In this document: one piece after another, positions 1-64,000 of the stretch
How the letters are laid out: each line of letters starts with the position of its first letter
Position numbering within the stretch: position 1 is the first letter of the stretch
DNA from: Candidatus Aenigmatarchaeota archaeon
Lineage (GTDB): Archaea > Aenigmatarchaeota > Aenigmatarchaeia > GW2011-AR5
DNA length: 64,000 bases
Assembly: GCA_041645025.1 (NCBI GenBank)
Contig: JBAZQV010000001.1
Coordinates: 1,519 to 65,518, forward strand
Reading direction: 5' to 3'
Program-made: the position numbers and the translations under genes
Notes under the pieces: model-generated
Seen by the model: only the letters and a program-made list of their open reading frames with translations
What the model was told of the DNA's origin: nothing
Database searches by the model: none

Positions 1-168
1 GCATGAAGCATGCCAGACAGCTGATTGTGCATGGTCATGTAACGGTTAGCGAAAAGAAAATATTCTGGCCGAGCTACATCGTTGAAAAAAACGATGAAGA
101 TAGAGTAGCCCTTGACCCGCACATTGCTAGCAAGATCTCGTCTTCTACTGAGAAGACGGGATCCGGAT
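1..168 (+). CDS. rps4: 30S ribosomal protein S4 (uS4), C-terminal fragment; start lies outside the window
   Basis: Frame-3 translation MKHARQLIVHGHVTVSEKKIFWPSYIV... resembles the S4 C-terminus; it precedes S11 as in the archaeal S13-S4-S11-RpoD cluster. Confidence 0.55.
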
Positions 169-219
169 GAACTTTTGTTCATCCTAGATGATTAAGGAAG
201 AGGCGAAGAAGGAATAATT

Positions 220-612
220 ATGACGACAAAAGAAAAATGGGGAATAGCGCACATATTTTCATCGGTTAATAATACTATTGTTCATATAACCGACATAACC
301 GGTGCCGAAACCATAGCGATCGCATCAGGCGGACAGGTTTCGGATAGAGACATGAACAAGGGAAAACCTTTCACCGCCATGAAGGTGGCGCGAAAGGCTG
401 CGGAAAAGGCTACTGCTTCTGGCATTACAAACCTGCACATAAGAATACGCGCACCTGGCGGAATAAAGGCAAGGATACCCGGACAGGGCGCGCAACCTGC
501 TATTCGTGCTTTAGCCCGCGCGGGATTCCGCATAGGTCAGATAGAGGACGTTACACCTGTACCGCATGACACCTGCAGAAAGAAAGGTGGAAGAAGAGGG
601 CGCCGTGTTTAG
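220..612 (+). CDS. rps11: 30S ribosomal protein S11 (uS11)
   Basis: 130 aa; C-terminal [35 protein letters not shown]... is a typical S11 signature. Confidence 0.9.
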
Positions 613-615
613 GAG

Positions 616-1407
616 ATGATAATAATGAACATAAAAATACTAGAGAAGTCGGACATGAAAATGAGGTTTCTGCTTGAAAAGGCGAACCCCGCATTTGCGA
701 ATGCGCTCAGACGCGTGGCAAAGAACGAGGTGCCTACAATGGCAGTAGAATATGTGGATTTCGAGGAGAACACTTCTGGCATGTTTGACGAGCTTTTGGC
801 GCACCGCATTGGACTTATACCGCTAACCTTTGACACAGCGGTTTACAACCTGAAGAACGAGTGCAAGTGCGGCGGAAAGGGCTGCAGCAAATGCGAAGTT
901 ACTCTTGTGCTTGAAAAGCAGGGCCCGTGCATTGTTAAGGCCGGAGACATGAAATCCACGGACGACAGCGTACTGCCTGCGGACAAGGATATACCAATTA
1001 TTGAGCTGCTTGAAAATCAGAGACTGAAATTTGAGGCAGTGGCGCAGCTGGGCCTTGGCATTGATCATATAAAATGGCAGGCATCTAATGTTGGTTACCA
1101 GTATGTTCCTATAGTAAAAGTTAACAGCGAGAAAGCGGACCCGAAGATAGCCGACATCTGCCCTGCCCATGTCTTTGACAAAAAGGACGGCAAGGTGAAA
1201 GTGGTTGCGGAGGACAAATGCGTACTCTGTATGCGGTGCGTCGAGACCAGTGAAGGGGTATCGGTTTCGGCAGACGATACGAGCTTTGTATTCAATATCG
1301 AATCAGTATCAGGCCTGACGGTAAAGGAAATCCTTAACAAGAGCCTAGACGTACTCGAGGAAAGATCCCAGGCACTGGCTGACAACATTAAAAAATCAGT
1401 GAAATAA
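616..1407 (+). CDS. rpoD: DNA-directed RNA polymerase subunit D (Rpo3) with 4Fe-4S-type cysteine clusters
   Basis: 263 aa; conserved position after S11; cysteine motifs CKCGGKGCSKC and CPAHV...CVLCMRC. Confidence 0.85.
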   Translation: MIIMNIKILEKSDMKMRFLLEKANPAFANALRRVAKNEVPTMAVEYVDFEENTSGMFDELLAHRIGLIPLTFDTAVYNLKNECKCGGKGCSKCEVTLVLEKQGPCIVKAGDMKSTDDSVLPADKDIPIIELLENQRLKFEAVAQLGLGIDHIKWQASNVGYQYVPIVKVNSEKADPKIADICPAHVFDKKDGKVKVVAEDKCVLCMRCVETSEGVSVSADDTSFVFNIESVSGLTVKEILNKSLDVLEERSQALADNIKKSVK

Positions 1408-1496
1408 GCCCTTTTTCGAAAAAAGCGCTTGCGGAAAAGAAATTACAGTTAAGAAAAAAATTAAGATTTAAACCTTGCAAGAAAATATTTGATCAG

Positions 1497-1676
1497 GCGA
1501 GGGTACCCAAGAAGCCCTTTTCTAAAGAAAAGCGCTTGCGGAAAAGAACAAGAGCCCTTTTACAGAAAAGGACTTGGGAATCTGGTCAAAGGGGCAGGAG
1601 ACGACTAATAATCGTCTGCTAAACTTAAGATCCTGTGGCAGTAGTGCCTACGGGAGTTCAAATCTCCTCCCTCGCA
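1497..1676 (+). tRNA. tRNA-Leu(UAA) with two introns. Exon1 1497-1511, intron1 ~1512-1580 (D-loop, 15/16), exon2 1581-1599, intron2 1600-1623 (31/32), exon3 1624-1676. Predicted mature length 87 nt; no encoded CCA.
   Basis: Acceptor GCGAGGG pairs with CCCTCGC; T-arm GGGAG-TTCAAAT-CTCCT; D-region TACCCAAG/TCTGGTCAAAGGGG matches archaeal tRNA-Leu; anticodon stem CAGGA/TCCTG with loop CTTAAGA; long variable arm TGGCAGTAGTGCCTAC; CCCAAG/CTTGGG helix at the intron1 boundary. Confidence 0.75.
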
Positions 1677-1735
1677 TAAGCCCCTTTCTTAAAAAGAAAG
1701 TGGCTTGCGGTCAAAGAAAATATTAAAAAAAGCAC
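1677..1735 (+). promoter_or_regulatory. Recurrent U-rich palindromic hairpin plus BRE/TATA-like module upstream of L18e
   Basis: CCCCTTTCTTAAAAAGAAAG hairpin followed by GTGGCTTGCGGTCAAAGAAAATATTAAAAAAAG; the same module follows the stops of rpoD and of the 572-aa and 783-aa genes. Confidence 0.45.
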
Positions 1736-1784
1736 CGTCGGAAAATACACGAAAGTCAGTCAAAGAATCATAGGAGTAATAATT

Positions 1785-2120
1785 ATGCCACATCCAACAG
1801 GACCAACGGACCCTAACACAAGGGCGTTGATTGTCAAAATGAAAAAGAAGAAAGAAAAGTTTTACTTAGTTATAGCTAGACATCTTGCAAAATCCAAGAG
1901 AAGCAAAGTCCCAGTTAATGTAACAAAGATTGGAAAGATTGCGATGGAAAACGATACGGTTGCGGTGCCGGGAAGGGTTCTTGGATCGGGTGAGATAAAA
2001 AAGCCCGTAACGGTTTACGCACTTTCATTTTCAAAGGAAGCGCGAAAAAAAATAACCACATCTGGCGGCAAGTGTCTGCCGCTGAGCGAGCTTGAGAAAA
2101 AAGCGAGGCTTATTGTATGA
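1785..2120 (+). CDS. rpl18e: 50S ribosomal protein L18e
   Basis: 111 aa, basic; conserved position before L13 in the archaeal cluster. Confidence 0.8.
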   Translation: MPHPTGPTDPNTRALIVKMKKKKEKFYLVIARHLAKSKRSKVPVNVTKIGKIAMENDTVAVPGRVLGSGEIKKPVTVYALSFSKEARKKITTSGGKCLPLSELEKKARLIV

Positions 2121-2515
2121 TAATAAATGGAAAGGGCGCGGTGCTTGGAAGACTGGCATCTTACACAGCCAAAAAGCTGCTTGCAGGCGAAGAGATTTCA
2201 ATAGTAAATGCGGAAAGTGTAATAATAACAGGCAATCGCCACGAGATTACAACCGGCTACCTTGTAAAAAGAGAGGTGGGATCTCCACAACACGGGCCGT
2301 TCTTTCCCACAAAACCGGATTTAATTGTCAGAAGAACGATTAGAAGCATGCTGCCCTACAAGACGAACAAGGGCAGGATTGCTTTCAAGAAACTGAGGGT
2401 CTATGTAGGAACACCGGCGGACATGCAAAATGGAGAGAGCATTGCTGTCAAGACAATCAGAAGCAGTTACATGACAGTTGGTGATGTGGCTACGCTGCTG
2501 GGATGGAGAAAGTGA
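2117..2515 (+). CDS. rpl13: 50S ribosomal protein L13 (uL13)
   Basis: 132 aa; MIINGKGAVLGRLASYTAKKLLAGEEISIVNAE... is the L13 N-terminus. Confidence 0.9.
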   Translation: MIINGKGAVLGRLASYTAKKLLAGEEISIVNAESVIITGNRHEITTGYLVKREVGSPQHGPFFPTKPDLIVRRTIRSMLPYKTNKGRIAFKKLRVYVGTPADMQNGESIAVKTIRSSYMTVGDVATLLGWRK

Positions 2516-2576
2516 TAATTATCTGCAAACAACCTATGGGTTGTTTGAGATGTCAATCAATGGAGTTGGATTGAAC

Positions 2577-3008
2577 ATGGCTGATGAAACACCAAAGAAA
2601 AAGAAGAAAATGATGATTGTAATGGGCAAGAGAAAGAAAGCTGTGGCAAGCGCAATTATACAGGATGGCACAGGTGTTATAAGGGTAAACTCGGCGCTAC
2701 TTGATGCTATACATCCACGCTATGTTCAGATGCGGCTCAAGGAGCCTATAATTCTTGCCGGCGACCTCGTGAAGAGAGTAAACATAGATGTTAAGGTTAC
2801 CGGCGGAGGCGTATGGGGGCAGGCGGATGCTGCCCGCACCGCGATAGCCAATGCTCTTGTGCGGTGGTTCAAGGACAACAAACTCAAAGAGACTTATGTT
2901 GATTATGATCGTTCACTGCTTGTTTCTGATCCAAGGAGAACAGAGCCTCACAAACCATCCCGCTCAACAGCAGGACCAAGAAGAACGAAACAGCAAAGTA
3001 AACGTTAA
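2577..3008 (+). CDS. rps9: 30S ribosomal protein S9 (uS9)
   Basis: Start trimmed to MADETPKKKK...; C-terminal ...SRSTAGPRRTKQQSKR is typical of S9. Confidence 0.85.
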   Translation: MADETPKKKKKMMIVMGKRKKAVASAIIQDGTGVIRVNSALLDAIHPRYVQMRLKEPIILAGDLVKRVNIDVKVTGGGVWGQADAARTAIANALVRWFKDNKLKETYVDYDRSLLVSDPRRTEPHKPSRSTAGPRRTKQQSKR

Positions 3009-3047
3009 ATAATTAGCAATTTGTAAAAGAAAATATAGGTGATTAAC

Positions 3048-3242
3048 ATGCAGATTCCAATTCGTTGTTTTAGCTGCGGTAAGCCCGTAGGCGGCTTGTG
3101 GGAAAAATACAAGGAACGCGTTGATAGAGGCGAGCAGCCGGGCAAAGTTCTTGATGATCTTGGTGTTGAGCGTTACTGCTGCAGAGCACTGCTGCTTACA
3201 CACAGAGACATAATCAAGAAGATCGCGAAGTACAGGGTATAA
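3048..3242 (+). CDS. rpoN: DNA-directed RNA polymerase subunit N (Rpo10)
   Basis: MQIPIRCFSCGKPVG...YCCRALL zinc-binding motif of RpoN/Rpb10. Confidence 0.85.
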   Translation: MQIPIRCFSCGKPVGGLWEKYKERVDRGEQPGKVLDDLGVERYCCRALLLTHRDIIKKIAKYRV

Positions 3243-3295
3243 TTGATTCTAGTATTTTTCTGACCTATAAAAATAGAAACAGACAATTTCTATTC

Positions 3296-4024
3296 ATGAA
3301 CATCAAACAGCTGCTTGCTATTGCCAAAATAGTCCCAAAACCCGAAATGGACCAGTACTTTCTTCAGGACGATTCGATACTGAACGAGGAAGTTTCTCTC
3401 GCCAAGCTAAGCAGCAAGGATACCGTTTTGGAGATAGGCGCGGGCATAGGCAACCTCACTATACTCTTGTCAAAGAAGACAAAGGTAATAGCAGTGGAAA
3501 AGGATTATGCTTTTTCGCACGTCCTGAAGGGCATACAAAACACAAATACAATATTTGGCGATGCGCTGGAATTTCTTGAGTCTCTGAGAAATGTAGATAA
3601 GAAGCCACGTATTGTCACATTTAATAAAATCGTCTCGAATATTCCCTACTCCATTTCACAGCCTTTGCTGCTTGAATTTTTCAGGCACAAATGGGACATT
3701 GCTATCCTGATCGTGCAGAAGGAGTTTGCTGAAAAGCTGATATCAAAGGAAAGACTGGGAATGATAATGTCAGACATCGCTGAAACAAAAATAATCAGAG
3801 ACGTGCCTGCTAACGCGTTTTATCCAGAAGCAGTACCTTCTTCTCTTGTCGTTGTCAAACAGAAGAAACTTCTCGACGACAAATTCTGGGATTTTCTATG
3901 TTCGCTTAAGCCGAACAAGAATGTCTCTAATCAGGTAAAAAAATGCCCCAAAGAACTCGCTATCAAAAAATCCCATCAGCTTACCTTGACAGAATTGAAG
4001 AAACTCTACACCCTACAGAAGTAA
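3296..4024 (+). CDS. ksgA: 16S rRNA (adenine1518/1519-N6)-dimethyltransferase KsgA/Dim1
   Basis: LEIGAGIGNLT motif I and NIPYSISQP motif. Confidence 0.75.
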   Translation: MNIKQLLAIAKIVPKPEMDQYFLQDDSILNEEVSLAKLSSKDTVLEIGAGIGNLTILLSKKTKVIAVEKDYAFSHVLKGIQNTNTIFGDALEFLESLRNVDKKPRIVTFNKIVSNIPYSISQPLLLEFFRHKWDIAILIVQKEFAEKLISKERLGMIMSDIAETKIIRDVPANAFYPEAVPSSLVVVKQKKLLDDKFWDFLCSLKPNKNVSNQVKKCPKELAIKKSHQLTLTELKKLYTLQK

Positions 4025-4125
4025 TGGCGCCAAACTCGTAGGTTAACAGAACCGCGTAATGCTTAAAAGGCGGCCAAGTCGCGAAAAGCTTAAAAGGCGG
4101 GTCTACAAGATTAGATTGTGATATT

Positions 4126-4854
4126 ATGCAACTAGAAATGCCAACGATAGCGACAACGGATTTGCCCAGTGAAACCGCCAGGTATGTTGATGAAGCGTAC
4201 AAAGAAATAAACACTGGAGCAAGGGTTGGAATAGTTGAGGAACGTACTACAGGAAAGGTGCCTATTCACATAGACAGAAAGCCGTGTTATGCTGGTGTCA
4301 CTCATTTTGAACCGATTTATACAAAGGATGGATTAGATGTGGAAAGCGTCCGTGTTGGGATAAGCGATAGCCTTCCTACCTATATAGATATTGGCAGAAA
4401 ACGCCTTAATTACAAGAAGCGTGTCGCACGTCACGAATTCCGCCATGTGTTATCTGAAAAATTATTGAGATACATGCATGACGTGACTGACAGACAAAGC
4501 ACGCTTATCATGGAGTCGTATGCAGAGTTTGCTGGAATAAAGGGAGGAACTGAGGACAAGGAAACTGTTTTGCTTACAACGCCCTATACGCCGGCGGTTA
4601 AACTTGGTTACTTTATTGATGAGTTCTACAGAAGCGAAAGAGATGGAAAAACCGGCTACGCCGCTTTCATAAGAGACATACAGAGATACAAGTCAGCTAA
4701 AATGGCTATTATGAATCTAGGAAGAAATATCAAGGAAGCGGTAGACAGAGGAGTAGATGTGGGCGGCAGGACTGAGGCTATATACAAATCAGAAGTAATG
4801 GATGCTCGTAGAAGGGTCGGTGTTGATATAGCTGCATATCCTATGGCAGCTTAA
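4126..4854 (+). CDS. Hypothetical protein with an HExxH (HEFRH) zinc-metalloprotease-like motif
   Basis: 242 aa; single HEFRH motif; no other recognisable signature. Confidence 0.35.
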   Translation: MQLEMPTIATTDLPSETARYVDEAYKEINTGARVGIVEERTTGKVPIHIDRKPCYAGVTHFEPIYTKDGLDVESVRVGISDSLPTYIDIGRKRLNYKKRVARHEFRHVLSEKLLRYMHDVTDRQSTLIMESYAEFAGIKGGTEDKETVLLTTPYTPAVKLGYFIDEFYRSERDGKTGYAAFIRDIQRYKSAKMAIMNLGRNIKEAVDRGVDVGGRTEAIYKSEVMDARRRVGVDIAAYPMAA

Positions 4855-5066
4855 CTAACAATAATCTTGTTCTTGCCGCGGAAACCGTCACCAAGCTTTG
4901 TTTCGTCTGGTATGTGGCCGCTCTGCAACATCTTCATTTCACGCAGAGTCTGCAGATGCGTTCGGCTGTGAACCTTGAGAGCATTCCAGCTGGGAAAAAC
5001 CTGCTCACATCTCATGCATCTGGCTGTTGATTTTGATTTTTTACGTCTGATAGAAATCTTTCTCAT
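4851..5066 (-). CDS. Small C2H2-type zinc-finger protein
   Basis: 71 aa; CMRCEQVFPSWNALKVHSRTH matches C-x2-C-x12-H-x3-H. Confidence 0.4.
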   Translation of the reverse strand: MRKISIRRKKSKSTARCMRCEQVFPSWNALKVHSRTHLQTLREMKMLQSGHIPDETKLGDGFRGKNKIIVS

Positions 5067-5294
5067 ACTGATATTCAGGTCGGAAATTATTTATAGTGAA
5101 TCCACAAAGGAATACAGACATGATTTGTGGATTCACATATAGCTCACAAGGAAATATAATATGTCATTTTTGTTCCTTGTAGAGTTATAAGAGGTAAAGT
5201 AAGATGATAAAGCGGGTTCTTCTAACTGAGATTTCATCCTATTTTCTACCGCGCGTTTTCGTTCATATAAAAAGATTTTTATGACCATAATTGC

Positions 5295-6401
5295 ATGCTT
5301 CTCGACAAGTATTACCCCAAAACCACGAAAGACCTAATAGGCAATCCCGCTGCTATCATGGACATCAGAAAATTCTTAGCAAGCTGGAAAAAAGGCAAGG
5401 CGCTGCTTGTTTACGGACCAACCGGAAGCGGTAAATCTATTTCCGTAAAACTTGCGGCAAAGGAACTTGGTTATGAAATTCTTGAAACTCACGCTGACGA
5501 GGAAAGACCGGCGAAGGGTTTTTTTGAAGCGTCGATGCAACGGAGCATTTTTTCGAAAAAGAAGCTGCTGCTGTTCGAGGATGTGGGAACTGCAGCAATG
5601 CGAAACTTTTCACAGCTCATCAGCAAGAGTGAACATCCGATAATATGCACAACAGATGACGCGTATCAGTTGTCGGCTGCTGCGAGAAAGCCTTTCAAAT
5701 TGCTAAAGTTTGACAAGATAGGCGAATCTGATATGATAAGGTTTCTGGAGCTGCTATGTAAAAACGAGCATATCACGTTACAGCAAAGGGACCTGGAGCA
5801 GTTGGCTAGGACAAGCAATGGTGATGTACGCGCGCTGCTTATAGACTTGGATGTGCTTCAGCTGGGGCTCAAGTACAATAATTACAGGGATGCAGAGGAA
5901 AACATATTCAACACGCTGAAGGTAATATTCAAGACCACTAATATTGAGAATTGCCGAATGGCTATGGATAGCTCTGAGAAAGACAGCGAAGAACTTTTCT
6001 GGTGGCTGGAACAGAACGTGGTCGAGGAGTATACAGACACAGATTCAATAGCAACTGCTTATGATTACCTTTCAAAGGCGGATATTTTTTATTCCAGAAT
6101 AATAAGACGGCAGTCATGGAGCCTGCAAAAGTATTTTTCAGAACTCTCTGCCTACGGGGTTGCGCTGGCCAAGAACAAACCAAGCATACGCTTTGTTTCC
6201 TACAGACCACCTGCTTTTGCGAGAAGACCAGGTAATATGACGCTTGAAAAGCTCGCAAGGAACCTGCATATTTCGAGGAAACATGCGGCTGCTTATATAC
6301 CAATCGTAAGGATGCTCGTTAAAAAGAAAAGCAACATATGCGAAGAGCTGGGCATGGATGACAAGGAAATTTCTTTTGTCCTAAATGAACGTTATAGTTG
6401 A
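5295..6401 (+). CDS. rfcL: Replication factor C large subunit-like AAA+ ATPase
   Basis: KYYPKTTKDLIGN N-terminus, Walker A GPTGSGKS, RFC box VII-like SNGDVRALLIDLDVLQ. Confidence 0.7.
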   Translation: MLLDKYYPKTTKDLIGNPAAIMDIRKFLASWKKGKALLVYGPTGSGKSISVKLAAKELGYEILETHADEERPAKGFFEASMQRSIFSKKKLLLFEDVGTAAMRNFSQLISKSEHPIICTTDDAYQLSAAARKPFKLLKFDKIGESDMIRFLELLCKNEHITLQQRDLEQLARTSNGDVRALLIDLDVLQLGLKYNNYRDAEENIFNTLKVIFKTTNIENCRMAMDSSEKDSEELFWWLEQNVVEEYTDTDSIATAYDYLSKADIFYSRIIRRQSWSLQKYFSELSAYGVALAKNKPSIRFVSYRPPAFARRPGNMTLEKLARNLHISRKHAAAYIPIVRMLVKKKSNICEELGMDDKEISFVLNERYS

Positions 6402-6406
6402 CCAAC

Positions 6407-6600
6407 TTAATATTCAGGTACAACAAAGAACTTGTAGTTCTTTGTGTACAGAAAGAACTTTGTTCTTTCTTGTATTATAAAAGTTGGTCACATACAAGGT
6501 GAAACAAAGTTTCACCTGTACAGGTTAAGCGTTGCTTAACCATGTATAGCAAACCAAGGTATAATATCCAGATTCTTTACTTGGTTAGCTATAAACCAAT
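6407..6600 (+). ncRNA. Structured ~190-nt element, copy 1 of a two-copy family (candidate ncRNA or structured repeat)
   Basis: Closing helix CCAACTT/AAGTTGG encloses two hairpins, followed by a GTGAAAC hairpin, palindromic CCTGTACAGG and further hairpins; copy 2 at 46488-46670 keeps the architecture with compensatory stem changes. Confidence 0.4.
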
Positions 6601-6615
6601 GCTAGTAACTGGGCT

Positions 6616-7020
6616 CTAGGGCGCAAGTATTTGTGAAGGCGAATTCAGCGTCGTGAAGTTGTAGATTAAACCATCCTGCGAAGCAACAAGAAAATCAAGG
6701 CTAACGTTGTTTGTGACATCGCAATCATTTATGTTATATTTCATATAGAAAAAAATGCCCTTCGGAGCCAGTATATTCCATGCGGTTGCGTTCAGCTCCT
6801 TCAGATTTGTGCTGAGGTTCCTGCATGTTGGATTGTCATCGGTGACGGTATTCTTTATTATGTTATCCAGTTGTTTTGTGATGCTGTTAAAGTAAATATC
6901 ATTGCTTATTCTTGCCGGTGAAGAGGGGTCAACAACAAAGTAATCTTTTAGCAGAAGTGAGATGCCTAGAAATACGCTCGAAATTATTACAGCTGAAATG
7001 ATGAACCACTGGCCTTTCAT
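6616..7020 (-). CDS. Small secreted/membrane-anchored protein with a possible class III (type IV pilin-like) signal peptide
   Basis: N-terminus MKGQWFIISAVIISSVFLG: charged residue, Gly at -1, Gln at +1, hydrophobic stretch. Confidence 0.35.
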   Translation of the reverse strand: MKGQWFIISAVIISSVFLGISLLLKDYFVVDPSSPARISNDIYFNSITKQLDNIIKNTVTDDNPTCRNLSTNLKELNATAWNILAPKGIFFYMKYNINDCDVTNNVSLDFLVASQDGLIYNFTTLNSPSQILAP

Positions 7021-7317
7021 TTATTCACCAACTGAAATAACCTGGGCATGCATTGTCCCTCCTATTTTCATTACCGACGACGCTTCAACAATCTTCTTTT
7101 CAATCAACATATTTATTATATTATTGCCGACGGCATTTATTATGGTTGCGTTCTTCGCAAGCTTCAAGGCACCGGTACCATCACAGTTTTTACCTTTGTA
7201 GAATTCGGATATTGTTATTTCCAGGTCACCGCTGTTGAAGGTCTTGCCTAGAATATCCTCATCACAAATTGCAAGCAGCACTTCTCTGTCCTTTTTGAAC
7301 AGATTATAGTAAAACAT
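7021..7317 (-). CDS. Hypothetical protein (start trimmed to MFYYNL because the long ORF overlaps aIF2beta)
   Basis: ORF overlaps the 3' end of the aIF2beta gene; an internal Met gives a non-overlapping 99-aa product. Confidence 0.35.
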   Translation of the reverse strand: MFYYNLFKKDREVLLAICDEDILGKTFNSGDLEITISEFYKGKNCDGTGALKLAKNATIINAVGNNIINMLIEKKIVEASSVMKIGGTMHAQVISVGE

Positions 7318-7321
7318 AGTA

Positions 7322-7804
7322 TCACAGCTTTGCCGGGCGTTTTGCACCACATGCCTCACACTTGATAAATGTGTAGCTGTCAACTTTCTGCAAGGTGGTA
7401 TCGGGTTTTCCACACTCCTTGCATAACACAAGATCCTTGACGTACTCACGGATACGCTGATTGATAAGCGCCGTGGGAACCTTGGACTGCAGCACAAGCT
7501 CATTGTTTCGTACAGTTCCCGGAACTGCGAGTTCCTTGAACATGTATTTTGCTATTTCCAATGGCTCTCTCCGAAGGGCTTTTGCCATGTCGAGAAAATT
7601 CTTAATTATGGTCTGTTTCTTTCCTGTCTGAACTGATGCGACAGGTATCTCGAATCTGATTTCTGTTCTTGTAGGAAGATTTTGTCTGGCCTTTTTGAGA
7701 AGTTCTTCATAGTTCATTATAAATCCCTTTCTTTCCAATGCGGACGACGCCTTTGGCGTCATTCTGTTCAGGTCTTTATCATACCCCAACTCGAGGAAAG
7801 CCAA
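7322..7804 (-). CDS. eif2b: Translation initiation factor aIF-2 beta subunit (true start possibly at 7717, MNYEELL)
   Basis: C-terminal zinc ribbon CKECGKPDT...CEACGA and aIF2beta core. Confidence 0.8.
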   Translation of the reverse strand: MAFLELGYDKDLNRMTPKASSALERKGFIMNYEELLKKARQNLPTRTEIRFEIPVASVQTGKKQTIIKNFLDMAKALRREPLEIAKYMFKELAVPGTVRNNELVLQSKVPTALINQRIREYVKDLVLCKECGKPDTTLQKVDSYTFIKCEACGAKRPAKL

Positions 7805-7867
7805 GCTTTCCTGAGTCGCCAGTTGCGTGCAACTGTACGAAGAAAGGAGTTGACTCAGACTTCGTCT

Positions 7868-8245
7868 TCAGATATTAATATTCTGTTCACCCAAATATTT
7901 TGTTTTTGCAGATTTTATTGTTCCTGTCACACCAATTATTTTTATTATACATTTTGTTTCACTTATAATGGATATCAGGGACAGGGCGGTTCTTACCTTT
8001 TCCATATTATCATGCCTGCACTTTATCATGCCAATCTGTTTTTTGCTGTCATAAGTATTGTGCACAAACCATATATTCGCCTCGGCACCGCCAAGTTCAC
8101 CAAGGAACTCCATGGTGCTTGTCCATATGGTGTTCACCAACTCGCCATAAATTATCGGCTGGTCTGATATGACTTCAAATACTATGTAGCGCTTTGGCGG
8201 ACGCATGCTGGGAGGTAGCATTTTTGGTTCTGCCATAATTATCAA
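7868..8245 (-). CDS. rnp2: RNase P protein component 2 (Pop5 family)
   Basis: 125 aa; PPSMRPPKRYIVFEVIS N-terminus typical of Pop5; adjacent to Rpp30. Confidence 0.7.
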   Translation of the reverse strand: MIIMAEPKMLPPSMRPPKRYIVFEVISDQPIIYGELVNTIWTSTMEFLGELGGAEANIWFVHNTYDSKKQIGMIKCRHDNMEKVRTALSLISIISETKCIIKIIGVTGTIKSAKTKYLGEQNINI

Positions 8246-8259
8246 CTCATGTTGGTATT

Positions 8260-8952
8260 TTACTCTATCTTAACTCCTTCAAATCTCTTTCCCGCCAGCT
8301 TTTCCCTATTCTCCTTAATAATCTGTTCTGGTATGGTTGAAGTTGTTTCTATGGACTTGCCAAGCTCTAGTCCAAGCAGATGTGTTAGAGCAGCAAGCTC
8401 ACGACCGGATCGCATGCCCCACACGGTAACAGCTGAGGATGAAGTAACTACTTTTGTCTCATATTTCTTACACAGTTCTATGTTCTTTTTCATCGCGGAA
8501 AGTATGTAAATGCGGTTTCTTTTGTAGCTTTCTAGCACCTCACGGAAGTTTATCTCAATGGCAACGTTGTTGTCGTGGGCTGCACGCACGCAGATATGAT
8601 CAAGGCCGCTGTCTTTTCTGCCAAGTTCGGGATGACACAACACGTCAATAAGCGGATTTTCACACGCAGCCCTGTTTATGTCGTAATCACCACCATGTAT
8701 CATGAGAACCTCGGCTTTAGCCCGCGCTTTTTCAGCAAGACCACTTAGTTCGTCGGGCTTTGCCACCTTCAGCATTACGGATGAAATAATGTCAATGCCT
8801 TCGACCTGTGGCAACTTCTCCATATTGCCTAGATAGTACCTTACTATGCCTATTCCTGACAATCCAAGGCGCTTGGCCATCTGTGCAACATCCTCCACAC
8901 TATTCTCGCCTATGGAAAGGCTTGTGTGAACGTGCAAATCATAGTATGTCAT
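8260..8952 (-). CDS. rnp3: RNase P protein component 3 (Rpp30, PHP/TIM barrel)
   Basis: MTYYDLHVHT... PHP-type N-terminus; 230 aa; conserved pairing with Pop5. Confidence 0.75.
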   Translation of the reverse strand: MTYYDLHVHTSLSIGENSVEDVAQMAKRLGLSGIGIVRYYLGNMEKLPQVEGIDIISSVMLKVAKPDELSGLAEKARAKAEVLMIHGGDYDINRAACENPLIDVLCHPELGRKDSGLDHICVRAAHDNNVAIEINFREVLESYKRNRIYILSAMKKNIELCKKYETKVVTSSSAVTVWGMRSGRELAALTHLLGLELGKSIETTSTIPEQIIKENREKLAGKRFEGVKIE

Positions 8953-9111
8953 CTAACCACCCGGACTTCGAAATCTTACATTCGTTTCCAACGAATGTGG
9001 GATGCTCAAGGACTCATTTTCATGAGTTCCTTGACATCTTGACCCGCCCGGTAATAATATTGAGATTAGAAAGCTTTTAACGCTAAGAAAAAGTGCTAAA
9101 TTTACTACGAT

Positions 9112-9462
9112 CTACGGCTTATATCGCCTAATCCGCGCGGATGTCTTAGTAACACGCATAAACATGCTATGCCCTGATGAACCAAATTTCGGGTCCCCTC
9201 CAATACTAAGATGAACCCCTCTATTGTAATCTGCCGATTCCAGTCTTCGGATTTCGTGTAAAAAGTCCCTGTAAATTTCTCCTGCACGTTGTACATACCC
9301 AAATCCTAAATCCGGTGCCTGGCCTTTTTTAGAAGGTGGTGTATCCAACCACTTTACATATTGTAAAATACCATCTCTAGCAGCATCTCTAACACTGTCT
9401 CTTGCATTAGGGAGCAGTCTTTCTGTGCGCGACCATACATATTCTCTTATTGTCTGTGTCAT
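9112..9462 (-). CDS. Hypothetical protein
   Basis: 116-aa ORF between the Rpp30 and L15e genes; no motif recognised. Confidence 0.35.
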   Translation of the reverse strand: MTQTIREYVWSRTERLLPNARDSVRDAARDGILQYVKWLDTPPSKKGQAPDLGFGYVQRAGEIYRDFLHEIRRLESADYNRGVHLSIGGDPKFGSSGHSMFMRVTKTSARIRRYKP

Positions 9463-9532
9463 GATTTTGATTATATAAGAAAAGCTTATAAGATTGTGAT
9501 GTTTTCAGCTTCGGCAGTTTACAAAAACAGAA

Positions 9533-10012
9533 TCAGAGTCCGCGGCTCTTTTTGCCTGCGCTGGTCAATCCGCGGAAGGCACGCCTGCGCTGCTTTGTAA
9601 TCCAGTTCATGTTCTTGTCGCTTTTTATCACGGGGTGATGCTTATCAACTAGAATAACCTCGTAGTATTTGTACTTTCCGTCCTCACCGACGTAGTACCC
9701 GTTGAGAACTTCAAGATTCGGGAATTTTCTTGCAACACGGCGCTCGGCTATAGCCTGCTTGTTTTGCTTTGTCGTGAAGAACAGACCCATGCTTCTTGGT
9801 TTGTGGCCCTTGTGCAGGGTTGGCCTGCGTCTGCCGCCCTTTTTGATCCTTGTGCGCACTATTACAAAGCCCTGTTTTGCCTTATAGCCCAGGGCGCGTG
9901 CGCGAGCTAGTCTCGTAGGTTTGTCTACTCTCTTCATCACAGGTTGTCTTCTCCACAATTTTGCGCGGGGAGAAATAGCCTCTAATTCGCTAGCGGTTTC
10001 CATTACAATCAC
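9533..10012 (-). CDS. rpl15e: 50S ribosomal protein L15e
   Basis: [34 protein letters not shown]...[27 protein letters not shown] is an L15e signature. Confidence 0.9.
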
Positions 10013-10064
10013 AAGTAGATAGGGAAATCAAATATTTAAAGGTAAGTATAAAAATACTCTAGAA

Positions 10065-10304
10065 GTGGTAAAAATGCACGCGGCAGTAAAGCTCATCCTA
10101 GGATTGATTGTTTTTGTTGTTGGTATCTATTGGTACCTGCCAGGCACTGCTGTTAGCGCTTTCTTCGGCAGGAGCGCATTCCAGGCATTTCTTGTTGTCT
10201 TTGAAGGTCTGTTTGGACTATTCCTTATATTCGTTGGCCTGATAATCGCCTGGATAGAGTTCGAAGATTTGAAATGGGAAAAGAAGGAAAAGAAAAGCAA
10301 ATAA
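10065..10304 (+). CDS. Small membrane protein (2 TM)
   Basis: Two hydrophobic helices; 79 aa. Confidence 0.4.
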   Translation: MVKMHAAVKLILGLIVFVVGIYWYLPGTAVSAFFGRSAFQAFLVVFEGLFGLFLIFVGLIIAWIEFEDLKWEKKEKKSK

Positions 10305-10424
10305 TCCATGTTGTTATTTCTCAAGGCTTTTCTTTAATTGAATGACGCACTTCGTGCGTCTGTCGAATAAGAAAACCCTGGAAAAGAATTCGGCTTTAAC
10401 TATTTTTACTGACAAAAGACTGTC

Positions 10425-11531
10425 ATGCGCGCAACAGATCTACCGGATGAAATGCGGCGCCTTATGGCACCCAGACTTGCTAAGGAGTTCTACGGACCGT
10501 CGCCGGGGATTTTCATTGGTGCTGAAGGTTATCCGAATGTAAATGCAGGGCCATTGGGCATAATGGAAAATAATCCGCTGTATGATAAGCCTGCTTCCTG
10601 GCTTAGTCTTAGTTACAGGCAGATAATAGGCATGCGCGCAGCTACCCTACGCGCCAATAAGCAGCAGAATATTTTTTCAAGGGAACGTTTCATAGGAGAT
10701 TTGCGCGAAATCTCGCTTGCTTCGCTGCCTACCGAGGTGGAGATGATTTTTTCCAAGAAGCCACTTTTTAGCATGAATTTTGACAGGATAACACAACCTA
10801 TCGGGCCTTCGGCAAAACTTGAAAAGCTCAGGATAACAGAAAACCCGAAGATTGATGTTAAGGTGGAGAAGGTCGCTGCAGACGAACTGAAGGCCAATGA
10901 AGCAGCAAGAATCCTTTACGGTTCTGGTATTGACGTGTACAAGATAACAACAATTTTGTCCTCGGGCGCACTGGGCATAGAGAAGAAATTGGTGCCTACA
11001 CGATGGTCCATAACTGCCACGGATGACATAATTGCCAAGTCGCTTCTCCGTGATGTCAAGACCTATAGCAGTATAAATGAAATCATGGTTTTTGAGTCGT
11101 TCAACCTTGATAACCGCTTCGTTGTATTGATGATGCCTGGCGGCTGGGAATTCGAGAATTTCGAGTCATGGCCGCGTGGCAGCCAGTGGTACGGCCTGGA
11201 AGAAGAATACGAACCTTTCGCCGGTCGCACCAGCTACGCAGAGAAACAGGCAGGAGGCTATTACGCTTCCCGACTCGGCGTTGTTGAATATCTCCATAAA
11301 ATAAAACGCCAGGCGCGCGTTGTGGTTTTCCGCGAAATATACGAAGGCTATACCGTGCCGCTTGGGGTTTGGGTTGTAAGGGAGAACGTAAGGAACGCTT
11401 TTTCCAGCACAAAAAAATTTAGTTCGCTGACCGATGCCATGGCTTACATAGCGGGAAGGTTGCAACATCCTGTTAGTATGTATTTGCAGAAGAGCAAGAT
11501 TCTCAGGCAGAAAAGGCTCAGCGATTTTTGA
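10425..11531 (+). CDS. Conserved hypothetical protein
   Basis: 368-aa ORF with good coding character; no motif recognised. Confidence 0.45.
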   Translation: MRATDLPDEMRRLMAPRLAKEFYGPSPGIFIGAEGYPNVNAGPLGIMENNPLYDKPASWLSLSYRQIIGMRAATLRANKQQNIFSRERFIGDLREISLASLPTEVEMIFSKKPLFSMNFDRITQPIGPSAKLEKLRITENPKIDVKVEKVAADELKANEAARILYGSGIDVYKITTILSSGALGIEKKLVPTRWSITATDDIIAKSLLRDVKTYSSINEIMVFESFNLDNRFVVLMMPGGWEFENFESWPRGSQWYGLEEEYEPFAGRTSYAEKQAGGYYASRLGVVEYLHKIKRQARVVVFREIYEGYTVPLGVWVVRENVRNAFSSTKKFSSLTDAMAYIAGRLQHPVSMYLQKSKILRQKRLSDF

Positions 11532-11588
11532 TTTAAAAGGTTATTTACATAATTTTAGTATAAATAACACAAAACGGAGGCTAAAACA

Positions 11589-11816
11589 ATGGTAACTTTC
11601 GAAACAATAAAAAGCGAAGAAATAAAATTCGGCAACAGCAAATTTATAGAAATAGCGCGAAAAAAGGCAGTATCTGAAGAGGGCGAAAATACCTTCATCT
11701 CCATAAGTAGCGGGTTCTTTACTCCTGATGGTGAGAAAAGGTATAGGAAATCATTTACAGTTCCTATCGACGAGAGTGTAATAAATTTCATAACAGAGAA
11801 ACTCAAGGAAATTTAA
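11589..11816 (+). CDS. Hypothetical small protein
   Basis: 75-aa ORF. Confidence 0.3.
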   Translation: MVTFETIKSEEIKFGNSKFIEIARKKAVSEEGENTFISISSGFFTPDGEKRYRKSFTVPIDESVINFITEKLKEI

Positions 11817-11877
11817 TCTACTCCAAACTATTTTTTATTTTTGGATGGTTATCTAAGAATGATTTCAGAGAAATCAT

Positions 11878-11937
11878 TCTGGATCCCATCTTCTCATCTA
11901 CAGAAAAATTCAGTGACATATAAAGAAGATGTGATTA
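11878..11937 (+). repeat. Repeat B copy 1 (TCTGGATCCCATCTTCTCAT ... AAAGAAGATGTGAT, hairpin-forming with a variable loop)
   Basis: Same conserved ends as 25659-25723; ends are mutually complementary (CCCATCTTCT/AGAAGATGTG); abuts the ATG of the ORF at 11939. Confidence 0.5.
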
Positions 11938-11938
11938 A

Positions 11939-12397
11939 ATGGAACTTAAAGAGGCTATAGATAGGGCTGAAAGCGATGAAGGCGTCAAGAAGCTTACGAA
12001 GTATTTCATGTGTTCCTGCTTTGTCTGCATAAAGGACATCAAAGATAAAATAGATGAATGGACACTTCTTTTTTACAATCCTGAAAAGGAACTTGTTATT
12101 GACTGCTTTGTGAATGACAAATTTGTTACACTGGGCGAGGAGACGCCACCACTGAAAGAGGTAAAAAAACCCGACTTCACTGAAGCGCATGTGACAATTA
12201 AAGAGGCACTCGAAACGGTCGAGAAAAAATTTGACAAAAAAACCATAAACGTGCTCATAACTCTTCATCAGAAGGACACTTTGGTCTGGACCATAAACAT
12301 GATAACGCCGGATATGAATGCAACTACTTTTGACATAGATGCAAAGACCGGGAATATAGTGCACGAAGAAACCACAAGTTTGATAAGAAGACTATGA
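11939..12397 (+). CDS. Hypothetical protein with a possible PepSY-like C-terminus
   Basis: C-terminal FDIDAKTGNIV resembles the PepSY motif. Confidence 0.3.
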   Translation: MELKEAIDRAESDEGVKKLTKYFMCSCFVCIKDIKDKIDEWTLLFYNPEKELVIDCFVNDKFVTLGEETPPLKEVKKPDFTEAHVTIKEALETVEKKFDKKTINVLITLHQKDTLVWTINMITPDMNATTFDIDAKTGNIVHEETTSLIRRL

Positions 12398-12459
12398 GTA
12401 AATCGCGAAGTGGGTTGGCATTTCAATTTTCCTAAAACGATTTTCTCTTAGTGACAGAA

Positions 12460-14322
12460 TCAGACTACTAGGAAGTATAATTTTCTCCTCTTGACCCTTC
12501 TCTCTTCCACGCGTCCTTCAGCGATGAGACGCACAAGCCTGTCCTTTGTTCTCTTGCGACCCCGGCCAATGGCTCTAACCAGTGACTGGATTGATATGCC
12601 TTCTTTTGGTATCGTTGTTATGACGAGTATGTCTATCACTTCATTTTCAAGGTCCACTATCGACCTTAGAAGTGCTGTTCTTCTCTGACGTGCCCACACC
12701 GGTAGCCTGCGCTTCTTCAGGAGCAACTTCGCGTTCAAAAGACGCAGCATGAAATCAACGCTGTTCAGTGTATAGAAATAAGTATTGACATCCTTGAGTG
12801 TTGTGTTGAGCCTATTCTGGCTTCTTGAAAGCCGATTGAGAGCAGTATGATACTTTTTCAGGTTGCTGTACTTTTCATCCAGAGAAGTTATGGTTGTGTT
12901 AACGTTCTCTATGAGACCTGTTTTTTCAGAAAGCTTGCCTATCTTGCTGTTAATTTTTTCAAGGACATCTGAATTGTCTACAGGTGCCATATTGGCGATC
13001 TTTTCATTTATCTCGCTAAGGACATCGGCGGTGGCAGAGCTGATACCGCTCATGTTCTCTAGTTGATTAAGAACACCCTTGCTATTAATGTGAACATCAT
13101 CCAATTTTTCGTCTATGTGATTCATGAATTCGGCACTTCTTACTGAAAGACCGCCAACCTTTTCCTCAATACTGTCTAGTTTTTCCGGGTTTATTTCTTT
13201 TGTCTGGAGTTTTTCTATAATTTCAGCATTCATTACTGAAATTTCTCCGATTTTCTCCTCCATGACTCCCAATTTTTTTGAGTTTGTTTCATGAAGATGG
13301 TCAAGCTTCCCGCTTATTTTTTCAATAGTATCGTTCAGTTCAGACGTGCCGCCTATTTTTTCTTCTATTGTCTCAATGAGTAATGTATTATCTGAAAGCC
13401 GATCTATTTTATTTTCGATGCCTCCGAGCTTTTCCGAGTTCGCAAAGGACAACTGGTCAAGCCTGGAATTAATATTGTCAAGTGCAACACTGGAAGAGGC
13501 AGCTGATATCTTTTCTTCTACCCTCCCCAGCGTTTCGGCGTTGCTGGCATATAACTCGCTGAGTTTTTCATCGACCTTGAGCATAATTTCTGATACGATA
13601 TCATATTTGCTTTTTATTGATGCTATGGACTCGCGTATGTTGATAATATCTTCAGAGCCGCCGGAAACCTTGTCCAGTTTTTCGTCAAGTTTGCCCATTA
13701 CGTCATTGCTGTCCATGGAGATTTCACTGAGCCTTTCATCAAGTTTTAAAATAATATCAGAAAGTTTGTTACTTCTTATTCCCAAGGAGTCTATCGATGC
13801 ATGTATTTTATCAAGCGACTCGTTATTGTTTGCAGCCAGATTTTCTATTCTCTCGTTAATTTCGGCGCCGCTTACGGACAGTTCACCCATTTTTTCATGG
13901 AGCCTGAGAGAAACTTCAGAAACAGCATCGTATTTGTTCTCAAGGGCGCTTATGGAGGTCTGTATGTCTGCCAGTATTTCTCCCGCACCTCTGGAAAGAG
14001 TATCGAGCTTTTCCTTTAGTTCAGTATTATCCCCTTCAGGAGCTTGGGATGAGAGCATTTCTATTCTTTCTATTGCATCAAGAATTATTGCGTATCTTTT
14101 GTTGACAGCGCTGATGGATGAGAGCATATCGGACAGGATATTCTTTATTTCGCTAAGAACCTCTGTATTTGCCGGCATTGACATCTTTTCTATCTTGTCC
14201 ACCAGAGCTTCAAGTCTGATTCTATAGCTGTCGCTCATTACTCTGGTTTCTATAAGTTTCACGGCTACCCTTTCATCACTGGGTAATTCCTCATCTACAC
14301 GTAGTAAAAACTCATCACTCAT
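12460..14322 (-). CDS. Large repetitive coiled-coil protein (620 aa) with a C-terminal winged-helix-like basic domain
   Basis: Many ~33-aa heptad-like repeats (xxEKLxxIENKIxxLS); C-terminus LVRAIGRGRKRTKDRLVRLIAEGRVEERRVKRRKLY. Confidence 0.55.
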   Translation of the reverse strand: MSDEFLLRVDEELPSDERVAVKLIETRVMSDSYRIRLEALVDKIEKMSMPANTEVLSEIKNILSDMLSSISAVNKRYAIILDAIERIEMLSSQAPEGDNTELKEKLDTLSRGAGEILADIQTSISALENKYDAVSEVSLRLHEKMGELSVSGAEINERIENLAANNNESLDKIHASIDSLGIRSNKLSDIILKLDERLSEISMDSNDVMGKLDEKLDKVSGGSEDIINIRESIASIKSKYDIVSEIMLKVDEKLSELYASNAETLGRVEEKISAASSSVALDNINSRLDQLSFANSEKLGGIENKIDRLSDNTLLIETIEEKIGGTSELNDTIEKISGKLDHLHETNSKKLGVMEEKIGEISVMNAEIIEKLQTKEINPEKLDSIEEKVGGLSVRSAEFMNHIDEKLDDVHINSKGVLNQLENMSGISSATADVLSEINEKIANMAPVDNSDVLEKINSKIGKLSEKTGLIENVNTTITSLDEKYSNLKKYHTALNRLSRSQNRLNTTLKDVNTYFYTLNSVDFMLRLLNAKLLLKKRRLPVWARQRRTALLRSIVDLENEVIDILVITTIPKEGISIQSLVRAIGRGRKRTKDRLVRLIAEGRVEERRVKRRKLYFLVV

Positions 14323-14416
14323 AACTTTTACTTAAAAGTGCAAAGGTTATAAATTTATAGTGTGACAAGTTTCGTGATTCAATAGTAATTTTTGTGCATT
14401 ACACAGTGGTGTTAAT

Positions 14417-14908
14417 ATGATGTCGACAAACATATACAGTTCCTGGCAGTCACTCCAGAAGCAAAAATTTGTGGAAATCAAGAGGCATCTGGGCAGCACG
14501 GTGGATGAGATTTTTCGAGGAAAGCTGGTTCTTGACATAGGATGCGGCTTTGGATATTTTGAGAAGAGCTTTAACGGAAAATTTGTGGGCCTGGACAACG
14601 ACCTGATGATGCTAAGAGGCAACGTTGCTATTTTTCCCAGGATTCTGGGGAACGGCGAGAAACTGCCGTTTGGAGACGAGACGTTTGACACGATTATATC
14701 CGTAGATACGATGCATCTCATAAAGAACGAGGATTTCATCCGCGTTCTTAAAACAGGCGGACTTGTTATGATTTCCGTATTCTTTAACGACGAAAATTAT
14801 TCTGATAAAAGGAGTGCACTTTTGAAGAAAGTGGAGAAGATGAAAGTCATAAAAGAATTTGACATTCTTGGCAAGGAAAAGGAATTCGTTGTGATAGCTG
14901 TTAAGTAA
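14417..14908 (+). CDS. Class I SAM-dependent methyltransferase
   Basis: Motif I LDIGCGFGYF. Confidence 0.55.
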   Translation: MMSTNIYSSWQSLQKQKFVEIKRHLGSTVDEIFRGKLVLDIGCGFGYFEKSFNGKFVGLDNDLMMLRGNVAIFPRILGNGEKLPFGDETFDTIISVDTMHLIKNEDFIRVLKTGGLVMISVFFNDENYSDKRSALLKKVEKMKVIKEFDILGKEKEFVVIAVK

Positions 14909-15005
14909 GGTGTTTTTCCTTACACCAAGACAGAACCCCATCTACGGCACTAGGGCTACTTTTAAGTAGTGAAAGATTTAAATACATTCCCGCAGTACAA
15001 TAAAT

Positions 15006-16133
15006 ATGTCATTCAGAATACCACAACCTCAAAGGATTGTAGATCTGCTTACTTTTGCTGTGGCAGATAAGCACGAAAGATACGATTTTTTGAATGCTAG
15101 AATAGGTAGCGGAAGGACGCCCTCCTCAATCGAAGAAGAACTATGGTCTATGCTGCCGCCGACCGATAGCAATGATCAAGAAGAAGTAACGCAGAAAGCA
15201 GGAGAAATAGCTAAAAGACATGGGATTGCTTTGGACGACAGGAGGATTTTCGATGTTGCCGAAAGGGAAGATCCGGAGTTTGGAAAGCGATTAAAAACAG
15301 TAAGCGTAATTAATGTCCAAAATATGCTTCAAGCTAATTTTTATCGCTCGGCTTGGAAACTCTTTGAATTGGGCAACCCACATAAATTTTCGGCAAGGTA
15401 TGATGCAGTAACACAAGTGCCTATAACATTTGATGGAAAAAGAATTGCTGTAGTTGAAACATATTCTTATGGTCACTCAACAACCTACAGAGCTGTCCTT
15501 TATCATTTAATGAGGCATATAGGAAACTTGGCAGGTGACGAGACTGAAAGTGATGTAAAATATTTGGCAAGGAAGGCTTTTGACGGCAAAAGAGTTCTTG
15601 AACTGGGGTGTGGTCCGGGATTCTTTCTTTATCTTCTGAGAGAATTAGGCGCTGATATTGTAGGAGTTGAAAAAAGAGATACTTATCGCGATCAAACAGA
15701 TGCGGCTAAGCTAAGCATACTCTATGGAGATGCGGAAAAAGTTACTGATATGATCAGGGACAAGAAATTCGATGTTGTTTTTAGCAGAAATTTCCTTAGT
15801 TTGCATGTGACTGTTGACAAAGGGCCAGATGTAATGGAAGCAGCTTACGGCGTTACGAATGATGGGGGACTTTCTTTCCATCTTATTGATTACAGGAAAA
15901 CACCTGAAGAAGAATATATGGAAATGCTGAGGTCCACATGTGAAAGTACTAAACTTGATTACGATACTTTGGTTCAAACATTCTCAATGCTGCCAGCAGA
16001 GAAAAAGGATGCACTGCTGAGAAGGAATGTGCTGAATACTTCGATAGAAAGTCTTACGCGAATTGGTTACAGGCCTCTGACAAGCTATCTTTTCGACGCA
16101 GAAGAGAATATATCAATTGCAGCAAGAAAATAA
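15006..16133 (+). CDS. Methyltransferase-domain protein (class I SAM MTase in the C-terminal half)
   Basis: VLELGCGPGFFLYLL motif I; N-terminal 190 aa unassigned. Confidence 0.5.
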   Translation: MSFRIPQPQRIVDLLTFAVADKHERYDFLNARIGSGRTPSSIEEELWSMLPPTDSNDQEEVTQKAGEIAKRHGIALDDRRIFDVAEREDPEFGKRLKTVSVINVQNMLQANFYRSAWKLFELGNPHKFSARYDAVTQVPITFDGKRIAVVETYSYGHSTTYRAVLYHLMRHIGNLAGDETESDVKYLARKAFDGKRVLELGCGPGFFLYLLRELGADIVGVEKRDTYRDQTDAAKLSILYGDAEKVTDMIRDKKFDVVFSRNFLSLHVTVDKGPDVMEAAYGVTNDGGLSFHLIDYRKTPEEEYMEMLRSTCESTKLDYDTLVQTFSMLPAEKKDALLRRNVLNTSIESLTRIGYRPLTSYLFDAEENISIAARK

Positions 16134-16210
16134 ATGCTTCAGGCATCTAACTGTTTACTTAACCCAATTTTCGGTATTATTACTAAAAATAGAAACGAGT
16201 CTTGCCTTAC

Positions 16211-17878
16211 CTACATTTCTTTCAGAACATCGATGCCTAGCAGGCGCAAGCCGTTTTCCAAAACTTGCATAACTGATTTTACCAGAGCGAGCTTTTGAGA
16301 TTCGTCTTCAGCGCCGATCACATGAACAGAGTGATAAAACTCGTTGAACAGCGTGGCGACTTCGAAAAGATAATTAGCCAGCAAGTTCGGCTTGTATTCA
16401 TCCGCACTTTTTTCTATTATACCGGAAAACTGGGATAGTTTTTTTATCAAATCCATCTCTTTTACGTCAGTTAACTTTCCAATTCTTTGCACCTTTTTCG
16501 ATTTTTTTAGTATTGAGTTTGCTCTTGCATAAGTGTACTGCAGATAGGGTCCGGTGTCACCTTCGAAATCTATCGAAGCTTTCGGATCGTACGTCATAGA
16601 CTTCGAAGGATCAAATTTAAGAATAAAATATTTCAACGCAGCCAAACCTATTTTCTCGGCACGTTTTTTTATTTCTTCATCTGGTATAGAGCCGTGCTGT
16701 TTTATTTTTTCTTCGGATATTTTATGCATTTCATCCATGATGTCATCTGCATCGACAACCGTGCCTTCGCGACTTTTCATCTTGCCTTCTGGCAGATTTA
16801 CCATACCGTAGGCAAGGTGATAGCATTTCTTTGCAAAAGGGTAACCCAAAATTTCCAGCAGTTTGAACAGCGCACGGAAGTGATATTTTTGTTCATCACC
16901 TACAACATAAATCATTTTATTCATTTTATATTCTTTGTATCTTTTTACGGCAAGAGCCAAATCCTGCGTGATGTAGATAGATGTTCCATCAGCACGCAGA
17001 ACAACATATTTGCCTAGGTTACAATCACCCAGATCTATCACTATGTTCCCATCTTCGTCCTTTTTGAAAATATTTGCCTTCAAGCCCTTCATAACTATTT
17101 TTTTCCCGTCAAGGTAGTGATCACTTTCGTAGTATGCCTTATCTATACGTACGCCGAGGCGTTTGTATGTTTCCTTGAATCCTGTTGTTGCCCAATTGTT
17201 CATGGTCTTCCATAATTTTCTAACGTTTTTGTTGCCGGCTTCCCAATCTATCAGCATGTTTCTAAGCTTTTCTTCTGTTTCTGTATCGCCTTCAAGTTTT
17301 TTTGCAAATAATACATAAAAATCTCCAACAAAATGATCTGGTTTTTCACGAGGTTTTTTGCCTTCGCCAAATTTCTTATAGGCAAGCATTGATTTGCATA
17401 TGTGAATTCCCCTGTCATTTATTATGTCCACTTTTATTACCTTGTAGCCTAGAAATTCGAATATGTTTGCCATTGACGTGCCGAGAACCATATTACGCAC
17501 ATGACCGAGATGAAGAGGCTTGTTTGTGTTGGGACCTGGCGATTCAATCATTATCCTCTCGGTTTTCTTTTTTCCTGAGCCATATTTATTCTTCTGTTTT
17601 ATTATTGTATTCAAAACTAGGCGAGAAAATTTTTCATGATTTATGTAAAAATTGACATACGGTCCGATAGCCTTCACTTCTTTTACAAGCGGCGGAAGTT
17701 TTTTTGATAACGCTGCTTCCATCTCTTTTGCAATTTCATAGGGATTTCTTTTCTGTTCCTTTGCGAGCGAGAAACAGGGCAAAGCCAGATCCCCCTGGTT
17801 ATCTTTTGGTATTTCAAGGAGTTTTTTCTGGCTTCCGTCTAATAGTGACTCCACTTCTGTCTGGAACTTTTCAAACAT
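16211..17878 (-). CDS. argS: Arginine--tRNA ligase
   Basis: 555 aa; HIGH-type motif PNTNKPLHLGHVRN; class I aaRS layout. Confidence 0.9.
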   Translation of the reverse strand: MFEKFQTEVESLLDGSQKKLLEIPKDNQGDLALPCFSLAKEQKRNPYEIAKEMEAALSKKLPPLVKEVKAIGPYVNFYINHEKFSRLVLNTIIKQKNKYGSGKKKTERIMIESPGPNTNKPLHLGHVRNMVLGTSMANIFEFLGYKVIKVDIINDRGIHICKSMLAYKKFGEGKKPREKPDHFVGDFYVLFAKKLEGDTETEEKLRNMLIDWEAGNKNVRKLWKTMNNWATTGFKETYKRLGVRIDKAYYESDHYLDGKKIVMKGLKANIFKKDEDGNIVIDLGDCNLGKYVVLRADGTSIYITQDLALAVKRYKEYKMNKMIYVVGDEQKYHFRALFKLLEILGYPFAKKCYHLAYGMVNLPEGKMKSREGTVVDADDIMDEMHKISEEKIKQHGSIPDEEIKKRAEKIGLAALKYFILKFDPSKSMTYDPKASIDFEGDTGPYLQYTYARANSILKKSKKVQRIGKLTDVKEMDLIKKLSQFSGIIEKSADEYKPNLLANYLFEVATLFNEFYHSVHVIGAEDESQKLALVKSVMQVLENGLRLLGIDVLKEM

Positions 17879-17908
17879 AGAAATAGTTAAGCGCTGATGC
17901 TTAAAAGG

Positions 17909-18376
17909 TTAGTATCGCTTTTTGACTATTGATTTTCTTTCAGCAGCGACTATTGGCTTGACTACCTCGACATTCTTCGGGAACTCCTTTCCGCGCAGAA
18001 GAAGGTTCTTTTCTGCTTTCTTGGCTGAAAAAGCCCTCATGAGATACTTTTCGGCCTTTTCTACATCAAATTCCTTGCAGGAAAATATGTCTATGGAAGC
18101 GAAGCGCTGGGCAGCAAATGTGTGAATAGTTATGTGGCTTTCTGCTATGAGCACAAAGGCTGATACGCCGCCTCGATCAAAGCTATCTTTTTTACCCAGC
18201 GGGTTTGATGTAAACTTATTGACGACGGGCTGGAAAATTTTGTGCATGCCTATTTTTTCAGGCAGTTTGTCCAATAAGTTGTATATAAATTTATCATCGA
18301 GAAGACGTTGTTTGTCACATCCGTACATGTCAAGTGTTAGATGTGGGCCAAAACCGACAGTTACTTTTTGTTCCAT
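17909..18376 (-). CDS. speH: S-adenosylmethionine decarboxylase proenzyme (archaeal SpeH type)
   Basis: FVLIAESHITIHTF and FASIDIFSC motifs. Confidence 0.7.
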   Translation of the reverse strand: MEQKVTVGFGPHLTLDMYGCDKQRLLDDKFIYNLLDKLPEKIGMHKIFQPVVNKFTSNPLGKKDSFDRGGVSAFVLIAESHITIHTFAAQRFASIDIFSCKEFDVEKAEKYLMRAFSAKKAEKNLLLRGKEFPKNVEVVKPIVAAERKSIVKKRY

Positions 18377-18479
18377 CTTATTATCTACATTTCCCCTTCT
18401 TTTTAGTAAGATTATTTTTTGTACGCGTCACATATTTAAAAATATAGCTTCTCTATCAAAGGGGTTTTTGAAGTTTGTT

Positions 18480-19424
18480 ATGCGCAAAAGTACTATGAAA
18501 ACCGATACCGCTGTAAAGGGCTACGATTTTTCCAAGGGCCTGGACCTGAAGAGTTTCCTTGAAGCCTATGCGACGACCGGGCTGCAGGCGTCCAACCTGA
18601 CAAAGGCTATAGAAATAGCCAAAAAGATGAGAAAGGAGAAGGTCACAGTATTTCTTGGCTACACCTCTAACATGATTTCCTCGGGCGTGCGTGAGTCCAT
18701 CCTATATCTTGTAAAAAACAAACTAGTGCATGCTATAGTAACCACGGCTGGCGGCGTAGAAGAGGATATAATAAAGTGCATCAAACCTTTCATATTGGGA
18801 GATTTTCGTCTTGACGGGGCAGCACTGCGCCGCCAGGGCATAAACAGGACAGGTAATATTCTGGTTCCCAATGACAGGTACATAGAATTTGAAAAGATAT
18901 TTACTCCATTTCTAAAGAAGCTTTTGGAAGAGCAGAAGCAAACAGGAAAGATAGCCACACCCACGGAGATTTGTAAGAGACTGGGAGAACTGGGTGATGA
19001 GACGTCTGTTCTTTACTGGGCACAGAAAAATAACATACCAGTTTTCTGCCCAGGCATAACCGATGGTTCCATGGGTGACATGATTTTCTTTTTCAAGAGC
19101 GAGAACCCGGAGTTCAAGGTTGATGTGTCTGATGATATCCACAATATAATAGACATGGTAATGGACTCAGGAAAGACGGGCGCGATAATCCTTGGCGGCT
19201 CCCTGCCAAAGCATCACATAATGAATGCTAACGGCGTTTTGGATGGTCTCAAGTATGCCATATACATAAACACTGCTACCGAAGGCGATGGATCGGACTC
19301 GGGTGCAATGCCTGAAGAAGCAAAGAGCTGGGGCAAGGCTGATTATGATGCTGATTGTGTAAAGGTTAGCATGGACGCTACGATAGCATTTCCGCTTCTT
19401 GTGGCGGGACTGGTGATTGAATGA
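18480..19424 (+). CDS. dys: Deoxyhypusine synthase, copy 1 (start trimmed to MRKSTMKT)
   Basis: 314 aa; GGSLPKHHIMNAN and NTATEGDGSDSGA motifs. Confidence 0.85.
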   Translation: MRKSTMKTDTAVKGYDFSKGLDLKSFLEAYATTGLQASNLTKAIEIAKKMRKEKVTVFLGYTSNMISSGVRESILYLVKNKLVHAIVTTAGGVEEDIIKCIKPFILGDFRLDGAALRRQGINRTGNILVPNDRYIEFEKIFTPFLKKLLEEQKQTGKIATPTEICKRLGELGDETSVLYWAQKNNIPVFCPGITDGSMGDMIFFFKSENPEFKVDVSDDIHNIIDMVMDSGKTGAIILGGSLPKHHIMNANGVLDGLKYAIYINTATEGDGSDSGAMPEEAKSWGKADYDADCVKVSMDATIAFPLLVAGLVIE

Positions 19425-20377
19425 GCAAGATGAATGAAGCTAAAGACAGCATATTCAAGGACTCCACAGAGCCGGAAGGCCTTGAAATAAAGGGCTACGA
19501 TTTTTCAAAACAACCAACCCTGAGTAAATTAATAGAAAGCTTTTACTCTACAGGATTCCAGGCTTCTCATCTGGGCAGGGCCATAGAAGTTGCAAAGAAG
19601 ATGAGAAAGGGGAATGTGACAATATTTCTTGGTTTTGGCGCAGATGCAGTTGCTTCCGGCGTCCGCGAGTCTATATCTTATCTTGTAAAAAATAAGATAG
19701 TTCATGCGCTAGTGACCACGGCCGATGGCATTGAAGCCGATGTCATAAGGACAAGGAAAGATTTTGTTCTGAATGGAAAGGGGAAACGCGGGGATAATTT
19801 TGTAGGAAATATTATGATTCCATGCGACGGGTATAAAATATTCACAGATATTCTAAACAAGACGCTTTCCGAGTTGTATGTGGAACAGAAAAAATCAGGA
19901 GAAATAGCTACACCGGGTAAAATTGCAAAAAGTCTGGGAAAGGTGTGCGATGAAACTTCTATACTGTATTGGGCACAGAAAAATAACATACCGGTTTTCT
20001 GTCCTGGCATAACTGACGGCGCCACGGGAAATATAATATCTTCATTCAAGTCAAAGAGCAGGGACTTCAAGCTGGACGTGAGTGATGATGTTGTTATTCT
20101 TGAGGACACGGTCCTGGACGCCAAAGAGACAGGCGCAATAATTCTCGGCGGTTCCCTGCCAAAGCACCATATAATGAATGCTAATATGATGCGCGAGGGC
20201 ACCAAGTACACGATTTACATTAACACAGCCATGGAAGGAGACGGCTCGGACAGTGGTGCGCTGCCAGAGGAAGCAAAGAGCTGGGGGAAAGCTGCCGCAG
20301 ATGTTGATTCGGTGAAGGTTCAGGCAGATGCCAGCATAGTTTTTCCTCTGCTGGTCGCTGGGGCTTTTGTTGACTAG
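19421..20377 (+). CDS. dys: Deoxyhypusine synthase, copy 2 (tandem paralog, overlapping stop/start)
   Basis: 318 aa; about 55-60% identical to copy 1 by eye; the same motifs are conserved. Confidence 0.85.
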   Translation: MSKMNEAKDSIFKDSTEPEGLEIKGYDFSKQPTLSKLIESFYSTGFQASHLGRAIEVAKKMRKGNVTIFLGFGADAVASGVRESISYLVKNKIVHALVTTADGIEADVIRTRKDFVLNGKGKRGDNFVGNIMIPCDGYKIFTDILNKTLSELYVEQKKSGEIATPGKIAKSLGKVCDETSILYWAQKNNIPVFCPGITDGATGNIISSFKSKSRDFKLDVSDDVVILEDTVLDAKETGAIILGGSLPKHHIMNANMMREGTKYTIYINTAMEGDGSDSGALPEEAKSWGKAAADVDSVKVQADASIVFPLLVAGAFVD

Positions 20378-20379
20378 AA

Positions 20380-21003
20380 TCAATAAAAAATTTCAAAAAT
20401 ATAAAAGTCATCATTCTTGATTTTCACGGTCTTTATTACACTATACCTAAATTTATGTTTTTTAATTAAGTCGTAAAGTATGTTTATATTTCCAAACGAG
20501 GCGTAAAGCAGAATGATTTTCCCTTTTAATTTCAAGTGATTTTCGACGCCATCAAAAAACCTCTTCAATAATTTGGAATCTTTGTCGTAGGCTGCTATTT
20601 CCAAACTATCTTTAGGATCTTTCATCTGATTAAAAGGAATATTAAAAATTACAACGTCAAATTTCTCAGTTATGCGCTGAAATAAATTGCTCTTGCGGAC
20701 CTCTATTTTTTTATTGAGATTGAGACGGTCTATGTTTTCTTTTGCGCACTTTATAGCATCATTAGAGATATCCGTTGCAATTATCTTTTTTGCGTTTTTA
20801 GACGCTATTACCGCCTGCAGCCCGGTGCCGGTTCCCATATCCAGTACGAATGAGTCTTTAGGGATATTCAGATTCTCCGCCAAAAATTTTGAATCTAAAT
20901 AGAACCAAACCTCTTTGAAGACTTTAAGCCTTATGTCATTGAAACACACTTCTCTGTCGCCTTTACTGCGTAATTCTCTTATTAAATCATCAGTTTGTGG
21001 CAT
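20380..21003 (-). CDS. Class I SAM-dependent methyltransferase (HemK/Mtq2-like)
   Basis: DMGTGTGLQAVIAS motif I and FNIPF (NPPY-like) motif IV. Confidence 0.55.
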   Translation of the reverse strand: MPQTDDLIRELRSKGDREVCFNDIRLKVFKEVWFYLDSKFLAENLNIPKDSFVLDMGTGTGLQAVIASKNAKKIIATDISNDAIKCAKENIDRLNLNKKIEVRKSNLFQRITEKFDVVIFNIPFNQMKDPKDSLEIAAYDKDSKLLKRFFDGVENHLKLKGKIILLYASFGNINILYDLIKKHKFRYSVIKTVKIKNDDFYIFEIFY

Positions 21004-21007
21004 ACTT

Positions 21008-22177
21008 TTACCTTCCTGCTCTTATGGATATTACGTCGCCATTCTTTAGCTGGTAGCTGGCTGAGACGTTTCTTCCTGTCCTGGCGTCTATGGCTGCCAC
21101 GAACTTCTTTCCAATATCCTCATGCACCCTGAAGGCAAGGTCAAGGGCTGTTGCGCCGCGCTTCATAAGCAGCGCGTGCGGCAGGACGTTATCTTTTTTA
21201 TCGCTAAACTTGTGCTCGTTCTCAACAGGATAGACAACAATCATGTCGAGTATTTTGAAAACTATGGTATCTATTATTTCCTGGACTCCTGTGGAGCCGT
21301 GTTTCTTCATCAGGTCGCGTATGAAATTAAGCGCGGCGAGGCGACGCTCGTCTAGTTTTTCCAGCAGCTCGAAGTCTGCGGCACCGGGGGTGTAGCGTAT
21401 TATTCCTTTTTCAGCTGCACGCCTAAGCGCCAGCTCGGACACGGCAGAGCAGGGAAACAAATTAAAGCCAAGGTCAGTTAGACGTTCTACATTCTTTTCC
21501 GATACTGGTATGTCGATTTTATTTGCCGCGAGTATTATGGGCTTGCTCTTCTCACGCAGGAGTTTTATGAATTTGAGCAACTCGTAGTTATCTGACTGTG
21601 TTGCAATCCCTGTCTCGTTAAGGGCGTCCTCAACTTCCTGGAGTTTTACTCCAAGCCCGGACAGTTGCTTGTAAACAACATCTGACAACTTCTCTTTTGT
21701 TGTCTCAATGCGTTTTGACAGCGACTGGAAGTTCCTCTTTAGTATGCCGAGAATCCAGTAGTCTATCTCCTCTTCCAAGAACTTGATGTCATCTTTAGGG
21801 TCGTGCCCGGAACAAGGGTTTCCGTTCTCGTCCGTAGAGCCTGATATGTCTATCACATGAACAAGCGCGTTCGCTTCCATTATGTCGGAGAGAAACTGGT
21901 TGCCAAGACCCTTTCCTTTGTGGGCGTCGGGCACAAGGCCTGCTATGTCAATCATTTTTACAGGAACGAAGCGCATGCCGTCAATGCATTTGGAGTTTTG
22001 GGCGTTGCAACGGACGTTCAGCTGTTTGCAAGGGCACGGAACGCGCACATAGGTCACGCCCTTGTTGGGCTCGATGGTCGTGAATATACGATTGCTTATC
22101 TCTACATCAACAAGTGTAGCCGCAGAAAACAGCGTACTTTTTCCGCTATTCGGCTTTCCCACAAGACCGATTAACAT
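21008..22177 (-). CDS. Developmentally-regulated/Obg-like GTP-binding protein with a C-terminal TGS domain
   Basis: G1 GKPNSGKST; 389 aa; C-terminal GDVISIRAG TGS-like. Confidence 0.85.
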   Translation of the reverse strand: MLIGLVGKPNSGKSTLFSAATLVDVEISNRIFTTIEPNKGVTYVRVPCPCKQLNVRCNAQNSKCIDGMRFVPVKMIDIAGLVPDAHKGKGLGNQFLSDIMEANALVHVIDISGSTDENGNPCSGHDPKDDIKFLEEEIDYWILGILKRNFQSLSKRIETTKEKLSDVVYKQLSGLGVKLQEVEDALNETGIATQSDNYELLKFIKLLREKSKPIILAANKIDIPVSEKNVERLTDLGFNLFPCSAVSELALRRAAEKGIIRYTPGAADFELLEKLDERRLAALNFIRDLMKKHGSTGVQEIIDTIVFKILDMIVVYPVENEHKFSDKKDNVLPHALLMKRGATALDLAFRVHEDIGKKFVAAIDARTGRNVSASYQLKNGDVISIRAGR

Positions 22178-22381
22178 GTAGAAGATAAGATTACATAATT
22201 TTAAGAAAGAAGAAGTAAAACCAGACGGCTGATCTACTTCTGATTTAGGTATGACAGTAAATAAGGCAAAAGGTCAGACTACGTCTTTAGTAACAGGGCT
22301 AAAGAGAGGTGCACGAAAAACGACCATTTTTTAGACTTAGAAAAGGTTTAATAAAGTCCAGCATAATTTTACTTTGTTATT

Positions 22382-22858
22382 ATGAAGATATGCAAAGTCT
22401 GCCTGCAGAGCAACATCCTATGCTTAGCCTGCAACAGAAAACTGGAACAAGGAGAAATAAAGGAAATAGAAGTCAAGCTGTCCCGGGAGCTACACAAGAT
22501 AAACATGGAAAGAGACATGAGCCTTGATTTTGTCAGTATTGTAGAGAACGACAACAAGTTGTTTGTGGTTGTAGATAGCAAACACGCAGCCAGATTCATA
22601 GGACCCGGCGGAAAGAATATCAAAAAACTTTCCCATGACCTCGGCAAACAGGTAAAACTTCTGGAAAAGGCAGAAGGCAGCGACAAACACGTTATAGAGA
22701 AACTGATAGGTGCGCCAATTATAGGGATAAATAAAATTTACTCAGGTATTGAATCGTACAAGGTTCGTGTGGAAAAAAGATACATGAAGAATGTTCAGCC
22801 ACTGGCTGATGTAGTGGGCAAAATAATCGGGAAGAAGGTTAGCTTTGTTTTTGAGTGA
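22382..22858 (+). CDS. KH-domain RNA-binding protein with an N-terminal Cys-rich (zinc-ribbon-like) segment
   Basis: GPGGKNIKKL GXXG loop; CKVC...CLAC N-terminus. Confidence 0.55.
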   Translation: MKICKVCLQSNILCLACNRKLEQGEIKEIEVKLSRELHKINMERDMSLDFVSIVENDNKLFVVVDSKHAARFIGPGGKNIKKLSHDLGKQVKLLEKAEGSDKHVIEKLIGAPIIGINKIYSGIESYKVRVEKRYMKNVQPLADVVGKIIGKKVSFVFE

Positions 22859-23254
22859 TTAGTTTCTTTTTTCTTTACCAAAATCTAATATTTTTGAAAC
22901 GGCTTCTCCGCAATAATCTCTACAACCCAGCCTTTCTGATAAAAAGTCTACTGCATCCATTGCTTCTGGGAAACCTCCTATTGAAGTTCCATCCATTCTT
23001 CTTGTTCCATAACCTATGGTAAGTCCCAACACCAAAAAATCACGAAATAAAGTCTCCACCTGAGGTTGTTCGTAGTCTGGTATATCAAGAGGCCTCATGA
23101 ATATACCTCTTGGGTGGTTTAGCGCCCCGGACTTTATTCCATAGCAAAAGACATCAAGGCAGTAGCGGGAAACCTTTGCATAGATGTCTGGTCTTATTTC
23201 TCTGAACTTGTCAAGTATATCTGGCAGGTCGCGTTCGATAATGGCTTTGTACAT
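22859..23254 (-). CDS. Hypothetical protein
   Basis: 131-aa ORF. Confidence 0.4.
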   Translation of the reverse strand: MYKAIIERDLPDILDKFREIRPDIYAKVSRYCLDVFCYGIKSGALNHPRGIFMRPLDIPDYEQPQVETLFRDFLVLGLTIGYGTRRMDGTSIGGFPEAMDAVDFLSERLGCRDYCGEAVSKILDFGKEKRN

Positions 23255-23295
23255 ACAAGTGAGAATTATTGAAAAGTATTAAAAACATAATTAAC

Positions 23296-23350
23296 CCTTT
23301 TTCTTGGGAAGAAAAAGCCCTACTGGAAAAAGAACATATTATAAAAAGGA
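23296..23350 (+). promoter_or_regulatory. U-rich palindrome (CTTTTTCTTGGGAAGAAAAAG) plus BRE/TATA-like AAAAAGAACATATTATAAAAAG module
   Basis: Same module family as 1677-1735, 29327-29393 and 55401-55451. Confidence 0.4.
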
Positions 23351-23361
23351 TATCACTGCAC

Positions 23362-23727
23362 TTAATATCGTCTTCCAGTCAGGCGCACTTCGAGATTCTT
23401 CAGACGCTCGTTTATGGTCTCCGTCATGCTGCGTATAGCAGCAAGCTGGCTCTCTATGAGGTTGAGGCGGTCAATGACTTCATAACGGTCGCCGCCTCTT
23501 TCTGCTGTTTGCTCGGGAAATCTTGTGTCCACGGTGCTAAATCCCGGTGGTTCATCAAATCGCCTTATAGGCTCATCGAACGTCGGAACTTCCACAGGCT
23601 TTTCAAAACGCCTTGGCGGAAAATCCGGCTCTGGCGGTGCTAGAAGGTCTCTGCCAACTACATTTGACCTTATATCTTCTAAATCGTCATAACGTTTGTG
23701 CATCCTGTTTTTTAGCCAACTCATCAT
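23362..23727 (-). CDS. Hypothetical charged/coiled-coil protein flanked by 20-bp direct repeats
   Basis: 121 aa; perfect 20-bp direct repeats TATAAAAAGGATATCACTGC at 23340-23359 and 23761-23780. Confidence 0.4.
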   Translation of the reverse strand: MMSWLKNRMHKRYDDLEDIRSNVVGRDLLAPPEPDFPPRRFEKPVEVPTFDEPIRRFDEPPGFSTVDTRFPEQTAERGGDRYEVIDRLNLIESQLAAIRSMTETINERLKNLEVRLTGRRY

Positions 23728-23809
23728 AATTACACACTGATTATAATTCGGCTTCTGCAGTATAAAAAGGATATCACTGCTAAACTAAAACATAAGAATT
23801 CATTTTGAG

Positions 23810-24301
23810 TTATTCTTCAGCCTTGTTTATCTTGAACTTATTCAGTATAAAGTCGCGCATGTCATAGATGTTGTCCTTTCCCATTTCAAGGTAATTGCGG
23901 CGCTGCTTGTAGTAGAAAGCGAGATTGTAGGCCCACCAGAAACCCCTCTGGATGAAATTGCTGAATTCGTATTTTGTTTCCAGCGTGCCTTTTATTTCAA
24001 TAACAAACCAGCCTGACTTCTCTTTTGAGTGCTGAAAACCCTGCACCATGACGCGCAAATATGTTTTTGACCAGTTATCTTCGGTGCGTTTTCCCATCCA
24101 GACGCCGTAGAATTCGTTGGGGTCGGATGTAACATCCCATCTTATGTCTGTTTCGAGCAGGTCTTTCCCGGGTATTTTCATGATGGCTTTTATCATGTCC
24201 GGTGCCATGCTCATTATGGCAACCGGTTCCGAGCCAGTGTACTTTATTTTTATGCGGTCTGCTGGCGCTATAAGGTCGTCAATGATATTCAGTTTGCCCA
24301 T
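23810..24301 (-). CDS. Hypothetical protein, paralog A of a tandem pair
   Basis: 163 aa; shares the pattern W..Y......YYKQRRNYLEMGK with the next ORF (...YQHKRMEYLNLGK). Confidence 0.5.
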   Translation of the reverse strand: MGKLNIIDDLIAPADRIKIKYTGSEPVAIMSMAPDMIKAIMKIPGKDLLETDIRWDVTSDPNEFYGVWMGKRTEDNWSKTYLRVMVQGFQHSKEKSGWFVIEIKGTLETKYEFSNFIQRGFWWAYNLAFYYKQRRNYLEMGKDNIYDMRDFILNKFKINKAEE

Positions 24302-24356
24302 AGTATATTGTATTGCATTTACAGTATTTATAAAAACTAGCTGCTGGTTGCTTTAA

Positions 24357-24875
24357 TTACGCTGGGGTGCCTTCGCGCAGCGTTTCGCCAAAGTGCTTTA
24401 CACTGGACTCCATAGAGGTCAGCAGCTCCTTTCCCAGGTTAAGATATTCCATGCGCTTGTGCTGGTAGAACGTGTTGTGCCAGAAGCGCCTCAACATTTC
24501 GTACATGAGGTTCTGCTGCCATATGGTGTCCTGCGGATATTCTGTAATCAGTCTTGGCTTGAGCCTTATTACTGCCTTGCCCTCGCCGTTTGCTGTTGCA
24601 CCTTTTAATGAGATTTCCACGACAATATAAGAATAGACATCAAGCACCTTGTTTACTTCCCAGTCAATCTCGAATTTTTCAGATTCCTTGCCCTTCTCCC
24701 AGCTGTAGTTCTTTTCCTGCACATATGCATCGGGCACGTTGAATACTGTTCTTATGAGTTCATTCAGTTTCTTGTAGAACTGCTCGGGATTTGGCCCCAC
24801 ATAGCTGATACGAATATCCTTGATGGGTTCAAATATATAATCCCATATCAGAAGCTTTGTCCTTGCCCATACCAT
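24357..24875 (-). CDS. Hypothetical protein, paralog B of a tandem pair
   Basis: 172 aa; co-linear similarity to 23810-24301. Confidence 0.5.
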   Translation of the reverse strand: MVWARTKLLIWDYIFEPIKDIRISYVGPNPEQFYKKLNELIRTVFNVPDAYVQEKNYSWEKGKESEKFEIDWEVNKVLDVYSYIVVEISLKGATANGEGKAVIRLKPRLITEYPQDTIWQQNLMYEMLRRFWHNTFYQHKRMEYLNLGKELLTSMESSVKHFGETLREGTPA

Positions 24876-25180
24876 TCTCTACACCTGCCTAATAATTCCT
24901 CTTAATTATACTTGTCTCTTCTGTATAAAAAGAATACTATAAGATTTGTGAATTCTTTTATGCTCAAAATTGCAAAGCAATTTTGGCATGCCAGAAAGCT
25001 TTGCTTTCTTAGCATACCGGAATACATGATTGAGCAAAGCTCAATCTGTATAGGTTGAATAAAATTCAACCTTATACCACGAATAATACCACTGTTCAAA
25101 GACGGCGGTATTCCTTGTATAAATTGATTTTGTAGGCACCAAAAGCAAAGTTAAATATTGCACAAGGACAATAATGATTT

Positions 25181-25519
25181 ATGGTACTTGACATAATAGT
25201 TGCGGCGGTTCTTCTTGCATTTGGAATTCTTACTATATGGTTCTCTTTTGAAAGCGATCTGAATGACAAAAATCTTGTTCTTGTCCTCCTGATCGCCATC
25301 GCGGCTATTATCGCCGGCGGGTGGATAATAATTACAAAGCTTACTCTGGCACTTGTGCTTACAAAACTTGCCGGGCTTGTTCTTGCAGGAGTAGGACTGT
25401 TCCTCATAATCGGTTTTCCTGATGTCAATCCGGACTACCAGAGAGTGGGCATGTCAAAGGCAGGCATATTCATCGGTCTTATTCTGCTTATCATAGGCGC
25501 GTATCTGCTGTTTTTCTGA
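25181..25519 (+). CDS. Small polytopic membrane protein
   Basis: 112 aa, almost entirely hydrophobic helices. Confidence 0.45.
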   Translation: MVLDIIVAAVLLAFGILTIWFSFESDLNDKNLVLVLLIAIAAIIAGGWIIITKLTLALVLTKLAGLVLAGVGLFLIIGFPDVNPDYQRVGMSKAGIFIGLILLIIGAYLLFF

Positions 25520-25536
25520 GTAAACCAAAGACATAT

Positions 25537-25632
25537 CTATAGTAGAAGACATTAGTTTTCATACAAAATAATGTCTTCTGCATATAGCAGTGACATCATA
25601 ATATGTACGGTTATTTATGTCACATGCTATAA
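25537..25632 (+). repeat. 96-bp repeat A, left copy, two internal hairpins; inverted partner at 46717-46812
   Basis: 94/96 identity to the reverse complement of 46717-46812; stems AGAAGACATT/AATGTCTTCT and TATAGCAGTGACAT/ATGTCACATGCTATA. Confidence 0.8.
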
Positions 25633-25658
25633 GATGAACATTTTACAATAAATGTTCG

Positions 25659-25723
25659 TCTGGATCCCATCTTCTCATAAATTCATGTATTTAGCCATAT
25701 GGGTATACAAAGAAGATGTGATA
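25659..25723 (+). repeat. Repeat B copy 2
   Basis: TCTGGATCCCATCTTCTCAT ... ACAAAGAAGATGTGATA; same ends as 11878-11937 with a different loop. Confidence 0.5.
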
Positions 25724-25852
25724 AGTTTTAACCTGTTGAACTAGCCGAGTAAAGAAAACTTTATAGCCCATGAAAGAAATAACAGATATATTATACCTAT
25801 GATAACTATGAGCGAAACAGAAATTATTACTCTTTTCGCTCTGTAGAAAGGG

Positions 25853-27526
25853 ATGACATATATGAAAGAACCAAAATGGATTCTTGAGAAACTGGATCGA
25901 AATCCTCTTAGAGGTGATATTCTTAATGACGATTTGGTTAATAGAATGTCTAGAGCCGGTGCAAAATGGTTAGGTCATGCCATAGCTGCAGGGCCTTTTG
26001 AGGCACACATTTCGTTGGATTTTACAGGGTCACCAGGTTCGGTTTCGGGCATTTACTACAGCTTGTGCTTCTGGCTCCGAAAGTGGGAGTATCAGGTCCA
26101 AAAGTCTGACGAGTGGATAGAGGTTTCGCCTGTTCATGCACAATATTATCAGCTTACACAGAAGCAAAAGGAGGAACTGGAGGGGAAAATAAAACAGGGG
26201 CTTGTTTCAGTTTCACAATCAGTAGCAGACATGGAACTGCTCATGCACGACAGAAGACGCTACCATGAATTTCTTCACTATCTGGGCTATAAGACACCTG
26301 CAGAGTGGGTGAAAACTGACCAAAAAGCTGAGAAGGAACACAATCATCCGGCAGAGGAAATGGACGATGTCTGCACGGCTTCTGGCGACAGCAGGGACAA
26401 GCTGATAAAGAAGAATATAGACAACCACTCGCTGAAGGCAGTGTTCATTGACCAGGTTGATATGCATACGGGCGAGGGCATATCCATGAGAAGCATAGTC
26501 AGCCGGTGGCCTACCCTGATAACGGATTTCATCAAGATGGATGACGAGGACATGAATGCCGACAAGGTAAAGGACAAGCTGGATGTTTCAAAGGCAGAAG
26601 CGGTTATTCTCATCACAAAGAACAAGCTCTACCAGGAATGGAAAAACATATTCGGACCAGAAATAAAAAACCGCTACGTGCGGATACACGAGCTTGTAAA
26701 AGCCAGGCAGGCGTCTGTTGAGCAGTACAAGGAGTGGCTCAAGCCCTATGTTGCCAGGCACAGGCTGATACAGGAAGGCCTATCCAAAGCAGAAAGACGG
26801 GGAAGCACCACCACATCTTTCATAACAAGCGGAGGAACAGCTACTTCTTCTGCGGAGATAGTCCTATATGTCTGGAAGGACTTCATTGTTCCGGAACTCT
26901 TCAAGGGCGGAACCGAGGACATGGCAAAGATAACAATGGGGGAGCCGGGCAAACGGCAGCTTGAAGTTGACGATAAATGGACCAAGCAGAACCTCATATT
27001 TGGCAAGGAATTTGGGCTGATAAACATATATCCCTGGATAACTGAAGAATGGGTTCAGAAGCAGAAAGAAGATATGTTCAATGACGGATGGCTTACGACC
27101 CACAAACATTACTATTCATTTTTCCAGATAAAAATAAAGAAGACAGGGATTCGCATGCCAACAGGCGATGAGCTGGAGGACGGCATATTTGATGTCAACA
27201 TGTTTTTCATGACGCAGAACGTAGTTTTCTGCAAACTGCTCGAGCTCAAGGCAAAACAGCAGGAAATGGAACACCACATAGACAAGCTTCTTGGCGTCTA
27301 TAAGCCGCCTAAAGGCAGTGTGCCCCCCTATGCGGAGAAAAATGAAAGTGTTATTTCCAAGGTGCTTGACAAATTTTCCATGACATTTGAAATGGCGAAA
27401 CGCGGGCCTTATGAGCGTGATTTTGACGAGCGCCTGACAAAGGTATGCTTTGCCCGCTGCGCCGGCGAGCGCTATGCTCCTATTGTTGGCTACATAAAGA
27501 AGAAGATGGGCATGCCTGGCAGCTGA
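25853..27526 (+). CDS. Large hypothetical protein (557 aa)
   Basis: Long ORF with good coding character; no motif recognised. Confidence 0.5.
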   Translation: MTYMKEPKWILEKLDRNPLRGDILNDDLVNRMSRAGAKWLGHAIAAGPFEAHISLDFTGSPGSVSGIYYSLCFWLRKWEYQVQKSDEWIEVSPVHAQYYQLTQKQKEELEGKIKQGLVSVSQSVADMELLMHDRRRYHEFLHYLGYKTPAEWVKTDQKAEKEHNHPAEEMDDVCTASGDSRDKLIKKNIDNHSLKAVFIDQVDMHTGEGISMRSIVSRWPTLITDFIKMDDEDMNADKVKDKLDVSKAEAVILITKNKLYQEWKNIFGPEIKNRYVRIHELVKARQASVEQYKEWLKPYVARHRLIQEGLSKAERRGSTTTSFITSGGTATSSAEIVLYVWKDFIVPELFKGGTEDMAKITMGEPGKRQLEVDDKWTKQNLIFGKEFGLINIYPWITEEWVQKQKEDMFNDGWLTTHKHYYSFFQIKIKKTGIRMPTGDELEDGIFDVNMFFMTQNVVFCKLLELKAKQQEMEHHIDKLLGVYKPPKGSVPPYAEKNESVISKVLDKFSMTFEMAKRGPYERDFDERLTKVCFARCAGERYAPIVGYIKKKMGMPGS

Positions 27527-27591
27527 GTAAAAATAAGGATGGAACGCTAGGCAGGATGAAGACGACCCCGCCTCGCTCTTAGTAAAAAGAT

Positions 27592-29310
27592 ATGACGCTT
27601 CGGATAACAGGTGAAAATATGACTTATACTGTGGGTATTTCAACGGGCTTCTGGCGGGTAGCAAGAGACCCGGCGCTGCTCGGCTTGGCGCAGAAGATAG
27701 GTGGCTTGGGCGCTACGGGCGGGATACGGTTCGTGCAGCTTGATCTTGAATCTGTTGCCGAGTTCTATGAACCAGAAGTCAAAGTCCAGGTAAAGAGAAT
27801 GAAGGACAAACTAGGAATGTTGTTTGTCGGGCTTCATGGCGAGATAGGCGAGCTGATGGCCTTGGACTCTGCGGAAAAAAGGATATGGGACCAGACGCAC
27901 AGGAGACTGTGCCAGACAGCAAGATATGCCGCTGATCTCGGCTTCTTTTATGTAAACATTCACATGTCAAACAAACAGGTGATCTCCTTTACAGAGGCAC
28001 AACACCGCACACAAGGATATTTCTACCCTGTTGTCGGACCTGATGGAAAAGGGCTGCAAAGCATTATCATGGGCAATACAAAAATATATGACGAGGCAAA
28101 GAAGCATATACCCATGCATACCATAACTAGGAGCAATACGTTTAATGAAGAATATAAAAAATTACAGCAAGAAAAACTGAAACAACTTCCTGAAATTCTT
28201 GAGCACATTGCCGAACGAGAGCTAGAGCGATACCCTCCAGAACAAAGGACAGATGAATTAAAGAAGGCAATAAAAAAGCAACACGAAGATAAAGCTCGAC
28301 AAGACCTTCTAGACCAAGCATCTAATACTGCATACAGGGATGAAAGATTTCAATTTGATGTCTGGCTGAAACTGGGGAACAGCGAAGCAGAAAAATACCA
28401 GTTGGATGACGGCGAGTGGGGTGCATTTCATCTTGTGGCGCACTGGATGAAGGAAAAGGGCGATTCTTACTGGACCAACATTGCAGGCGGCAAGGATCCT
28501 CAATCACTTTATTTCGAGAATGAGAACGCGTTCTGCGCCGCTGTTGCTTCCAAGTATATAGAAGGCCATTTCACGCTGAAGGATAACCCGGCGAACAGGG
28601 AGTTCCTCGACGGCATGAGCATAAAGGAATGGTGCGAGGCAAAAAACCTGTACATGCTTACAGAGAACCCGGAATCAGGAGAAGGTGCAGAAGGCCTCTA
28701 CCGGCTTTTCCGGCCAGAACACTACTACTATACAATAAAACATATCAATTCGCCGAAAATAAAAATATGCCTGGATTTTGAACACATGGTTTCCCAGGGC
28801 CTTGACCCGGACGTTGAATTGAAAAAACTGCCTGATGACTTTGGCAAGATGGTTGTTCTCTTTCACCTAGGTCAGCCTGTTCCCTACGGCGGAACAGCAC
28901 ATATACCTGTATCACGCGGTTCGCTGGCCCAGGAGCAGATTTACCGGTGGCTTTATCTGATGAAGAAAAAAGGATGGAAAGACGGTTATGTACTATTTGA
29001 AAGAGGCGGCGGCAGGACAGGAAAAGGCGCGCTCCCTCAGGAAGTCTTTGAGGACACTGTCACGGCGCTAAGATGGATTGTGACTTTCCTGGAGCGCGAC
29101 GTGAAGCCGGAGGACCTGCCGCCCGAATTCTACGGCATTTCATTGCAGAATGAGCCGGTTTTTGCTAGGCAGCTTGTAGCAATGAGAGAGCATGCATGGG
29201 ATCCTCTTGAAGGATTGCTTAGCGTGCCTGAAGAAAAGCATACATTTCTGGGCAAGACAGCTGTTGACAAGGGCAAGGGCCAGGAATGGGAAAAGAGGAA
29301 ATTCAGATAA
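27592..29310 (+). CDS. Xylose-isomerase-like / endonuclease IV-like TIM-barrel protein with large insertions (572 aa)
   Basis: VGISTGFW...GGIRFVQL N-terminus; FYVNIHMS, ICLDFEHM and FHLGQ segments resemble AP endonuclease family 2 / sugar-phosphate isomerase metal-binding motifs. Confidence 0.4.
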   Translation: MTLRITGENMTYTVGISTGFWRVARDPALLGLAQKIGGLGATGGIRFVQLDLESVAEFYEPEVKVQVKRMKDKLGMLFVGLHGEIGELMALDSAEKRIWDQTHRRLCQTARYAADLGFFYVNIHMSNKQVISFTEAQHRTQGYFYPVVGPDGKGLQSIIMGNTKIYDEAKKHIPMHTITRSNTFNEEYKKLQQEKLKQLPEILEHIAERELERYPPEQRTDELKKAIKKQHEDKARQDLLDQASNTAYRDERFQFDVWLKLGNSEAEKYQLDDGEWGAFHLVAHWMKEKGDSYWTNIAGGKDPQSLYFENENAFCAAVASKYIEGHFTLKDNPANREFLDGMSIKEWCEAKNLYMLTENPESGEGAEGLYRLFRPEHYYYTIKHINSPKIKICLDFEHMVSQGLDPDVELKKLPDDFGKMVVLFHLGQPVPYGGTAHIPVSRGSLAQEQIYRWLYLMKKKGWKDGYVLFERGGGRTGKGALPQEVFEDTVTALRWIVTFLERDVKPEDLPPEFYGISLQNEPVFARQLVAMREHAWDPLEGLLSVPEEKHTFLGKTAVDKGKGQEWEKRKFR

Positions 29311-29326
29311 GTCTTTCTTCTTTAAG

Positions 29327-29393
29327 CTTTTCTTAGAAAGAAAACCTTGGAAAAGAACTATTATAGAAAAAGTGGCTTGCAGTCAAAAAGAAC
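29327..29393 (+). promoter_or_regulatory. U-rich palindrome plus BRE/TATA-like module (TTTTCTTAGAAAGAAAA ... AAAAGAACTATTATAGAAAAAGTGGCTTGCAGTCAAAAAGAAC)
   Basis: Immediately after the stop of the 572-aa gene; shares GTGGCTTGCRGTCAAA with the module at 1700. Confidence 0.4.
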
Positions 29394-29484
29394 TTATTAT
29401 ATTTTCGGCTCACTGACGTTCGCAGTGTGTAGAGTCTTAGCTAGCTTTTAGTTATTGTTTCAAACTACAGCAATAAAGCTTAAA

Positions 29485-29508
29485 TATATGTTTAAACATA
29501 TGTTTAAA
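29485..29508 (+). promoter_or_regulatory. Tandem palindromic candidate operator (ATATGTTTAAAC x2) abutting the VapB start
   Basis: Two direct copies of a 12-mer containing the palindrome GTTTAAAC immediately 5' of the ATG at 29510. Confidence 0.45.
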
Positions 29509-29509
29509 C

Positions 29510-29746
29510 ATGGTAAAAACAATAACGGTCACGAACGAGGCGTACGAAATGCTCCGAAAAATGAAGAGCGGGGACGAAAGCTTCAGCGAAGTCATAAAGC
29601 GCGTAGCCAAGCCGAGAGTAAACCTGAGGGATTATTTCGGCATACTTCCAAAAGAAGGTGCAGAAGAAGCCCGCAAATCTCTTAAGGAAAGAAGGAAACG
29701 AATCTCGAAATCCATAGAGGCAAGAAAAAATGTTTATTCTAGATAG
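29510..29746 (+). CDS. vapB: VapB-family antitoxin
   Basis: 78 aa; similar to the three other small proteins that precede PIN genes in this window; overlaps the PIN gene. Confidence 0.55.
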   Translation: MVKTITVTNEAYEMLRKMKSGDESFSEVIKRVAKPRVNLRDYFGILPKEGAEEARKSLKERRKRISKSIEARKNVYSR

Positions 29747-30095
29747 CTCGGCTATTATTGAAATATTTCACGGCACAGAAGCAGGAAATAAAATCGTGAT
29801 GTTTCTGGAAGGAAAAAAGTTTTCTGTGACATCGTTTAGCGTGTACGAAATATTTTTCAGGGAAAAGGAAAAAGAAAAACTGAATGAGCTAATAAGCAGC
29901 ACGGACATTTTTGTTTTTGATGAAGGCGCGGCGGAGACTGCGGTTTCTATAGAAAAGAACCTTAAGAAGTCGGGCAGCATGATAAACGATATAGATATTT
30001 TCATCGCAGCCATATGCATGCAGACGAATTCCACACTCATAACCTGCGATAACGATTTCAAAAAAATTTCCGGACTCGATGCAGCCTTTTTCTGA
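29730..30095 (+). CDS. vapC: PIN-domain ribonuclease toxin VapC
   Basis: MFILDSSAIIEI... with acidic residues in PIN positions; 121 aa. Confidence 0.7.
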   Translation: MFILDSSAIIEIFHGTEAGNKIVMFLEGKKFSVTSFSVYEIFFREKEKEKLNELISSTDIFVFDEGAAETAVSIEKNLKKSGSMINDIDIFIAAICMQTNSTLITCDNDFKKISGLDAAFF

Positions 30096-30195
30096 GCAAG
30101 CAATTAACTTTATATATACTACCATGCAGTAATACTTATAGTCCTGTAGATTGTGGTATTTATAGGATTAAAAATCAAGTTAATTGTGATTAAAA

Positions 30196-31353
30196 ATGGA
30201 AAACCCACCGAAATCTGACGCAAAACTGAAAAAGAAGCAGGAACTTTTCAGGAAAAACCAGCTGGCTCTTGCCAACAGGTTCAAGGACGAGGTTCTCAAG
30301 CAGTACAAGGGCATGGTAAAAGCGGTCGTGCTTTTCGGCTCGCTGACACGCAGCGATTTTCACGATAAAAGCGATATAGACATGCTGGTTATCATAGACG
30401 ACGTCATGGCACGGCTCACGCCGGAGATGAAGGACGATCTGGACGACAGGCTTTATGATATTGCAAAGAAAATTTCAGAGAGCATGACAGTGCAGCCTGC
30501 TTGGATGCTTTCAGAATTCTGGGACATGGCACGCATTGGTCATCCGCTTCTCTTTACCATAGTGCGCGACGGCTGGGCACTTTACGATACAGGTTTCTTC
30601 ATACCAATCCGCAAGTTGCTGGAGATGGGCAAGATACCCACGACGCTGGAAGCTGTGGAGAAGTTCATGGAGACGGCGCCGCAAAAAATCAACCGGGTTG
30701 AAACAGCCAAGTTGTATATGGTAGCCGAGGATCTATATTACTCAATGCTTAACAGCTCCCAGGCTGTTCTTATGTATATGGGGCTTAACCCACCATCACC
30801 AAAGCACACACCACTTGATGTCAAGGAACATCTGGTGGATGCAAAGCTGCTGGAGGAAAACTACTTGCAGGACCTGCAGAGCGTTATAGAATTCAGAAAA
30901 GCTGTGGAGCACAAGGAAGTCAAGGATATAACGGGCCAGCAGCTGGATGATTTCATACAAAAAGCTAAGCAGTATGTTTCTCGCATGGAACAACTTCTCC
31001 TGCAGTTGCAGAAAAAGAAGAAAGAAACCATAGTCCACAAGAACTACGAGGTTATGATAAAGGCGGCTGTAGCTGCGCTAAAGAAGATAGAAAAGCTCCC
31101 GCCGGACCCGAAGGATCTTCCGCATGCTGTAAAGGAATATTTGATAGATGCCAAACGCATTGATCCCTACTTTTCCGATGTTTTCAAGCGCGTTATAACA
31201 ATGAGGAAGATGCTGGATGAGGACAAGGTAAATGAAATACCGCAGAGGGACATAGAACTTACGCGGGAGTATGTACGCAGATTTGTCCAGGATCTGAGGC
31301 CGATAATAGAGCCACCTCCTAAGAAGTCGGTTTCTAAAAAGAAGAAAAGGTGA
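30196..31353 (+). CDS. Minimal nucleotidyltransferase (Pol beta-type) fused to a long helical HEPN-like C-terminal region
   Basis: LFGSLTRSDFHDKSDIDMLVI matches GS-x9-DxD; a C-terminal R-x4-H (RKAVEH) lies within helical repeats. Confidence 0.6.
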   Translation: MENPPKSDAKLKKKQELFRKNQLALANRFKDEVLKQYKGMVKAVVLFGSLTRSDFHDKSDIDMLVIIDDVMARLTPEMKDDLDDRLYDIAKKISESMTVQPAWMLSEFWDMARIGHPLLFTIVRDGWALYDTGFFIPIRKLLEMGKIPTTLEAVEKFMETAPQKINRVETAKLYMVAEDLYYSMLNSSQAVLMYMGLNPPSPKHTPLDVKEHLVDAKLLEENYLQDLQSVIEFRKAVEHKEVKDITGQQLDDFIQKAKQYVSRMEQLLLQLQKKKKETIVHKNYEVMIKAAVAALKKIEKLPPDPKDLPHAVKEYLIDAKRIDPYFSDVFKRVITMRKMLDEDKVNEIPQRDIELTREYVRRFVQDLRPIIEPPPKKSVSKKKKR

Positions 31354-31357
31354 TCAG

Positions 31358-31672
31358 GTGCTGTCAGTTAGCTGCGGTTTTAGAGCACGTTACCCGACAG
31401 AGAGAGCACGGGCAATAGCAGGCATAAAGAACGATTTGTACAATCTCGGTCTTCTTTCCGGCATGTCCCAATCAGTTTTTCATGGCGACTTGCATAGTGT
31501 AGGCACAACTGCAAGGCGAATTAGAATCGGCGTCGTACCCTATTTGCAGACTTTGAATGACTATCCAAATGTACGCGCCCTTTGGCAGGGTGCGGTGGAA
31601 GAGATAATTGGTGATTACATGGCGGCAGCAGAAAGAAACATGAGACAGCGCCGAGACAATCATAATCTTTAA
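31358..31672 (+). CDS. Hypothetical protein
   Basis: 104-aa ORF. Confidence 0.3.
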   Translation: MLSVSCGFRARYPTERARAIAGIKNDLYNLGLLSGMSQSVFHGDLHSVGTTARRIRIGVVPYLQTLNDYPNVRALWQGAVEEIIGDYMAAAERNMRQRRDNHNL

Positions 31673-32134
31673 AAGCTTTTACTTTTAAGTAATAACAAGG
31701 TTTAACTATGTCAATGAAAATAATAAAACACAGCCCTTTAACATTCAGACATGACGACGGCACCACAAGAATTTTTAGTGGTTATTCGCTGAATGTGCAT
31801 CCTCACGGTGCTGACGTTTATTGCGACGGAAGGCCAACAGATATGTGCTTTGGCGAACATGCGGACGTAGGTAATATTTATGGTGCTGTTGTGGAAGATA
31901 CACGTAAAAAGGTGAAATAAAAATGGGATATGAATTTCATGTGCACGGACTGTGGGTTCTCGGAGCGCTGTCGTTTTTTGTAGGCACGCTAATAGCAGGA
32001 AACCTGGAATGGGTTGAGGGCACGACAAATGCTTCCTTCATACTCTCGGTGATAATTGCATTCCTGTTCATATTGTTTGCAGGCGCACTGTGGATTTCTG
32101 CAGCTGTTAATGCAAGACAGGAACAAAGATAAAT

Positions 32135-32968
32135 ATGCCAACACAAGCCGAAGTTTCCATAGGCAGAAAATTTGATGTGCCAAAATCAGCTTCTGTTTAT
32201 CCGTTAATAGGCAAGGCATACACAAGCCCTTCTCATTCTTTTTCATGTTCTCCAACACTGGTCAGAACTGACAAGAACTATTATGATTCTCTTCAGGCAC
32301 TCGCAGCGATGATAGAACGAGGCGAGCTGTCAGCAGACACAAGATTCATGACACAGGCAGAAGGTCTTGGCATAGAGAATTCTTACAAGAGACAGGGCAA
32401 AGACCCAAGAAAAGCGGATGAGTTCAGGGATTATTTCGCTAAAAACAGGGACAAAGTTTATTTGTGGGAATGGACATCAACAGGTCTGCGTGTTCCAAAA
32501 GGCTGGGAAAAAGGGCGAGTTGACAGCGATGGCAAATATCCAAGAATTATTATCGAGACTGATATTCACAAAGCCATAGAGTTACTGAGGGGCGGGGCTA
32601 TATGGCAAGACATCGGAGACAGCCTGAACAGAGCAGTCGGGGAACTACGGGTTCCTTCAGGCGGCGGAAAAGTCATAGTTGAATCGGACGAGGTATTTGG
32701 CATACCGACAGAAGCAAGAGATATAGCATTCCCTCACGAAGGTTATCATTCTCACTGGCATTTCAACGCAGCACCAGAATTGGATACAGCATCAGGCCAA
32801 TATGACGTTGCTGTGTTACGCGGGGGCTACTGGCGTCGCGACGAGAGGTGCCTGAACGTCGATGCGGACTACAGGCGCTGGGACGCGGGCTCGGCCGATG
32901 GCTTCCGTCCAGTTCGGGGTTCGGTTCCAGAAATTGATGTTTTTAGATTAGTGCGAGAACAGAGATAG
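32135..32968 (+). CDS. Hypothetical protein
   Basis: 277-aa ORF; no motif recognised. Confidence 0.4.
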   Translation: MPTQAEVSIGRKFDVPKSASVYPLIGKAYTSPSHSFSCSPTLVRTDKNYYDSLQALAAMIERGELSADTRFMTQAEGLGIENSYKRQGKDPRKADEFRDYFAKNRDKVYLWEWTSTGLRVPKGWEKGRVDSDGKYPRIIIETDIHKAIELLRGGAIWQDIGDSLNRAVGELRVPSGGGKVIVESDEVFGIPTEARDIAFPHEGYHSHWHFNAAPELDTASGQYDVAVLRGGYWRRDERCLNVDADYRRWDAGSADGFRPVRGSVPEIDVFRLVREQR

Positions 32969-33344
32969 GCATGATACGCATCAAAGCTGTGATACTTACA
33001 GCAGCTGCTTATGTATCGACGATTGGAATTCTTTCTTACAATACAATGAGTAAGCCATCGTATCCCGTTGCTTCGGTTTCTCAGTCCGACTCGAGAAAAC
33101 CGCCAAGCTTTTTGATTTACAGCAGAGCTTGCGATGGAAAATACGACGGAGTCAGACAGCTTGACGCAGGCACGCTGATGGATCACCCTTTTTTCGAGCC
33201 GCTTGCCGTCAAGGATGCTGCTGCGGAAGCAATAGGAGCAATCGACCAGCTGAATCTTGGCGTGAAATACGATGTATTTTTTCAGAGATGCAGGGCACAG
33301 CCAAACACAAAATTAAGAGAAATATAAAACCGAATTTTTATCAA

Positions 33345-33920
33345 TCAGGCAGCTACGACTTTCTTTTCATCAACGACTTCTGTTCGGCGGATTTCTATGC
33401 TGCCTACAGGGTAAACTTTGCTGCAGTCTTTTTTCAGCTTGTACTGCAGGTCACCGGTTATCACAGCATTAATGAATTCGTCAAGGTTCATTTTTTTTGC
33501 AGCCTCTCCTATGATGTCTATGGCAGTCTTGCGCGTATCGTTCTTGGTCGAGCTGCCGACGCGCTTTATCAGCATGAAAACAGTCTTGACACGGACCTTT
33601 ACGCCGTCCTTGGTTACCACGTCCTGAACTGCATCAACACGGCGACCGTGTCGCTGAACCATCCTGTATATGCGTTCACGCATACATTCATGGCCTACAA
33701 GTTTTGTGTGGGCTATGTGACCGTCTATTGAGTCTATCCTGACCTTTATTTTTACGTAGAATTTTGAGTAATTTCTTGAAATTTCAATCAGACTTACGTT
33801 AAGGGTTCTTCCCATCAGTTGCCTTGGATCGGCAGCCAGCGTTTCGCCTATTGATTTGCCGCCGAACATCTCGGGTGCCATTACTTCGTACCATTGTTTT
33901 TTTACTGCCATAATTATCAC
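33345..33920 (-). CDS. rps3ae: 30S ribosomal protein S3Ae (eS1)
   Basis: MAVKKQWYEVMAPEMFGG... is a typical S3Ae N-terminus. Confidence 0.85.
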   Translation of the reverse strand: MIIMAVKKQWYEVMAPEMFGGKSIGETLAADPRQLMGRTLNVSLIEISRNYSKFYVKIKVRIDSIDGHIAHTKLVGHECMRERIYRMVQRHGRRVDAVQDVVTKDGVKVRVKTVFMLIKRVGSSTKNDTRKTAIDIIGEAAKKMNLDEFINAVITGDLQYKLKKDCSKVYPVGSIEIRRTEVVDEKKVVAA

Positions 33921-33998
33921 GAAAAATCGTGGCGATTCATATGACGTATTGCTAATTTCGTCTTCCCTTACTTGCGTCAGAAGTTTTAAAAAGGTTGA

Positions 33999-34766
33999 TT
34001 ATGCTGCTCTATCGAGAAGCACTTCTGCTACACCTGGTCTTTGAAGCATCATTTCTTCGTCACTTATATCCTCTTTTTCTAATTCGTAGGGGAAATTAAG
34101 CCATATAGGTTTACCGTCGTTCATAGGATAATCTCTTATACAAAAATCTGGTTTTAAGCCTGTCAAATTTGCATAAGATTTTTGATATGGTGCTGCAATA
34201 GTTACTTCTGCATCAAAAGGTATTATGTCAGTAATCATGGGCATTTGGATTGTATAAGTGGTTCCATCGGCCCTTATTTCAAAATTATACAAAGTGTAAC
34301 TACGTGGGCCTAGTTTAATCGCATCTTTTGGTTCAAGTGCTTTTGCTTTACCATCCCTGACAACAAATGCCTTATCAGCATCCCTTCTTCGTAATCCGTT
34401 TACGGCAACGGTGCTTAATGAATGACCTGTTACCGTGCTGTCTAATACATCATCAGCGAAACAGATTTTTTTTAGTCTAAATGCTCTTGCGTATCTTGTA
34501 AGGTCACCCATGTTATAAACCCTTATTAGGGTTGACCTATTTCCTACTCCTTTTTCGTAGGACTTGCCTGTTACAGGAAAATGTGTGTGGTCTGCTCCAA
34601 GCCGTTTTAATGCCCCAGTTACGTAAGCTGCAGCATGGGCGCCACCTCGCCATACACCAGCTACAATGTCTGGTCTATAACCAGTGTCATACATTTGTTT
34701 TGCAAGTTTTGAACAATCAACTTCGAGCTCTTCCGTTGTTATAAAAATTTTATCTGGTACTACCAT
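33999..34766 (-). CDS. Hypothetical protein with a phosphoribosyltransferase-like N-terminal segment
   Basis: DIVAGVWRGGAHAAAYV resembles the PRTase nucleotide-binding loop; weak. Confidence 0.3.
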   Translation of the reverse strand: MVVPDKIFITTEELEVDCSKLAKQMYDTGYRPDIVAGVWRGGAHAAAYVTGALKRLGADHTHFPVTGKSYEKGVGNRSTLIRVYNMGDLTRYARAFRLKKICFADDVLDSTVTGHSLSTVAVNGLRRRDADKAFVVRDGKAKALEPKDAIKLGPRSYTLYNFEIRADGTTYTIQMPMITDIIPFDAEVTIAAPYQKSYANLTGLKPDFCIRDYPMNDGKPIWLNFPYELEKEDISDEEMMLQRPGVAEVLLDRAA

Positions 34767-34859
34767 ACTTGAACTAAAATCAAAATATTCTTAAAGACGA
34801 TGTTGCGCGTAATTGTCGTCTCGAAGCAATATTTAATCCTTTATTCACAACCTTTATTT

Positions 34860-36506
34860 ATGAACTTCTTGCAGTTAGCCGAACTTTATGAAAAGCTGGA
34901 CGCTACACCAAAGAAACTGGAAAAGCGGGATATTCTGGCGGACTTTTACAAAAGGTGTGCCGACGCGGATTTGTACAGGGCCGTGGTGCTTTCCATGGCA
35001 ACAGTTTTTCCAAGGGGCGAGCAGGAACTTGGCATAGCTACTGGAATGATAAAGAGGGTAGTGGAACGAGTGTCAGGCGCTTCGGAGAAAGAGGTCATGG
35101 AAAAATTCAAAACGACCGGCGACCTTGGCTTAGCTGTGGAGAAACTGATGGAGAAAAGAAAGCAGGTTTCTTTGGCAAAACGCAATCTTACCATAGATCA
35201 CGTTTTTGACAACCTCAGAAAGCTGCCGTCAATTGCTGGAAGCGGCAGCCAGGACATGAAAATTTCACTTATCGCTGAGCTGCTCTCTTCTGCGAGCCCA
35301 AAGGAGGCGCGCTATATTGTAAGAACTGCTTTAGGCCAGATGAGGATTGGAGTTGCCGCAGGTATTGTCCGCGACGCCATAGCAAAAGCGTTTGACCAGA
35401 ATCCAAAGGAACTGGAGAAAATTTATGATGTGCTTGGGGATTATGGCCGCGTCGCAGAGCAGGCAAAAAAGGGTAAATTGAAAGCAAAAATACAAGTGGG
35501 GCAGCCGATTCGCGTCATGCTCGCTGACCGGGCTGCTGATATACGAGAAGCTATGACCAAGTTTGAAAAACCAGCCGTAGAATATAAATATGATGGCTTC
35601 AGAATCCAGATTCACAAGAACGGCTCCGAAGTAAGTGTTTTTTCACGTCGCATGGAAAATGTTACAAAACAATTTCCAGATATAGTCACACTAGCAAGGA
35701 AATACATAAATTGCAAACAATGTATAATCGAGGGCGAAGCAGTTGTCATAAAGGATGGAAGACCACAACCTTTTCAGCTTCTCTCGAAAAGGATACAACG
35801 CAAATACGATATTGAAAAGATGGTCAGAGAAATTCCGATCCAGGTCAATCTTTTTGACCTGCTCTATCTTGATGGCATTTCCTATATTGATGAACCACTT
35901 ACGGAAAGATGGAATTCTCTCAAGAAAATAATAACCCAGGACAAATCATTCAGGTTTGCTGATCATATAGAGACAAATGACATGGATGACGCTGCAGAGT
36001 TCTATGAGTCGGCTTTAACGGCAAGCCAGGAAGGAGTTATAATCAAGAACATGGAGGCTCGCTATCAGCCAGGCAAACGCGTTGGCTTCTGGCTAAAGGT
36101 CAAGGAAATACTTGAACCGCTTGACCTTGTCGTTGTCGGAGCTGAATGGGGTGAGGGCAAGAGAGCGAAATGGCTGTCTTCGGTTATTCTTGCTGCCTGG
36201 AAAGGAAATAAACTGGTTGCGACAGGCAGGATGGCTTCTGGATTCACAGAAGATCAGCTAGAAACATTAACGAAAACACTGAAGCCACTTATAATCAAAG
36301 AAGAAGGAAAAGTTGTTTCGGTCAAGCCGGTTGTCGTGATAGAAATCGGCTATGAAGAGATACAGCGCAGCCCTAAATACGAAAGTGGTTATGCTCTTCG
36401 CTTTCCAAGACTGCTACGACTCAGGACGGAGGAAAAGAAGCCTGAGGACGCGGACACGGTCACAACGATAGAAAAATTATTCAAGATGCAGAGGGGTAGG
36501 AAATGA
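34860..36506 (+). CDS. lig: ATP-dependent DNA ligase (start trimmed to MNFLQLAELYEKL)
   Basis: KYDGFRIQIH adenylation motif I; roughly 548 aa after start trimming. Confidence 0.9.
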   Translation: MNFLQLAELYEKLDATPKKLEKRDILADFYKRCADADLYRAVVLSMATVFPRGEQELGIATGMIKRVVERVSGASEKEVMEKFKTTGDLGLAVEKLMEKRKQVSLAKRNLTIDHVFDNLRKLPSIAGSGSQDMKISLIAELLSSASPKEARYIVRTALGQMRIGVAAGIVRDAIAKAFDQNPKELEKIYDVLGDYGRVAEQAKKGKLKAKIQVGQPIRVMLADRAADIREAMTKFEKPAVEYKYDGFRIQIHKNGSEVSVFSRRMENVTKQFPDIVTLARKYINCKQCIIEGEAVVIKDGRPQPFQLLSKRIQRKYDIEKMVREIPIQVNLFDLLYLDGISYIDEPLTERWNSLKKIITQDKSFRFADHIETNDMDDAAEFYESALTASQEGVIIKNMEARYQPGKRVGFWLKVKEILEPLDLVVVGAEWGEGKRAKWLSSVILAAWKGNKLVATGRMASGFTEDQLETLTKTLKPLIIKEEGKVVSVKPVVVIEIGYEEIQRSPKYESGYALRFPRLLRLRTEEKKPEDADTVTTIEKLFKMQRGRK

Positions 36507-36940
36507 AACCTAAATCAGCGCAAAACAGCACATTAATAGAGTTGCACGTACCCAGCTTTGAAAAAGCGAAGAAATTTTATAACAAACTCGGGTTCAAGGT
36601 AGTATGGGAAAACAGGCCAAAAGGTGTTGATGGTTATCTTGTAATGAAGTGCAATAATAATATTCTGTGTTTCTGGCCTGGCAACAAATATGTGTGGGAT
36701 CACGAATATTTTAAGTACTGGCCTAAAAATACAAAAAGAGGTTATGCTGTTGAAATAGTTGTTATGGTAGATGACGTAGAGAAATTTTATGAGAGGGTGA
36801 GGAAATTTTCAAAGGTCGTTGAAGAATTAAAAGTGCAGCCATGGGGCTTGAAAGATTTTCGTATAGAGGACCCATTTGGATTTTACATAAGAATAACAGA
36901 GACACACAATATACTAAATTCAGAGAACATCATTCAATAA
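36503..36940 (+). CDS. Glyoxalase/bleomycin-resistance (VOC) family protein
   Basis: 145 aa; beta-alpha-beta(3) pattern and size are consistent; low specificity. Confidence 0.45.
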   Translation: MKPKSAQNSTLIELHVPSFEKAKKFYNKLGFKVVWENRPKGVDGYLVMKCNNNILCFWPGNKYVWDHEYFKYWPKNTKRGYAVEIVVMVDDVEKFYERVRKFSKVVEELKVQPWGLKDFRIEDPFGFYIRITETHNILNSENIIQ

Positions 36941-36958
36941 TTTTATGATAAGATTTTT

Positions 36959-37396
36959 ATGAACGAGAAGAAGTTTCATGTGGGAATAAAGGCGCTGGTG
37001 CAAAATGATAAGAATGAGATACTGGTCTTGAAGATAAACCCAAAAGAACTTACAAATAATAAACATGGTGTTTACTGGGATTTGCCTGGCGGACGTATTA
37101 AAGAAGGCGATAGCGTAGAACAAACGCTGCAAAAAGAACTTGAAGAAGAAATCGGCTACATCGGTCATATAAAAAATGTAAATTTGTTTCACGGCAGCAT
37201 AGCAAGTATTGAAATCCCTGTCGGCGAAGAAAAATTCGGATTGGTCCTTTTTGTTTATTCGTGCAAAATAAAGATGGGAAAAATAAAACTCAGCGAAGAG
37301 CATACAGATTACAAATGGGCCTCACTCAAAGATGCAAAGAAGCTTTTGGCCGTTAAGTTCTCGAAAGATTTTATAGAAAGATTAGATTCCCTCTAG
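36959..37396 (+). CDS. NUDIX hydrolase
   Basis: Nudix box GGRIKEGDSVEQTLQKELEEEIGY. Confidence 0.8.
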   Translation: MNEKKFHVGIKALVQNDKNEILVLKINPKELTNNKHGVYWDLPGGRIKEGDSVEQTLQKELEEEIGYIGHIKNVNLFHGSIASIEIPVGEEKFGLVLFVYSCKIKMGKIKLSEEHTDYKWASLKDAKKLLAVKFSKDFIERLDSL

Positions 37397-37533
37397 AAAA
37401 ATCTCCAATCAGACACTTTAGCAAATAACAATTGCGAGTGGCACTTAGGACATTCTTCCGGAGCCTGCTCTGCTTCTATTTTAAGCGCGCAGCTCATGCA
37501 CTGCCAGGTGGATTTCTCCGGGATTTCCATAAT

Positions 37534-37923
37534 CTACCATTCTTCCACTTTCAGGTCTGGTATATTTTCGAAGTGTTTTTTGTTCCTGGTGACTAATATC
37601 ATATTATTAGACTTTGTTATACTTGCTATCATCAGGTCCAGGACTTGTGTCTGCTTACCAGATTTTTCAAGGTTTACGAAGTCTTCGCCAAAAACCTGAG
37701 AGCTTTCTACGTCAAATGCCAGCGTTTTATAGTCCCTTATAAGTCCATGCACCGTAGCTAAGTCGTTTTTTATATCTCTCGACTTGAATGCGCCTCTGAA
37801 GAGTTCGCACAAAGTTATTGTGGTTATGGATATACTTTCCGGCTCCACGGAATCAAGCATCTTTTTAATACCTTTGTCTCCACGAAGAAGCGGAATAAAT
37901 ATGCTAGAATCAAGGCAATACAT
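37534..37923 (-). CDS. vapC: PIN-domain toxin VapC
   Basis: MYCLDSSIFIPLL... PIN N-terminus. Confidence 0.65.
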   Translation of the reverse strand: MYCLDSSIFIPLLRGDKGIKKMLDSVEPESISITTITLCELFRGAFKSRDIKNDLATVHGLIRDYKTLAFDVESSQVFGEDFVNLEKSGKQTQVLDLMIASITKSNNMILVTRNKKHFENIPDLKVEEW

Positions 37924-38147
37924 TAGAATTCAACGTCCCGCATTTTTGTTTCTTTTCTTGTTTTCTCTATGCTTTTTTCGAGCCAGTCCAGAGATTCTTT
38001 GTCGGACCACTTCCCAAAGAAATAGCTCAGAGGTTTTTTTTCCTTTTTAGTGAGCTCTAAAACTACATCAGAAAAGGAGTCGCCTTCTTTTTTTAATTTG
38101 CCCAGTTCCGCATATGCGTCGTCCGACAGGGAAATCACTTTTGTCAT
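37923..38147 (-). CDS. vapB: VapB-family antitoxin (start trimmed)
   Basis: MTKVISLSDDAYAELGKLKKEGDSFSDVV is similar to the other three antitoxins; 1-nt overlap with the PIN gene. Confidence 0.5.
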   Translation of the reverse strand: MTKVISLSDDAYAELGKLKKEGDSFSDVVLELTKKEKKPLSYFFGKWSDKESLDWLEKSIEKTRKETKMRDVEF

Positions 38148-38178
38148 ATTATATATATGCATGCATGTATATATAAAG

Positions 38179-39897
38179 TTACTTGACAGTCACAGATTTA
38201 GCTAAATTTCTTGGCTTATCGATCGGCAGACCTTTCTCTCGGGCTATGTAATAGGTCAGCAGCTGGCCGATAACAGCAGCGCTCAGGGCAGAGGATAATT
38301 TATCCCCTGCTTCTATGCTTATTGCCTCTCCTAACACACCATTCCCACCTATTTCTATTATTCTTCCTCCGCGAGCTTTGACTTCCATGGCATTGGATAC
38401 GATTTCGCTTTTTCCGTCCATTAAAACAATAACAGGCGTGCCTTCTTCTATCAGCGCGAGCGTGCCATGTTTTAACTCTCCACCCATCATGCCTTCTGCA
38501 TGAATGTAAGATATTTCCTTTATCTTCAAAGCGATTTCTCTTGCCACAGGATAAAGAAAACCTCTTCCGATCACGTAAATGTCGCTATGCTTTGCTAACG
38601 ACTTTGCTATTTGTTTTATTTTTCCCTCCTGACTGAAAATGTGCTTTATGCTTTTTGAAACTTGTTCCACGGAGTTTTTCTTCTCGAACAGGGAAGCCAG
38701 ATATGCCAGGCAGACTACTTGATTTACAAATGATTTTGTTGCGGCTACGCATATTTCCTGGCCTGCCTCGATATTTACTGATACGTTGCTCATTCTCTGG
38801 ATTGTTGAGTAGGGCACATTAATAAGGGAAGCGATTTTTGCTCCTTTATCCTTCATGCCGTGCAGAGCTTCTATCACGTCCATTGTTTCTCCTGACTGGG
38901 TAACGGCTATTATCAGGGTTTCTTTATCAACCAGATAGAAATTCCGGAACTCGCTCGCTATTATGGCATGTGCTTCCACGCCAACTTTGTTCAAAAAATA
39001 GACGCCAAGGAGAGTTGCATGGTAGGATGTGCCTGATGCCACGAAAACAATGCGCTTTGCTTCGGTCATCAGTTTCTTCATCTTTTCCAAGTCTGAATTT
39101 TGTTCTGTATTCAGGGAATTAATTAAACGTTCTACGACGGCGGGCTCTTCATAAATTTCTTTGATCATGTAGTGATCAAAGTTCTTTTTTTCTTCCTGGC
39201 CTGACCATTTGACTGTGATTATATCCTTGGTAACGGGGATAAGCTTGGTACCGTCAAATTTGTAGAAATCAAAACTGTCCTCATTAACAATCGCAAATTC
39301 ATCCTCGTTGAAAAATATGGCCTTGTCAGTCTTGTCAGAGAAAGCGTAAATATCGCTGGCTATTACGTGGCCATCTTTCATCAGACCGAGTGAGAGGGGC
39401 GAGCCACGCTTGAATGCGTACAGGTTATTGTCGCCTTTTACCATCACAACCACGGCAAATGTTCCTTGAGCGTCTTTCATGAAATCTTTTATTGCATCGC
39501 GTATTGTTTTTGTCTTTGCTTTCTCTTCAATATAGTGCGCAATAACTTCTGTGTCTGTCTCGCTGGAAAATACGTGACCTGGCAACTGCTTTTTCAGATC
39601 CAGATAGTTTTCAATTATACCATTGTGAACGAGTATTATTTTTCCTGTGCAATCTTTGTGGGGGTGTGCGTTTGCTTTTGTCACGCCTCCGTGAGTTGCC
39701 CAACGACAATGTGAAATCGCCAAACTACATTCATTACTTTTTACAGCCTTTATCTCACCGACTTCTTTTTCAAACAAACCAGTGTCTGTTGCAATTCCGA
39801 AAGAATCATAACCGCGATACTCAAGTCGCTTTAGCATTTGCAGCGCTTCGACAGAAGAAAACACCCCTTTTTTTACCAGTCCTATAATACCACACAT
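38179..39897 (-). CDS. glmS: Glutamine--fructose-6-phosphate aminotransferase (isomerizing)
   Basis: MCGIIG N-terminal nucleophile; two SIS domains; 572 aa. Confidence 0.9.
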   Translation of the reverse strand: MCGIIGLVKKGVFSSVEALQMLKRLEYRGYDSFGIATDTGLFEKEVGEIKAVKSNECSLAISHCRWATHGGVTKANAHPHKDCTGKIILVHNGIIENYLDLKKQLPGHVFSSETDTEVIAHYIEEKAKTKTIRDAIKDFMKDAQGTFAVVVMVKGDNNLYAFKRGSPLSLGLMKDGHVIASDIYAFSDKTDKAIFFNEDEFAIVNEDSFDFYKFDGTKLIPVTKDIITVKWSGQEEKKNFDHYMIKEIYEEPAVVERLINSLNTEQNSDLEKMKKLMTEAKRIVFVASGTSYHATLLGVYFLNKVGVEAHAIIASEFRNFYLVDKETLIIAVTQSGETMDVIEALHGMKDKGAKIASLINVPYSTIQRMSNVSVNIEAGQEICVAATKSFVNQVVCLAYLASLFEKKNSVEQVSKSIKHIFSQEGKIKQIAKSLAKHSDIYVIGRGFLYPVAREIALKIKEISYIHAEGMMGGELKHGTLALIEEGTPVIVLMDGKSEIVSNAMEVKARGGRIIEIGGNGVLGEAISIEAGDKLSSALSAAVIGQLLTYYIAREKGLPIDKPRNLAKSVTVK

Positions 39898-39995
39898 TAT
39901 CGATCCCTTTTCTTACAAAGAAAATGTCTAGATATCACCCTAAAAGAAATGGTGTTCCTCAAGACCTTATCTTCAAACGTTATTTTCATTTTTAA

Positions 39996-41162
39996 TTATT
40001 CTTTCTGCTGCTGGTAGTTGCTCAACGGCAGCTCGGTTTTTATGTCTTCATTGACGGTCATGCAAGCTGGTATAAGCAGATTGGGCCATATTCTTTTTCC
40101 AGGCATCACGGTTACACGCGTGCCGAACTTAACACCATCACCGACAATTGCGCCTAACTTGTGGTGATTACTGTCAACACGAACGCCGTTGATTTCCATT
40201 TTTACATTCTTGTCATCCAGTCTTAGATTGGCAAAAATTGTGCCGCCGCCCACGTTGCATTTGCGTCCTATGATTGTGTCACCAACATAACTGAGATGCG
40301 ATACAAAGGAATTGTCCATTATTATTGAGTTCTTTACTTCTACCGCCTGACCGACTTTGCAGTTCTTTCCTATGGAAGAATATTTTCGTATGTAACAGTT
40401 AGGACCTATGACGCTTCCGGCATCTATGGCTACGGGATCTTCTACAACAGCTCCTGGCCGCAGCTCGACGGAAGGATGAATATTTTTCCCGTATTTATCA
40501 AGCAGATATTTGTTGACATCTAGTATATTCCATGGATAGGATAGTGGGATCCATACGCTGACATTGTGGTTTTTTATTTTCACACCCCCTGCCAGCATAG
40601 CTTTTATTGCATCTGTCAGTTCGTATTCACCTCTTGGCGAAATAGGAATTTTCTTCAAGTAGGAAAAAATACTTTCGTCAAATAAATAGAGGCCGCAATT
40701 GACCAAGTTGGATTTTGGTTTTTCTGGTTTTTCCTCAAGGTCTATGACCCAGCCATCTTTGGTTTCTACCACGCCATATATTTTAGGGTTTTCTGAGGAA
40801 AAAGAGCCGAGAGCAGTTTCGTTCAGCTGGGAAATGTTTTCTATGTCTTCTTTTCCGTAGATATCATCGCCGTACATGGCTATGAATCTTCCCTTTATTC
40901 CTTCTGCCTGAAGCAGCGCGTGACCAGTTCCCAACGGCGCGTCCTGAAAAAGTAGCCTGACTTTTTTGTTGTTGATAAAATGGCTTATTATGTCACGCTG
41001 GTTTTCATTTACAATTATTATTATCTCGTCGCAGAAATCCAGGAATTCGCAAGTCCATTGAAGTACTGGCTTGTTGGCAACGGGCAGCATGCCTTTGCTC
41101 ATTGTCAGCGTAAGCGGTTGCATTCTCGTCCCTTTGCCTGCAGCTATGACAACAGCTTTCAT
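39996..41162 (-). CDS. Bifunctional sugar-1-phosphate nucleotidylyltransferase/acetyltransferase (GlmU-like, left-handed beta-helix)
   Basis: MKAVVIAAGKGTRM N-terminus; C-terminal hexapeptide repeats. Confidence 0.8.
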   Translation of the reverse strand: MKAVVIAAGKGTRMQPLTLTMSKGMLPVANKPVLQWTCEFLDFCDEIIIIVNENQRDIISHFINNKKVRLLFQDAPLGTGHALLQAEGIKGRFIAMYGDDIYGKEDIENISQLNETALGSFSSENPKIYGVVETKDGWVIDLEEKPEKPKSNLVNCGLYLFDESIFSYLKKIPISPRGEYELTDAIKAMLAGGVKIKNHNVSVWIPLSYPWNILDVNKYLLDKYGKNIHPSVELRPGAVVEDPVAIDAGSVIGPNCYIRKYSSIGKNCKVGQAVEVKNSIIMDNSFVSHLSYVGDTIIGRKCNVGGGTIFANLRLDDKNVKMEINGVRVDSNHHKLGAIVGDGVKFGTRVTVMPGKRIWPNLLIPACMTVNEDIKTELPLSNYQQQKE

Positions 41163-41234
41163 TACCTTTCCTTGAATCCAATGCTTAAATATAGCTATTA
41201 AAAGATTTTTAGTACCATTATAAAATAAATTAAA

Positions 41235-42101
41235 GTGATTAACATGCAGATAGTAAACGAGGAAAAGGGCAAAATGCTCTCTATAGGCGCAAAGGAAAAA
41301 CAGTTATTTTCTGGAATAGCTTTGAAGATACTAAAGACTCTTGCTGATCATGAAAGCTATCCGAAGGAGATTGCTAACCAGCTTCGTTTGGACGAGCAGA
41401 AAATATATTATCATATCAGGCAACTGGAGAAAAAAGGATATATATCTCTCGTGAGGAAGGAGGAAAGAGGCGGGGCGCTGGCAAAGTTTTATGCCCTGAC
41501 AAGCCCGGCATTTTTTGTCCGCTTTGGCGAGTTTCAGGAAACAAAAAGATTTTCTGCTGCTACAAATTTCCTGCCTTTTATTTCAAATGGCAGGCTGGAA
41601 GCGAAGATAATAGTTGGCAGCCCTGACCCGCACGGGCCGGAAAAAGCGAGGAGCAGGGACGTGACATTTGCCGTGGATCTTGCTTTGTTCCTTGGGACAT
41701 TCCTGAATAAAGTTGAAGTCTTGTCTGTTTTAGAGGACAAAGACGTTCACAGCCATGACCTTAGCAGCAACCTGATAATAGTCGGCGGTCCTGTTACCAA
41801 TAAAGTTACTAAGATGGTCAATGATAAACTGCCTGTAAGGTTTGATGCAAAGAAAAATATAATGTCCAGAAAAAAGGTTTACAAGGAAGACGAGTGTGGG
41901 TTCATTGCCAAAACCGATAACCCATTCAGCAAAGGAAAGAAAATAATAGTCATAGCCGGCAAAAGATACAGCGGCACAAAGGCGGCTGTTATAGCTTTCA
42001 TAAATAATTTTGATTTGATTGAAAAGAAAAATTACCTTATCGTCGAGGGACTTGATAATGATGGCGATGGGGAAATAGACGACGCAAGAGTACTGGAATA
42101 A
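41235..42101 (+). CDS. Winged-helix (ArsR/MarR-like) domain protein with a C-terminal domain of unknown function
   Basis: ILKTLADHESYPKEIANQLRLDEQKIYYHIRQLEKKGYI is a wHTH. Confidence 0.45.
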   Translation: MINMQIVNEEKGKMLSIGAKEKQLFSGIALKILKTLADHESYPKEIANQLRLDEQKIYYHIRQLEKKGYISLVRKEERGGALAKFYALTSPAFFVRFGEFQETKRFSAATNFLPFISNGRLEAKIIVGSPDPHGPEKARSRDVTFAVDLALFLGTFLNKVEVLSVLEDKDVHSHDLSSNLIIVGGPVTNKVTKMVNDKLPVRFDAKKNIMSRKKVYKEDECGFIAKTDNPFSKGKKIIVIAGKRYSGTKAAVIAFINNFDLIEKKNYLIVEGLDNDGDGEIDDARVLE

Positions 42102-42473
42102 TTACACTTTCTTATAGCCGTGACTTAAAGCTTCTTCAATAAAAGCACCAGCTATTTGGTGTTCTTTATAAACAGTAACATCTCCGCTGTTGTGATGGGT
42201 TTCGATTGTTGCAACTGGGTGCCCTTCTACACCAACATCTCCTACATGAGGATCAAGGTCATGCCAACCATAATCATGGTGCAGATCTTTGCAATGACGT
42301 CTTGTAAAATCTTTGATCAACTGACGTCTGTCGTCCATTGCCTGAAGCACACCACAAACATACTCTGCAACAGCAGACGTTCTAGGCCAATTTTTTAAAA
42401 CATCAAATAAGGCAGGGCAGTATTCTCTTGGTGCCAAATTTTTGTGTAGATGAGCTACTGGCATTTTAATCAC
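42102..42473 (-). CDS. Hypothetical His-rich protein
   Basis: 123-aa ORF. Confidence 0.3.
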   Translation of the reverse strand: MIKMPVAHLHKNLAPREYCPALFDVLKNWPRTSAVAEYVCGVLQAMDDRRQLIKDFTRRHCKDLHHDYGWHDLDPHVGDVGVEGHPVATIETHHNSGDVTVYKEHQIAGAFIEEALSHGYKKV

Positions 42474-43409
42474 TTATACTGTTTCTTCTTCCTTAGACTT
42501 CTTCTCGACTTCCTCTTCTATGTCAAGAGCTTCAGCCATTTCCTTGTAGCGGTTGCGTATCGTTACCTCGGTCACACCTACGACGTCTGCTACTTCCCGT
42601 TGTGTCTTTCTTTCACCTTCCAATACGGAGGCAATGTAAATAGCAGCAGCAGCGCAGCCACATGGACCTTTGCCGCTGATAACGTCTTTTTCTTTAGCTG
42701 TCTTGAGTATCTTTATTGCCCTCATCTGGGTGCGGTCTGACAGCTTAAGCATTGAGCTGAATCTTGGTATGTATGATTCTGCACGAGCTGGCAAAATCCT
42801 TATGTCTAATTTACGAGAAATATACCTATAAGTGCGGCCAAGTTCTCTCTTGCCGATACCGGAAGCTTGGGATATCTCTGTTAATGTGCGCGGTGTTTCG
42901 TATTCGCGCGAAAGGGAGTAGACAAGAGCGGCAATTATTGACTCGATCGAGCGGCCACGAACAAGGCTCTTCTGCAATGCCTTTTCATAGAGCTTTGCAA
43001 CTTCCTCATGCAATGTTTTAGGTAAACCTAGAAATGAAATTAGTCTCTGGAGCTCGCTTAGCGCGAATGACATGTTGCGATCTTTGCTCGTTAGAAGCCT
43101 TTTTTGCCATTTTCTAATACGGAAGAACTGGCTTCTTTTCTTGGCAGGCACCTTGAACAGTTCTGTGGTGCCTTTGCCTATTTCCGTTGTAAGGCCTTTA
43201 TCATGACGCTTGTGTGTTAGAGGAGCTCCTGTTCTTGCACGCTTTACTTTCTGGTCGTGGTCAAAAGCACGCCATTCCTGGCCTGTATCTACCATAGACT
43301 CTTCCAGTACAAGCCCGCACTTAGCGCAGACCTTTTCCGCTTTTTCAGGATCTCTGTAGAAATGTTTAGAGCCGCATTCAGGACATTTTTCTAACATTTT
43401 TATCACCAA
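42474..43409 (-). CDS. tfb: Transcription initiation factor IIB (TFB)
   Basis: N-terminal zinc ribbon CPECGSKHFYRD...CAKCG plus two cyclin folds. Confidence 0.9.
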   Translation of the reverse strand: MVIKMLEKCPECGSKHFYRDPEKAEKVCAKCGLVLEESMVDTGQEWRAFDHDQKVKRARTGAPLTHKRHDKGLTTEIGKGTTELFKVPAKKRSQFFRIRKWQKRLLTSKDRNMSFALSELQRLISFLGLPKTLHEEVAKLYEKALQKSLVRGRSIESIIAALVYSLSREYETPRTLTEISQASGIGKRELGRTYRYISRKLDIRILPARAESYIPRFSSMLKLSDRTQMRAIKILKTAKEKDVISGKGPCGCAAAAIYIASVLEGERKTQREVADVVGVTEVTIRNRYKEMAEALDIEEEVEKKSKEEETV

Positions 43410-43684
43410 ATTCGTATAGGACGCTTGTTTTTATTTTGAAGACATACAGAATATAATTTATCACTCAGTTGAAGTAACATTTTGTCTTGCCGACATAAAC
43501 CTTTACTTTCAGCAGTAAAGTATTTAAAGATTTTCACGTTTTTATAGGCGGTATTTATAAAGCTTTAAAAACCGGGCACTGTAACGTTCTTGGGACTTTA
43601 ATAAGACTGTAACAGAACGGGACTTGCTAATTTTAGTTAAATATTGAGACTTGTTTTCTTAAAGTTTGTATATAAAAATAAAAT

Positions 43685-44710
43685 ATGTCCAATTTCATAG
43701 GAATTGACTCAAGAAAGTTCCTAAGAAAAGGGATAACTAATGATTTTCTTGGCATGATTGCAATAGGAATAGAAGTTAAGAGTTATGATTATTTTAAAGA
43801 CAAATATATTTCCGTAATTTCTGATTTATTGAGAAAAAGAGGCATAAAACCAGATAGAAGTGTATACAAATCGTATGATTTGCATAGACTTGGCATAACA
43901 CACGACTTTTATAAAGAATTTTATAATAGTATATTAGACCATATAGAAAGCTTGTATGTATTTTATTCTTATTTCACATATACGCCCTTAACCAGTCGAG
44001 TTAGAATATTTCCTTTTACATCCAATAAAGAGATTAGTTTCATAGATTTTATAGGCAATCATTTAGATTCTCCATTTCCTCATGTATGTTTATGGCAATT
44101 ACATACAATGGGACATCTAAAGGGTAATGCATTTCTCGATGGATTCAATGGAAAAGTTACCAATGCTTGGAAAGCTATAGAAGACTTGACATCATTTTTC
44201 ATTTTGCCAAATGGGGATAAATCCAACGCATTAATTGCCTCATCTGATATACTCATGAATTATTTCGATATTCAATTATTTGATAATGGTGGAAAATTAA
44301 CACCAACAGATATTAAGGACGTATTTCCTGAATTAGACAAAGCAAACAAACTGAAAACAATGTTCATAAGCAATGCATGTTTATACCACATTATACCACT
44401 ATCAGAAGCATTGAATATTCCGACACATCAGAAAATTCCACATCCTATATTTTTTATATTCAAAGAAAAGAATAGTGGAATAAATGAAAGAACTATAGAA
44501 CATTCTCCACTATTCAGAAAAATCATAGACTTATCTTTTAAGAATAATGGGTGCTTTAAGTTTTTTGATGCAGATTTTGACTATAATGTTATTTCAGAGA
44601 AAGATTATTTTATTCATTTTGGTGATGAAGGTAAAAAAACCTCTGAAAATCTCAAGAATTTAGGATACTCTCTTAAACCACTGAACTTTGCAGAACTTGA
44701 AAAATTGTAA
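43685..44710 (+). CDS. Hypothetical protein (341 aa)
   Basis: ORF in a local AT-rich context; no motif recognised. Confidence 0.4.
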   Translation: MSNFIGIDSRKFLRKGITNDFLGMIAIGIEVKSYDYFKDKYISVISDLLRKRGIKPDRSVYKSYDLHRLGITHDFYKEFYNSILDHIESLYVFYSYFTYTPLTSRVRIFPFTSNKEISFIDFIGNHLDSPFPHVCLWQLHTMGHLKGNAFLDGFNGKVTNAWKAIEDLTSFFILPNGDKSNALIASSDILMNYFDIQLFDNGGKLTPTDIKDVFPELDKANKLKTMFISNACLYHIIPLSEALNIPTHQKIPHPIFFIFKEKNSGINERTIEHSPLFRKIIDLSFKNNGCFKFFDADFDYNVISEKDYFIHFGDEGKKTSENLKNLGYSLKPLNFAELEKL

Positions 44711-44791
44711 GGCGAAAAGCTTATAAGTATACAATATATATATAACTTGGTCAATGTCACAGACAAGTGGTGTTGTCCTTCAATATATTGA

Positions 44792-45050
44792 TTAGATCTT
44801 TTGAATGTTCTTTTTTATTAATTCTATCCATCTATTTCTCTCTGTGTTTTGTATTCCTGCCACTTGGCTGGGTGTTTTTCCATTCAAAGCCATATGAGGC
44901 TTAACAAAGTTGTAATAAGTTCTGAATAATTCTGCCACAATCTCGGCATTCTTCTGACCTTTGAAGCCTCGCATGATTTTGTCCTAGATAGCGGAGCGAA
45001 AAACAACAACGAGGCAGTTGTCACACTGATTAAGAAGGCTTTGAAGAAGT
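44792..45050 (-). pseudogene. Degraded transposase remnant (rve/DDE integrase C-terminal fragment)
   Basis: 60-aa ORF RGFKGQKNAEIVAELFRTYYNFVKPHMALNGKTPSQ is the C-terminal tail of a DDE transposase; upstream frame is broken by a stop. Confidence 0.55.
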
Positions 45051-45053
45051 AGA

Positions 45054-45242
45054 TTACAGTCCGCCTTTCTTTTCTTCTTCATGTATGTAAAGAAGAACAA
45101 TTTGTTTGATTACGTCGGCTCGCTTGTTGCCGAGCCGTCCGATATTACAAAGCTTATCGATTAAATCTACTTGTTTTATCGTAAATGTAACCTGAACCTT
45201 TTTCGTAGATTTCCCTGTTATTTCTTTAGGCATGCGAAACAC
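45054..45242 (-). CDS. Small ribbon-helix-helix-like DNA-binding protein
   Basis: KKVQVTFTIKQVDLIDKL...NKRADVIKQIVLLYI fits a beta-strand/helix/helix RHH pattern. Confidence 0.35.
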   Translation of the reverse strand: MFRMPKEITGKSTKKVQVTFTIKQVDLIDKLCNIGRLGNKRADVIKQIVLLYIHEEEKKGGL

Positions 45243-45372
45243 TTATGTCGTTTATTATGTGTCTATTGTGTGTCTAAAAGTATTTATCATTTCTAAGATT
45301 TATAAACTTATCTTCTTAATGAGGAATACAGAGGATATATGAGGACAGGTATCCCTAAGGGGATTCCTTTAA

Positions 45373-46143
45373 ATGCTTCAGATAAATTCTAATAATGGGG
45401 TGTTGAGGATGAATGACAAGAAAAAGATTGATGATGAAAAACAAGAACAGGCAACTATCAAGAAAGGTCGCAGTACAGCGAAAGACTATCCAGTAGTAAC
45501 TATACAGACTGCATTGGAAGTGTGTGAGGCAATTCAAAAATGCGGCGGTGTGGCAGACTCTTACGAGCTTATTGGGAAAGTTCTGAATGTTCGTGGCGGT
45601 GCATTGAACAATAGAATAACGGCAGCCCGAAGATATGGTCTTGTAGAGAAAGACAAATTAGTTAATACAGAATTGGCAATCAGAATTCTCAAGCCAATAG
45701 AACCAGATGAGGACAAGAAAGCACAGCGGGAAGCAATACTATCAGTTACTTTGTTTCGGGAAATTCTACAGAGGTTTGGAAATAGTTTGCCCGCAGATAA
45801 CATATTCAAGAATATCCTTATGCGTTCCTACGGAATACCTGAAGCTGCTGTGGTTAGAATGATATCTACAATAAGGAGAAATTTTGAGTTACTGAATGAG
45901 ACCACTGGAATTACAGAATTACCTATATCGCCTGATGCTATTCCAAGTAATAGTCAAATTACTACACCATCGTTAATAAGCAAAAAAGAATTAACTGAAT
46001 CGCTTGCAGATACAGAGTCTTATATCATCATCAAAGATGGCAAAAATAAATACACATTCATTATTGATGAAAAACTTGATTGGCATGTGCTTCAATATGT
46101 AATAGATTCGATGAAAAAGCACATAGAAGAAAGAGGAGAATGA
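45373..46143 (+). CDS. Hypothetical protein
   Basis: 256-aa ORF. Confidence 0.4.
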   Translation: MLQINSNNGVLRMNDKKKIDDEKQEQATIKKGRSTAKDYPVVTIQTALEVCEAIQKCGGVADSYELIGKVLNVRGGALNNRITAARRYGLVEKDKLVNTELAIRILKPIEPDEDKKAQREAILSVTLFREILQRFGNSLPADNIFKNILMRSYGIPEAAVVRMISTIRRNFELLNETTGITELPISPDAIPSNSQITTPSLISKKELTESLADTESYIIIKDGKNKYTFIIDEKLDWHVLQYVIDSMKKHIEERGE

Positions 46144-46226
46144 AGAAGAAAAATAAATGTTAATTTATCACGTGCAACAGATACATCTTTATCAATAAGC
46201 AAAATGCAAATATAAGAATAATGTTT

Positions 46227-46325
46227 CTTGCCCGTATCCGCCCTCACAAGTGGCACGGGCAAGCGGTGAGGAGGAGTCGGTTACTACACGAAGGATGGAA
46301 TCGCCGTAAGACACTCCTCATCTGC
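46227..46325 (+). ncRNA. GC-rich two-hairpin element in an AT-rich intergenic region (candidate small ncRNA)
   Basis: CTTGCCCGT/ACGGGCAAG 9-bp stem with a 19-nt loop, then a GAGGAGT/ACTCCTC stem; sharp local GC excess. Confidence 0.3.
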
Positions 46326-46487
46326 CTTTTTCCTTGAAACCTATGATTATAATGATGATTATGATGATGATAGGATAAAAAGCTATTTAACGTTTTTTCT
46401 ACCAATTACGAAAACAACAAACACGCAATTTTTTATTTCAGAACACTTCCTGCAACACTGCCAAAAACCGACAATTTGTGGGTTATA

Positions 46488-46670
46488 GTTCTCCAAGGAA
46501 ATAAACAGGATACGAGGAAGAATTGAAAATTCTTCCTGTACAGAAAGAACGAAGTTCTTTCTTGTATTACTTCCTTGGGAACTATACATGGTGAAGCAAC
46601 GATTCACCTGTACAGGAGAACCAAAGGTTCTCCATGTGTGTGAACCCAGTCGCATGAAAATTCTTTTCTG
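46488..46670 (+). ncRNA. Structured element, copy 2 of the family seen at 6407-6600
   Basis: Closing helix CCAAGGAA/TTCCTTGG, hairpins GGAAGAATT/AATTCTTCC and AGAAAGAAC/GTTCTTTCT, conserved CCTGTACAGG, covarying hairpins GGAGAACC/GGTTCTCC and GTGAACCCAG/CTGGGTTCAC. Confidence 0.4.
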
Positions 46671-46716
46671 GGTTCACTATAACAAGTGATTTCTGGACGA
46701 TTCTGATGATGATATG

Positions 46717-46812
46717 TTATAGCATGTGACATAAATAACCGTACATATTATGATGTCACTGCTATATGCAGAAGACATTATTTTGTACAAAAACTAATGT
46801 CTTCTACTATAG
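46717..46812 (-). repeat. 96-bp repeat A, right copy (inverted relative to 25537-25632)
   Basis: Reverse complement is 94/96 identical to 25537-25632. Confidence 0.8.
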
Positions 46813-46846
46813 TGAAGCTGTCTAGGAACAACACCAATAGCAGGAT

Positions 46847-47848
46847 ATGCAAATTCTTATACGTTCTTTTCAAAGAAGACATATGATAACAGCATTACTG
46901 TTCGCAATAGGCGTAGTTCTTATCGCAGGCGTCGTGGCGTTTTTTGGCGTCAACGAGGTCATGAGCGTTGTTTTCACGGCAAACACATGGTATATAGCTG
47001 CTGCGGTGATTATTCAACTGGCAATTCTGCTGCTGCTGGCCGGCCGGCTGGTGCTCATAGCAAGAAAACACGAACACATCGGATTTATCGATGCCTTCAA
47101 AATAACCATGAGCGGCATGGCAATAAGCATGCTTACCCCGATAGCTAAGATAGGTGGCGAACCCCTCAAGATATATCTGCTTAAGAAGAAAAAAATGGAC
47201 GGATCAGAGGCTACAGCGGTAATAGCTGTTGACACACTGGCTGAACTGGTCTCTTCGCTTCTGATGGTTTTCATCATTTTCATGCTTTACGCAAGGGAGC
47301 TGCCCGGAGTTGTTTCGTCGTCGTTTATAGTTTTCCTTATTGTAGTGGCTGTTATAATTGTAGGACTGCTTAAGTTGCTTCTTAACCCAAAGTGGATGAG
47401 AAAGCTCGTCAGGTTTGCTGGCCGAAAGATTTCCAAGTTCGCTCACGTGAAGAAGAGGGACTATGCCAGGCTTTTCTATGATGCATTCCAGGTACTGATA
47501 AAGGACAAGAGCATTATTGCTTCGGCTTTTGGCATGTCTTTTCTGACAAAAATCCTTGAGTTTGCGCGCATGTGGCTTGTTTTTGCTGCCATAGGCGTGT
47601 TCCTGCCGTGGGATGTGGTACTTATTGTGTGGTCAGTAATACTTGTTCTTTACCTCGTGCCATGGCTGCCCGGTTCCTTAGGACTGATTGAACTGTTTGG
47701 CACCGGAGCTTTTGTCATGCTCGGCATCACCAGCAGCGCTGCGGCCGGCGGACTTCTTTTGGACAGGTTCATATCATTCTGGTTTGTGCTGATATTCGGC
47801 ATGCTTATCGTGACGACCATGAAGCTGCCGAAGAAAGTGAGAAGATAA
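46847..47848 (+). CDS. Polytopic membrane protein (UPF0104/flippase-like family candidate)
   Basis: 333 aa with about 8 TM helices. Confidence 0.45.
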   Translation: MQILIRSFQRRHMITALLFAIGVVLIAGVVAFFGVNEVMSVVFTANTWYIAAAVIIQLAILLLLAGRLVLIARKHEHIGFIDAFKITMSGMAISMLTPIAKIGGEPLKIYLLKKKKMDGSEATAVIAVDTLAELVSSLLMVFIIFMLYARELPGVVSSSFIVFLIVVAVIIVGLLKLLLNPKWMRKLVRFAGRKISKFAHVKKRDYARLFYDAFQVLIKDKSIIASAFGMSFLTKILEFARMWLVFAAIGVFLPWDVVLIVWSVILVLYLVPWLPGSLGLIELFGTGAFVMLGITSSAAAGGLLLDRFISFWFVLIFGMLIVTTMKLPKKVRR

Positions 47849-47889
47849 CTTTATATTCTATGGCTATAATTATAGTTATAGGTGAAAAA

Positions 47890-48087
47890 ATGACAACGAC
47901 AGTCCAAATAAGTGACACGACAAGGCAGAAATTAGAAACGTTAAAAGAACAGCTGGCAGCGGGAACATTTGACGAAGTGATATCAAAGATAGCCGACAAA
48001 GAGCTGAAAGCTCCAAAATCAATGTTCGGAAAAGCAAAAATTTCCCCCTGGAAAAAAACAGACAGGATGAAATTCCATGGCGAATAA
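47890..48087 (+). CDS. vapB: VapB-family antitoxin (start trimmed to MTTTVQISD)
   Basis: Similar to the other antitoxins; overlaps the PIN gene; 12-bp palindrome CTATAATTATAG just upstream. Confidence 0.5.
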   Translation: MTTTVQISDTTRQKLETLKEQLAAGTFDEVISKIADKELKAPKSMFGKAKISPWKKTDRMKFHGE

Positions 48088-48469
48088 ATATATGCTTGAT
48101 AGTTCCGCATGGATAGAATATTTTGCAGGCACGGCTATGGGCGAGAAAGTAAAAGAATTTCTAGAAAACGAAGAGACAACAATAGCAATATGCCTGCTTT
48201 CTATAGCTGAAATTTCTGATAAATTCTCCAAAGAAAATGAAAAATTTGACAAATCACTTGCATTCATCAAAAGCGCTTCTTCTATCGCTAATTTAACTCT
48301 GAAATCTTGTTCAGAAGCCGGGAAACTGAAAGCCGAGCGCAGAAAAATAAAAAAAGAATTTGGTTTGGTGGATGCTATTACATACTTGACTGCGAAAGAG
48401 AATTCTTGTATATTAGTTGCCAAAGACGACGATTTTGAAAACATGGATAATGTTATCTTGTTAAAATAA
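48077..48469 (+). CDS. vapC: PIN-domain toxin VapC
   Basis: MANKYMLDSSAWIEYFAG... PIN. Confidence 0.7.
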   Translation: MANKYMLDSSAWIEYFAGTAMGEKVKEFLENEETTIAICLLSIAEISDKFSKENEKFDKSLAFIKSASSIANLTLKSCSEAGKLKAERRKIKKEFGLVDAITYLTAKENSCILVAKDDDFENMDNVILLK

Positions 48470-48525
48470 TCATTTGAACTCAAAACGGTGTAATTTTTAT
48501 ATACAATTTTACTGCAGAAAGATAA

Positions 48526-49017
48526 CTAAGAATCCGACCACACATCTTCCATGTCCAATCTTTTCCAATTATCTATGTCTATCTGGATGGCAGTCCTGTC
48601 GTCTTTGAGCGCCGAGACCGCAGGGTATTTGTTACATCTATGCAGGTCTGTCTTGTAAATTTCGTTCAGCGTTCTCTCAAGCCCTTTTATTGTAAATATA
48701 CGAGGCGCTGCATAGCCGTCAGACCAGATAAGTATGCGCTTTGGCGTGTGCGCAACAAATGTTTTTACACCGCTGTGCGGCAATGTTTTTGTGCCGTCTA
48801 TTGCTGGATAAGAAAATTTATGTCCTGGCCTGTTTTGAACCCTGAATTGGGCGAGTATGCGGGGCTCTATGTAATCATGGCTGCCTTTTATATCACTTGT
48901 TTTTCTTATGTAATCTGCACGAATCTCCGCATTCCTTATGTCTATGATCTTTGTTTTCCCTGCAATTATTTTTCCATTAGCAGCGACACGAACGTCACCG
49001 ATTGCTGTGACTGCCAT
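48526..49017 (-). CDS. Hypothetical protein
   Basis: 163-aa ORF. Confidence 0.35.
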   Translation of the reverse strand: MAVTAIGDVRVAANGKIIAGKTKIIDIRNAEIRADYIRKTSDIKGSHDYIEPRILAQFRVQNRPGHKFSYPAIDGTKTLPHSGVKTFVAHTPKRILIWSDGYAAPRIFTIKGLERTLNEIYKTDLHRCNKYPAVSALKDDRTAIQIDIDNWKRLDMEDVWSDS

Positions 49018-49185
49018 TCTTTTTCTGTCTGCTATGATGTGCCCGATGTAGCCTGTTTCTATAGATGTTGAGGAAAAGGACCATGCAGGCTACTTGCAAA
49101 GGCCTAGACAAAGAGAAAGTCTTAGAAGACTTTTAGAGGCTTTGAAATCTTAGCTGTTTTTATAATTCCATGCACAATTAATTCC

Positions 49186-49389
49186 ATGCTCTCATTGCTT
49201 GCTTTTGAAAGGATTGCCAAAAAATACGGCGTCAAAAGAATTTCTCGGGAGGCGCTTGAAGAGACGCGCGAGGTTATAGAGGAACTCGGCCTTGAAATGG
49301 CTGAAAAGGCGGTAAAGGCGAGCCGCTTCGCCGGGCGCAAAACGCTCATGGAAGAAGATATCAAGTTCGTGACGGAAAAAAGGGAGTAG
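49186..49389 (+). CDS. Archaeal histone (histone-fold, HMf-like)
   Basis: 67 aa; ISREALEETREVIEELGLEMAEKAVKASRFAGRKTLMEEDIKF matches an archaeal histone helix-loop-helix. Confidence 0.6.
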   Translation: MLSLLAFERIAKKYGVKRISREALEETREVIEELGLEMAEKAVKASRFAGRKTLMEEDIKFVTEKRE

Positions 49390-50229
49390 CTACTGTGTTC
49401 TTGTATGAAGAAATTGCCATGCTTGGCTGTTTCCCATGTTTCTTATGTACTCGTTTCTTATTCGATTTATGTTTTCCAGGTATTCAGTACCGTCCCCATC
49501 TCTTGCGCGCCTAATACCTTTGTAGTATGCGCGCACGGCTAGGTTTCTGTCACATCTTGCTTCCTGTAACATTCTCCCAAACCACAGCGCGGCGGCTTCT
49601 GTAGCGATGTAGGGGTTAAAGTAATCCTCGTCTCTTATATCCCTTTTGTATATTCTGTTTATCGCTTTTCTGGCGTAGTTTGACGCTCCCGGAAGCCCTA
49701 TATCAATGTTACCTTTTTGCTGGTTGATTGCGCGATGCTCGAACCACGATTCACCCATTACTATTGCTTTCAGCGTATCAGAACCATCCTCTGTTCTGCA
49801 CGATTCATGAATGCCTGACCAATAGTCCAGCATTTTCATGAAAGCCATGGACCTTACAGGTTGCGGCACTATGTCCCATTCATTATACGACATCTTTTCC
49901 CAGATATCTTTATTCTGTATGAAATTACCATACTTTTCAAGCATCTTCTGCAAGCCTTTTTCACTTAAACCGTTTGGAACAACATCCCAGTCATCAAAAT
50001 GCGCGTTTCTCCAGAATATACCATCATGCTTGATGCCTCTTTGTGTGGTGGAAAAAGAGACTTTCACCCAGTTAACGGTCAGCGTAACGCCCAGCGGTTT
50101 ATCCGCATCTCCTACAATTGTCTGGTATGCGGTAGGCGGGTACGAATTGGGTACAATTTCCAGCGGGTCTATCTCTGTTGGCATAGCGAGCATTGCGACA
50201 GAAGCAGCGGCTGCAAGGAGTTTTTTCAT
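49390..50229 (-). CDS. Secreted protein with a possible lytic-transglycosylase (SLT/lysozyme-like) domain
   Basis: Signal peptide MKKLLAAAASVAMLA; IVMGESWFEH is a glutamate-serine motif reminiscent of SLT. Confidence 0.3.
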   Translation of the reverse strand: MKKLLAAAASVAMLAMPTEIDPLEIVPNSYPPTAYQTIVGDADKPLGVTLTVNWVKVSFSTTQRGIKHDGIFWRNAHFDDWDVVPNGLSEKGLQKMLEKYGNFIQNKDIWEKMSYNEWDIVPQPVRSMAFMKMLDYWSGIHESCRTEDGSDTLKAIVMGESWFEHRAINQQKGNIDIGLPGASNYARKAINRIYKRDIRDEDYFNPYIATEAAALWFGRMLQEARCDRNLAVRAYYKGIRRARDGDGTEYLENINRIRNEYIRNMGNSQAWQFLHTRTQ

Positions 50230-50357
50230 AGGTAAATAAATAATGACAAGGTTTTTATTTGCAGCAACGTTTCATGATGCAAGATATACATTTATATGTT
50301 TCTATTCCAATTAGAGTAAAGCAAGAAATCTTCTTTCAACATAATTGATTTTAGCAA

Positions 50358-50759
50358 GTGATAATAATGGAAAAAAGACAGACAGAAATCAAGAATCTCA
50401 AGTCGGGTTCTTTCGTGCTCATAGATGACGTGCCTTTCCGCGTGGACAAGGTGCAGAAATCCAAGTCAGGCAAGCATGGCGCTTCCAAGGCGCGCCTGTT
50501 TGCGAGCGGGCTTTTTGGAGATATCAAAAAAATCATAGTGCACCCTGGAGACACCAAGATGGATATACCTATGATAGAAAAGAAGACTGCCCAGGTTATC
50601 GCGTTGTCAGGCGATCATGCCCAGCTGATGGACCTCGTGGACTACACAAACTATGAAGTGAAAATACCGGATGAACTTAAGGGACAACTGGTGGAAGGCG
50701 ACGAGGTTGTGACGTGGGAATTTGGCACCTACAGGATGATTAAGGGAAAGAAATCGTAA
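50358..50759 (+). CDS. eif5a: Translation initiation factor 5A (aIF5A), hypusine-containing
   Basis: SKSGKHGASKA hypusination loop. Confidence 0.9.
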   Translation: MIIMEKRQTEIKNLKSGSFVLIDDVPFRVDKVQKSKSGKHGASKARLFASGLFGDIKKIIVHPGDTKMDIPMIEKKTAQVIALSGDHAQLMDLVDYTNYEVKIPDELKGQLVEGDEVVTWEFGTYRMIKGKKS

Positions 50760-50761
50760 AA

Positions 50762-51166
50762 TTATTTCACCATTATAACATTTTTCAAATCTCTAAAGTG
50801 CTCATCGCCACTTACAATCTTAAGGTTTCTGATTTTTGCAACCGCCATTATTATCGCATCGGCCATACTAATTTTATTTTTGCTGAATCGCGTTCTTAGA
50901 TTACCAGCTTCCTCTGCTACCTCTGAGTCCACCGAAACTATTTCGCTTCTCAATTTTAGGAATTGAACAAATTCTGCATAGGGCTTCCCTTCACGGGTGA
51001 ATTTATTGACAATCTCGGCAACTACTATTGAAGGCGTTATAAGATCGCCTTTTTCTATAAAGTCTTTTATCCTGATACCTATATCAGAGCCTGTGAAATA
51101 CTCGTACCACGCGTATGTGTCGATGACATAAGTTTTGGACGGATCTATGTCAATCTCTGTTGTCAT
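50762..51166 (-). CDS. vapC: PIN-domain toxin VapC
   Basis: VIDTYAWYEYFTGSD... PIN. Confidence 0.65.
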   Translation of the reverse strand: MTTEIDIDPSKTYVIDTYAWYEYFTGSDIGIRIKDFIEKGDLITPSIVVAEIVNKFTREGKPYAEFVQFLKLRSEIVSVDSEVAEEAGNLRTRFSKNKISMADAIIMAVAKIRNLKIVSGDEHFRDLKNVIMVK

Positions 51167-51356
51167 CTTGCCACATCTCTTTGCGTTCCTTTTGTGTAAG
51201 AGGCTTTAGACCCTTGGCAGCACCAAACATCGATCTTGGAATTTTTTCTGCCTTGAAAAGCGCGTCCTCTATGATATCCTCAAATGTGACGCCCCTCTCA
51301 TCCTTGAGTTGCTTCAGCTTCTTCCACATTGCGTCGTCTACTGCTATTGTTTTCAT
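51150..51356 (-). CDS. vapB: VapB-family antitoxin
   Basis: MKTIAVDDAMWKKLKQLKDERGVTFEDII is similar to the other antitoxins; overlaps the PIN gene. Confidence 0.5.
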   Translation of the reverse strand: MKTIAVDDAMWKKLKQLKDERGVTFEDIIEDALFKAEKIPRSMFGAAKGLKPLTQKERKEMWQDDNRD

Positions 51357-51725
51357 AATATCACCATTATATTTTATAAATTATAATCTATAACTTATAA
51401 AGGTTTCGGTCCTTGATGATAAAGGGAAAGAAAGTGGCTGAGCTATCCCAGTTGATTGGAGTCATTTTTGCTAAGCTTTTATATCAGGTAGATTATCATA
51501 AAGATGAAGATAAAGAGCGAAACTGGGGCGTGCCTTTGGATACAGCTAAAGCTTGGTTCACAGACCCAAGATTTGATGTGGAGTTCTCCTATGGCGTGCA
51601 CGGACACGAAGATAAAGACATGCCTCATGACACAAAATATTTCATAACTAAGATGAGAAAACTGTGATTTAAAGAAAACTTTTTAAAACGAATTTATATT
51701 ATATCATGAACCTAATTCTACTCTA

Positions 51726-52340
51726 ATGAGAAGAAAAAAACATAAAATCAGGATCTCCCGGAGAAACGAAAAGTTGCTGCATTTGCTCAAGTTCTTCGTA
51801 AAGTTCAATCTGTTTGCCATACCGCTTTACATTATCTTATTGGCGGGGTTTGAATGGACCTGGCTGGAGCAGTTTGTTGCGAACGTCGTGACTGTGATGC
51901 TTCAATCCCTTGGTTTCAGCCCTACTATGAACGGAATGCTTATTTCCATACCCATAAGGGACGGCAACTGGGCTGCTGTAATTAACTGGGATTGCACTGG
52001 CTGGAAAAGCATGCTCGCTTTCTTTGCACTGGTAATGGCAACTGAGTTTCCACTAAAACGGAAGCTAGCTGGCTTAGTGCTGATACCTGTGATATTTGTT
52101 ATTAACCTACTTAGGATAGTTTTCATGTTCTTCTATGTCAAGACCTTTGACCTGGCATACTACCAGACTGTTCATGCAGTGGTGTGGAGCTGGGGGCTAA
52201 TAGCAGCAATAATCGTTTTATGGCTCCTGTGGCTTAGGTTTGACTTTACAATGATACTCAAGAAGAAACGAAAAAGACGCAAGAGAAGCAGAAAGCGAAA
52301 AAGTATGAAAAGGACTAAGGTGAAAACGAAAAAAGTATGA
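51726..52340 (+). CDS. Exosortase/archaeosortase-family-like small membrane protein
   Basis: INWDCTGWKS resembles the C(S/T)Gxx S active-site motif; conserved Arg in NLLRIV; multi-TM; basic C-terminal tail. Confidence 0.35.
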   Translation: MRRKKHKIRISRRNEKLLHLLKFFVKFNLFAIPLYIILLAGFEWTWLEQFVANVVTVMLQSLGFSPTMNGMLISIPIRDGNWAAVINWDCTGWKSMLAFFALVMATEFPLKRKLAGLVLIPVIFVINLLRIVFMFFYVKTFDLAYYQTVHAVVWSWGLIAAIIVLWLLWLRFDFTMILKKKRKRRKRSRKRKSMKRTKVKTKKV

Positions 52341-52504
52341 AAGCGATGAGGCAAAAGCAAACCCATACCTCTGCCTTTAGTTCTTCTCAGTACTCAGTAG
52401 AAAAAACAATACAGTGAAATCAGGATTAATTTATGTGATTTCACGTATAGTTGCCAATTTATATTGGACAACTATATATACCATCCGCAGCAAAGTAAAT
52501 AATC

Positions 52505-53032
52505 ATGGTAGACAAGCTTACGGAGCTGGAAGAGCGTTTCAACAAGCTGGAAGAGAAGCTGAAGATTACTTTTATTGAACTGGAAAGACGCCTTGACCAA
52601 CAACAACCACAATCACAATCATCTTCGGAGGATCGTATACAGGAGCTCGAGGACCTTCTTTTGTTGCTACAACTGGAGAATACAAAACTCAAGGAAAAGG
52701 TTGGAGACGGACTTGACTTTGGAATAATTCCTAATGTTCCTGGCGTTTCAGAACGCCTGACCCGCGTTGAAAGCGAGCTCGCTGCACAGACAAGCGCCAC
52801 GCCGATACAGAGCGAGATTGAGACGAAAATAGCAACACTCGAGGAGAGAATAAATTCACTTCAGACAACGAACTATGTGGAAACGCGGCCTGTTGATGAG
52901 CCTGTTGATGAACCAGTTGAGGAGCATGTTGCTCTGCAACATAATAAGAAGAAAGTAAAGACAGTCAAGGAAGTGTTAGAGGAGGATTCGGATTTGCTCT
53001 CCAGCGTACAAAGAATACTGGGGCGCGCCTAA
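52505..53032 (+). CDS. Coiled-coil protein (175 aa)
   Basis: Heptad-rich LTELEERFNKLEEKLKITFIELERRLD; immediately upstream of the 783-aa coiled-coil gene. Confidence 0.4.
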   Translation: MVDKLTELEERFNKLEEKLKITFIELERRLDQQQPQSQSSSEDRIQELEDLLLLLQLENTKLKEKVGDGLDFGIIPNVPGVSERLTRVESELAAQTSATPIQSEIETKIATLEERINSLQTTNYVETRPVDEPVDEPVEEHVALQHNKKKVKTVKEVLEEDSDLLSSVQRILGRA

Positions 53033-53041
53033 GGTGTTACT

Positions 53042-55393
53042 ATGGATATAGAGAAAAAATTAAAGGAAATGGAAGAGTCCATAAAGACCATAGCAGAGTT
53101 CGTGAGGGACCAGACGGAAAAGATAGAGGCAGAGCTTTCCATGCCTGATTATTCGGACGAGATGGAGAAGATAAAGGAAACTTTTTCTGACGAAAAGGAA
53201 TACGCGCGTCTTCAGGCGAAAAAAATCGACAAGCTTGAGGGGCATGTGGAGGTGCTTCTCAAGTCGCCCAAGGACAAGTCAATGGAGGAGAAATTCAAGA
53301 AATCCATGCAGTCCACCCGTGCTGAACTTGACAAGCTTAAGCATGAGCTGATGCCAAAGGTAAAATTCATCGAGGGAAAGATGGACAAGATCAAGGAAGC
53401 AGTGGAAGAGGTTGGTGAGCTACACGAGCTAAAGGGTCACATGAAGGAACTGGAAACGAAAATGCAGGCCAGTGTTGAAGGTGTTGAAAAACAACTCAAA
53501 GAAGTCACAAACACCAACTTCGGTGATAATTACAAAAAGGAACTGGAGAGATTGAATGAGGGAATGCTGGCGCGGTTCAAGGACAATAACGTGGAATACT
53601 TTGAGAAGCTGGGTTATATTGAACAACGCGTCAACTCGCTAACTGGAAAGGTCGACAAAACCTCCAATGATGATATCCTGCAGAAAGTCAAAAGCCTGGA
53701 CGAAAAGCTTGGCAACCTGAAGGAGTCGCTAGACGGTATTGCTGCCCTGAATCCAGAGGAGATGAAAGACCGCGTTGATTTCATAGACAACAAGCTCAAT
53801 GAGACACTTGTCAATAAGAACCAGCTGGATGACATGGAAAAAACCTTAAGGGAAACCAGGGCTGTTGCGAACAGGTTCAAGGATTTCAATGCCGAGGAAT
53901 ACAGGGAGGAACTGGTCAAGGAAATAAACGGTGCTATTGAAAATTTCAAACGCAGGGAATTCGGCAACATAAAAGACATCGGCGAGTCGCTTTCAAGGTT
54001 CAAGAACCTGGAATTAAGCGACGTAAGAAAGATAAACTCACTTGTCGAGGAGCTGAAGGGACTTGAGATAGATGATGTCAAAGCCATGAAAAACATCGAG
54101 ACACGCGACATAAGACGGCTGAGCACGGCGCTCGACGAAATGAAGGGCGTCGAGCTGGAGGACATCGGAAGGCTCTCACGGCAGCTCAAGGATGCGCGGG
54201 AGTCCATTCGCGCGGAAATTGGCAACAAGCAGGCAACAGAGGAGAGACTTGCTTCAATTGAATCAAAGATGGAGGAGCTAAAGCGGGCTGAGAAAAAATT
54301 CGACAAGCATATAGGCGACATACTTGACCAGTTCAAGGATATGGAGGCGCACAACGTAAAGGACATGGCAAAACAGCTCAAGGAAGCGAAGGAGCTGCTG
54401 GAAGACGAATCAGTGAGCAGGCAGTCGTTTGAAAAACGCGTATTTGATATTGAAAACAAGGTACAAAACTTTGAAAAGAGCACTGCAAAAACCCTCGAAC
54501 AGTTCAAGCACTTCGAAGGCGAGGAAGTGAAAAAACTCAAGCAGCTGGCTGAACATTTCGAGCACCTTGAGTCAGATGACATAAAGAAGCTCAAAGAAAA
54601 CATGGAACACTTCAGCGAGCTGGAATCAGATGACATAAAGAAGCTCAAGGAAATGGTAGCGAACTTCGAGCACCTGAAGACTGAGGACATAGGCAAGCTG
54701 AAGCAGATGGTGGAACACTTCGGCAGTCTCGAATCCGATGACATAAAGAAATTGAGGGGAGCTATGGAGCAGCTCAAGGGTCTTGAGGCGCATGATATCA
54801 GCAGCCTTACGGAGAAAATGAAAAATGCGACAGAAGCGCTGGAAGATGAATCTGTAAACAGACAATCGATGGAAAAACGCATCATGGACTTGGAATCAAA
54901 GACCGAGAAAATCGACAGCATGGAGATTCATGATATTGAAAATCTCGCCAATGAGATGAAATACGCCAAGGAAACTCTGGAAGAGGAGTCGGTGACACGG
55001 CAATCACTTGAAAAACGGCTTCATGCTATTGAAACAGACATGAGCCAGGTGCGCGGTGTAGAGGCCGGACAGGAGAACGCCGAAAAAGTTGACGTTACAA
55101 AGCTCAGCAACCGGATCCAGGATATGGAAAGCAACATGAAACTTATGACCGTCAGACTGCTTACACAGCAGCTGAACGAGTTCGCAAAGTCAATTGACAG
55201 AAGGCTGCCAAACATTGTCAGCCGCGAGGAGTACCTAAGGCAGATAGCTGACTTGAACCAGCGCATACGCACCGTGGAAGCACCGGACCTCGCACCACTG
55301 GGCGCACGCGTCGGAAGGCTGGAGAAGAAGCTGGAAGAAATAGCTGGAATGATGCGCGGTATGTACAACCGGATTCCTATTGTTGTCGAATAA
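53042..55393 (+). CDS. Large coiled-coil protein (783 aa) with tandem 18-aa repeats
   Basis: Repeats HFEHLESDDIKKLKENME / HFSELESDDIKKLKEMVA / NFEHLKTEDIGKLKQMVE ...; no TM segment or signal peptide. Confidence 0.55.
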   Translation: MDIEKKLKEMEESIKTIAEFVRDQTEKIEAELSMPDYSDEMEKIKETFSDEKEYARLQAKKIDKLEGHVEVLLKSPKDKSMEEKFKKSMQSTRAELDKLKHELMPKVKFIEGKMDKIKEAVEEVGELHELKGHMKELETKMQASVEGVEKQLKEVTNTNFGDNYKKELERLNEGMLARFKDNNVEYFEKLGYIEQRVNSLTGKVDKTSNDDILQKVKSLDEKLGNLKESLDGIAALNPEEMKDRVDFIDNKLNETLVNKNQLDDMEKTLRETRAVANRFKDFNAEEYREELVKEINGAIENFKRREFGNIKDIGESLSRFKNLELSDVRKINSLVEELKGLEIDDVKAMKNIETRDIRRLSTALDEMKGVELEDIGRLSRQLKDARESIRAEIGNKQATEERLASIESKMEELKRAEKKFDKHIGDILDQFKDMEAHNVKDMAKQLKEAKELLEDESVSRQSFEKRVFDIENKVQNFEKSTAKTLEQFKHFEGEEVKKLKQLAEHFEHLESDDIKKLKENMEHFSELESDDIKKLKEMVANFEHLKTEDIGKLKQMVEHFGSLESDDIKKLRGAMEQLKGLEAHDISSLTEKMKNATEALEDESVNRQSMEKRIMDLESKTEKIDSMEIHDIENLANEMKYAKETLEEESVTRQSLEKRLHAIETDMSQVRGVEAGQENAEKVDVTKLSNRIQDMESNMKLMTVRLLTQQLNEFAKSIDRRLPNIVSREEYLRQIADLNQRIRTVEAPDLAPLGARVGRLEKKLEEIAGMMRGMYNRIPIVVE

Positions 55394-55400
55394 GTAAGAC

Positions 55401-55451
55401 TTTTCTTTGGAAAAGAAAATCCTTAAGCCAAAAGAAACATATTATAAAAAG
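55401..55451 (+). promoter_or_regulatory. U-rich palindrome (CTTTTCTTTGGAAAAGAAAA) plus BRE/TATA-like AAAAGAAACATATTATAAAAAG module
   Basis: Follows the stop of the 783-aa gene and lies ~58 bp upstream of the epimerase ATG. Confidence 0.45.
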
Positions 55452-55508
55452 AGTCTCACTAGCGCTCGCGATAATTACGTTTTAATCTGTTTCTGAATCA
55501 TTAGTCCT

Positions 55509-56435
55509 ATGAAGATACTTGTTACCGGCGGGACAGGGTTTCTTGGTCAGCGGGTAGTGGAAAAACTTGGAAAACACAAAGTTATTGTTTTTTCGAGAAG
55601 CCTGAAAAAAAGCAAAAAAGCTGCACAGGTTCTTGGAGACATAACAAATTCGGATGAACTGGAAAAGGCATTTCCTGTTGACGTGGTTATTCATCTTGCT
55701 GCAGTTCTTGACGAGCACAGCAGTGATTTGTTCAAGATAAATGTTGAAGGAACGAGGAACGTCATAGATCTATGCAAAAAATACAAAGTCAAACAACTCA
55801 TACATATGAGTTCCACAGCTGCTCTTGGCGAGACAAAATTTGCCAAGGAAGACTCACCAAGAAATCCAAAGACAAACTACGAAAAGTCGAAGCGCGACGC
55901 AGAGGACATTGTAATAAATTCCGGTCTTAACTACACGATAATAAGGGCCCCTGTTATTTTTGGCCCAAGCAAAATATGGCTTGATGTAATAAAAGCCGCA
56001 GAAAGAGGATTTCCGATTATTGGCAACGGCTCAAACCATTTTCATGTGGCCTATGTGGATGATGTTGCCTCGTTGATTGTCAAAGCTATAGGAAACAAAA
56101 AAACCTATAAACAGATTTTTCACATTGCCGCTAGCGATACGCCTACTTACAGGGAATTCTACTCGATGCTTTGCAGGGCACTGGGCATAGAGATGACAAA
56201 GAAGAGTGTGGCCGTGACTACAGTAAGAATAATTTCTGCTATTCATAGAGTTTCATCTAAACTGAGAGGCAAAAAACCAAAGGCAATAATTGAAAAATCA
56301 AATATTGACAGAATAATACGGGACAGGATTGTTTCGACAAAGAAGATACAGACAATTCTACGCTTTAAACCGACAACAACAAAAAGAGCAATAGGTGAAA
56401 CTGTGAATTACTTTAAAAAGTCTGGTTTGATTTGA
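55509..56435 (+). CDS. NAD-dependent epimerase/dehydratase family protein
   Basis: VTGGTGFLGQRVV Rossmann motif; 308 aa. Confidence 0.75.
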   Translation: MKILVTGGTGFLGQRVVEKLGKHKVIVFSRSLKKSKKAAQVLGDITNSDELEKAFPVDVVIHLAAVLDEHSSDLFKINVEGTRNVIDLCKKYKVKQLIHMSSTAALGETKFAKEDSPRNPKTNYEKSKRDAEDIVINSGLNYTIIRAPVIFGPSKIWLDVIKAAERGFPIIGNGSNHFHVAYVDDVASLIVKAIGNKKTYKQIFHIAASDTPTYREFYSMLCRALGIEMTKKSVAVTTVRIISAIHRVSSKLRGKKPKAIIEKSNIDRIIRDRIVSTKKIQTILRFKPTTTKRAIGETVNYFKKSGLI

Positions 56436-57214
56436 TAATTATGATAATAGGCAAGACAGAAAAATACATACTGAAGAGGATAGAGGAAACCGGTGGCATA
56501 CTTTCTGTAATAATCGATCCGGTCGATTATCCAACAAGAGAGAAGGCAATTGCTACGGGCGTTGCTGCGTACAAAGCAGACGCGGATATCATAGCTGTTG
56601 GCGGCTCCATAAACGCGCAGGGCGAACTGCTTGACACTGTAACAAAGGGCATAAAGGAAAAGGTGGATGTGCCGGTTGTGCTGTTTCCTGGAAACATAGC
56701 TACAATCACATCCCACGCGGATGCAATCTATTTCATGTCGCTGCTGAACTCGAGAAACCCTTATTATATTTCTCAAGCACAAATGCTGGCGGCGCCGCTT
56801 ATCAAAGAACTTAAGATAGAGCCATTGCCCATAGGATACATTGTTGTTGAACCGGGCGGTACTGTGGGCTGGGTCGGCGATGCAAATGCGGTGCCAAGAA
56901 TAAAACCGAAAATTGCTGCAGCCCTTGCGATGGCAGGACAGTTCTCCGGACACAGGATAATATTCACAGACGCCGGTTCTGCTGCCTATGCGCCGGTTCC
57001 GGTGGAAATGGTTGCAGCAGTCAAGAAGTCGATAGACGTGCCTTATCTTGTTGCAGGCGGAATACGAACAGCTAAGCAGGCAGGCGAGATAATTGCTGCT
57101 GGCGCTGACTGGGTTCAGATAGGCACAGCCGCGGAAAACAGCAAAAACCCTGAAGAGCTAATCAGGAAATTTGTAATAGAAATCAAGAAAGCAGGCAAGA
57201 AGAAAATTAACTGA
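56432..57214 (+). CDS. Geranylgeranylglyceryl phosphate synthase family (PcrB/GGGPS TIM barrel)
   Basis: IIAVGGS and LVAGGIRTAKQAGEIIAAGADWVQIGTA motifs. Confidence 0.7.
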   Translation: MIIMIIGKTEKYILKRIEETGGILSVIIDPVDYPTREKAIATGVAAYKADADIIAVGGSINAQGELLDTVTKGIKEKVDVPVVLFPGNIATITSHADAIYFMSLLNSRNPYYISQAQMLAAPLIKELKIEPLPIGYIVVEPGGTVGWVGDANAVPRIKPKIAAALAMAGQFSGHRIIFTDAGSAAYAPVPVEMVAAVKKSIDVPYLVAGGIRTAKQAGEIIAAGADWVQIGTAAENSKNPEELIRKFVIEIKKAGKKKIN

Positions 57215-57331
57215 CTAAGACAAAACATCTTGGCGAGCACTAATCTATGTTGCAAATATTGGATGAATTCCAATAATAACATTTCTCATTTTTGTGTGCA
57301 GTAGTCTAGATTAAAATCGCCCTAATTTCTT

Positions 57332-58120
57332 CTACAGTAGCGAAAAGAACAAGTTTCCAAACAGCAGCGTCAGGACAAGGGCTATGGCGAAAACAGGCAC
57401 AAAGCGCATGCCGTCTTTTATCACTACGAAACGTTTCTGGCTACGCAGCTTTTTTATCTGCCGGTCCGTGAGGCCAACCCAGTTGCCTTTCTCCAGAACG
57501 TCGCCTTTTCTCAACTTGCTTGTTGGCACTTTTTTGCGGAAAACTTTTCTTTCAATGACAAAGGCATAGCGCCAGAAAAGCAACAGCAAGATTATGAGCG
57601 GAACCAGTTTTGGGATTAAGATAATAATTCTGGGCACTGCTGCAGAGGCCACGAGTATCGCTATAATCACGGCAGCAGGCACGCCAAGTATAAATTTCAA
57701 ATTTTCACGGAAATCTTTGACAACATATTTGAACACATGCCTGTTCAGGATGCCTATTGTAACAGAATAAATAACAGTATAGAATATGCTGACAAGCATG
57801 AAGTTCATTAGATATGGCACTATGAATATTTCGCCTCCATAGACAGGTACCATATAGCCGATGGCTGCAAGAATCCATGCATCAGCTCCGCCCCACTGGC
57901 CTTTTTTGTACATGATTAAGCCGATAGCGAGGAGAGCCGTGCCTACTATGATGGAAACGGTGAACGGATACCAGTCTCCTAGCATGCCTTGCAGAATCCA
58001 GTAGGCTATGCCAACAATTACCATGCCCACAGGCAATTTGTCAGGAACTTCTGTAGTCTTTAGATCCCATAAACCAGCGAGAATAGAGCCTGCGACAGCA
58101 ATTAACAATATTTCCAGCAT
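57332..58120 (-). CDS. A24-family prepilin/preflagellin peptidase-like membrane protein
   Basis: WDLKTTEVPD (first catalytic Asp context) and GQWGGADAW (GGAD motif); polytopic. Confidence 0.45.
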   Translation of the reverse strand: MLEILLIAVAGSILAGLWDLKTTEVPDKLPVGMVIVGIAYWILQGMLGDWYPFTVSIIVGTALLAIGLIMYKKGQWGGADAWILAAIGYMVPVYGGEIFIVPYLMNFMLVSIFYTVIYSVTIGILNRHVFKYVVKDFRENLKFILGVPAAVIIAILVASAAVPRIIILIPKLVPLIILLLLFWRYAFVIERKVFRKKVPTSKLRKGDVLEKGNWVGLTDRQIKKLRSQKRFVVIKDGMRFVPVFAIALVLTLLFGNLFFSLL

Positions 58121-58254
58121 TTAATACCCACCTAAATGGCACGTTTGTAATGCACCAAAACTTTTATAACCTAGAGTTTAAATTAATTACTAGTTAGTAT
58201 TTATTAATAAGATTTTTCAGCCTTAATTAGGCATTGGATTGAGAGGTAGGGGAA

Positions 58255-58962
58255 ATGCTTCCACAACACGTAGGTATCATACTTGACGGCAACAGGCGCT
58301 TCGCGCGCGAGCTCATGAAGAGGCCCTGGCTGGGCCACAAGGCAGGCCTGTATAAGGCAAGACAGGTTCTTGGCTGGGCCTGCGAACGGGGCATAAAATA
58401 CGTCACAGCTTACGTTTTGTCTTTGGAAAACTTACAGACAAGGCCAAAGAAAGAACTGCAGCTTATACTGAAATATTTCGGTGGTGAGATGGATGACATC
58501 CTGGCAACAGCTGATCATGTTGTCCACCGATTTGCCGTGCAGGTAAGGTTCATAGGGCGGACACATATACTTCCGGACGCACTGCAGGAAAAGATGCGCC
58601 TTGTTTCTAACAGAACAAAGAATTACAAGAAGCACACGCTTAACATCGCGATAGCTTACGGCGGCCAGCAGGAGCTTGTCGACGCGATGAAGAAAATCCT
58701 TGAAGAGGGACTTGCCGGGACTATAAGGCCGTGCGACCTCAATGAAACCATACTGAAGGAACACCTCTACACAAACGGTCAGCCGTATCCAGACATGATA
58801 TTCAGGACGGGCGGAGAAAAACGATTGAGCAACTTTTTGCCGTTCCAGTCAGCGTACAGCGAGCTTATCTTTACAGATAAGAAATGGCCTGCCATACAAG
58901 AGAAGGACTTTGACACGGCGCTGAAGGAATTCTCGGACAGGAAGAGACGATTTGGAAGGTAG
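58255..58962 (+). CDS. uppS: Undecaprenyl/di-trans,poly-cis-prenyl diphosphate synthase (cis-prenyltransferase)
   Basis: HVGIILDGNRRFA motif. Confidence 0.9.
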   Translation: MLPQHVGIILDGNRRFARELMKRPWLGHKAGLYKARQVLGWACERGIKYVTAYVLSLENLQTRPKKELQLILKYFGGEMDDILATADHVVHRFAVQVRFIGRTHILPDALQEKMRLVSNRTKNYKKHTLNIAIAYGGQQELVDAMKKILEEGLAGTIRPCDLNETILKEHLYTNGQPYPDMIFRTGGEKRLSNFLPFQSAYSELIFTDKKWPAIQEKDFDTALKEFSDRKRRFGR

Positions 58963-59377
58963 GTTTTTAATTGTTATGTCTATAGGAAGAAGAGAAATAT
59001 TCGCTTTGCATATTTTGATTTTGCTTTTCATTTTCACATTCAGGAACCAGTTTCTAGCTGACGCATGGCTTTCGATTGCATCGTCACTAATAACGATACC
59101 TGGATTGCTAATAGTCATTACAGGTGCAATAACACTGGATAAAGCAAAGAATTTGGCAACGAACGGAATATATTCGAGAATCAGACATCCGATTTATTAC
59201 GGCAGAATTTTATTCTTCATTGGTATAGCTTTATTCCTTAAGTCAATTTACGGACTAGTCCTAACACTTCTGGTAATTTTGCCGCTTCACATCCATATAA
59301 TCAGGGAAGAGGAAAAACTCTTGGCTGGGAAATACGGCAAAAAATACAACCGATATAAAAAACAGACGCTATTCTAG
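58952..59377 (+). CDS. Isoprenylcysteine carboxyl methyltransferase / phospholipid methyltransferase family membrane protein
   Basis: NGIYSRIRHPIYYG (RHPxY) motif. Confidence 0.55.
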   Translation: MEGRFLIVMSIGRREIFALHILILLFIFTFRNQFLADAWLSIASSLITIPGLLIVITGAITLDKAKNLATNGIYSRIRHPIYYGRILFFIGIALFLKSIYGLVLTLLVILPLHIHIIREEEKLLAGKYGKKYNRYKKQTLF

Positions 59378-59789
59378 ATTTATTTTCTCTTCAGATCCCG
59401 GTTGTAGGATCTTGCCACGAGAAAGACTTTTGGCAATTGCGAGCTTTTTCTAGACGCATCGAAGCTTGTCACATCGCCTTACTTACTTTCTCTTCAGACT
59501 CCAGTTGTAGAAGTACGCTATGAGCCATCCCGATATGTAGAATGCCACCACCAATACTATCAGCAGTGCTATGGAGTTCATGGGGTTCATGAAGGAAAAG
59601 CTTGGGTACATGTAACCCATCATTGATGGCTGTGCAATTGCTCCGTGCCATATAATGCCCACGATCCAGAAAACAACTCCAAATATTGCTGACGCCATTG
59701 AAAGAGCTTTCGGGCTAAGTTCCTGATATTTTGCCATAATAATCAGTTGCTTAAACTTCTATAAAAAGATACAAAAATATTTTTAATCT

Positions 59790-60356
59790 ATGTCTTATAT
59801 TGACACAGAAAGGAAATACAAGCGCGGGCCGCAGATAATTACCAGGAAGGACGCCGGAGCTATCGTAGCAGAGACAGGACTCCAACCTGATTGGCGCTGT
59901 TTGGATCTTGGCGGAGGCTCGGGATTTCTTGCGTTGTTTCTTGCTAACTTGGTCACGAACGGCTCGGTTACCTGCTATGAAATCAAGAAAGAGCATGCTG
60001 CAATAATAAAAGAAAATATTTTGCGCAGCGGATTCAAGAATATAAAACTCGTTAACAAACCAGGCGAAGACTTTATAGGCAAGAATTTTGATTTAGTTAC
60101 GATGGACATGAAGGGCGCTGAAAGGGTAATACCAAAAATTTACGCAGCGCTGAAAAAGGGCGGCTATGTTGCCGCTTATAGCCCACACATAGAGCAGCAG
60201 ATAAGCATTGTTAGCGCCATGGAGAAAGCAGGCTTTAGTAATATTAGAATAGAGGAAAACATCCAGCGCGAGTGGACAAGTGTTGCAGGCTTTACACACC
60301 CAAAACCTTCACAGGTAGTTCACACAGGCTTTATAACTATTGGACGAAAAATATGA
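59790..60356 (+). CDS. trmI: tRNA (adenine57/58-N1)-methyltransferase TrmI-like
   Basis: LDLGGGSGFLAL motif I and DLVTMDM ... AAYSPHIEQQ resembling TrmI LDLPxPW/SPCIEQ. Confidence 0.55.
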   Translation: MSYIDTERKYKRGPQIITRKDAGAIVAETGLQPDWRCLDLGGGSGFLALFLANLVTNGSVTCYEIKKEHAAIIKENILRSGFKNIKLVNKPGEDFIGKNFDLVTMDMKGAERVIPKIYAALKKGGYVAAYSPHIEQQISIVSAMEKAGFSNIRIEENIQREWTSVAGFTHPKPSQVVHTGFITIGRKI

Positions 60357-60440
60357 TTACTAAAAGTGGATGCATGGGTTCTGTTCGTCTTAACCGCTGT
60401 AATAGAAAAACCTTATTAGGAACCCGTTTCATTAATAATT

Positions 60441-60854
60441 ATGATAACTTCTCTGAATCCCGGCATTGCGCTTATTGTAGCAGTTCTCGCGCTGCTTGGT
60501 CTTGAGGCAGAGATTTCTTCTGGCAATGGTATTGGTGCGTTTTTTCTCGGTGCTATCGCGACTGTGCCACTAATAGTTTACATATGGGAGGTCATGAAGA
60601 AGAACTGGACTGTCTATAGAAAATTCTACTCCATGTCATTTCACAAACGCGACATGAAGGTGATAAAAAAGAGCTGGATTCTTACCTGGTGGATTGTTCC
60701 CTATTCTCTTGTTGTGTATTCTGTTCTCGACATCACAGTGCTTCTCAATCCTGTTCTCGGCACGCCCTATAGCATGCTCTATGGCGCGCTGTTCGTGATT
60801 TTCTTCTACACGGCGCTCCAGAAGCCCAAATATTATGAATCAGTAAAAAAATAG
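60441..60854 (+). CDS. Membrane protein (4 TM)
   Basis: 137 aa, hydrophobic. Confidence 0.4.
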   Translation: MITSLNPGIALIVAVLALLGLEAEISSGNGIGAFFLGAIATVPLIVYIWEVMKKNWTVYRKFYSMSFHKRDMKVIKKSWILTWWIVPYSLVVYSVLDITVLLNPVLGTPYSMLYGALFVIFFYTALQKPKYYESVKK

Positions 60855-60961
60855 AATGGGCCCGAGCAGACCTTTCTAAAACTCGAGAAAAGCAGAGCTT
60901 TTCTGAGTTGCCAGAAACCTTTGGTTTCTGAGCAAGAAAGCTCTAGTGGAAAGAAGTATTA

Positions 60962-61082
60962 TGGGCTCGAGGAGATTTGAACTCCTGTCTCAAGGTACAT
61001 CGCACCTTCTTTTAGTACAGCTTTTCTTTCTAAGAAAAGGTGTCCCGAACCTCGGATCCTGACCAAGCTAGACTACGAACCC
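60962..61082 (-). tRNA. tRNA-Pro(CGG) with a 47-nt intron at the canonical 37/38 position. Exon1 61082-61044, intron 61043-60997, exon2 60996-60962.
   Basis: Minus-strand GGGTTCG...CGAGCCC acceptor, D-arm GTCT/GGAT, anticodon stem CGAGG/CCTTG, loop TTCGGG|A, T-arm AGGAG-TTCAAAT-CTCCT; the intron contains the CCTTTTCTTAGAAAGAAAAG hairpin. Confidence 0.7.
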
Positions 61083-61103
61083 TGCGAGAAATATTCAAAC
61101 TTA

Positions 61104-62087
61104 CTAATTTTTATAATTATTGCTTGGAAAGAAATTATATTTGTATTCATGAAACAATGGTGTTAATTCAAATTCTTTAATTATATTACTGAATTTATCT
61201 CTTACATTTCTGGTTAATTGAAGCACTTGGTTCCGTGTTTCGACTTCAAATTCTATTTCAAAATCCCACGAACCAACAAGTCTTATTACACCAACAACAT
61301 TCGGATTTGTTCTGAGATAATTTACTAATTGTTTTTCTTTCAATTCGGTTATATTCTGAAATTTTATAAGAGCCTTGTAACCAGAGTATGGTGTATTTTC
61401 CAAATGAATAAGTGGCTTGAATCCCTGTATAAATCCTGATTTCTTCATCTTCTTGATTCTGAGTACTACTGTATTCGCCGTTATGCCTATACTTTTAGCG
61501 ATTTCAGCAGAACCGATTCTTGCATTTTCAGATAAAAATTTTAAAATAGCTTTGTCAATTTCATCTATTTTTACAGCTCCTTGTTCTTTGATCAAATATG
61601 ATACTTTTTTAATTTCCCCTGTTTTCTTAGTGAAATAATCTCGTCCAAAATCTATAATGCTAACAGTTGTAAGAATATCATAATTTTGTATTTGTTTTGG
61701 AAACTTATTTCTGAATTTTGTAATAATCTCATTATAATGTACTATATTCTTTGCCATGAAATTAACAAGTATATCCCATCTACCGCCACAGTCGACAAGC
61801 CACAAGACGTTTGGATGTCCCTTCAAGTAAGATACAATTTCTTTATATCTATGTTCATTTATGTTGCTAAATCTAATCATCGTTCTGTAGCTTGTATAAC
61901 CCAATGCTGCGAAGTCTGCAACAGTATAAAATCCTCCTATAACGTCCCTATGCTGCAAAGAACTAATCCTGTAGCTGACAACTTGTTGCGATGTGTTAAG
62001 TCTTTTGGCTATTTGTGATAACGGCTGTCTAGCATCCTTTTCGAGCTCGTATAAAATATCCAAGTCGAGTTTGCTAAGCTTGTGCAT
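61104..62087 (-). CDS. Tandem-fused Lrp/AsnC-family transcriptional regulator (two HTH+RAM units)
   Basis: LDLDILYELEKDARQPLSQIAKRLNTSQQVVSYRI and a second KAILKFLSENARIGSAEIAKSIGITANTVVLRIKKM HTH. Confidence 0.7.
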   Translation of the reverse strand: MHKLSKLDLDILYELEKDARQPLSQIAKRLNTSQQVVSYRISSLQHRDVIGGFYTVADFAALGYTSYRTMIRFSNINEHRYKEIVSYLKGHPNVLWLVDCGGRWDILVNFMAKNIVHYNEIITKFRNKFPKQIQNYDILTTVSIIDFGRDYFTKKTGEIKKVSYLIKEQGAVKIDEIDKAILKFLSENARIGSAEIAKSIGITANTVVLRIKKMKKSGFIQGFKPLIHLENTPYSGYKALIKFQNITELKEKQLVNYLRTNPNVVGVIRLVGSWDFEIEFEVETRNQVLQLTRNVRDKFSNIIKEFELTPLFHEYKYNFFPSNNYKN

Positions 62088-62209
62088 TTGTAAAATCTAT
62101 ATAGAAAAGCTTTTATCTTTGTAATAACGAAATTTTATCTTCTATTTTATTAAGAATACAAAATTTTCACTAAATAGTTTTAAATCTTGATAAGTAAAAT
62201 AACATAATC

Positions 62210-62377
62210 ATGCCAGACGAAAGACTGCAAAACTACGAGTTGCACGAAGATGTGAGGTATGACACAGAAGGTAGAGGTAACTACCCACCGCGAATTGAAA
62301 ATACGCAAAGAGATTTTTCACTACCTTATTTCAGATTAAGACCTATCAAAACTAGTCGTGAAGCTCAAATGGAGTAA
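62210..62377 (+). CDS. Small protein (55 aa), paralog 1; candidate precursor peptide or partner of the radical SAM enzyme
   Basis: MPDERLQNYELHEDVRYDTEGRGNYPPRIENTQRDFSLPYFRLRPIKTSREAQME; below the ORF-track cutoff; shares PYF.L..I.T..REA with the next ORF. Confidence 0.35.
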   Translation: MPDERLQNYELHEDVRYDTEGRGNYPPRIENTQRDFSLPYFRLRPIKTSREAQME

Positions 62378-62382
62378 TAGTT

Positions 62383-62541
62383 ATGTATAAGACTAAAAAC
62401 TTGAGTTTTGATCCGAAGGAAATTGTAGAAGAGAATCAGCCAAGCTATAGACCAATTGTTACGTCTAGTGACGGCACTAAAGAACCCTATTTTGCATTGA
62501 AATCTATAGATACGAAGAAAAGAGAGGCCAACGTAGAGTAG
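62383..62541 (+). CDS. Small protein (52 aa), paralog 2
   Basis: MYKTKNLSFDPKEIVEENQPSYRPIVTSSDGTKEPYFALKSIDTKKREANVE. Confidence 0.35.
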   Translation: MYKTKNLSFDPKEIVEENQPSYRPIVTSSDGTKEPYFALKSIDTKKREANVE

Positions 62542-62569
62542 GCTTTGCTATTTTTCTATTGTTATAGTT

Positions 62570-64000
62570 ATGAGAGTTTCTTTTGTTAATCCACCAAATA
62601 CGACATCACTTCACTTAGCTAAACCTGGAACTTACGTGGCCCAGAACGTAGGTACTGAGTTTTTAATTTTGCCGCGTATACCATTTGAAGTTTTGGCCTC
62701 TGTGCCGCCAGATTTTGAAAGAGATTTGGTTTTGCTTGATTTTGAATGGTATAAAGAACCTAATCTGAGCAAAGAAGATTTAGTGGATATAGCAACTGCA
62801 AATCACCCAGATATAGTATGCACTACGCTTATTTCGCAAGCCAGTGCGGATACAATCCATTATTTGACTGGGCAAATTAAGCAAAGATTGCCCGATACAA
62901 AAATAGTTGTTGGAGGACAAGCTGTCTCGCACTTGGGCAGAAAAATTTTCAAATATTGTCCAACAGTTGATATAGCATCCTTGACAGATGCAAGCTATAA
63001 TCTACCGCATATTCTTGAAAGTCTACGTAATGATTTGCATCATTTATACGATATACCCGGCATAGCATATCGAGAAAATGGCGAAGTAAAAATCAACTTG
63101 GCTGATACCAAAAGAACTACAGCAAAATGGTCGCCACAAGAACTTTACGACACTTGGAAAGATAGGATTTCTGAAATAACAGATTTTGCTCATTCTCAAG
63201 GGGCATATGTATTAGGAAATATCGAGACATACAAAGGCTGTCCTTATCCATGCGAATTCTGTTTAGCAAAAGGGCCAACAAGTCCTATGAATTCTGAACA
63301 GGCAATTAGAGAAATAGAATACTTGTATGACCTAGGTATTGATAGATTTTATTTCGTAGATCTTACATTCGGACTCAACAGAGAAAAAACACTCGGCCTT
63401 CTATCAGAGTTGAGCGAATTCAGAAAAGCCCATCCCAATTTTGGCTTCCGTTGTGTAACCAGGTCTGATAGAATAGATGAAGAATTTGTAGCTTATCTTA
63501 AAGCAGCCGGCTGCTATGAAGTGGGAATTGGTGTAGAAGTTAATGATGATTCTGTCTTAGCTATAATGAAAAAGAGAACAAATGAAAATCAGCATTCAAG
63601 AGCATTAGAGGTTTTAGGCAAAGAAGGTATAGCATTCAAGCTATTTTTAATAGAAGGCTATCCAGGCTCGAGTTCAAGAACCTCTAAGAAAACTTTTGAA
63701 TTGCTAAATTCTGTTGAAAATCAAGGCTACAAATATTTCATACAGCCTGCGCTGAGCAGAAATCTTAATCCTGAATCGCCTGAATTTGTATCAAGAGAAC
63801 AGAACAGCCAGTTCACGACTGGCACAATATATCAGTTAGATTTCCGCCATGACGCAAGGCGGTACGGCTGGAACAATGACGTTTCTGTAAGAGCTTTTTG
63901 TCTGCAGCTTCTTGCATATCCATCGACAGAAATCGGAAAACAAAATAAAGATAAAAATCTTCAAAAAAGGTTGGAAATGGATCTACATTTTCTGGCAGAT
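62570..64000 (+). CDS. B12-binding-domain radical SAM enzyme (class B-like), 3' end outside the window
   Basis: N-terminal Rossmann-like cobalamin-binding segment (IVCTTLISQASADTIHYLTGQIKQRLPDTKIVVGGQAV), then CPYPCEFC (CxxxCxxC); no stop codon before the window end. Confidence 0.8.
   Translation, partial: MRVSFVNPPNTTSLHLAKPGTYVAQNVGTEFLILPRIPFEVLASVPPDFERDLVLLDFEWYKEPNLSKEDLVDIATANHPDIVCTTLISQASADTIHYLTGQIKQRLPDTKIVVGGQAVSHLGRKIFKYCPTVDIASLTDASYNLPHILESLRNDLHHLYDIPGIAYRENGEVKINLADTKRTTAKWSPQELYDTWKDRISEITDFAHSQGAYVLGNIETYKGCPYPCEFCLAKGPTSPMNSEQAIREIEYLYDLGIDRFYFVDLTFGLNREKTLGLLSELSEFRKAHPNFGFRCVTRSDRIDEEFVAYLKAAGCYEVGIGVEVNDDSVLAIMKKRTNENQHSRALEVLGKEGIAFKLFLIEGYPGSSSRTSKKTFELLNSVENQGYKYFIQPALSRNLNPESPEFVSREQNSQFTTGTIYQLDFRHDARRYGWNNDVSVRAFCLQLLAYPSTEIGKQNKDKNLQKRLEMDLHFLAD

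Follow-up and report, generated by a model that had tools for sequence, protein, structure and literature searches.

The core of the 47-nt intron in a tRNA-Pro(CGG) gene of an Aenigmatarchaeota (DPANN) archaeon is probably a copy of a dispersed hairpin repeat that was recruited as the core of a bulge-helix-bulge (BHB) intron. Intron transposition between archaeal tRNA genes is itself already known; what is new here is the assignment of the core to a dispersed repeat with a defined structure. Near-identical cores occur at different intron sites, related copies lie between genes, at sites that are occupied in some relatives and vacant in others, and the pre-tRNA has a predicted fold compatible with the BHB motif. 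The analysis covered 64 kb of this genome (hereafter the window, the whole stretch of DNA that was analysed) and fragments from its relatives. The relatives of its RpoD in GTDB genomes belong to Aenigmatarchaeota (DPANN) MAGs, at 48-89% identity; the G+C of the genome is 42%, and about 16% of the window is non-coding.

Results

The tRNA-Pro(CGG) gene lies on the minus strand at 60962-61082, as delimited by ARAGORN in intron mode, the Rfam tRNA model and sequence reading. ARAGORN in intron mode places exon 1 at 61044-61082 and exon 2 at 60962-60996, both on the minus strand, and between them ARAGORN, core comparison and folding all support an intron of 47 nt at the canonical position 37/38 (60997-61043, minus strand). 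The minus strand from 61082 to 60962 begins GGGUUCG UA GUCU..., the anticodon is CGG, and removal of the intron leaves a complete 74-nt cloverleaf tRNA-Pro(CGG) (ARAGORN -i); in a search of this region by itself, the Rfam tRNA model gives 43.1 bits across the intron. Default ARAGORN and the Rfam gathering scan of the whole window returned zero tRNAs in the window. The pre-tRNA-Pro sequence is identical in an independent assembly, over the extent of that contig.

The intron sequence, ACACCTTTTCTTAGAAAGAAAAGCTGTACTAAAAGAAGGTGCGATGT, includes CCTTTTCTTAGAAAGAAAAG and is made up of a 41-nt module core (nucleotides 1-41) and a 6-nt site-specific adaptor, CGAUGU (nucleotides 42-47). The original prediction had described a canonical-position intron of this length with a palindrome in it, and both are present: the palindrome, CTTTTCTT-AGA-AAGAAAAG, occupies 61021-61039 on the minus strand, with an 8-bp stem and a 3-nt loop, and is extended by ACA/UGT around a C.C mismatch. 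Neither C (RUGAUGA) nor D (CUGA) boxes occur in the 47-nt intron. A reading of the intron as a C/D box sRNA was rejected, boxes and guide-like complementarity being absent, and so was a reading as a known RNA family, with no Rfam snoRNA/sRNA match. The Pro-type core had 0 matches in viral contigs.

Local and constrained folds of the intron point to a BHB structure. The predicted hBHBh' consists of the anticodon stem (h), a bulge GU-A, the helix UUCG/CGAU, a bulge GG-A and an 8-bp helix h', that is, two 3-nt bulges with a 4-bp helix between them, as in the BHB motif, and both predicted splice sites fall after the second bulge base. In helix h', the 5' strand CACCUUUU (intron nucleotides 2-9; 61035-61042, minus strand; hand analysis and constrained folding) overlaps the T-rich arm of the palindrome, and the 3' strand AGAAGGUG (intron nucleotides 34-41; 61003-61010, minus strand; folding) overlaps the AAAAGAA tail. 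The 3' strand of the central 4-bp helix, CGAU (60999-61002, minus strand; sequence reading and fold), forms three Watson-Crick pairs and one U.U with the anticodon-loop UUCG (61046-61049).

For the anticodon arm with the tRNA-Pro intron, the MFE of -19.2 kcal/mol belongs to a structure that already has the helix formed by these two strands, and the full hBHBh' fold reaches -18.1 kcal/mol; with the palindrome retained, the best fold reaches -13.6 kcal/mol. Because the former outscores the latter, the T-arm is predicted, in introns, to pair most likely with the AAAAGAA tail as h' and not as a palindrome; the palindrome partner and the spacer would then most likely form the loop within the intron. 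In the pre-tRNA, the hairpin noted in the original prediction thus probably gives way to this pairing. The tRNA-Leu copy of the relative L002 has the same fold type, beside its own CCCA/UGGG helix. In intergenic copies the tail lacks extended complementarity, and the stable form is the palindrome with the outer stem. An unconstrained fold of the full-length pre-tRNA, which favoured the palindrome, was set aside, since no cloverleaf was formed in it. From these models we consider it probable that the tRNA-Pro(CGG) intron is a BHB intron, which would be removed by splicing. There is no EndA gene in the window, and the relative L142 encodes an EndA of 215 aa.

The palindrome seen in the original prediction is real, but the shared unit is larger, as it takes in an outer stem, the C.C mismatch, a spacer and the AAAAGAA tail. 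This module of about 40 nt comprises a covarying 3-4 bp outer stem, a mismatch that is C.C or sometimes C.U, an inner stem of 7-9 bp between a T-run and an A-run, a loop of 3-4 nt, usually a triloop, a spacer of 3-9 nt and the tail AAAAGAA. A strict pattern of hairpin, spacer and tail has two matches in the window, both in tRNA introns, against 0.00 expected from 100 dinucleotide shuffles. Moreover, a covariance model (R1), built from the alignment of a single module length class that is also the source of the pair counts, has eight matches in the window at E<=0.1, with the lowest E-values around 1e-10, and 30 further matches in relatives. All eight window matches are non-coding (p ~5e-7), and two of the eight lie in tRNA introns, which total 140 nt (p ~0.005). 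The original prediction had allowed that the motif might be simply the commonest low-complexity palindrome of an AT-rich genome; this is not what was found, because the R1 matches are entirely non-coding and enriched in introns. Stems of at least 7 bp in the window lie in non-coding DNA in 35 of 54 cases, and their sequences are many and unrelated. For the tRNA-Pro and tRNA-Leu introns of the window, a gapped alignment of 36 columns gives a similarity of about 75%, and what they share is the hairpin-plus-tail architecture only. A module copy within a coding sequence (L029) was only apparent, being placed at the frame-changing junction of a truncated epimerase gene.

Membership of tRNA-Leu intron 1 in the same hairpin family, as originally proposed, was borne out by an R1 match and by CCCTTTTCTAAAGAAAAG at 1515-1532, in the D-loop intron. 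The tRNA-Leu(UAA) gene (1497-1676, plus strand) sits between rpoD and L18e and has two introns; its exons match those of the relative L001, which is without the D-loop intron. It was missed even by ARAGORN in intron mode and by a local Rfam scan, and its limits were drawn by hand against intron-poor orthologs. On comparison with orthologs, intron 1 (69 nt, D-loop position 15/16) spans 1512-1580 and intron 2 (24 nt, near 31/32, module-free) spans 1600-1623, both on the plus strand. The module copy of intron 1 (1511-1549, plus strand; R1 26 bits, E 0.0013) is accompanied by a second T-run/A-run hairpin, GCCCTTTTACAGAAAAGG (1552-1578, plus strand), whose A-arm and flank pair with the first T-arm and close the intron; this closure adjoins the CCCA/UGGG central helix. 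The exact 22-mer AAAAGCGCTTGCGGAAAAGAA is common to the copy of intron 1 and to the copy behind rpoD at 1405-1442, 107 nt apart, and the stems of the two copies differ by compensating changes. A further copy (1678-1719, plus strand; R1) adjoins the 3' end of tRNA-Leu. Such an adjoining copy is found in five relatives, with L002, L004, L006 and L007 having it at the same place.

Intron positions vary among the syntenic tRNA-Leu(UAA) genes: 37/38 only in L001; D-loop and 37/38 in L002; D-loop and about 31/32 in the window and L003; about 31/32 in L004; further along the D-loop in L006 and L007; 37/38 in L008; a T-loop intron among those of L009; one of 11 nt in L013; and none in L005. A version of the module is present in most of these relatives' tRNA-Leu(UAA) introns.

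Related hairpins were also expected after several gene stops, and they were found behind rpoD, ORF 27592-29310 and ORF 53042-55393, besides the one at the tRNA-Leu 3' end. The rpoD copy, TAAGCCCTTTTTCGAAAAAAGCGCTTGCGGAAAAGAAA, starts with the stop codon (1405-1442, plus strand; R1 E 0.023). The copy 12 nt past the stop of ORF 27592-29310 (29322-29358, plus strand; R1 33.6 bits, E 2.7e-5) has a hairpin identical at 18 of 19 positions to that of the tRNA-Pro intron, and behind it lies a hairpin-less half unit at 29370-29392. Directly past the stop of ORF 53042-55393, the copy at 55394-55437 (plus strand; R1) is part of a cassette of about 70 nt at 55390-55460. Between two minus-strand genes, the copy at 23294-23335 (plus strand; R1) likewise forms part of a repeat of about 70 nt, at 23287-23357, which continues into ATATTATAAAAAG. 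A partial copy reduced to the hairpin, TTTTCTT-ACA-AAGAAAA, was matched by R1 at 39908-39924 (no strand assigned), 10 nt upstream of a glmS-like start codon, an arrangement that recurs in the L001 cassette. Finally, a possible interrupted copy at 10325-10385 (plus strand), based on sequence reading and a weak R1 match, consists of a T-arm, an unrelated inserted hairpin, GACGCACTTCGTGCGTC, and then AAGAAAACCCTGGAAAAGAAT.

Intergenic copies are present at some sites and absent from the corresponding sites of relatives. The window genes 6616-7020 and 7021-7503 abut, and their orthologs in L001 are separated by about 158 nt, which on the sense strand of the genes hold a post-stop module with a TATA-like box and then a 5' hairpin. 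The post-stop module part of this insert is 91% identical to window 55385-55451, and its 5' hairpin resembles window 39898-39995. The cassette of about 70 nt is found twice in the window (23287-23357 and 55390-55460), in L001 (13104-13170) and in L003 (835-907), the L001 and L003 copies being at sites non-orthologous to window 55390-55460. Furthermore, the post-stop site of rpoD holds a copy in the window and L001 but none in L002 and L003. As judged by such alignments, the filled and empty site shows that intergenic copies move as DNA, by a mechanism that would likewise be one of DNA.

No target-site duplication was found at the filled/empty pair of L001 and the window (CAT-...-TTA), and neither target-site duplications nor terminal inverted repeats were found around the Aenigmatarchaeota copies. 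The window has no transposase, integrase or reverse transcriptase, and a Y1 (RAYT/TnpA) gene was found neither among its approximately 60 ORFs (Pfam) nor in the L014 gene table. The module does display one feature of MITEs, namely multiple dispersed copies that individual relatives may have or lack.

Among the 16 Aenigmatarchaeota copies that lie neither in introns nor beside tRNAs, the T-arm lies 0-16 nt past the stop of a sense-strand ORF in 12, and within 6 nt in nine. The stop TAA often belongs to the outer stem of these post-stop copies, and a BRE/TATA-like ATATTATAAA box often lies behind them. This position, and that of the copies beside tRNA 3' ends, fits the termination signal that the original prediction had offered as an alternative, and from position a terminator or other 3'-end role of the intergenic copies is plausible. 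A bacterial-type terminator was rejected, with no U-tract behind the hairpin on either strand; T-runs of at least 5 occur in 7/21 non-intron and 1/9 intron copies, a difference that is not significant (p = 0.37).

The clearest sign of exchange between intron sites comes from the window tRNA-Pro core at 37/38 and the tRNA-Leu D-loop core of L002, which are identical at 39 of 41 positions in introns of 47 nt each (BLAST: 95% over 42 nt, E 1e-12). The adaptors, the last 6 nt, are CGAUGU in the window tRNA-Pro and UGGGAA in the L002 tRNA-Leu, and in each case four adaptor bases complement the four exon bases upstream of the 5' bulge (UUCG in tRNA-Pro, CCCA in L002 tRNA-Leu). The core is thus portable and the adaptor site-specific, since it is only these exon-pairing last 6 nt that differ. 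In work by Fujishima from 2010, groups of transposed tRNA introns were reportedly defined by a similarity of >70% in distinct tRNA genes, a value that the present pair, at 95%, exceeds.

Other sites also differ in their cores between relatives. At the tRNA-Leu D-loop site the window and L003 have a GCGG-type core (AAGCCC...GCGCTTGCGG), and L002 has the tRNA-Pro-like core; L002 carries a related, GCGG-type core at 37/38 of tRNA-Leu. The orthologous tRNA-Pro(CGG) of L136, whose neighbouring regulator is 96% identical to that of the window, has a different, AATC-type core at 37/38 (TAAACTTCTTTAAAAAAGAAGTTTAATCAAGAAAC...) and a D-loop intron as well; L136 was the only informative one of the orthologous tRNA-Pro loci, L140 having Ns at the site and L141-L147 being without synteny. 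In L009, a genome-specific version is common to the tRNA-Pro intron and the tRNA-Leu T-loop intron. From these comparisons, the core appears to be the moving part in tRNA intron exchange, in a pattern that matches the intron transposition of Thermoproteales. The original prediction had suggested a small mobile or duplicating RNA module; movement is supported by the 39/41 cores and the differing orthologous sites, but the evidence for it is at the level of DNA, not RNA.

A metagenome scan with the strict pattern gave at least 120 loci. Among the matches listed, the introns of at least 8 other tRNA species contain the module, and ten of these matches become tRNA genes once the module is excised: Pro-GGG, Gly-CCC, Gly-GCC, Arg-TCG, Arg-TCT, Leu-CAA, Leu-CAG, Ser-GCT (two) and Val-TAC. 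The excision junctions lie near positions 15, 18, 28 and 37-43, and the tRNA-intron copies among the matches listed are 10 sense and 0 antisense (ARAGORN, strand parsed). About seven of the matches listed adjoin tRNA 3' ends. In archaeal LSU rRNA the module was found in at least four loci (two insertion sites), all sense; in L062 a 52-nt module insertion interrupts a conserved hairpin loop of the LSU rRNA, close to model position 1905. Most of the remaining matches listed are intergenic, about 24 sense and 14 antisense relative to the upstream gene, which is a mild bias.

The outer stem lies outside the search pattern, its pairs being scored between the three bases 5' of the pattern and the first three spacer bases. 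All three pairs are formed in 107 of 117 matches listed (under permutation, 54.8 on average and 66 at most), and the fully paired versions among the matches listed comprise 19 different combinations. The covariation score of 0.212, against 0.069 when shuffled, was not reached in any of 500 shuffles (0/500), and sliding the partner columns makes the covariation collapse.

Of the lineages with tRNA-intron copies, one is DPANN. The commonest type among the matches listed has the spacer TTTACC (60/119) and lies on a contig that encodes a PorA with 94% identity to ANME-1/Methanophagales proteins; modules of this type were found inside a MITE-like element of 127-150 bp with terminal inverted repeats AACCACRAGATT...AATCTYGTGGTT, present in at least nine complete and at least eight partial TTTACC copies. 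No target-site duplication was found at these elements, and their flanks are A-rich. The ANME-1 TTTACC core and the tRNA-Pro intron core are identical at 32 of 34 positions, including 10 of the 12 positions left free by the search pattern. This near-identity may reflect either convergence or horizontal transfer.

Discussion

In these Aenigmatarchaeota genomes the module is usually located at the 3' end of a gene, in sense orientation, and starts on a stop codon or tRNA 3' end or only a few bases from it. We propose that these 3'-end copies most probably act as termination or stability hairpins, sometimes joined to a promoter. Gain, loss and exchange of copies would take place at the level of DNA. 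If a copy arrives within an RNA gene, an (h)BHBh' substrate would be completed wherever about 6 intron bases beside it can pair with the upstream exon, made up of a 4-bp helix, two 3-nt bulges and the T-arm/A-tail helix h', from which the splicing endonuclease would remove the insert, and the RNA gene would keep its function. Later, cores could be swapped among intron sites and intergenic copies, through recombination or gene conversion, with the adaptor staying in place. A broader version, which we put forward tentatively and with doubt, is that BHB introns of DPANN tRNA and rRNA genes are born by DNA insertion of a REP/MITE-like mobile hairpin, which moves horizontally between distant archaea. 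Under this broader version the insert would be tolerated because the T-arm and A-tail of the element supply helix h', so that the splicing endonuclease would serve as a repair system for the insertion.

The main rival explanation is that the module is a selected functional RNA signal (a processing, termination or chaperone protein site), and that the likeness of its copies stems from shared function and local duplication. Such a signal would fit the covarying outer stem, the conservation of mismatch, inner stem and tail, the sense orientation of every intron and rRNA copy, the T-arm lying 0-6 nt from a stop codon in 9/16 intergenic copies, and the 32/34 identity of the ANME-1 repeat and the tRNA-Pro intron across very distant archaea. 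However, it does not account for the presence/absence differences at orthologous sites, for close relatives with different cores at one site, or for the packing of the module in a repeat of about 130 bp bounded by terminal inverted repeats; about 14 of 38 listed metagenome intergenic copies, which are antisense to the upstream gene, also speak against it. In addition, the 39/41 identity extends to the spacer, whose sequence differs freely from one subfamily to another and is thus unlikely to be maintained by function. Nor is the module required for splicing, since it is missing from tRNA-Leu intron 2 and from many other introns. We consider a selected signal unlikely as the explanation of the family, though both readings may be partly true, and the present data do not fully distinguish functional conservation from spread by copying.

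A spread through RNA, in which the introns came first, excised circular BHB introns reverse-spliced and returned to DNA, and the intergenic copies are derived, is a more remote proposition. Archaeal introns are known to circularise (PMC12558985), and the sense-only orientation of the 10:0 listed metagenome tRNA introns, the four rRNA loci and all Aenigmatarchaeota intron cases is what it would produce; but the window has no reverse transcriptase, the intergenic copies occur in both orientations and have DNA-level extensions (the TATA-like box, the terminal inverted repeats) foreign to an excised intron, and the site-specific 6-nt adaptor was not copied with the core, all of which makes this route improbable. 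As for coincidence of composition, T-run/A-run palindromes arise easily in an AT-rich genome and could be acquired independently, and at 42% G+C unrelated non-coding hairpins are common here (35/54 stems of at least 7 bp). Against such coincidence stand two strict-pattern matches where 0.00 were expected, model E-values as low as 1e-10, zero copies in coding DNA, and a sharing that is not palindromic, with the exact 22-mer of the 1405 and 1511 copies and 39/41 across genomes, so that we give it hardly any credence. Recruitment of a dispersed hairpin repeat as the BHB-intron core is thus the reading that we prefer.

Among the short introns of archaeal tRNA genes, many occupy non-canonical positions. 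DPANN archaea have many disrupted tRNA genes (PMC5829648). In Thermoproteales, according to two reviews, similar introns in distinct tRNA genes are attributed to intron transposition, read as late DNA-level intron gain in which the need for a BHB limits the sites (PMC4090602, PMC4033280); these reviews make no mention of intergenic relatives of the introns. The likeness is in similar introns within evolutionarily distinct tRNA genes, whereas here the host is DPANN, the shared part is a defined structured core with a site-specific 6-nt adaptor, and the module is also found past stop codons, past tRNAs, in LSU rRNA insertions and in a repeat bounded by terminal inverted repeats. To our knowledge, the transposition in Thermoproteales was inferred from sequence similarity, and no source or mechanism for it is known to us.

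REP/REPIN and MITE sequences are short, imperfect, high-copy palindromes that lie mostly just downstream of genes (PMC3116915, PMC3184786, PMC12306157). The module resembles them in being non-autonomous, in its lineage-specific consensus and in its presence/absence between relatives, and it resembles MITEs further in that one lineage has it between terminal inverted repeats. It differs from REPs in that no RAYT/Y1 partner was found among the window ORFs or in the L014 gene list, in its AT-rich stem, where that of REPs is GC-rich, and in its polar 3' tail. We know of no description of REPs or MITEs as BHB-intron cores. A literature search returned no paper combining 'bulge-helix-bulge' with 'miniature inverted-repeat', and none describing a structured repeat that forms the cores of BHB introns and is also present at gene 3' ends, in rRNA insertions and in MITE-like elements.

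With canonical hBHBh' introns, the tRNA-Pro intron shares the position 37/38, the anticodon stem, the two 3-nt bulges, the 4-bp helix and the 8-bp inner helix; it departs from them in that its central helix contains one U.U and its inner helix has a rival in a perfect 8-bp palindrome. In the D-loop intron of tRNA-Leu the outer helix is missing, a relaxed motif that needs a broad-specificity endonuclease. Like the C/D box sRNA intron of archaeal tRNA-Trp, the module is a conserved structured element within a tRNA intron, but it has neither C/D boxes nor guide-like complementarity and occurs in many tRNAs.

The intrinsic terminator of archaea is an oligo-T tract, usually at least 5 nt long, that lies immediately behind the gene and to which 3' ends map. 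In this context, the module is similar in its T4-T5 runs a few bases from stop codons or tRNA ends, and its palindrome puts a T-run on both strands. Unlike an oligo-T terminator, its conservation (hairpin, mismatch, spacer and tail) extends far past the T-run, and the same module sequence lies within genes that need read-through transcription.

Both tRNA genes of the window are missed by default tRNA finders, and a search for the module could help to locate disrupted tRNA and rRNA genes in the genomes of DPANN archaea. Moreover, it points to a concrete DNA-level source of archaeal tRNA intron cores and to a rule for their survival, in which the core would bring helix h' and about 6 site-specific bases would supply the rest of the BHB. 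If the broader version given above is true, the insertion of a mobile hairpin would be the long-missing mechanism of archaeal intron gain and of 'intron transposition'.

Hairpins and repeat elements in non-coding DNA

Non-coding DNA makes up 16% of the window and holds 35 of the 54 stems of at least 7 bp. Intergenic arrays of unrelated 7-9 bp hairpins were found at 24965-25072, 77-184 and 60886-60930, with loops mostly of 3 nt (4-6 nt in the array at 77-184); the two hairpins at 60886-60930 occupy the stretch separating ORF 60441-60854 from the tRNA-Pro 3' end. A larger element of ~190 nt, composed of four to five triloop hairpins with TGTACAG between them, occurs twice in the window (6405-6600 and 46497-46692) and once in a relative (locus L004, 860-1040). 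The stems of its copies are distinguished by compensatory changes, e.g., GGTTAAGC/GCTTAACC versus GGAGAACC/GGTTCTCC, and the element had no Rfam match in the window scan. We consider it a candidate new family, either of structured RNAs or of repeats.

The copy at 46497-46692 adjoins one arm of a 99-nt inverted repeat pair (25537-25635 and 46714-46812), whose arms are 97% complementary and separated by 21,078 nt. This pair could mark an invertible segment, or it could represent the ends of a large element; the enclosed 21 kb carries mostly housekeeping genes, including those for DNA ligase, TFB and a GlmS-like protein.

In nine metagenome loci (L018, L025, L027, L064, L066, L069, L078, L087, and L134), a MITE-like element of 127-150 bp was identified, which is bounded by terminal inverted repeats (AACCACRAGATT...AATCTYGTGGTT) and contains a copy of the ~40-nt hairpin module together with a second T-run/A-run hairpin. 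The TTTACC module type, named by its spacer and carried by this element, is also present on an ANME-1/Methanophagales contig (L046). No description of the 127-150-bp repeat was found in the literature searched for it.

Duplications, junctions and boxes at module copies

Module copies adjacent to tRNAs in L116 (~1372-1640), L049, L051, and L126 are flanked by short duplicates of the tRNA 3'-end segment, as exemplified by GTTCGAATCCTCCTCCCTGCA, present twice at a distance of ~50 nt. These duplicates resemble the att-site duplications generated by integrating elements, but differ from them in their scale of ~100 nt. Another copy (L029, ~1602-1633) is carried by a junction within an NAD-dependent epimerase-like gene where, from the sequence read by hand, the reading frame shifts and ~100 codons are apparently absent; possible explanations are a junction left by deletion or recombination, a pseudogenized gene, and a chimeric assembly.

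Intergenic module copies are immediately followed by (C)ATATTATAAAAAG-like boxes (window 23336-23348, 29359-29372, 29396-29410, 55438-55452, and 1720-1732) resembling the TATA boxes of this genome, with the AAAAGAAA tail of the module occupying the BRE position. In some relatives, the box lies very near a Shine-Dalgarno-like AGGTGA and ATG, too close to be suitable as the promoter of that gene.

Protein-coding repeats and paralogs

The neighbouring genes at 18132-19424 and 19421-20377 are paralogs encoding deoxyhypusine synthase (Pfam DS); they share 70-81% nucleotide identity over several blocks, the first bearing an N-terminal extension of ~140 aa. Moreover, ORF 53042-55393, encoding a DUF3106-like protein of 783 aa, carries five tandem repeats of 54 nt (18 aa) at 54551-54820.

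Splicing endonuclease and tRNA detection

A single splicing endonuclease of 215 aa (PF02778 and PF01974) is encoded by an Aenigmatarchaeota relative (L142, 3877-4524). Since classical alpha4 subunits have about 180 aa, this protein is longer. Loop-bearing DPANN EndAs have been tied to disrupted tRNA genes (PMC5829648), and the L142 endonuclease, a candidate by its length, may fit this group.

Both tRNA genes of the window are interrupted, tRNA-Pro(CGG) (complement 60962-61082) by one intron and tRNA-Leu(UAA) (1497-1676) by two. Whole-window scans with default ARAGORN and with Rfam at the gathering threshold found no tRNA, and the two-intron tRNA-Leu escapes even sensitive scans. In genomes of this kind, tRNAs will be under-called by automated annotation.

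What the first reader, a model, noticed from the sequence alone, without database searches (positions are those of the whole stretch)
61104..64000. Fused Lrp regulator, two paralogous ~50-aa peptides, and a B12-binding radical SAM enzyme: candidate peptide-modification or lipid-tailoring cassette
Two tandem small ORFs (55 and 52 aa, both below the ORF-track cutoff) are clearly paralogous (Y..PPRI/SYRPIV and PYFRLRPIKTSREA/PYFALKSIDTKKREA). They sit directly upstream of a radical SAM protein with an N-terminal cobalamin-binding-like domain and a CPYPCEFC cluster. A double-domain Lrp/AsnC regulator is transcribed divergently. The arrangement is that of a RiPP-like precursor(s)-plus-maturase locus. 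Alternatively, because cis-prenyltransferase, GGGPS and ICMT-like genes lie just upstream, the B12-radical SAM could be a lipid-modifying enzyme (GDGT ring or tetraether synthase class), with the small proteins as partners.
Basis: partly seen in the sequence, partly recalled or inferred. Interest (0 to 1): 0.75.

Follow-up and report, generated by a model that had tools for sequence, protein, structure and literature searches.

The report
DPANN peptide-modifying B12 radical-SAM cassette
A small, self-contained gene cassette found only in tiny symbiotic (DPANN) archaea encodes one to four very short peptides that all end in glutamate, beside a vitamin-B12-type radical enzyme with a peptide-docking domain and a paired regulator; it is most likely an undescribed family of enzyme-modified peptides, not a lipid pathway.

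Summary
The window is from a Candidatus Aenigmatarchaeota MAG. It holds a fused double Lrp/AsnC gene (61104-62087, -), two small ORFs (62210-62377 and 62383-62541, +), and the first 476 of 667 codons of a class B (B12-binding) radical SAM gene (from 62570, +).

In 12 distinct related loci, all from DPANN archaea, the same three parts recur while the flanking genes differ completely. The gaps between Lrp and the enzyme hold 28 small ORFs, 1-4 per locus. Typical motif: YFxLxx[IV]xT..CExxxE-stop. The last residue is Glu in 28 of 28, encoded by both GAA and GAG. The motif matches 19 ORFs there, against 0.015 expected in shuffles, none on the opposite strand, and none in 1.36 Mb of unrelated B12-rSAM loci.

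Best reading: a new RiPP-like system in which an RRE-bearing B12-rSAM modifies the Glu-terminated tail, probably by C-methylation. The chemistry is inferred, not shown. The lipid-tailoring alternative is not supported.

The parts
60962..61082 (-). tRNA gene with an intron of about 51 nt. The anticodon, read by eye from the alignment, is CGG (Pro); this is tentative. It marks the left edge of the low-GC island that carries the cassette.
   Evidence: Rfam RF00005, 43.1 bits, E = 5e-8. ARAGORN missed it.
61063..61086 (.). Left copy of a 24-nt att-like direct repeat (CCAAGCTAGACTACGAACCCTGCG). It covers the 5' 20 nt of the tRNA plus 4 nt. The second copy (92% identical) lies 63 nt after the radical SAM stop codon, at about window 64636-64659, beyond the window end. 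A third copy (75%) lies about 3.5 kb further on.
   Evidence: the repeat finder family D2 on L001 at 8494-8517, 12067-12090 and 15554-15577. Window coordinate = L001 coordinate + 52569. The second copy is a tRNA 5' fragment, not a tRNA gene.
61104..62087 (-). Fused double-domain Lrp/AsnC-family protein (327 aa), transcribed divergently from the peptide genes. Presumed regulator of the cassette.
   Evidence: Pfam HTH_AsnC-type in two stretches (E = 2.8e-22) and AsnC_trans_reg at 37 bits. An ortholog at 54-64% identity sits in the same divergent position in every family locus.
62088..62209 (.). Divergent intergenic/promoter region. An A/T-rich TATA-like element TTTTAAAT lies at 62178-62185, about 25 nt before the ATG of peptide A. 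This would fit a leaderless or near-leaderless transcript (inference).
   Evidence: Sequence read directly. The consensus scan picked out TTTAAA at 62179.
62210..62377 (+). Precursor-like peptide A (55 aa). The YFxL recognition-like segment PYFRLRPI is at 62324-62347. The Glu-terminated tail REAQME is at 62357-62374.
62383..62541 (+). Precursor-like peptide B (52 aa). An upstream motif SYRPIVTSS is shared with the L009 peptide. PYFALKSI is at 62485-62508 and the tail REANVE at 62521-62538. It is preceded by GGAG, formed by the last codons of peptide A, 8 nt before its ATG.
   Evidence: A gene caller called it in the source contig. NCBI names it 'hypothetical protein'.
62570..64000 (+). Class B (cobalamin-binding) radical SAM enzyme, first 476 of 667 aa. 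B12-binding domain at 62729-62992, radical SAM core at 63221-63670, CxxxCxxC at 63239-63262. The two C-terminal RRE-like domains (aa ~478-667) lie beyond the window end.
   Evidence: (P0001, 100% identical, 667 aa).

Best explanation
This is a self-contained, three-part RiPP-like cassette restricted to DPANN archaea.

- Step 1 (inferred): the divergently transcribed double Lrp/AsnC protein controls the shared intergenic promoter.
- Step 2 (shown by conservation, not by expression data): one to four tandem genes encode very short peptides. They carry a conserved hydrophobic segment (YFxLxx[I/V]) followed by a short tail that typically reads C-E-x-x-x-E. In this genome the tail reads R-E-A-x-x-E. 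The tail always ends in Glu.
- Step 3 (inferred from fold): the C-terminal RRE-fold domain of the radical SAM enzyme docks the YFxL segment, as RREs dock leader peptides.
- Step 4 (inferred by analogy): the B12-binding and radical SAM domains then modify the Glu-terminated tail. The most likely chemistry is methylation of an unactivated carbon, which is what most characterised class B enzymes acting on peptides or proteins do (ApyD, PoyC-type, Mmp10, MgmA). The invariant terminal Glu is either the site or the anchoring determinant.
- Step 5 (open): no protease or exporter belongs to the cassette, so the product either acts inside the cell or leaves by general routes.

The cassette sits in variable, island-like regions. 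In this genome it lies in a low-GC island next to a tRNA, flanked by repeats of a tRNA fragment and followed by toxin-antitoxin modules. This suggests a horizontally exchanged accessory trait, plausibly involved in competition or host interaction.
For: - Synteny: Lrp(-) | small ORFs(+) | rSAM(+) recurs in all 12 distinct loci examined, while the flanking genes are unrelated: toxin-antitoxin modules, FtsZ, helicases, PheRS, integrase and AAA/RloB.
- Peptide family: 28 ORFs, 1-4 per locus. Position -1 is Glu in 28/28, encoded by GAA 17 times and GAG 11 times. Position -5 is Glu in 22/28 and position -6 is Cys in 19/28. A YF.L block lies 13-17 residues from the end.
- Motif statistics: 19 motif hits, against 0 on the reverse strand, 0.015 in shuffles, and 0 in 1.36 Mb of other B12-rSAM loci.
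- Coding signal: differences between paralogs are enriched at third codon positions (46/39/67 by position; 36 synonymous of 98 changed codons).
- Enzyme class: Pfam B12-binding plus Radical_SAM. The AlphaFold model has pLDDT 88.9 and pTM 0.89. The best PDB fold matches are TsrM, OxsB, TokK, AprD4, CysS and MgmA.
- The two C-terminal halves are related to each other (hhalign probability 88%, E = 3e-6).
- Rarity and specificity: only 22 clusters among 1.84e9 proteins carry the C-terminal module.
- Peptide divergence tracks enzyme divergence. The most divergent enzymes (P0023, P0020, P0179) have the most divergent peptides.
Against: - No modification, expression or binding has been shown.
- No protease, exporter or immunity gene is conserved.
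- The short-form peptides (19-24 aa) leave almost no room for a separate leader.
- The frequent Cys at -6 is replaced by Arg in both peptides of this window. The tail also departs from ExxxE in 6 of 28 peptides. The target residue therefore cannot be read from conservation alone.
- DPANN archaea are not expected to make cobalamin (general knowledge, not tested here).
- A subgroup of homologs keeps the C-terminal module but has lost the Cys cluster.
- The double-Lrp family is much larger than the enzyme family and also occurs without it. The Lrp is therefore not a dedicated component.
Confidence: 0.7

Rival explanations
1. Peptide-derived cofactor or small molecule, a sub-variant of the main reading. 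The peptide is a scaffold, as PqqA is for PQQ, MftA for mycofactocin, or the scaffold peptides of pearlin-type pathways. The enzyme modifies the terminal Glu or the ExxxE pair. The product is then released and used inside the cell, or sensed by the Lrp ligand-binding domains, rather than acting as a secreted peptide.
For: - The C-terminal residue is invariant (Glu 28/28).
- The cassette has no exporter, protease or immunity gene.
- An RRE-fold domain is present, as in the PqqD/PqqE system.
- An amino-acid-sensing type of regulator is always adjacent.
Against: - Several divergent peptide copies per locus (up to 4) are more typical of natural-product precursors than of cofactor scaffolds.
- No downstream processing enzymes are present.
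- The enzyme is class B, not the SPASM type used for PQQ or mycofactocin.
- The cassette is patchy and island-borne, which is unlike a core cofactor pathway.
Confidence: 0.12
2. The small ORFs are not substrates. They are small partner or regulatory proteins, or upstream ORFs that tune translation of the enzyme. The B12-rSAM would then modify something else, such as another protein (as Mmp10 and MgmA modify methyl-coenzyme M reductase), an RNA or a metabolite.
For: - No chemistry has been shown.
- The ORFs are tightly packed, with stop-start spacings of 1-8 nt, and the terminal GAG can form part of a GGAG ribosome-binding site for the next ORF.
- Archaeal B12-rSAMs that act on large proteins exist, and MgmA is among the fold matches.
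Against: - The terminal Glu uses both codons, so conservation is at the protein level.
- The last peptide before the enzyme also ends in Glu, although 21-121 nt separate it from the next start.
- The enzyme carries an RRE-fold domain, whose known role is to bind short precursor peptides.
- Peptides and enzyme diverge together.
- Copy number varies from 1 to 4.
Confidence: 0.1
3. Lipid-tailoring enzyme. The B12-rSAM would modify archaeal isoprenoid lipids (Tes, Grs or GDGT-MAS class), functionally linked to the GGGPS, cis-prenyltransferase and ICMT-like genes upstream.
For: - GGGPS, UppS-type and ICMT/PEMT-like genes lie 2-6 kb upstream in this genome.
- Several lipid-modifying archaeal enzymes are radical SAM proteins (PMC11868695).
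- There is a weak hit to the TIGR04072 lipid B12-rSAM model.
Against: - The lipid genes are absent from all 11 other loci.
- Three unrelated genes, a tRNA gene and a GC-content break separate them from the cassette.
- TIGR04072 scores 54-66 bits against a cutoff of 360.
- No lipid enzyme is among the best 50 PDB fold matches.
- The C-terminal RRE fold and the co-conserved peptides have no role in this model.
Confidence: 0.03

Closest known systems
ApyD in aminopyruvatide biosynthesis, an RRE-containing B12-radical SAM RiPP methyltransferase (bioRxiv 10.1101/2023.10.30.564719)
   Same: It is a class B radical SAM enzyme that contains an RRE and acts on a ribosomal precursor peptide. It methylates an unactivated carbon (C-beta of the penultimate Tyr) in a short conserved C-terminal motif that ends in an acidic residue (GYLYD). 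It is the second-best NCBIfam hit for this enzyme.
   Different: The score is 73 bits against a family cutoff of 750, so this enzyme is not a member. The apy clusters are bacterial and also encode an MNIO, a P450 and a methyltransferase, none of which is present here. The precursors are unrelated.
PqqA / PqqD / PqqE (PQQ) and MftA / MftB / MftC (mycofactocin) peptide-derived cofactor systems
   Different: PqqE and MftC are SPASM/twitch radical SAM enzymes without a B12 domain. Those systems have one precursor gene and further processing enzymes, and they are bacterial. Here the RRE is fused at the C-terminus and duplicated.
Mmp10 and MgmA, archaeal B12-radical SAM enzymes that methylate Arg and Gln of methyl-coenzyme M reductase
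   Same: They are archaeal class B enzymes that C-methylate sp3 carbons of amino-acid residues within a polypeptide. MgmA (PDB 9ccb) is among the fold matches.
   Different: TIGR04014 scores 50 bits against a cutoff of 360. Their substrate is a large enzyme, not a dedicated small peptide. They have no RRE module, no adjacent precursor genes and no Lrp.
TIGR03975 (rSAM_ocin_1) and proteusin-type RiPP C-methyltransferases such as PoyC
   Same: They are B12-radical SAM maturases of ribosomal peptides.
   Different: The score is 56 bits against a cutoff of 282. Their precursors have long leaders of the nitrile-hydratase or Nif11 type (from my own knowledge). They are bacterial.
Archaeal lipid-modifying radical SAM enzymes (Tes, GrsA/B, GDGT-MAS)
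   Same: They are radical SAM proteins of archaea. This genome has isoprenoid-lipid genes nearby.
   Different: There is no conserved synteny with lipid genes and no family-level score. The peptide-binding fold and the co-conserved peptides are unexplained by a lipid role.

Membership tests
Class B (cobalamin-binding) radical SAM enzymes | CxxxCxxC [4Fe-4S] motif within a radical SAM core | tested here: met
   C224, C228 and C231 are invariant in 23 homologs. Pfam PF04055 scores 51.5 bits against a cutoff of 29.5.
Class B (cobalamin-binding) radical SAM enzymes | N-terminal Rossmann-type B12-binding domain | tested here: met
   PF02310 scores 36.7 bits against a cutoff of 32.1. The Foldseek top hits are TsrM, OxsB, TokK and CysS at E = 1e-16 to 5e-22.
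Class B (cobalamin-binding) radical SAM enzymes | Cobalamin actually bound and used (methyl transfer or other chemistry) | not testable with these tools
   This needs purified protein, spectroscopy and an activity assay.
RiPP biosynthetic cassette (precursor peptide plus RRE-dependent maturase) | Small precursor gene(s) adjacent to, co-oriented with and co-conserved with the modifying enzyme | tested here: met
   28 peptides in 12 loci. The motif is enriched against all controls.
RiPP biosynthetic cassette (precursor peptide plus RRE-dependent maturase) | RiPP recognition element (PqqD-like winged helix: three strands plus three helices) | tested here: met
RiPP biosynthetic cassette (precursor peptide plus RRE-dependent maturase) | Demonstrated post-translational modification of the peptide | not testable with these tools
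   This needs co-expression and mass spectrometry.
RiPP biosynthetic cassette (precursor peptide plus RRE-dependent maturase) | Dedicated leader protease and/or exporter (common but not obligatory) | tested here: not met
   No conserved neighbour exists beyond the three parts.
ApyD family (NCBIfam NF050148) | Score at or above the curated cutoff (750 bits) | tested here: not met
   53-73 bits.
PhpK-family P-methyltransferases (TIGR04479) | Score at or above the curated cutoff (600 bits) | tested here: not met
   81-100 bits. This is the best NCBIfam hit, but it covers only the generic core.
RiPP maturation rSAM C-methyltransferase (TIGR03975) | Score at or above the curated cutoff (281.85 bits) | tested here: not met
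   44-56 bits.
Lipid-modifying B12-radical SAM enzymes (TIGR04072; Tes/Grs class) | Family-level sequence score, and conserved linkage to lipid biosynthesis genes | tested here: not met
   TIGR04072 scores 54-66 bits against a cutoff of 360. Lipid genes occur only in this genome's neighbourhood.
Lrp/AsnC (feast/famine) transcription regulators | AsnC-type HTH followed by a RAM/AsnC_trans_reg ligand-binding domain | tested here: met
   Two HTH_AsnC-type stretches (E = 2.8e-22). PF01037 scores 37 bits against a cutoff of 25 in the first half; the second half shows only faint hits. DNA binding was not tested.
Siroheme decarboxylase AhbA/AhbB/NirDL (Lrp-like enzymes) | Score at or above the curated cutoff (125-140 bits) | tested here: not met
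   AhbA scores 35 bits and AhbB 28 bits. The Pfam NirdL-like_HTH hit of 29 bits covers only the HTH.

The most novel reading that the evidence does not exclude
The cassette may be a closed peptide-signal circuit rather than an antibiotic pathway. In this reading the B12-radical SAM enzyme modifies the invariant C-terminal Glu tail. The modified peptide, or a Glu-derived fragment released from it, is then the ligand of the adjacent double Lrp, whose RAM domains normally sense amino acids. This would give genome-reduced DPANN symbionts a mobile, self-regulating signalling module for sensing population density or a host, and one that depends on cobalamin obtained from that host.
Probability: 0.1. 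Interest if true: 0.85.

Novelty: new variant of a known kind. Interest (0 to 1): 0.62.

Why it matters
To my knowledge, no ribosomal peptide natural product has been characterised from DPANN archaea. The archaeal RiPP survey I read lists only generic class predictions for them: YcaO, sacti/ranthi-, lanthi- and lasso-type (PMC12144867). None of my literature searches found this cassette.

This is a compact, well-delimited system of about 3.5 kb with three parts. It has unusually short precursors (19-24 aa in most loci), an invariant C-terminal Glu, and a radical SAM subfamily so rare that only 22 clusters exist among 1.84 billion proteins.

It is directly testable by co-expression. It could reveal new class B radical SAM chemistry on a Glu-terminated tail. 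It also raises a question: why do organisms with minimal genomes, which probably must import cobalamin, keep and exchange such a module? The answer bears on how these symbionts compete or communicate.

Tried and rejected
- The metagenome-contig scan with the family alignment returned only generic B12-rSAMs at 28% identity or less, because a generic Cys-motif pattern dominated. It added no family loci.
- The genome-contig scan found only 5 true family loci among 185,579 species representatives.
- The viral-contig scan with the C-terminal module found nothing.
- ARAGORN missed the intron-bearing tRNA. Rfam with gathering filters also missed it when run on the larger set of loci.
- The closest relative (L005/L165, 88-91% enzyme identity) has a run of N exactly over the peptide region. 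A close-pair dN/dS test was therefore impossible.
- A profile search with the peptides recovered only six gene-called peptides, five or all of which are sequences already in the query alignment. All are unnamed.
- PADLOC gave no defence-system assignment.
- I tested whether the double Lrp is a dedicated component and rejected the idea. The family has at least 243 clusters. Two members on long contigs have no rSAM or motif peptide nearby. Cassette-linked copies are scattered through a crude NJ tree.
- I considered an AhbA/B- or NirDL-like enzymatic role for the Lrp and rejected it on scores.
- No att-like flanking repeats were found at the other loci.
Full report
**What is in the window**

Four features lie between 60.9 kb and the window end.
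- A tRNA gene with an intron of about 51 nt (60962-61082, minus strand). Rfam scores it 43 bits; ARAGORN missed it.
- A 327-aa fused double Lrp/AsnC gene (61104-62087, minus strand).
- Two small plus-strand ORFs of 55 and 52 codons (62210-62377 and 62383-62541).
- A plus-strand ORF from 62570 that runs off the window after 476 codons.

Pfam assigns the long ORF a B12-binding domain (aa 54-141) and a radical SAM core (aa 218-367), with CPYPCEFC at 63239-63262. The Lrp has two AsnC-type HTH domains and a RAM domain. The two small ORFs have no hit in Pfam, NCBIfam or PADLOC. BLASTP aligns only their last 18 residues (56% identity, E = 4e-4).

**Source and full-length enzyme**

The enzyme fragment is 100% identical to a 667-aa protein (P0001) from a Candidatus Aenigmatarchaeota MAG, on an 89.5-kb contig. 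About 26 homologs at 34-91% identity, most of 644-683 aa, come from Nanoarchaeota, Woesearchaeota and Aenigmarchaeota assemblies. Below them, identity drops to 28% or less with generic B12-rSAMs. Only five loci were found among 185,579 species-representative genomes.

**Conserved cassette**

I retrieved 12 distinct loci: the window (also held as L001/L002), L003, L004, L006, L007, L009, L166, L168, L170, L171, L172 and L173. Every one has the same arrangement: double Lrp on the minus strand, a 240-550 bp gap, then the radical SAM gene on the plus strand. The Lrp is 54-64% identical across loci, even where the enzyme is only 31% identical (L009). L003 has four tandem Lrp copies. Flanking genes share nothing between loci. 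They include toxin-antitoxin modules and Fic, FtsZ, helicases, PheRS, an integrase and resolvase, AAA/RloB, and NTP-transferase/HEPN. The unit is thus exactly these three parts, and it has no conserved protease, exporter or lipid gene.

**The peptides**

Gene callers mostly left the gaps empty. Scanning them on the enzyme's strand gives 28 small ORFs, 1-4 per locus.
- Examples are MEKLYFELEKVQLNCEANVE, MEENYFSLKKITTENCEADME, MEKEYFTLEKVSTQNCEFMGE and MVNINEWCILGIASLNCECRME. The window's two end in ...PYFRLRPIKTSREAQME and ...PYFALKSIDTKKREANVE.
- Counted from the C-terminus, position -1 is Glu in 28/28, -5 is Glu in 22/28, -6 is Cys in 19/28 and -14 is Leu in 15/28. Tyr-Phe dominates at -17/-16.
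- The terminal Glu is encoded by GAA 17 times and GAG 11 times, so the constraint acts on the amino acid and not on a DNA motif. Some GAG codons also form a GGAG ribosome-binding site for the next ORF.
- A motif regex finds 19 ORFs in the gaps. It finds none on the opposite strand, 0.015 per shuffled set, none in 1.36 Mb of unrelated B12-rSAM loci, and only these two ORFs in the whole 64-kb window.
- Differences between paralogs favour third codon positions (46/39/67 by position; 36 synonymous of 98 changed codons). This is modest but points the right way.
- Longer forms (window A and B, L006, L009) share a second, weaker upstream block: N/S/T-Y-x-P-I. L009 has TYIPIVTSS and window B has SYRPIVTSS.
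- The public protein collection holds only six of these peptides as called genes, all unnamed.

**The enzyme**

The AlphaFold model built on the family alignment is confident (pLDDT 88.9, pTM 0.89). Its best PDB matches are class B radical SAM enzymes: TsrM, OxsB, TokK, AprD4, CysS and MgmA. No NCBIfam model comes near its cutoff. PhpK scores 100 of 600, ApyD 73 of 750, TIGR03975 56 of 282, the TIGR04072 lipid enzyme 54 of 360 and MgmA 50 of 360. This is therefore an undescribed subfamily.

All long members share a C-terminal extension of about 190 aa, which lies outside the window.
- Modelled alone it has pLDDT 84. It has a four-helix half followed by a half with three strands and then three helices.
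- Sequence-level support is weak. Pfam PqqD gives E = 0.034 in the first half. PDB profile searches found nothing. Foldseek E-values are not significant.
- The two halves are related to each other (hhalign probability 88%, E = 3e-6), so the module looks like a duplicated RRE-type unit.
- An exhaustive HMM search finds this module in only 22 clusters among 1.84 billion representative proteins.
- The divergent L009-type enzymes (about 557 aa) keep only the second half, the part with the full RRE topology.

**Genomic setting in this organism**

The cassette lies in a low-GC stretch (0.33-0.40 against 0.43-0.48) that starts near the tRNA and runs about 8 kb. A 24-nt sequence covering the tRNA's 5' end (window 61063-61086) recurs 63 nt after the enzyme's stop codon (92% identical) and again about 3.5 kb further on. 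It brackets first the Lrp-peptide-enzyme unit (3.57 kb) and then a block of toxin-antitoxin and Fic genes. The second copy is a tRNA fragment, not a gene. This looks like serial insertion at a tRNA gene. Other loci show no such repeats, though several lie beside integrase, defence or toxin-antitoxin genes.

However, they lie outside this island, beyond three unrelated genes and the tRNA.

**The Lrp**

It belongs to a large DPANN family of fused double Lrp proteins: at least 243 clusters at E < 1e-20, with 120 listed at 53-96% identity. Two members on long contigs have no radical SAM gene or motif peptide nearby. Cassette-linked copies are scattered through a crude neighbour-joining tree. The enzyme always comes with such an Lrp, but the reverse does not hold. 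The simplest reading is a locus-specific regulator drawn from a common family. AhbA/B-type enzymatic Lrp-likes are excluded by score.

**Interpretation**

Four independent lines point to peptides that are substrates of the enzyme:
- strict co-conservation of the peptides with the enzyme;
- tandem, variable-copy short ORFs with a conserved docking-like segment and a conserved tail;
- an RRE-fold module fused to the enzyme;
- the absence of any other conserved partner.

The class B architecture makes C-methylation of an unactivated carbon the most likely chemistry. The closest functional analogue is ApyD, an RRE-containing B12-rSAM that beta-methylates the penultimate Tyr of a precursor ending in Asp (10.1101/2023.10.30.564719). 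Class B enzymes also catalyse other reactions, so the chemistry remains an inference. The invariant terminal Glu is the best candidate for the site or the anchor. Cys at -6 cannot be essential, because both peptides of this window have Arg there.

Several points remain open. The fate of the product is unknown. It is unclear why short forms lack a separate leader. It is unclear how the two C-terminal domains divide the work. The meaning of homologs that have lost the Cys cluster is also unknown.

**Novelty**

Literature searches found no description of this cassette. The archaeal RiPP survey I read mentions DPANN clusters only as generic class predictions and does not mention B12 enzymes. I rate it a new variant of a known kind: a RiPP-like system with a new precursor family and a new class B radical SAM subfamily, restricted to DPANN archaea.

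Noticed in passing
window 60962-61082 (-): A tRNA gene with an intron of about 51 nt. ARAGORN does not report it. Rfam finds it only with the permissive E-value filters. The anticodon, read by eye, looks like CGG (Pro).
   Followed up: partly
window ~60570 to beyond 64000 (L001 8001-16000); repeats at L001 8494-8517, 12067-12090 and 15554-15577: A low-GC island of about 8 kb next to the tRNA. Its two successive units are the cassette and then MazE/PemK, Fic and PIN/VapB modules. Repeats of the tRNA 5' fragment lie at the island's left edge, between the units, and inside the second unit, which suggests serial insertions. A separate 60-nt repeat (82% identical) lies at L001 12011-12070 and 12740-12799.
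   Followed up: partly
proteins P0169, P0174, P0175, P0176, P0177: Homologs of about 500 aa keep the C-terminal tandem RRE-like module. Their N-terminal part has no CxxxCxxC motif and no Pfam radical SAM or B12 hit. They may be catalytically dead peptide binders. Their gene neighbourhoods could not be fetched.
   Followed up: partly
L003 784-5449 (-): Four tandem paralogous double-Lrp genes (54-58% identical to the window's) lie upstream of one cassette, which itself has four peptide genes.
   Followed up: no
L172 3325-3486 (+): A 53-aa peptide contains two copies of the YF.L...C motif in one reading frame (MENRYFVLENIPIDEC... and ...ESYFELETVTINGCECKIE). It looks like two precursor genes fused by loss of a stop codon. 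A 53-aa peptide hit from the profile search (P0181) is seen on 43 contigs; whether it is this peptide was not checked.
   Followed up: no
L009 5762-7674: A divergent cassette type. The enzyme has 557 aa and only the second (full RRE) C-terminal domain. Its single 65-68 aa peptide lacks YF.L but ends in ...TYIPIVTSSRAE, which matches the upstream block SYRPIVTSS of window peptide B. The relation between the two peptide motifs and the two C-terminal domains is unexplained.
   Followed up: partly
window 53042-55393 (+): A 783-aa, highly charged protein with many internal repeats of the type ...HFE.LESDDIKKLK... It looks like a coiled coil and has only a weak DUF3106 hit.
   Followed up: no
L174 3592-4896 (-): A 434-aa protein with no Pfam hit is transcribed divergently from a 'free' member of the double-Lrp family. 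The family may therefore regulate other unknown divergent genes.
   Followed up: no
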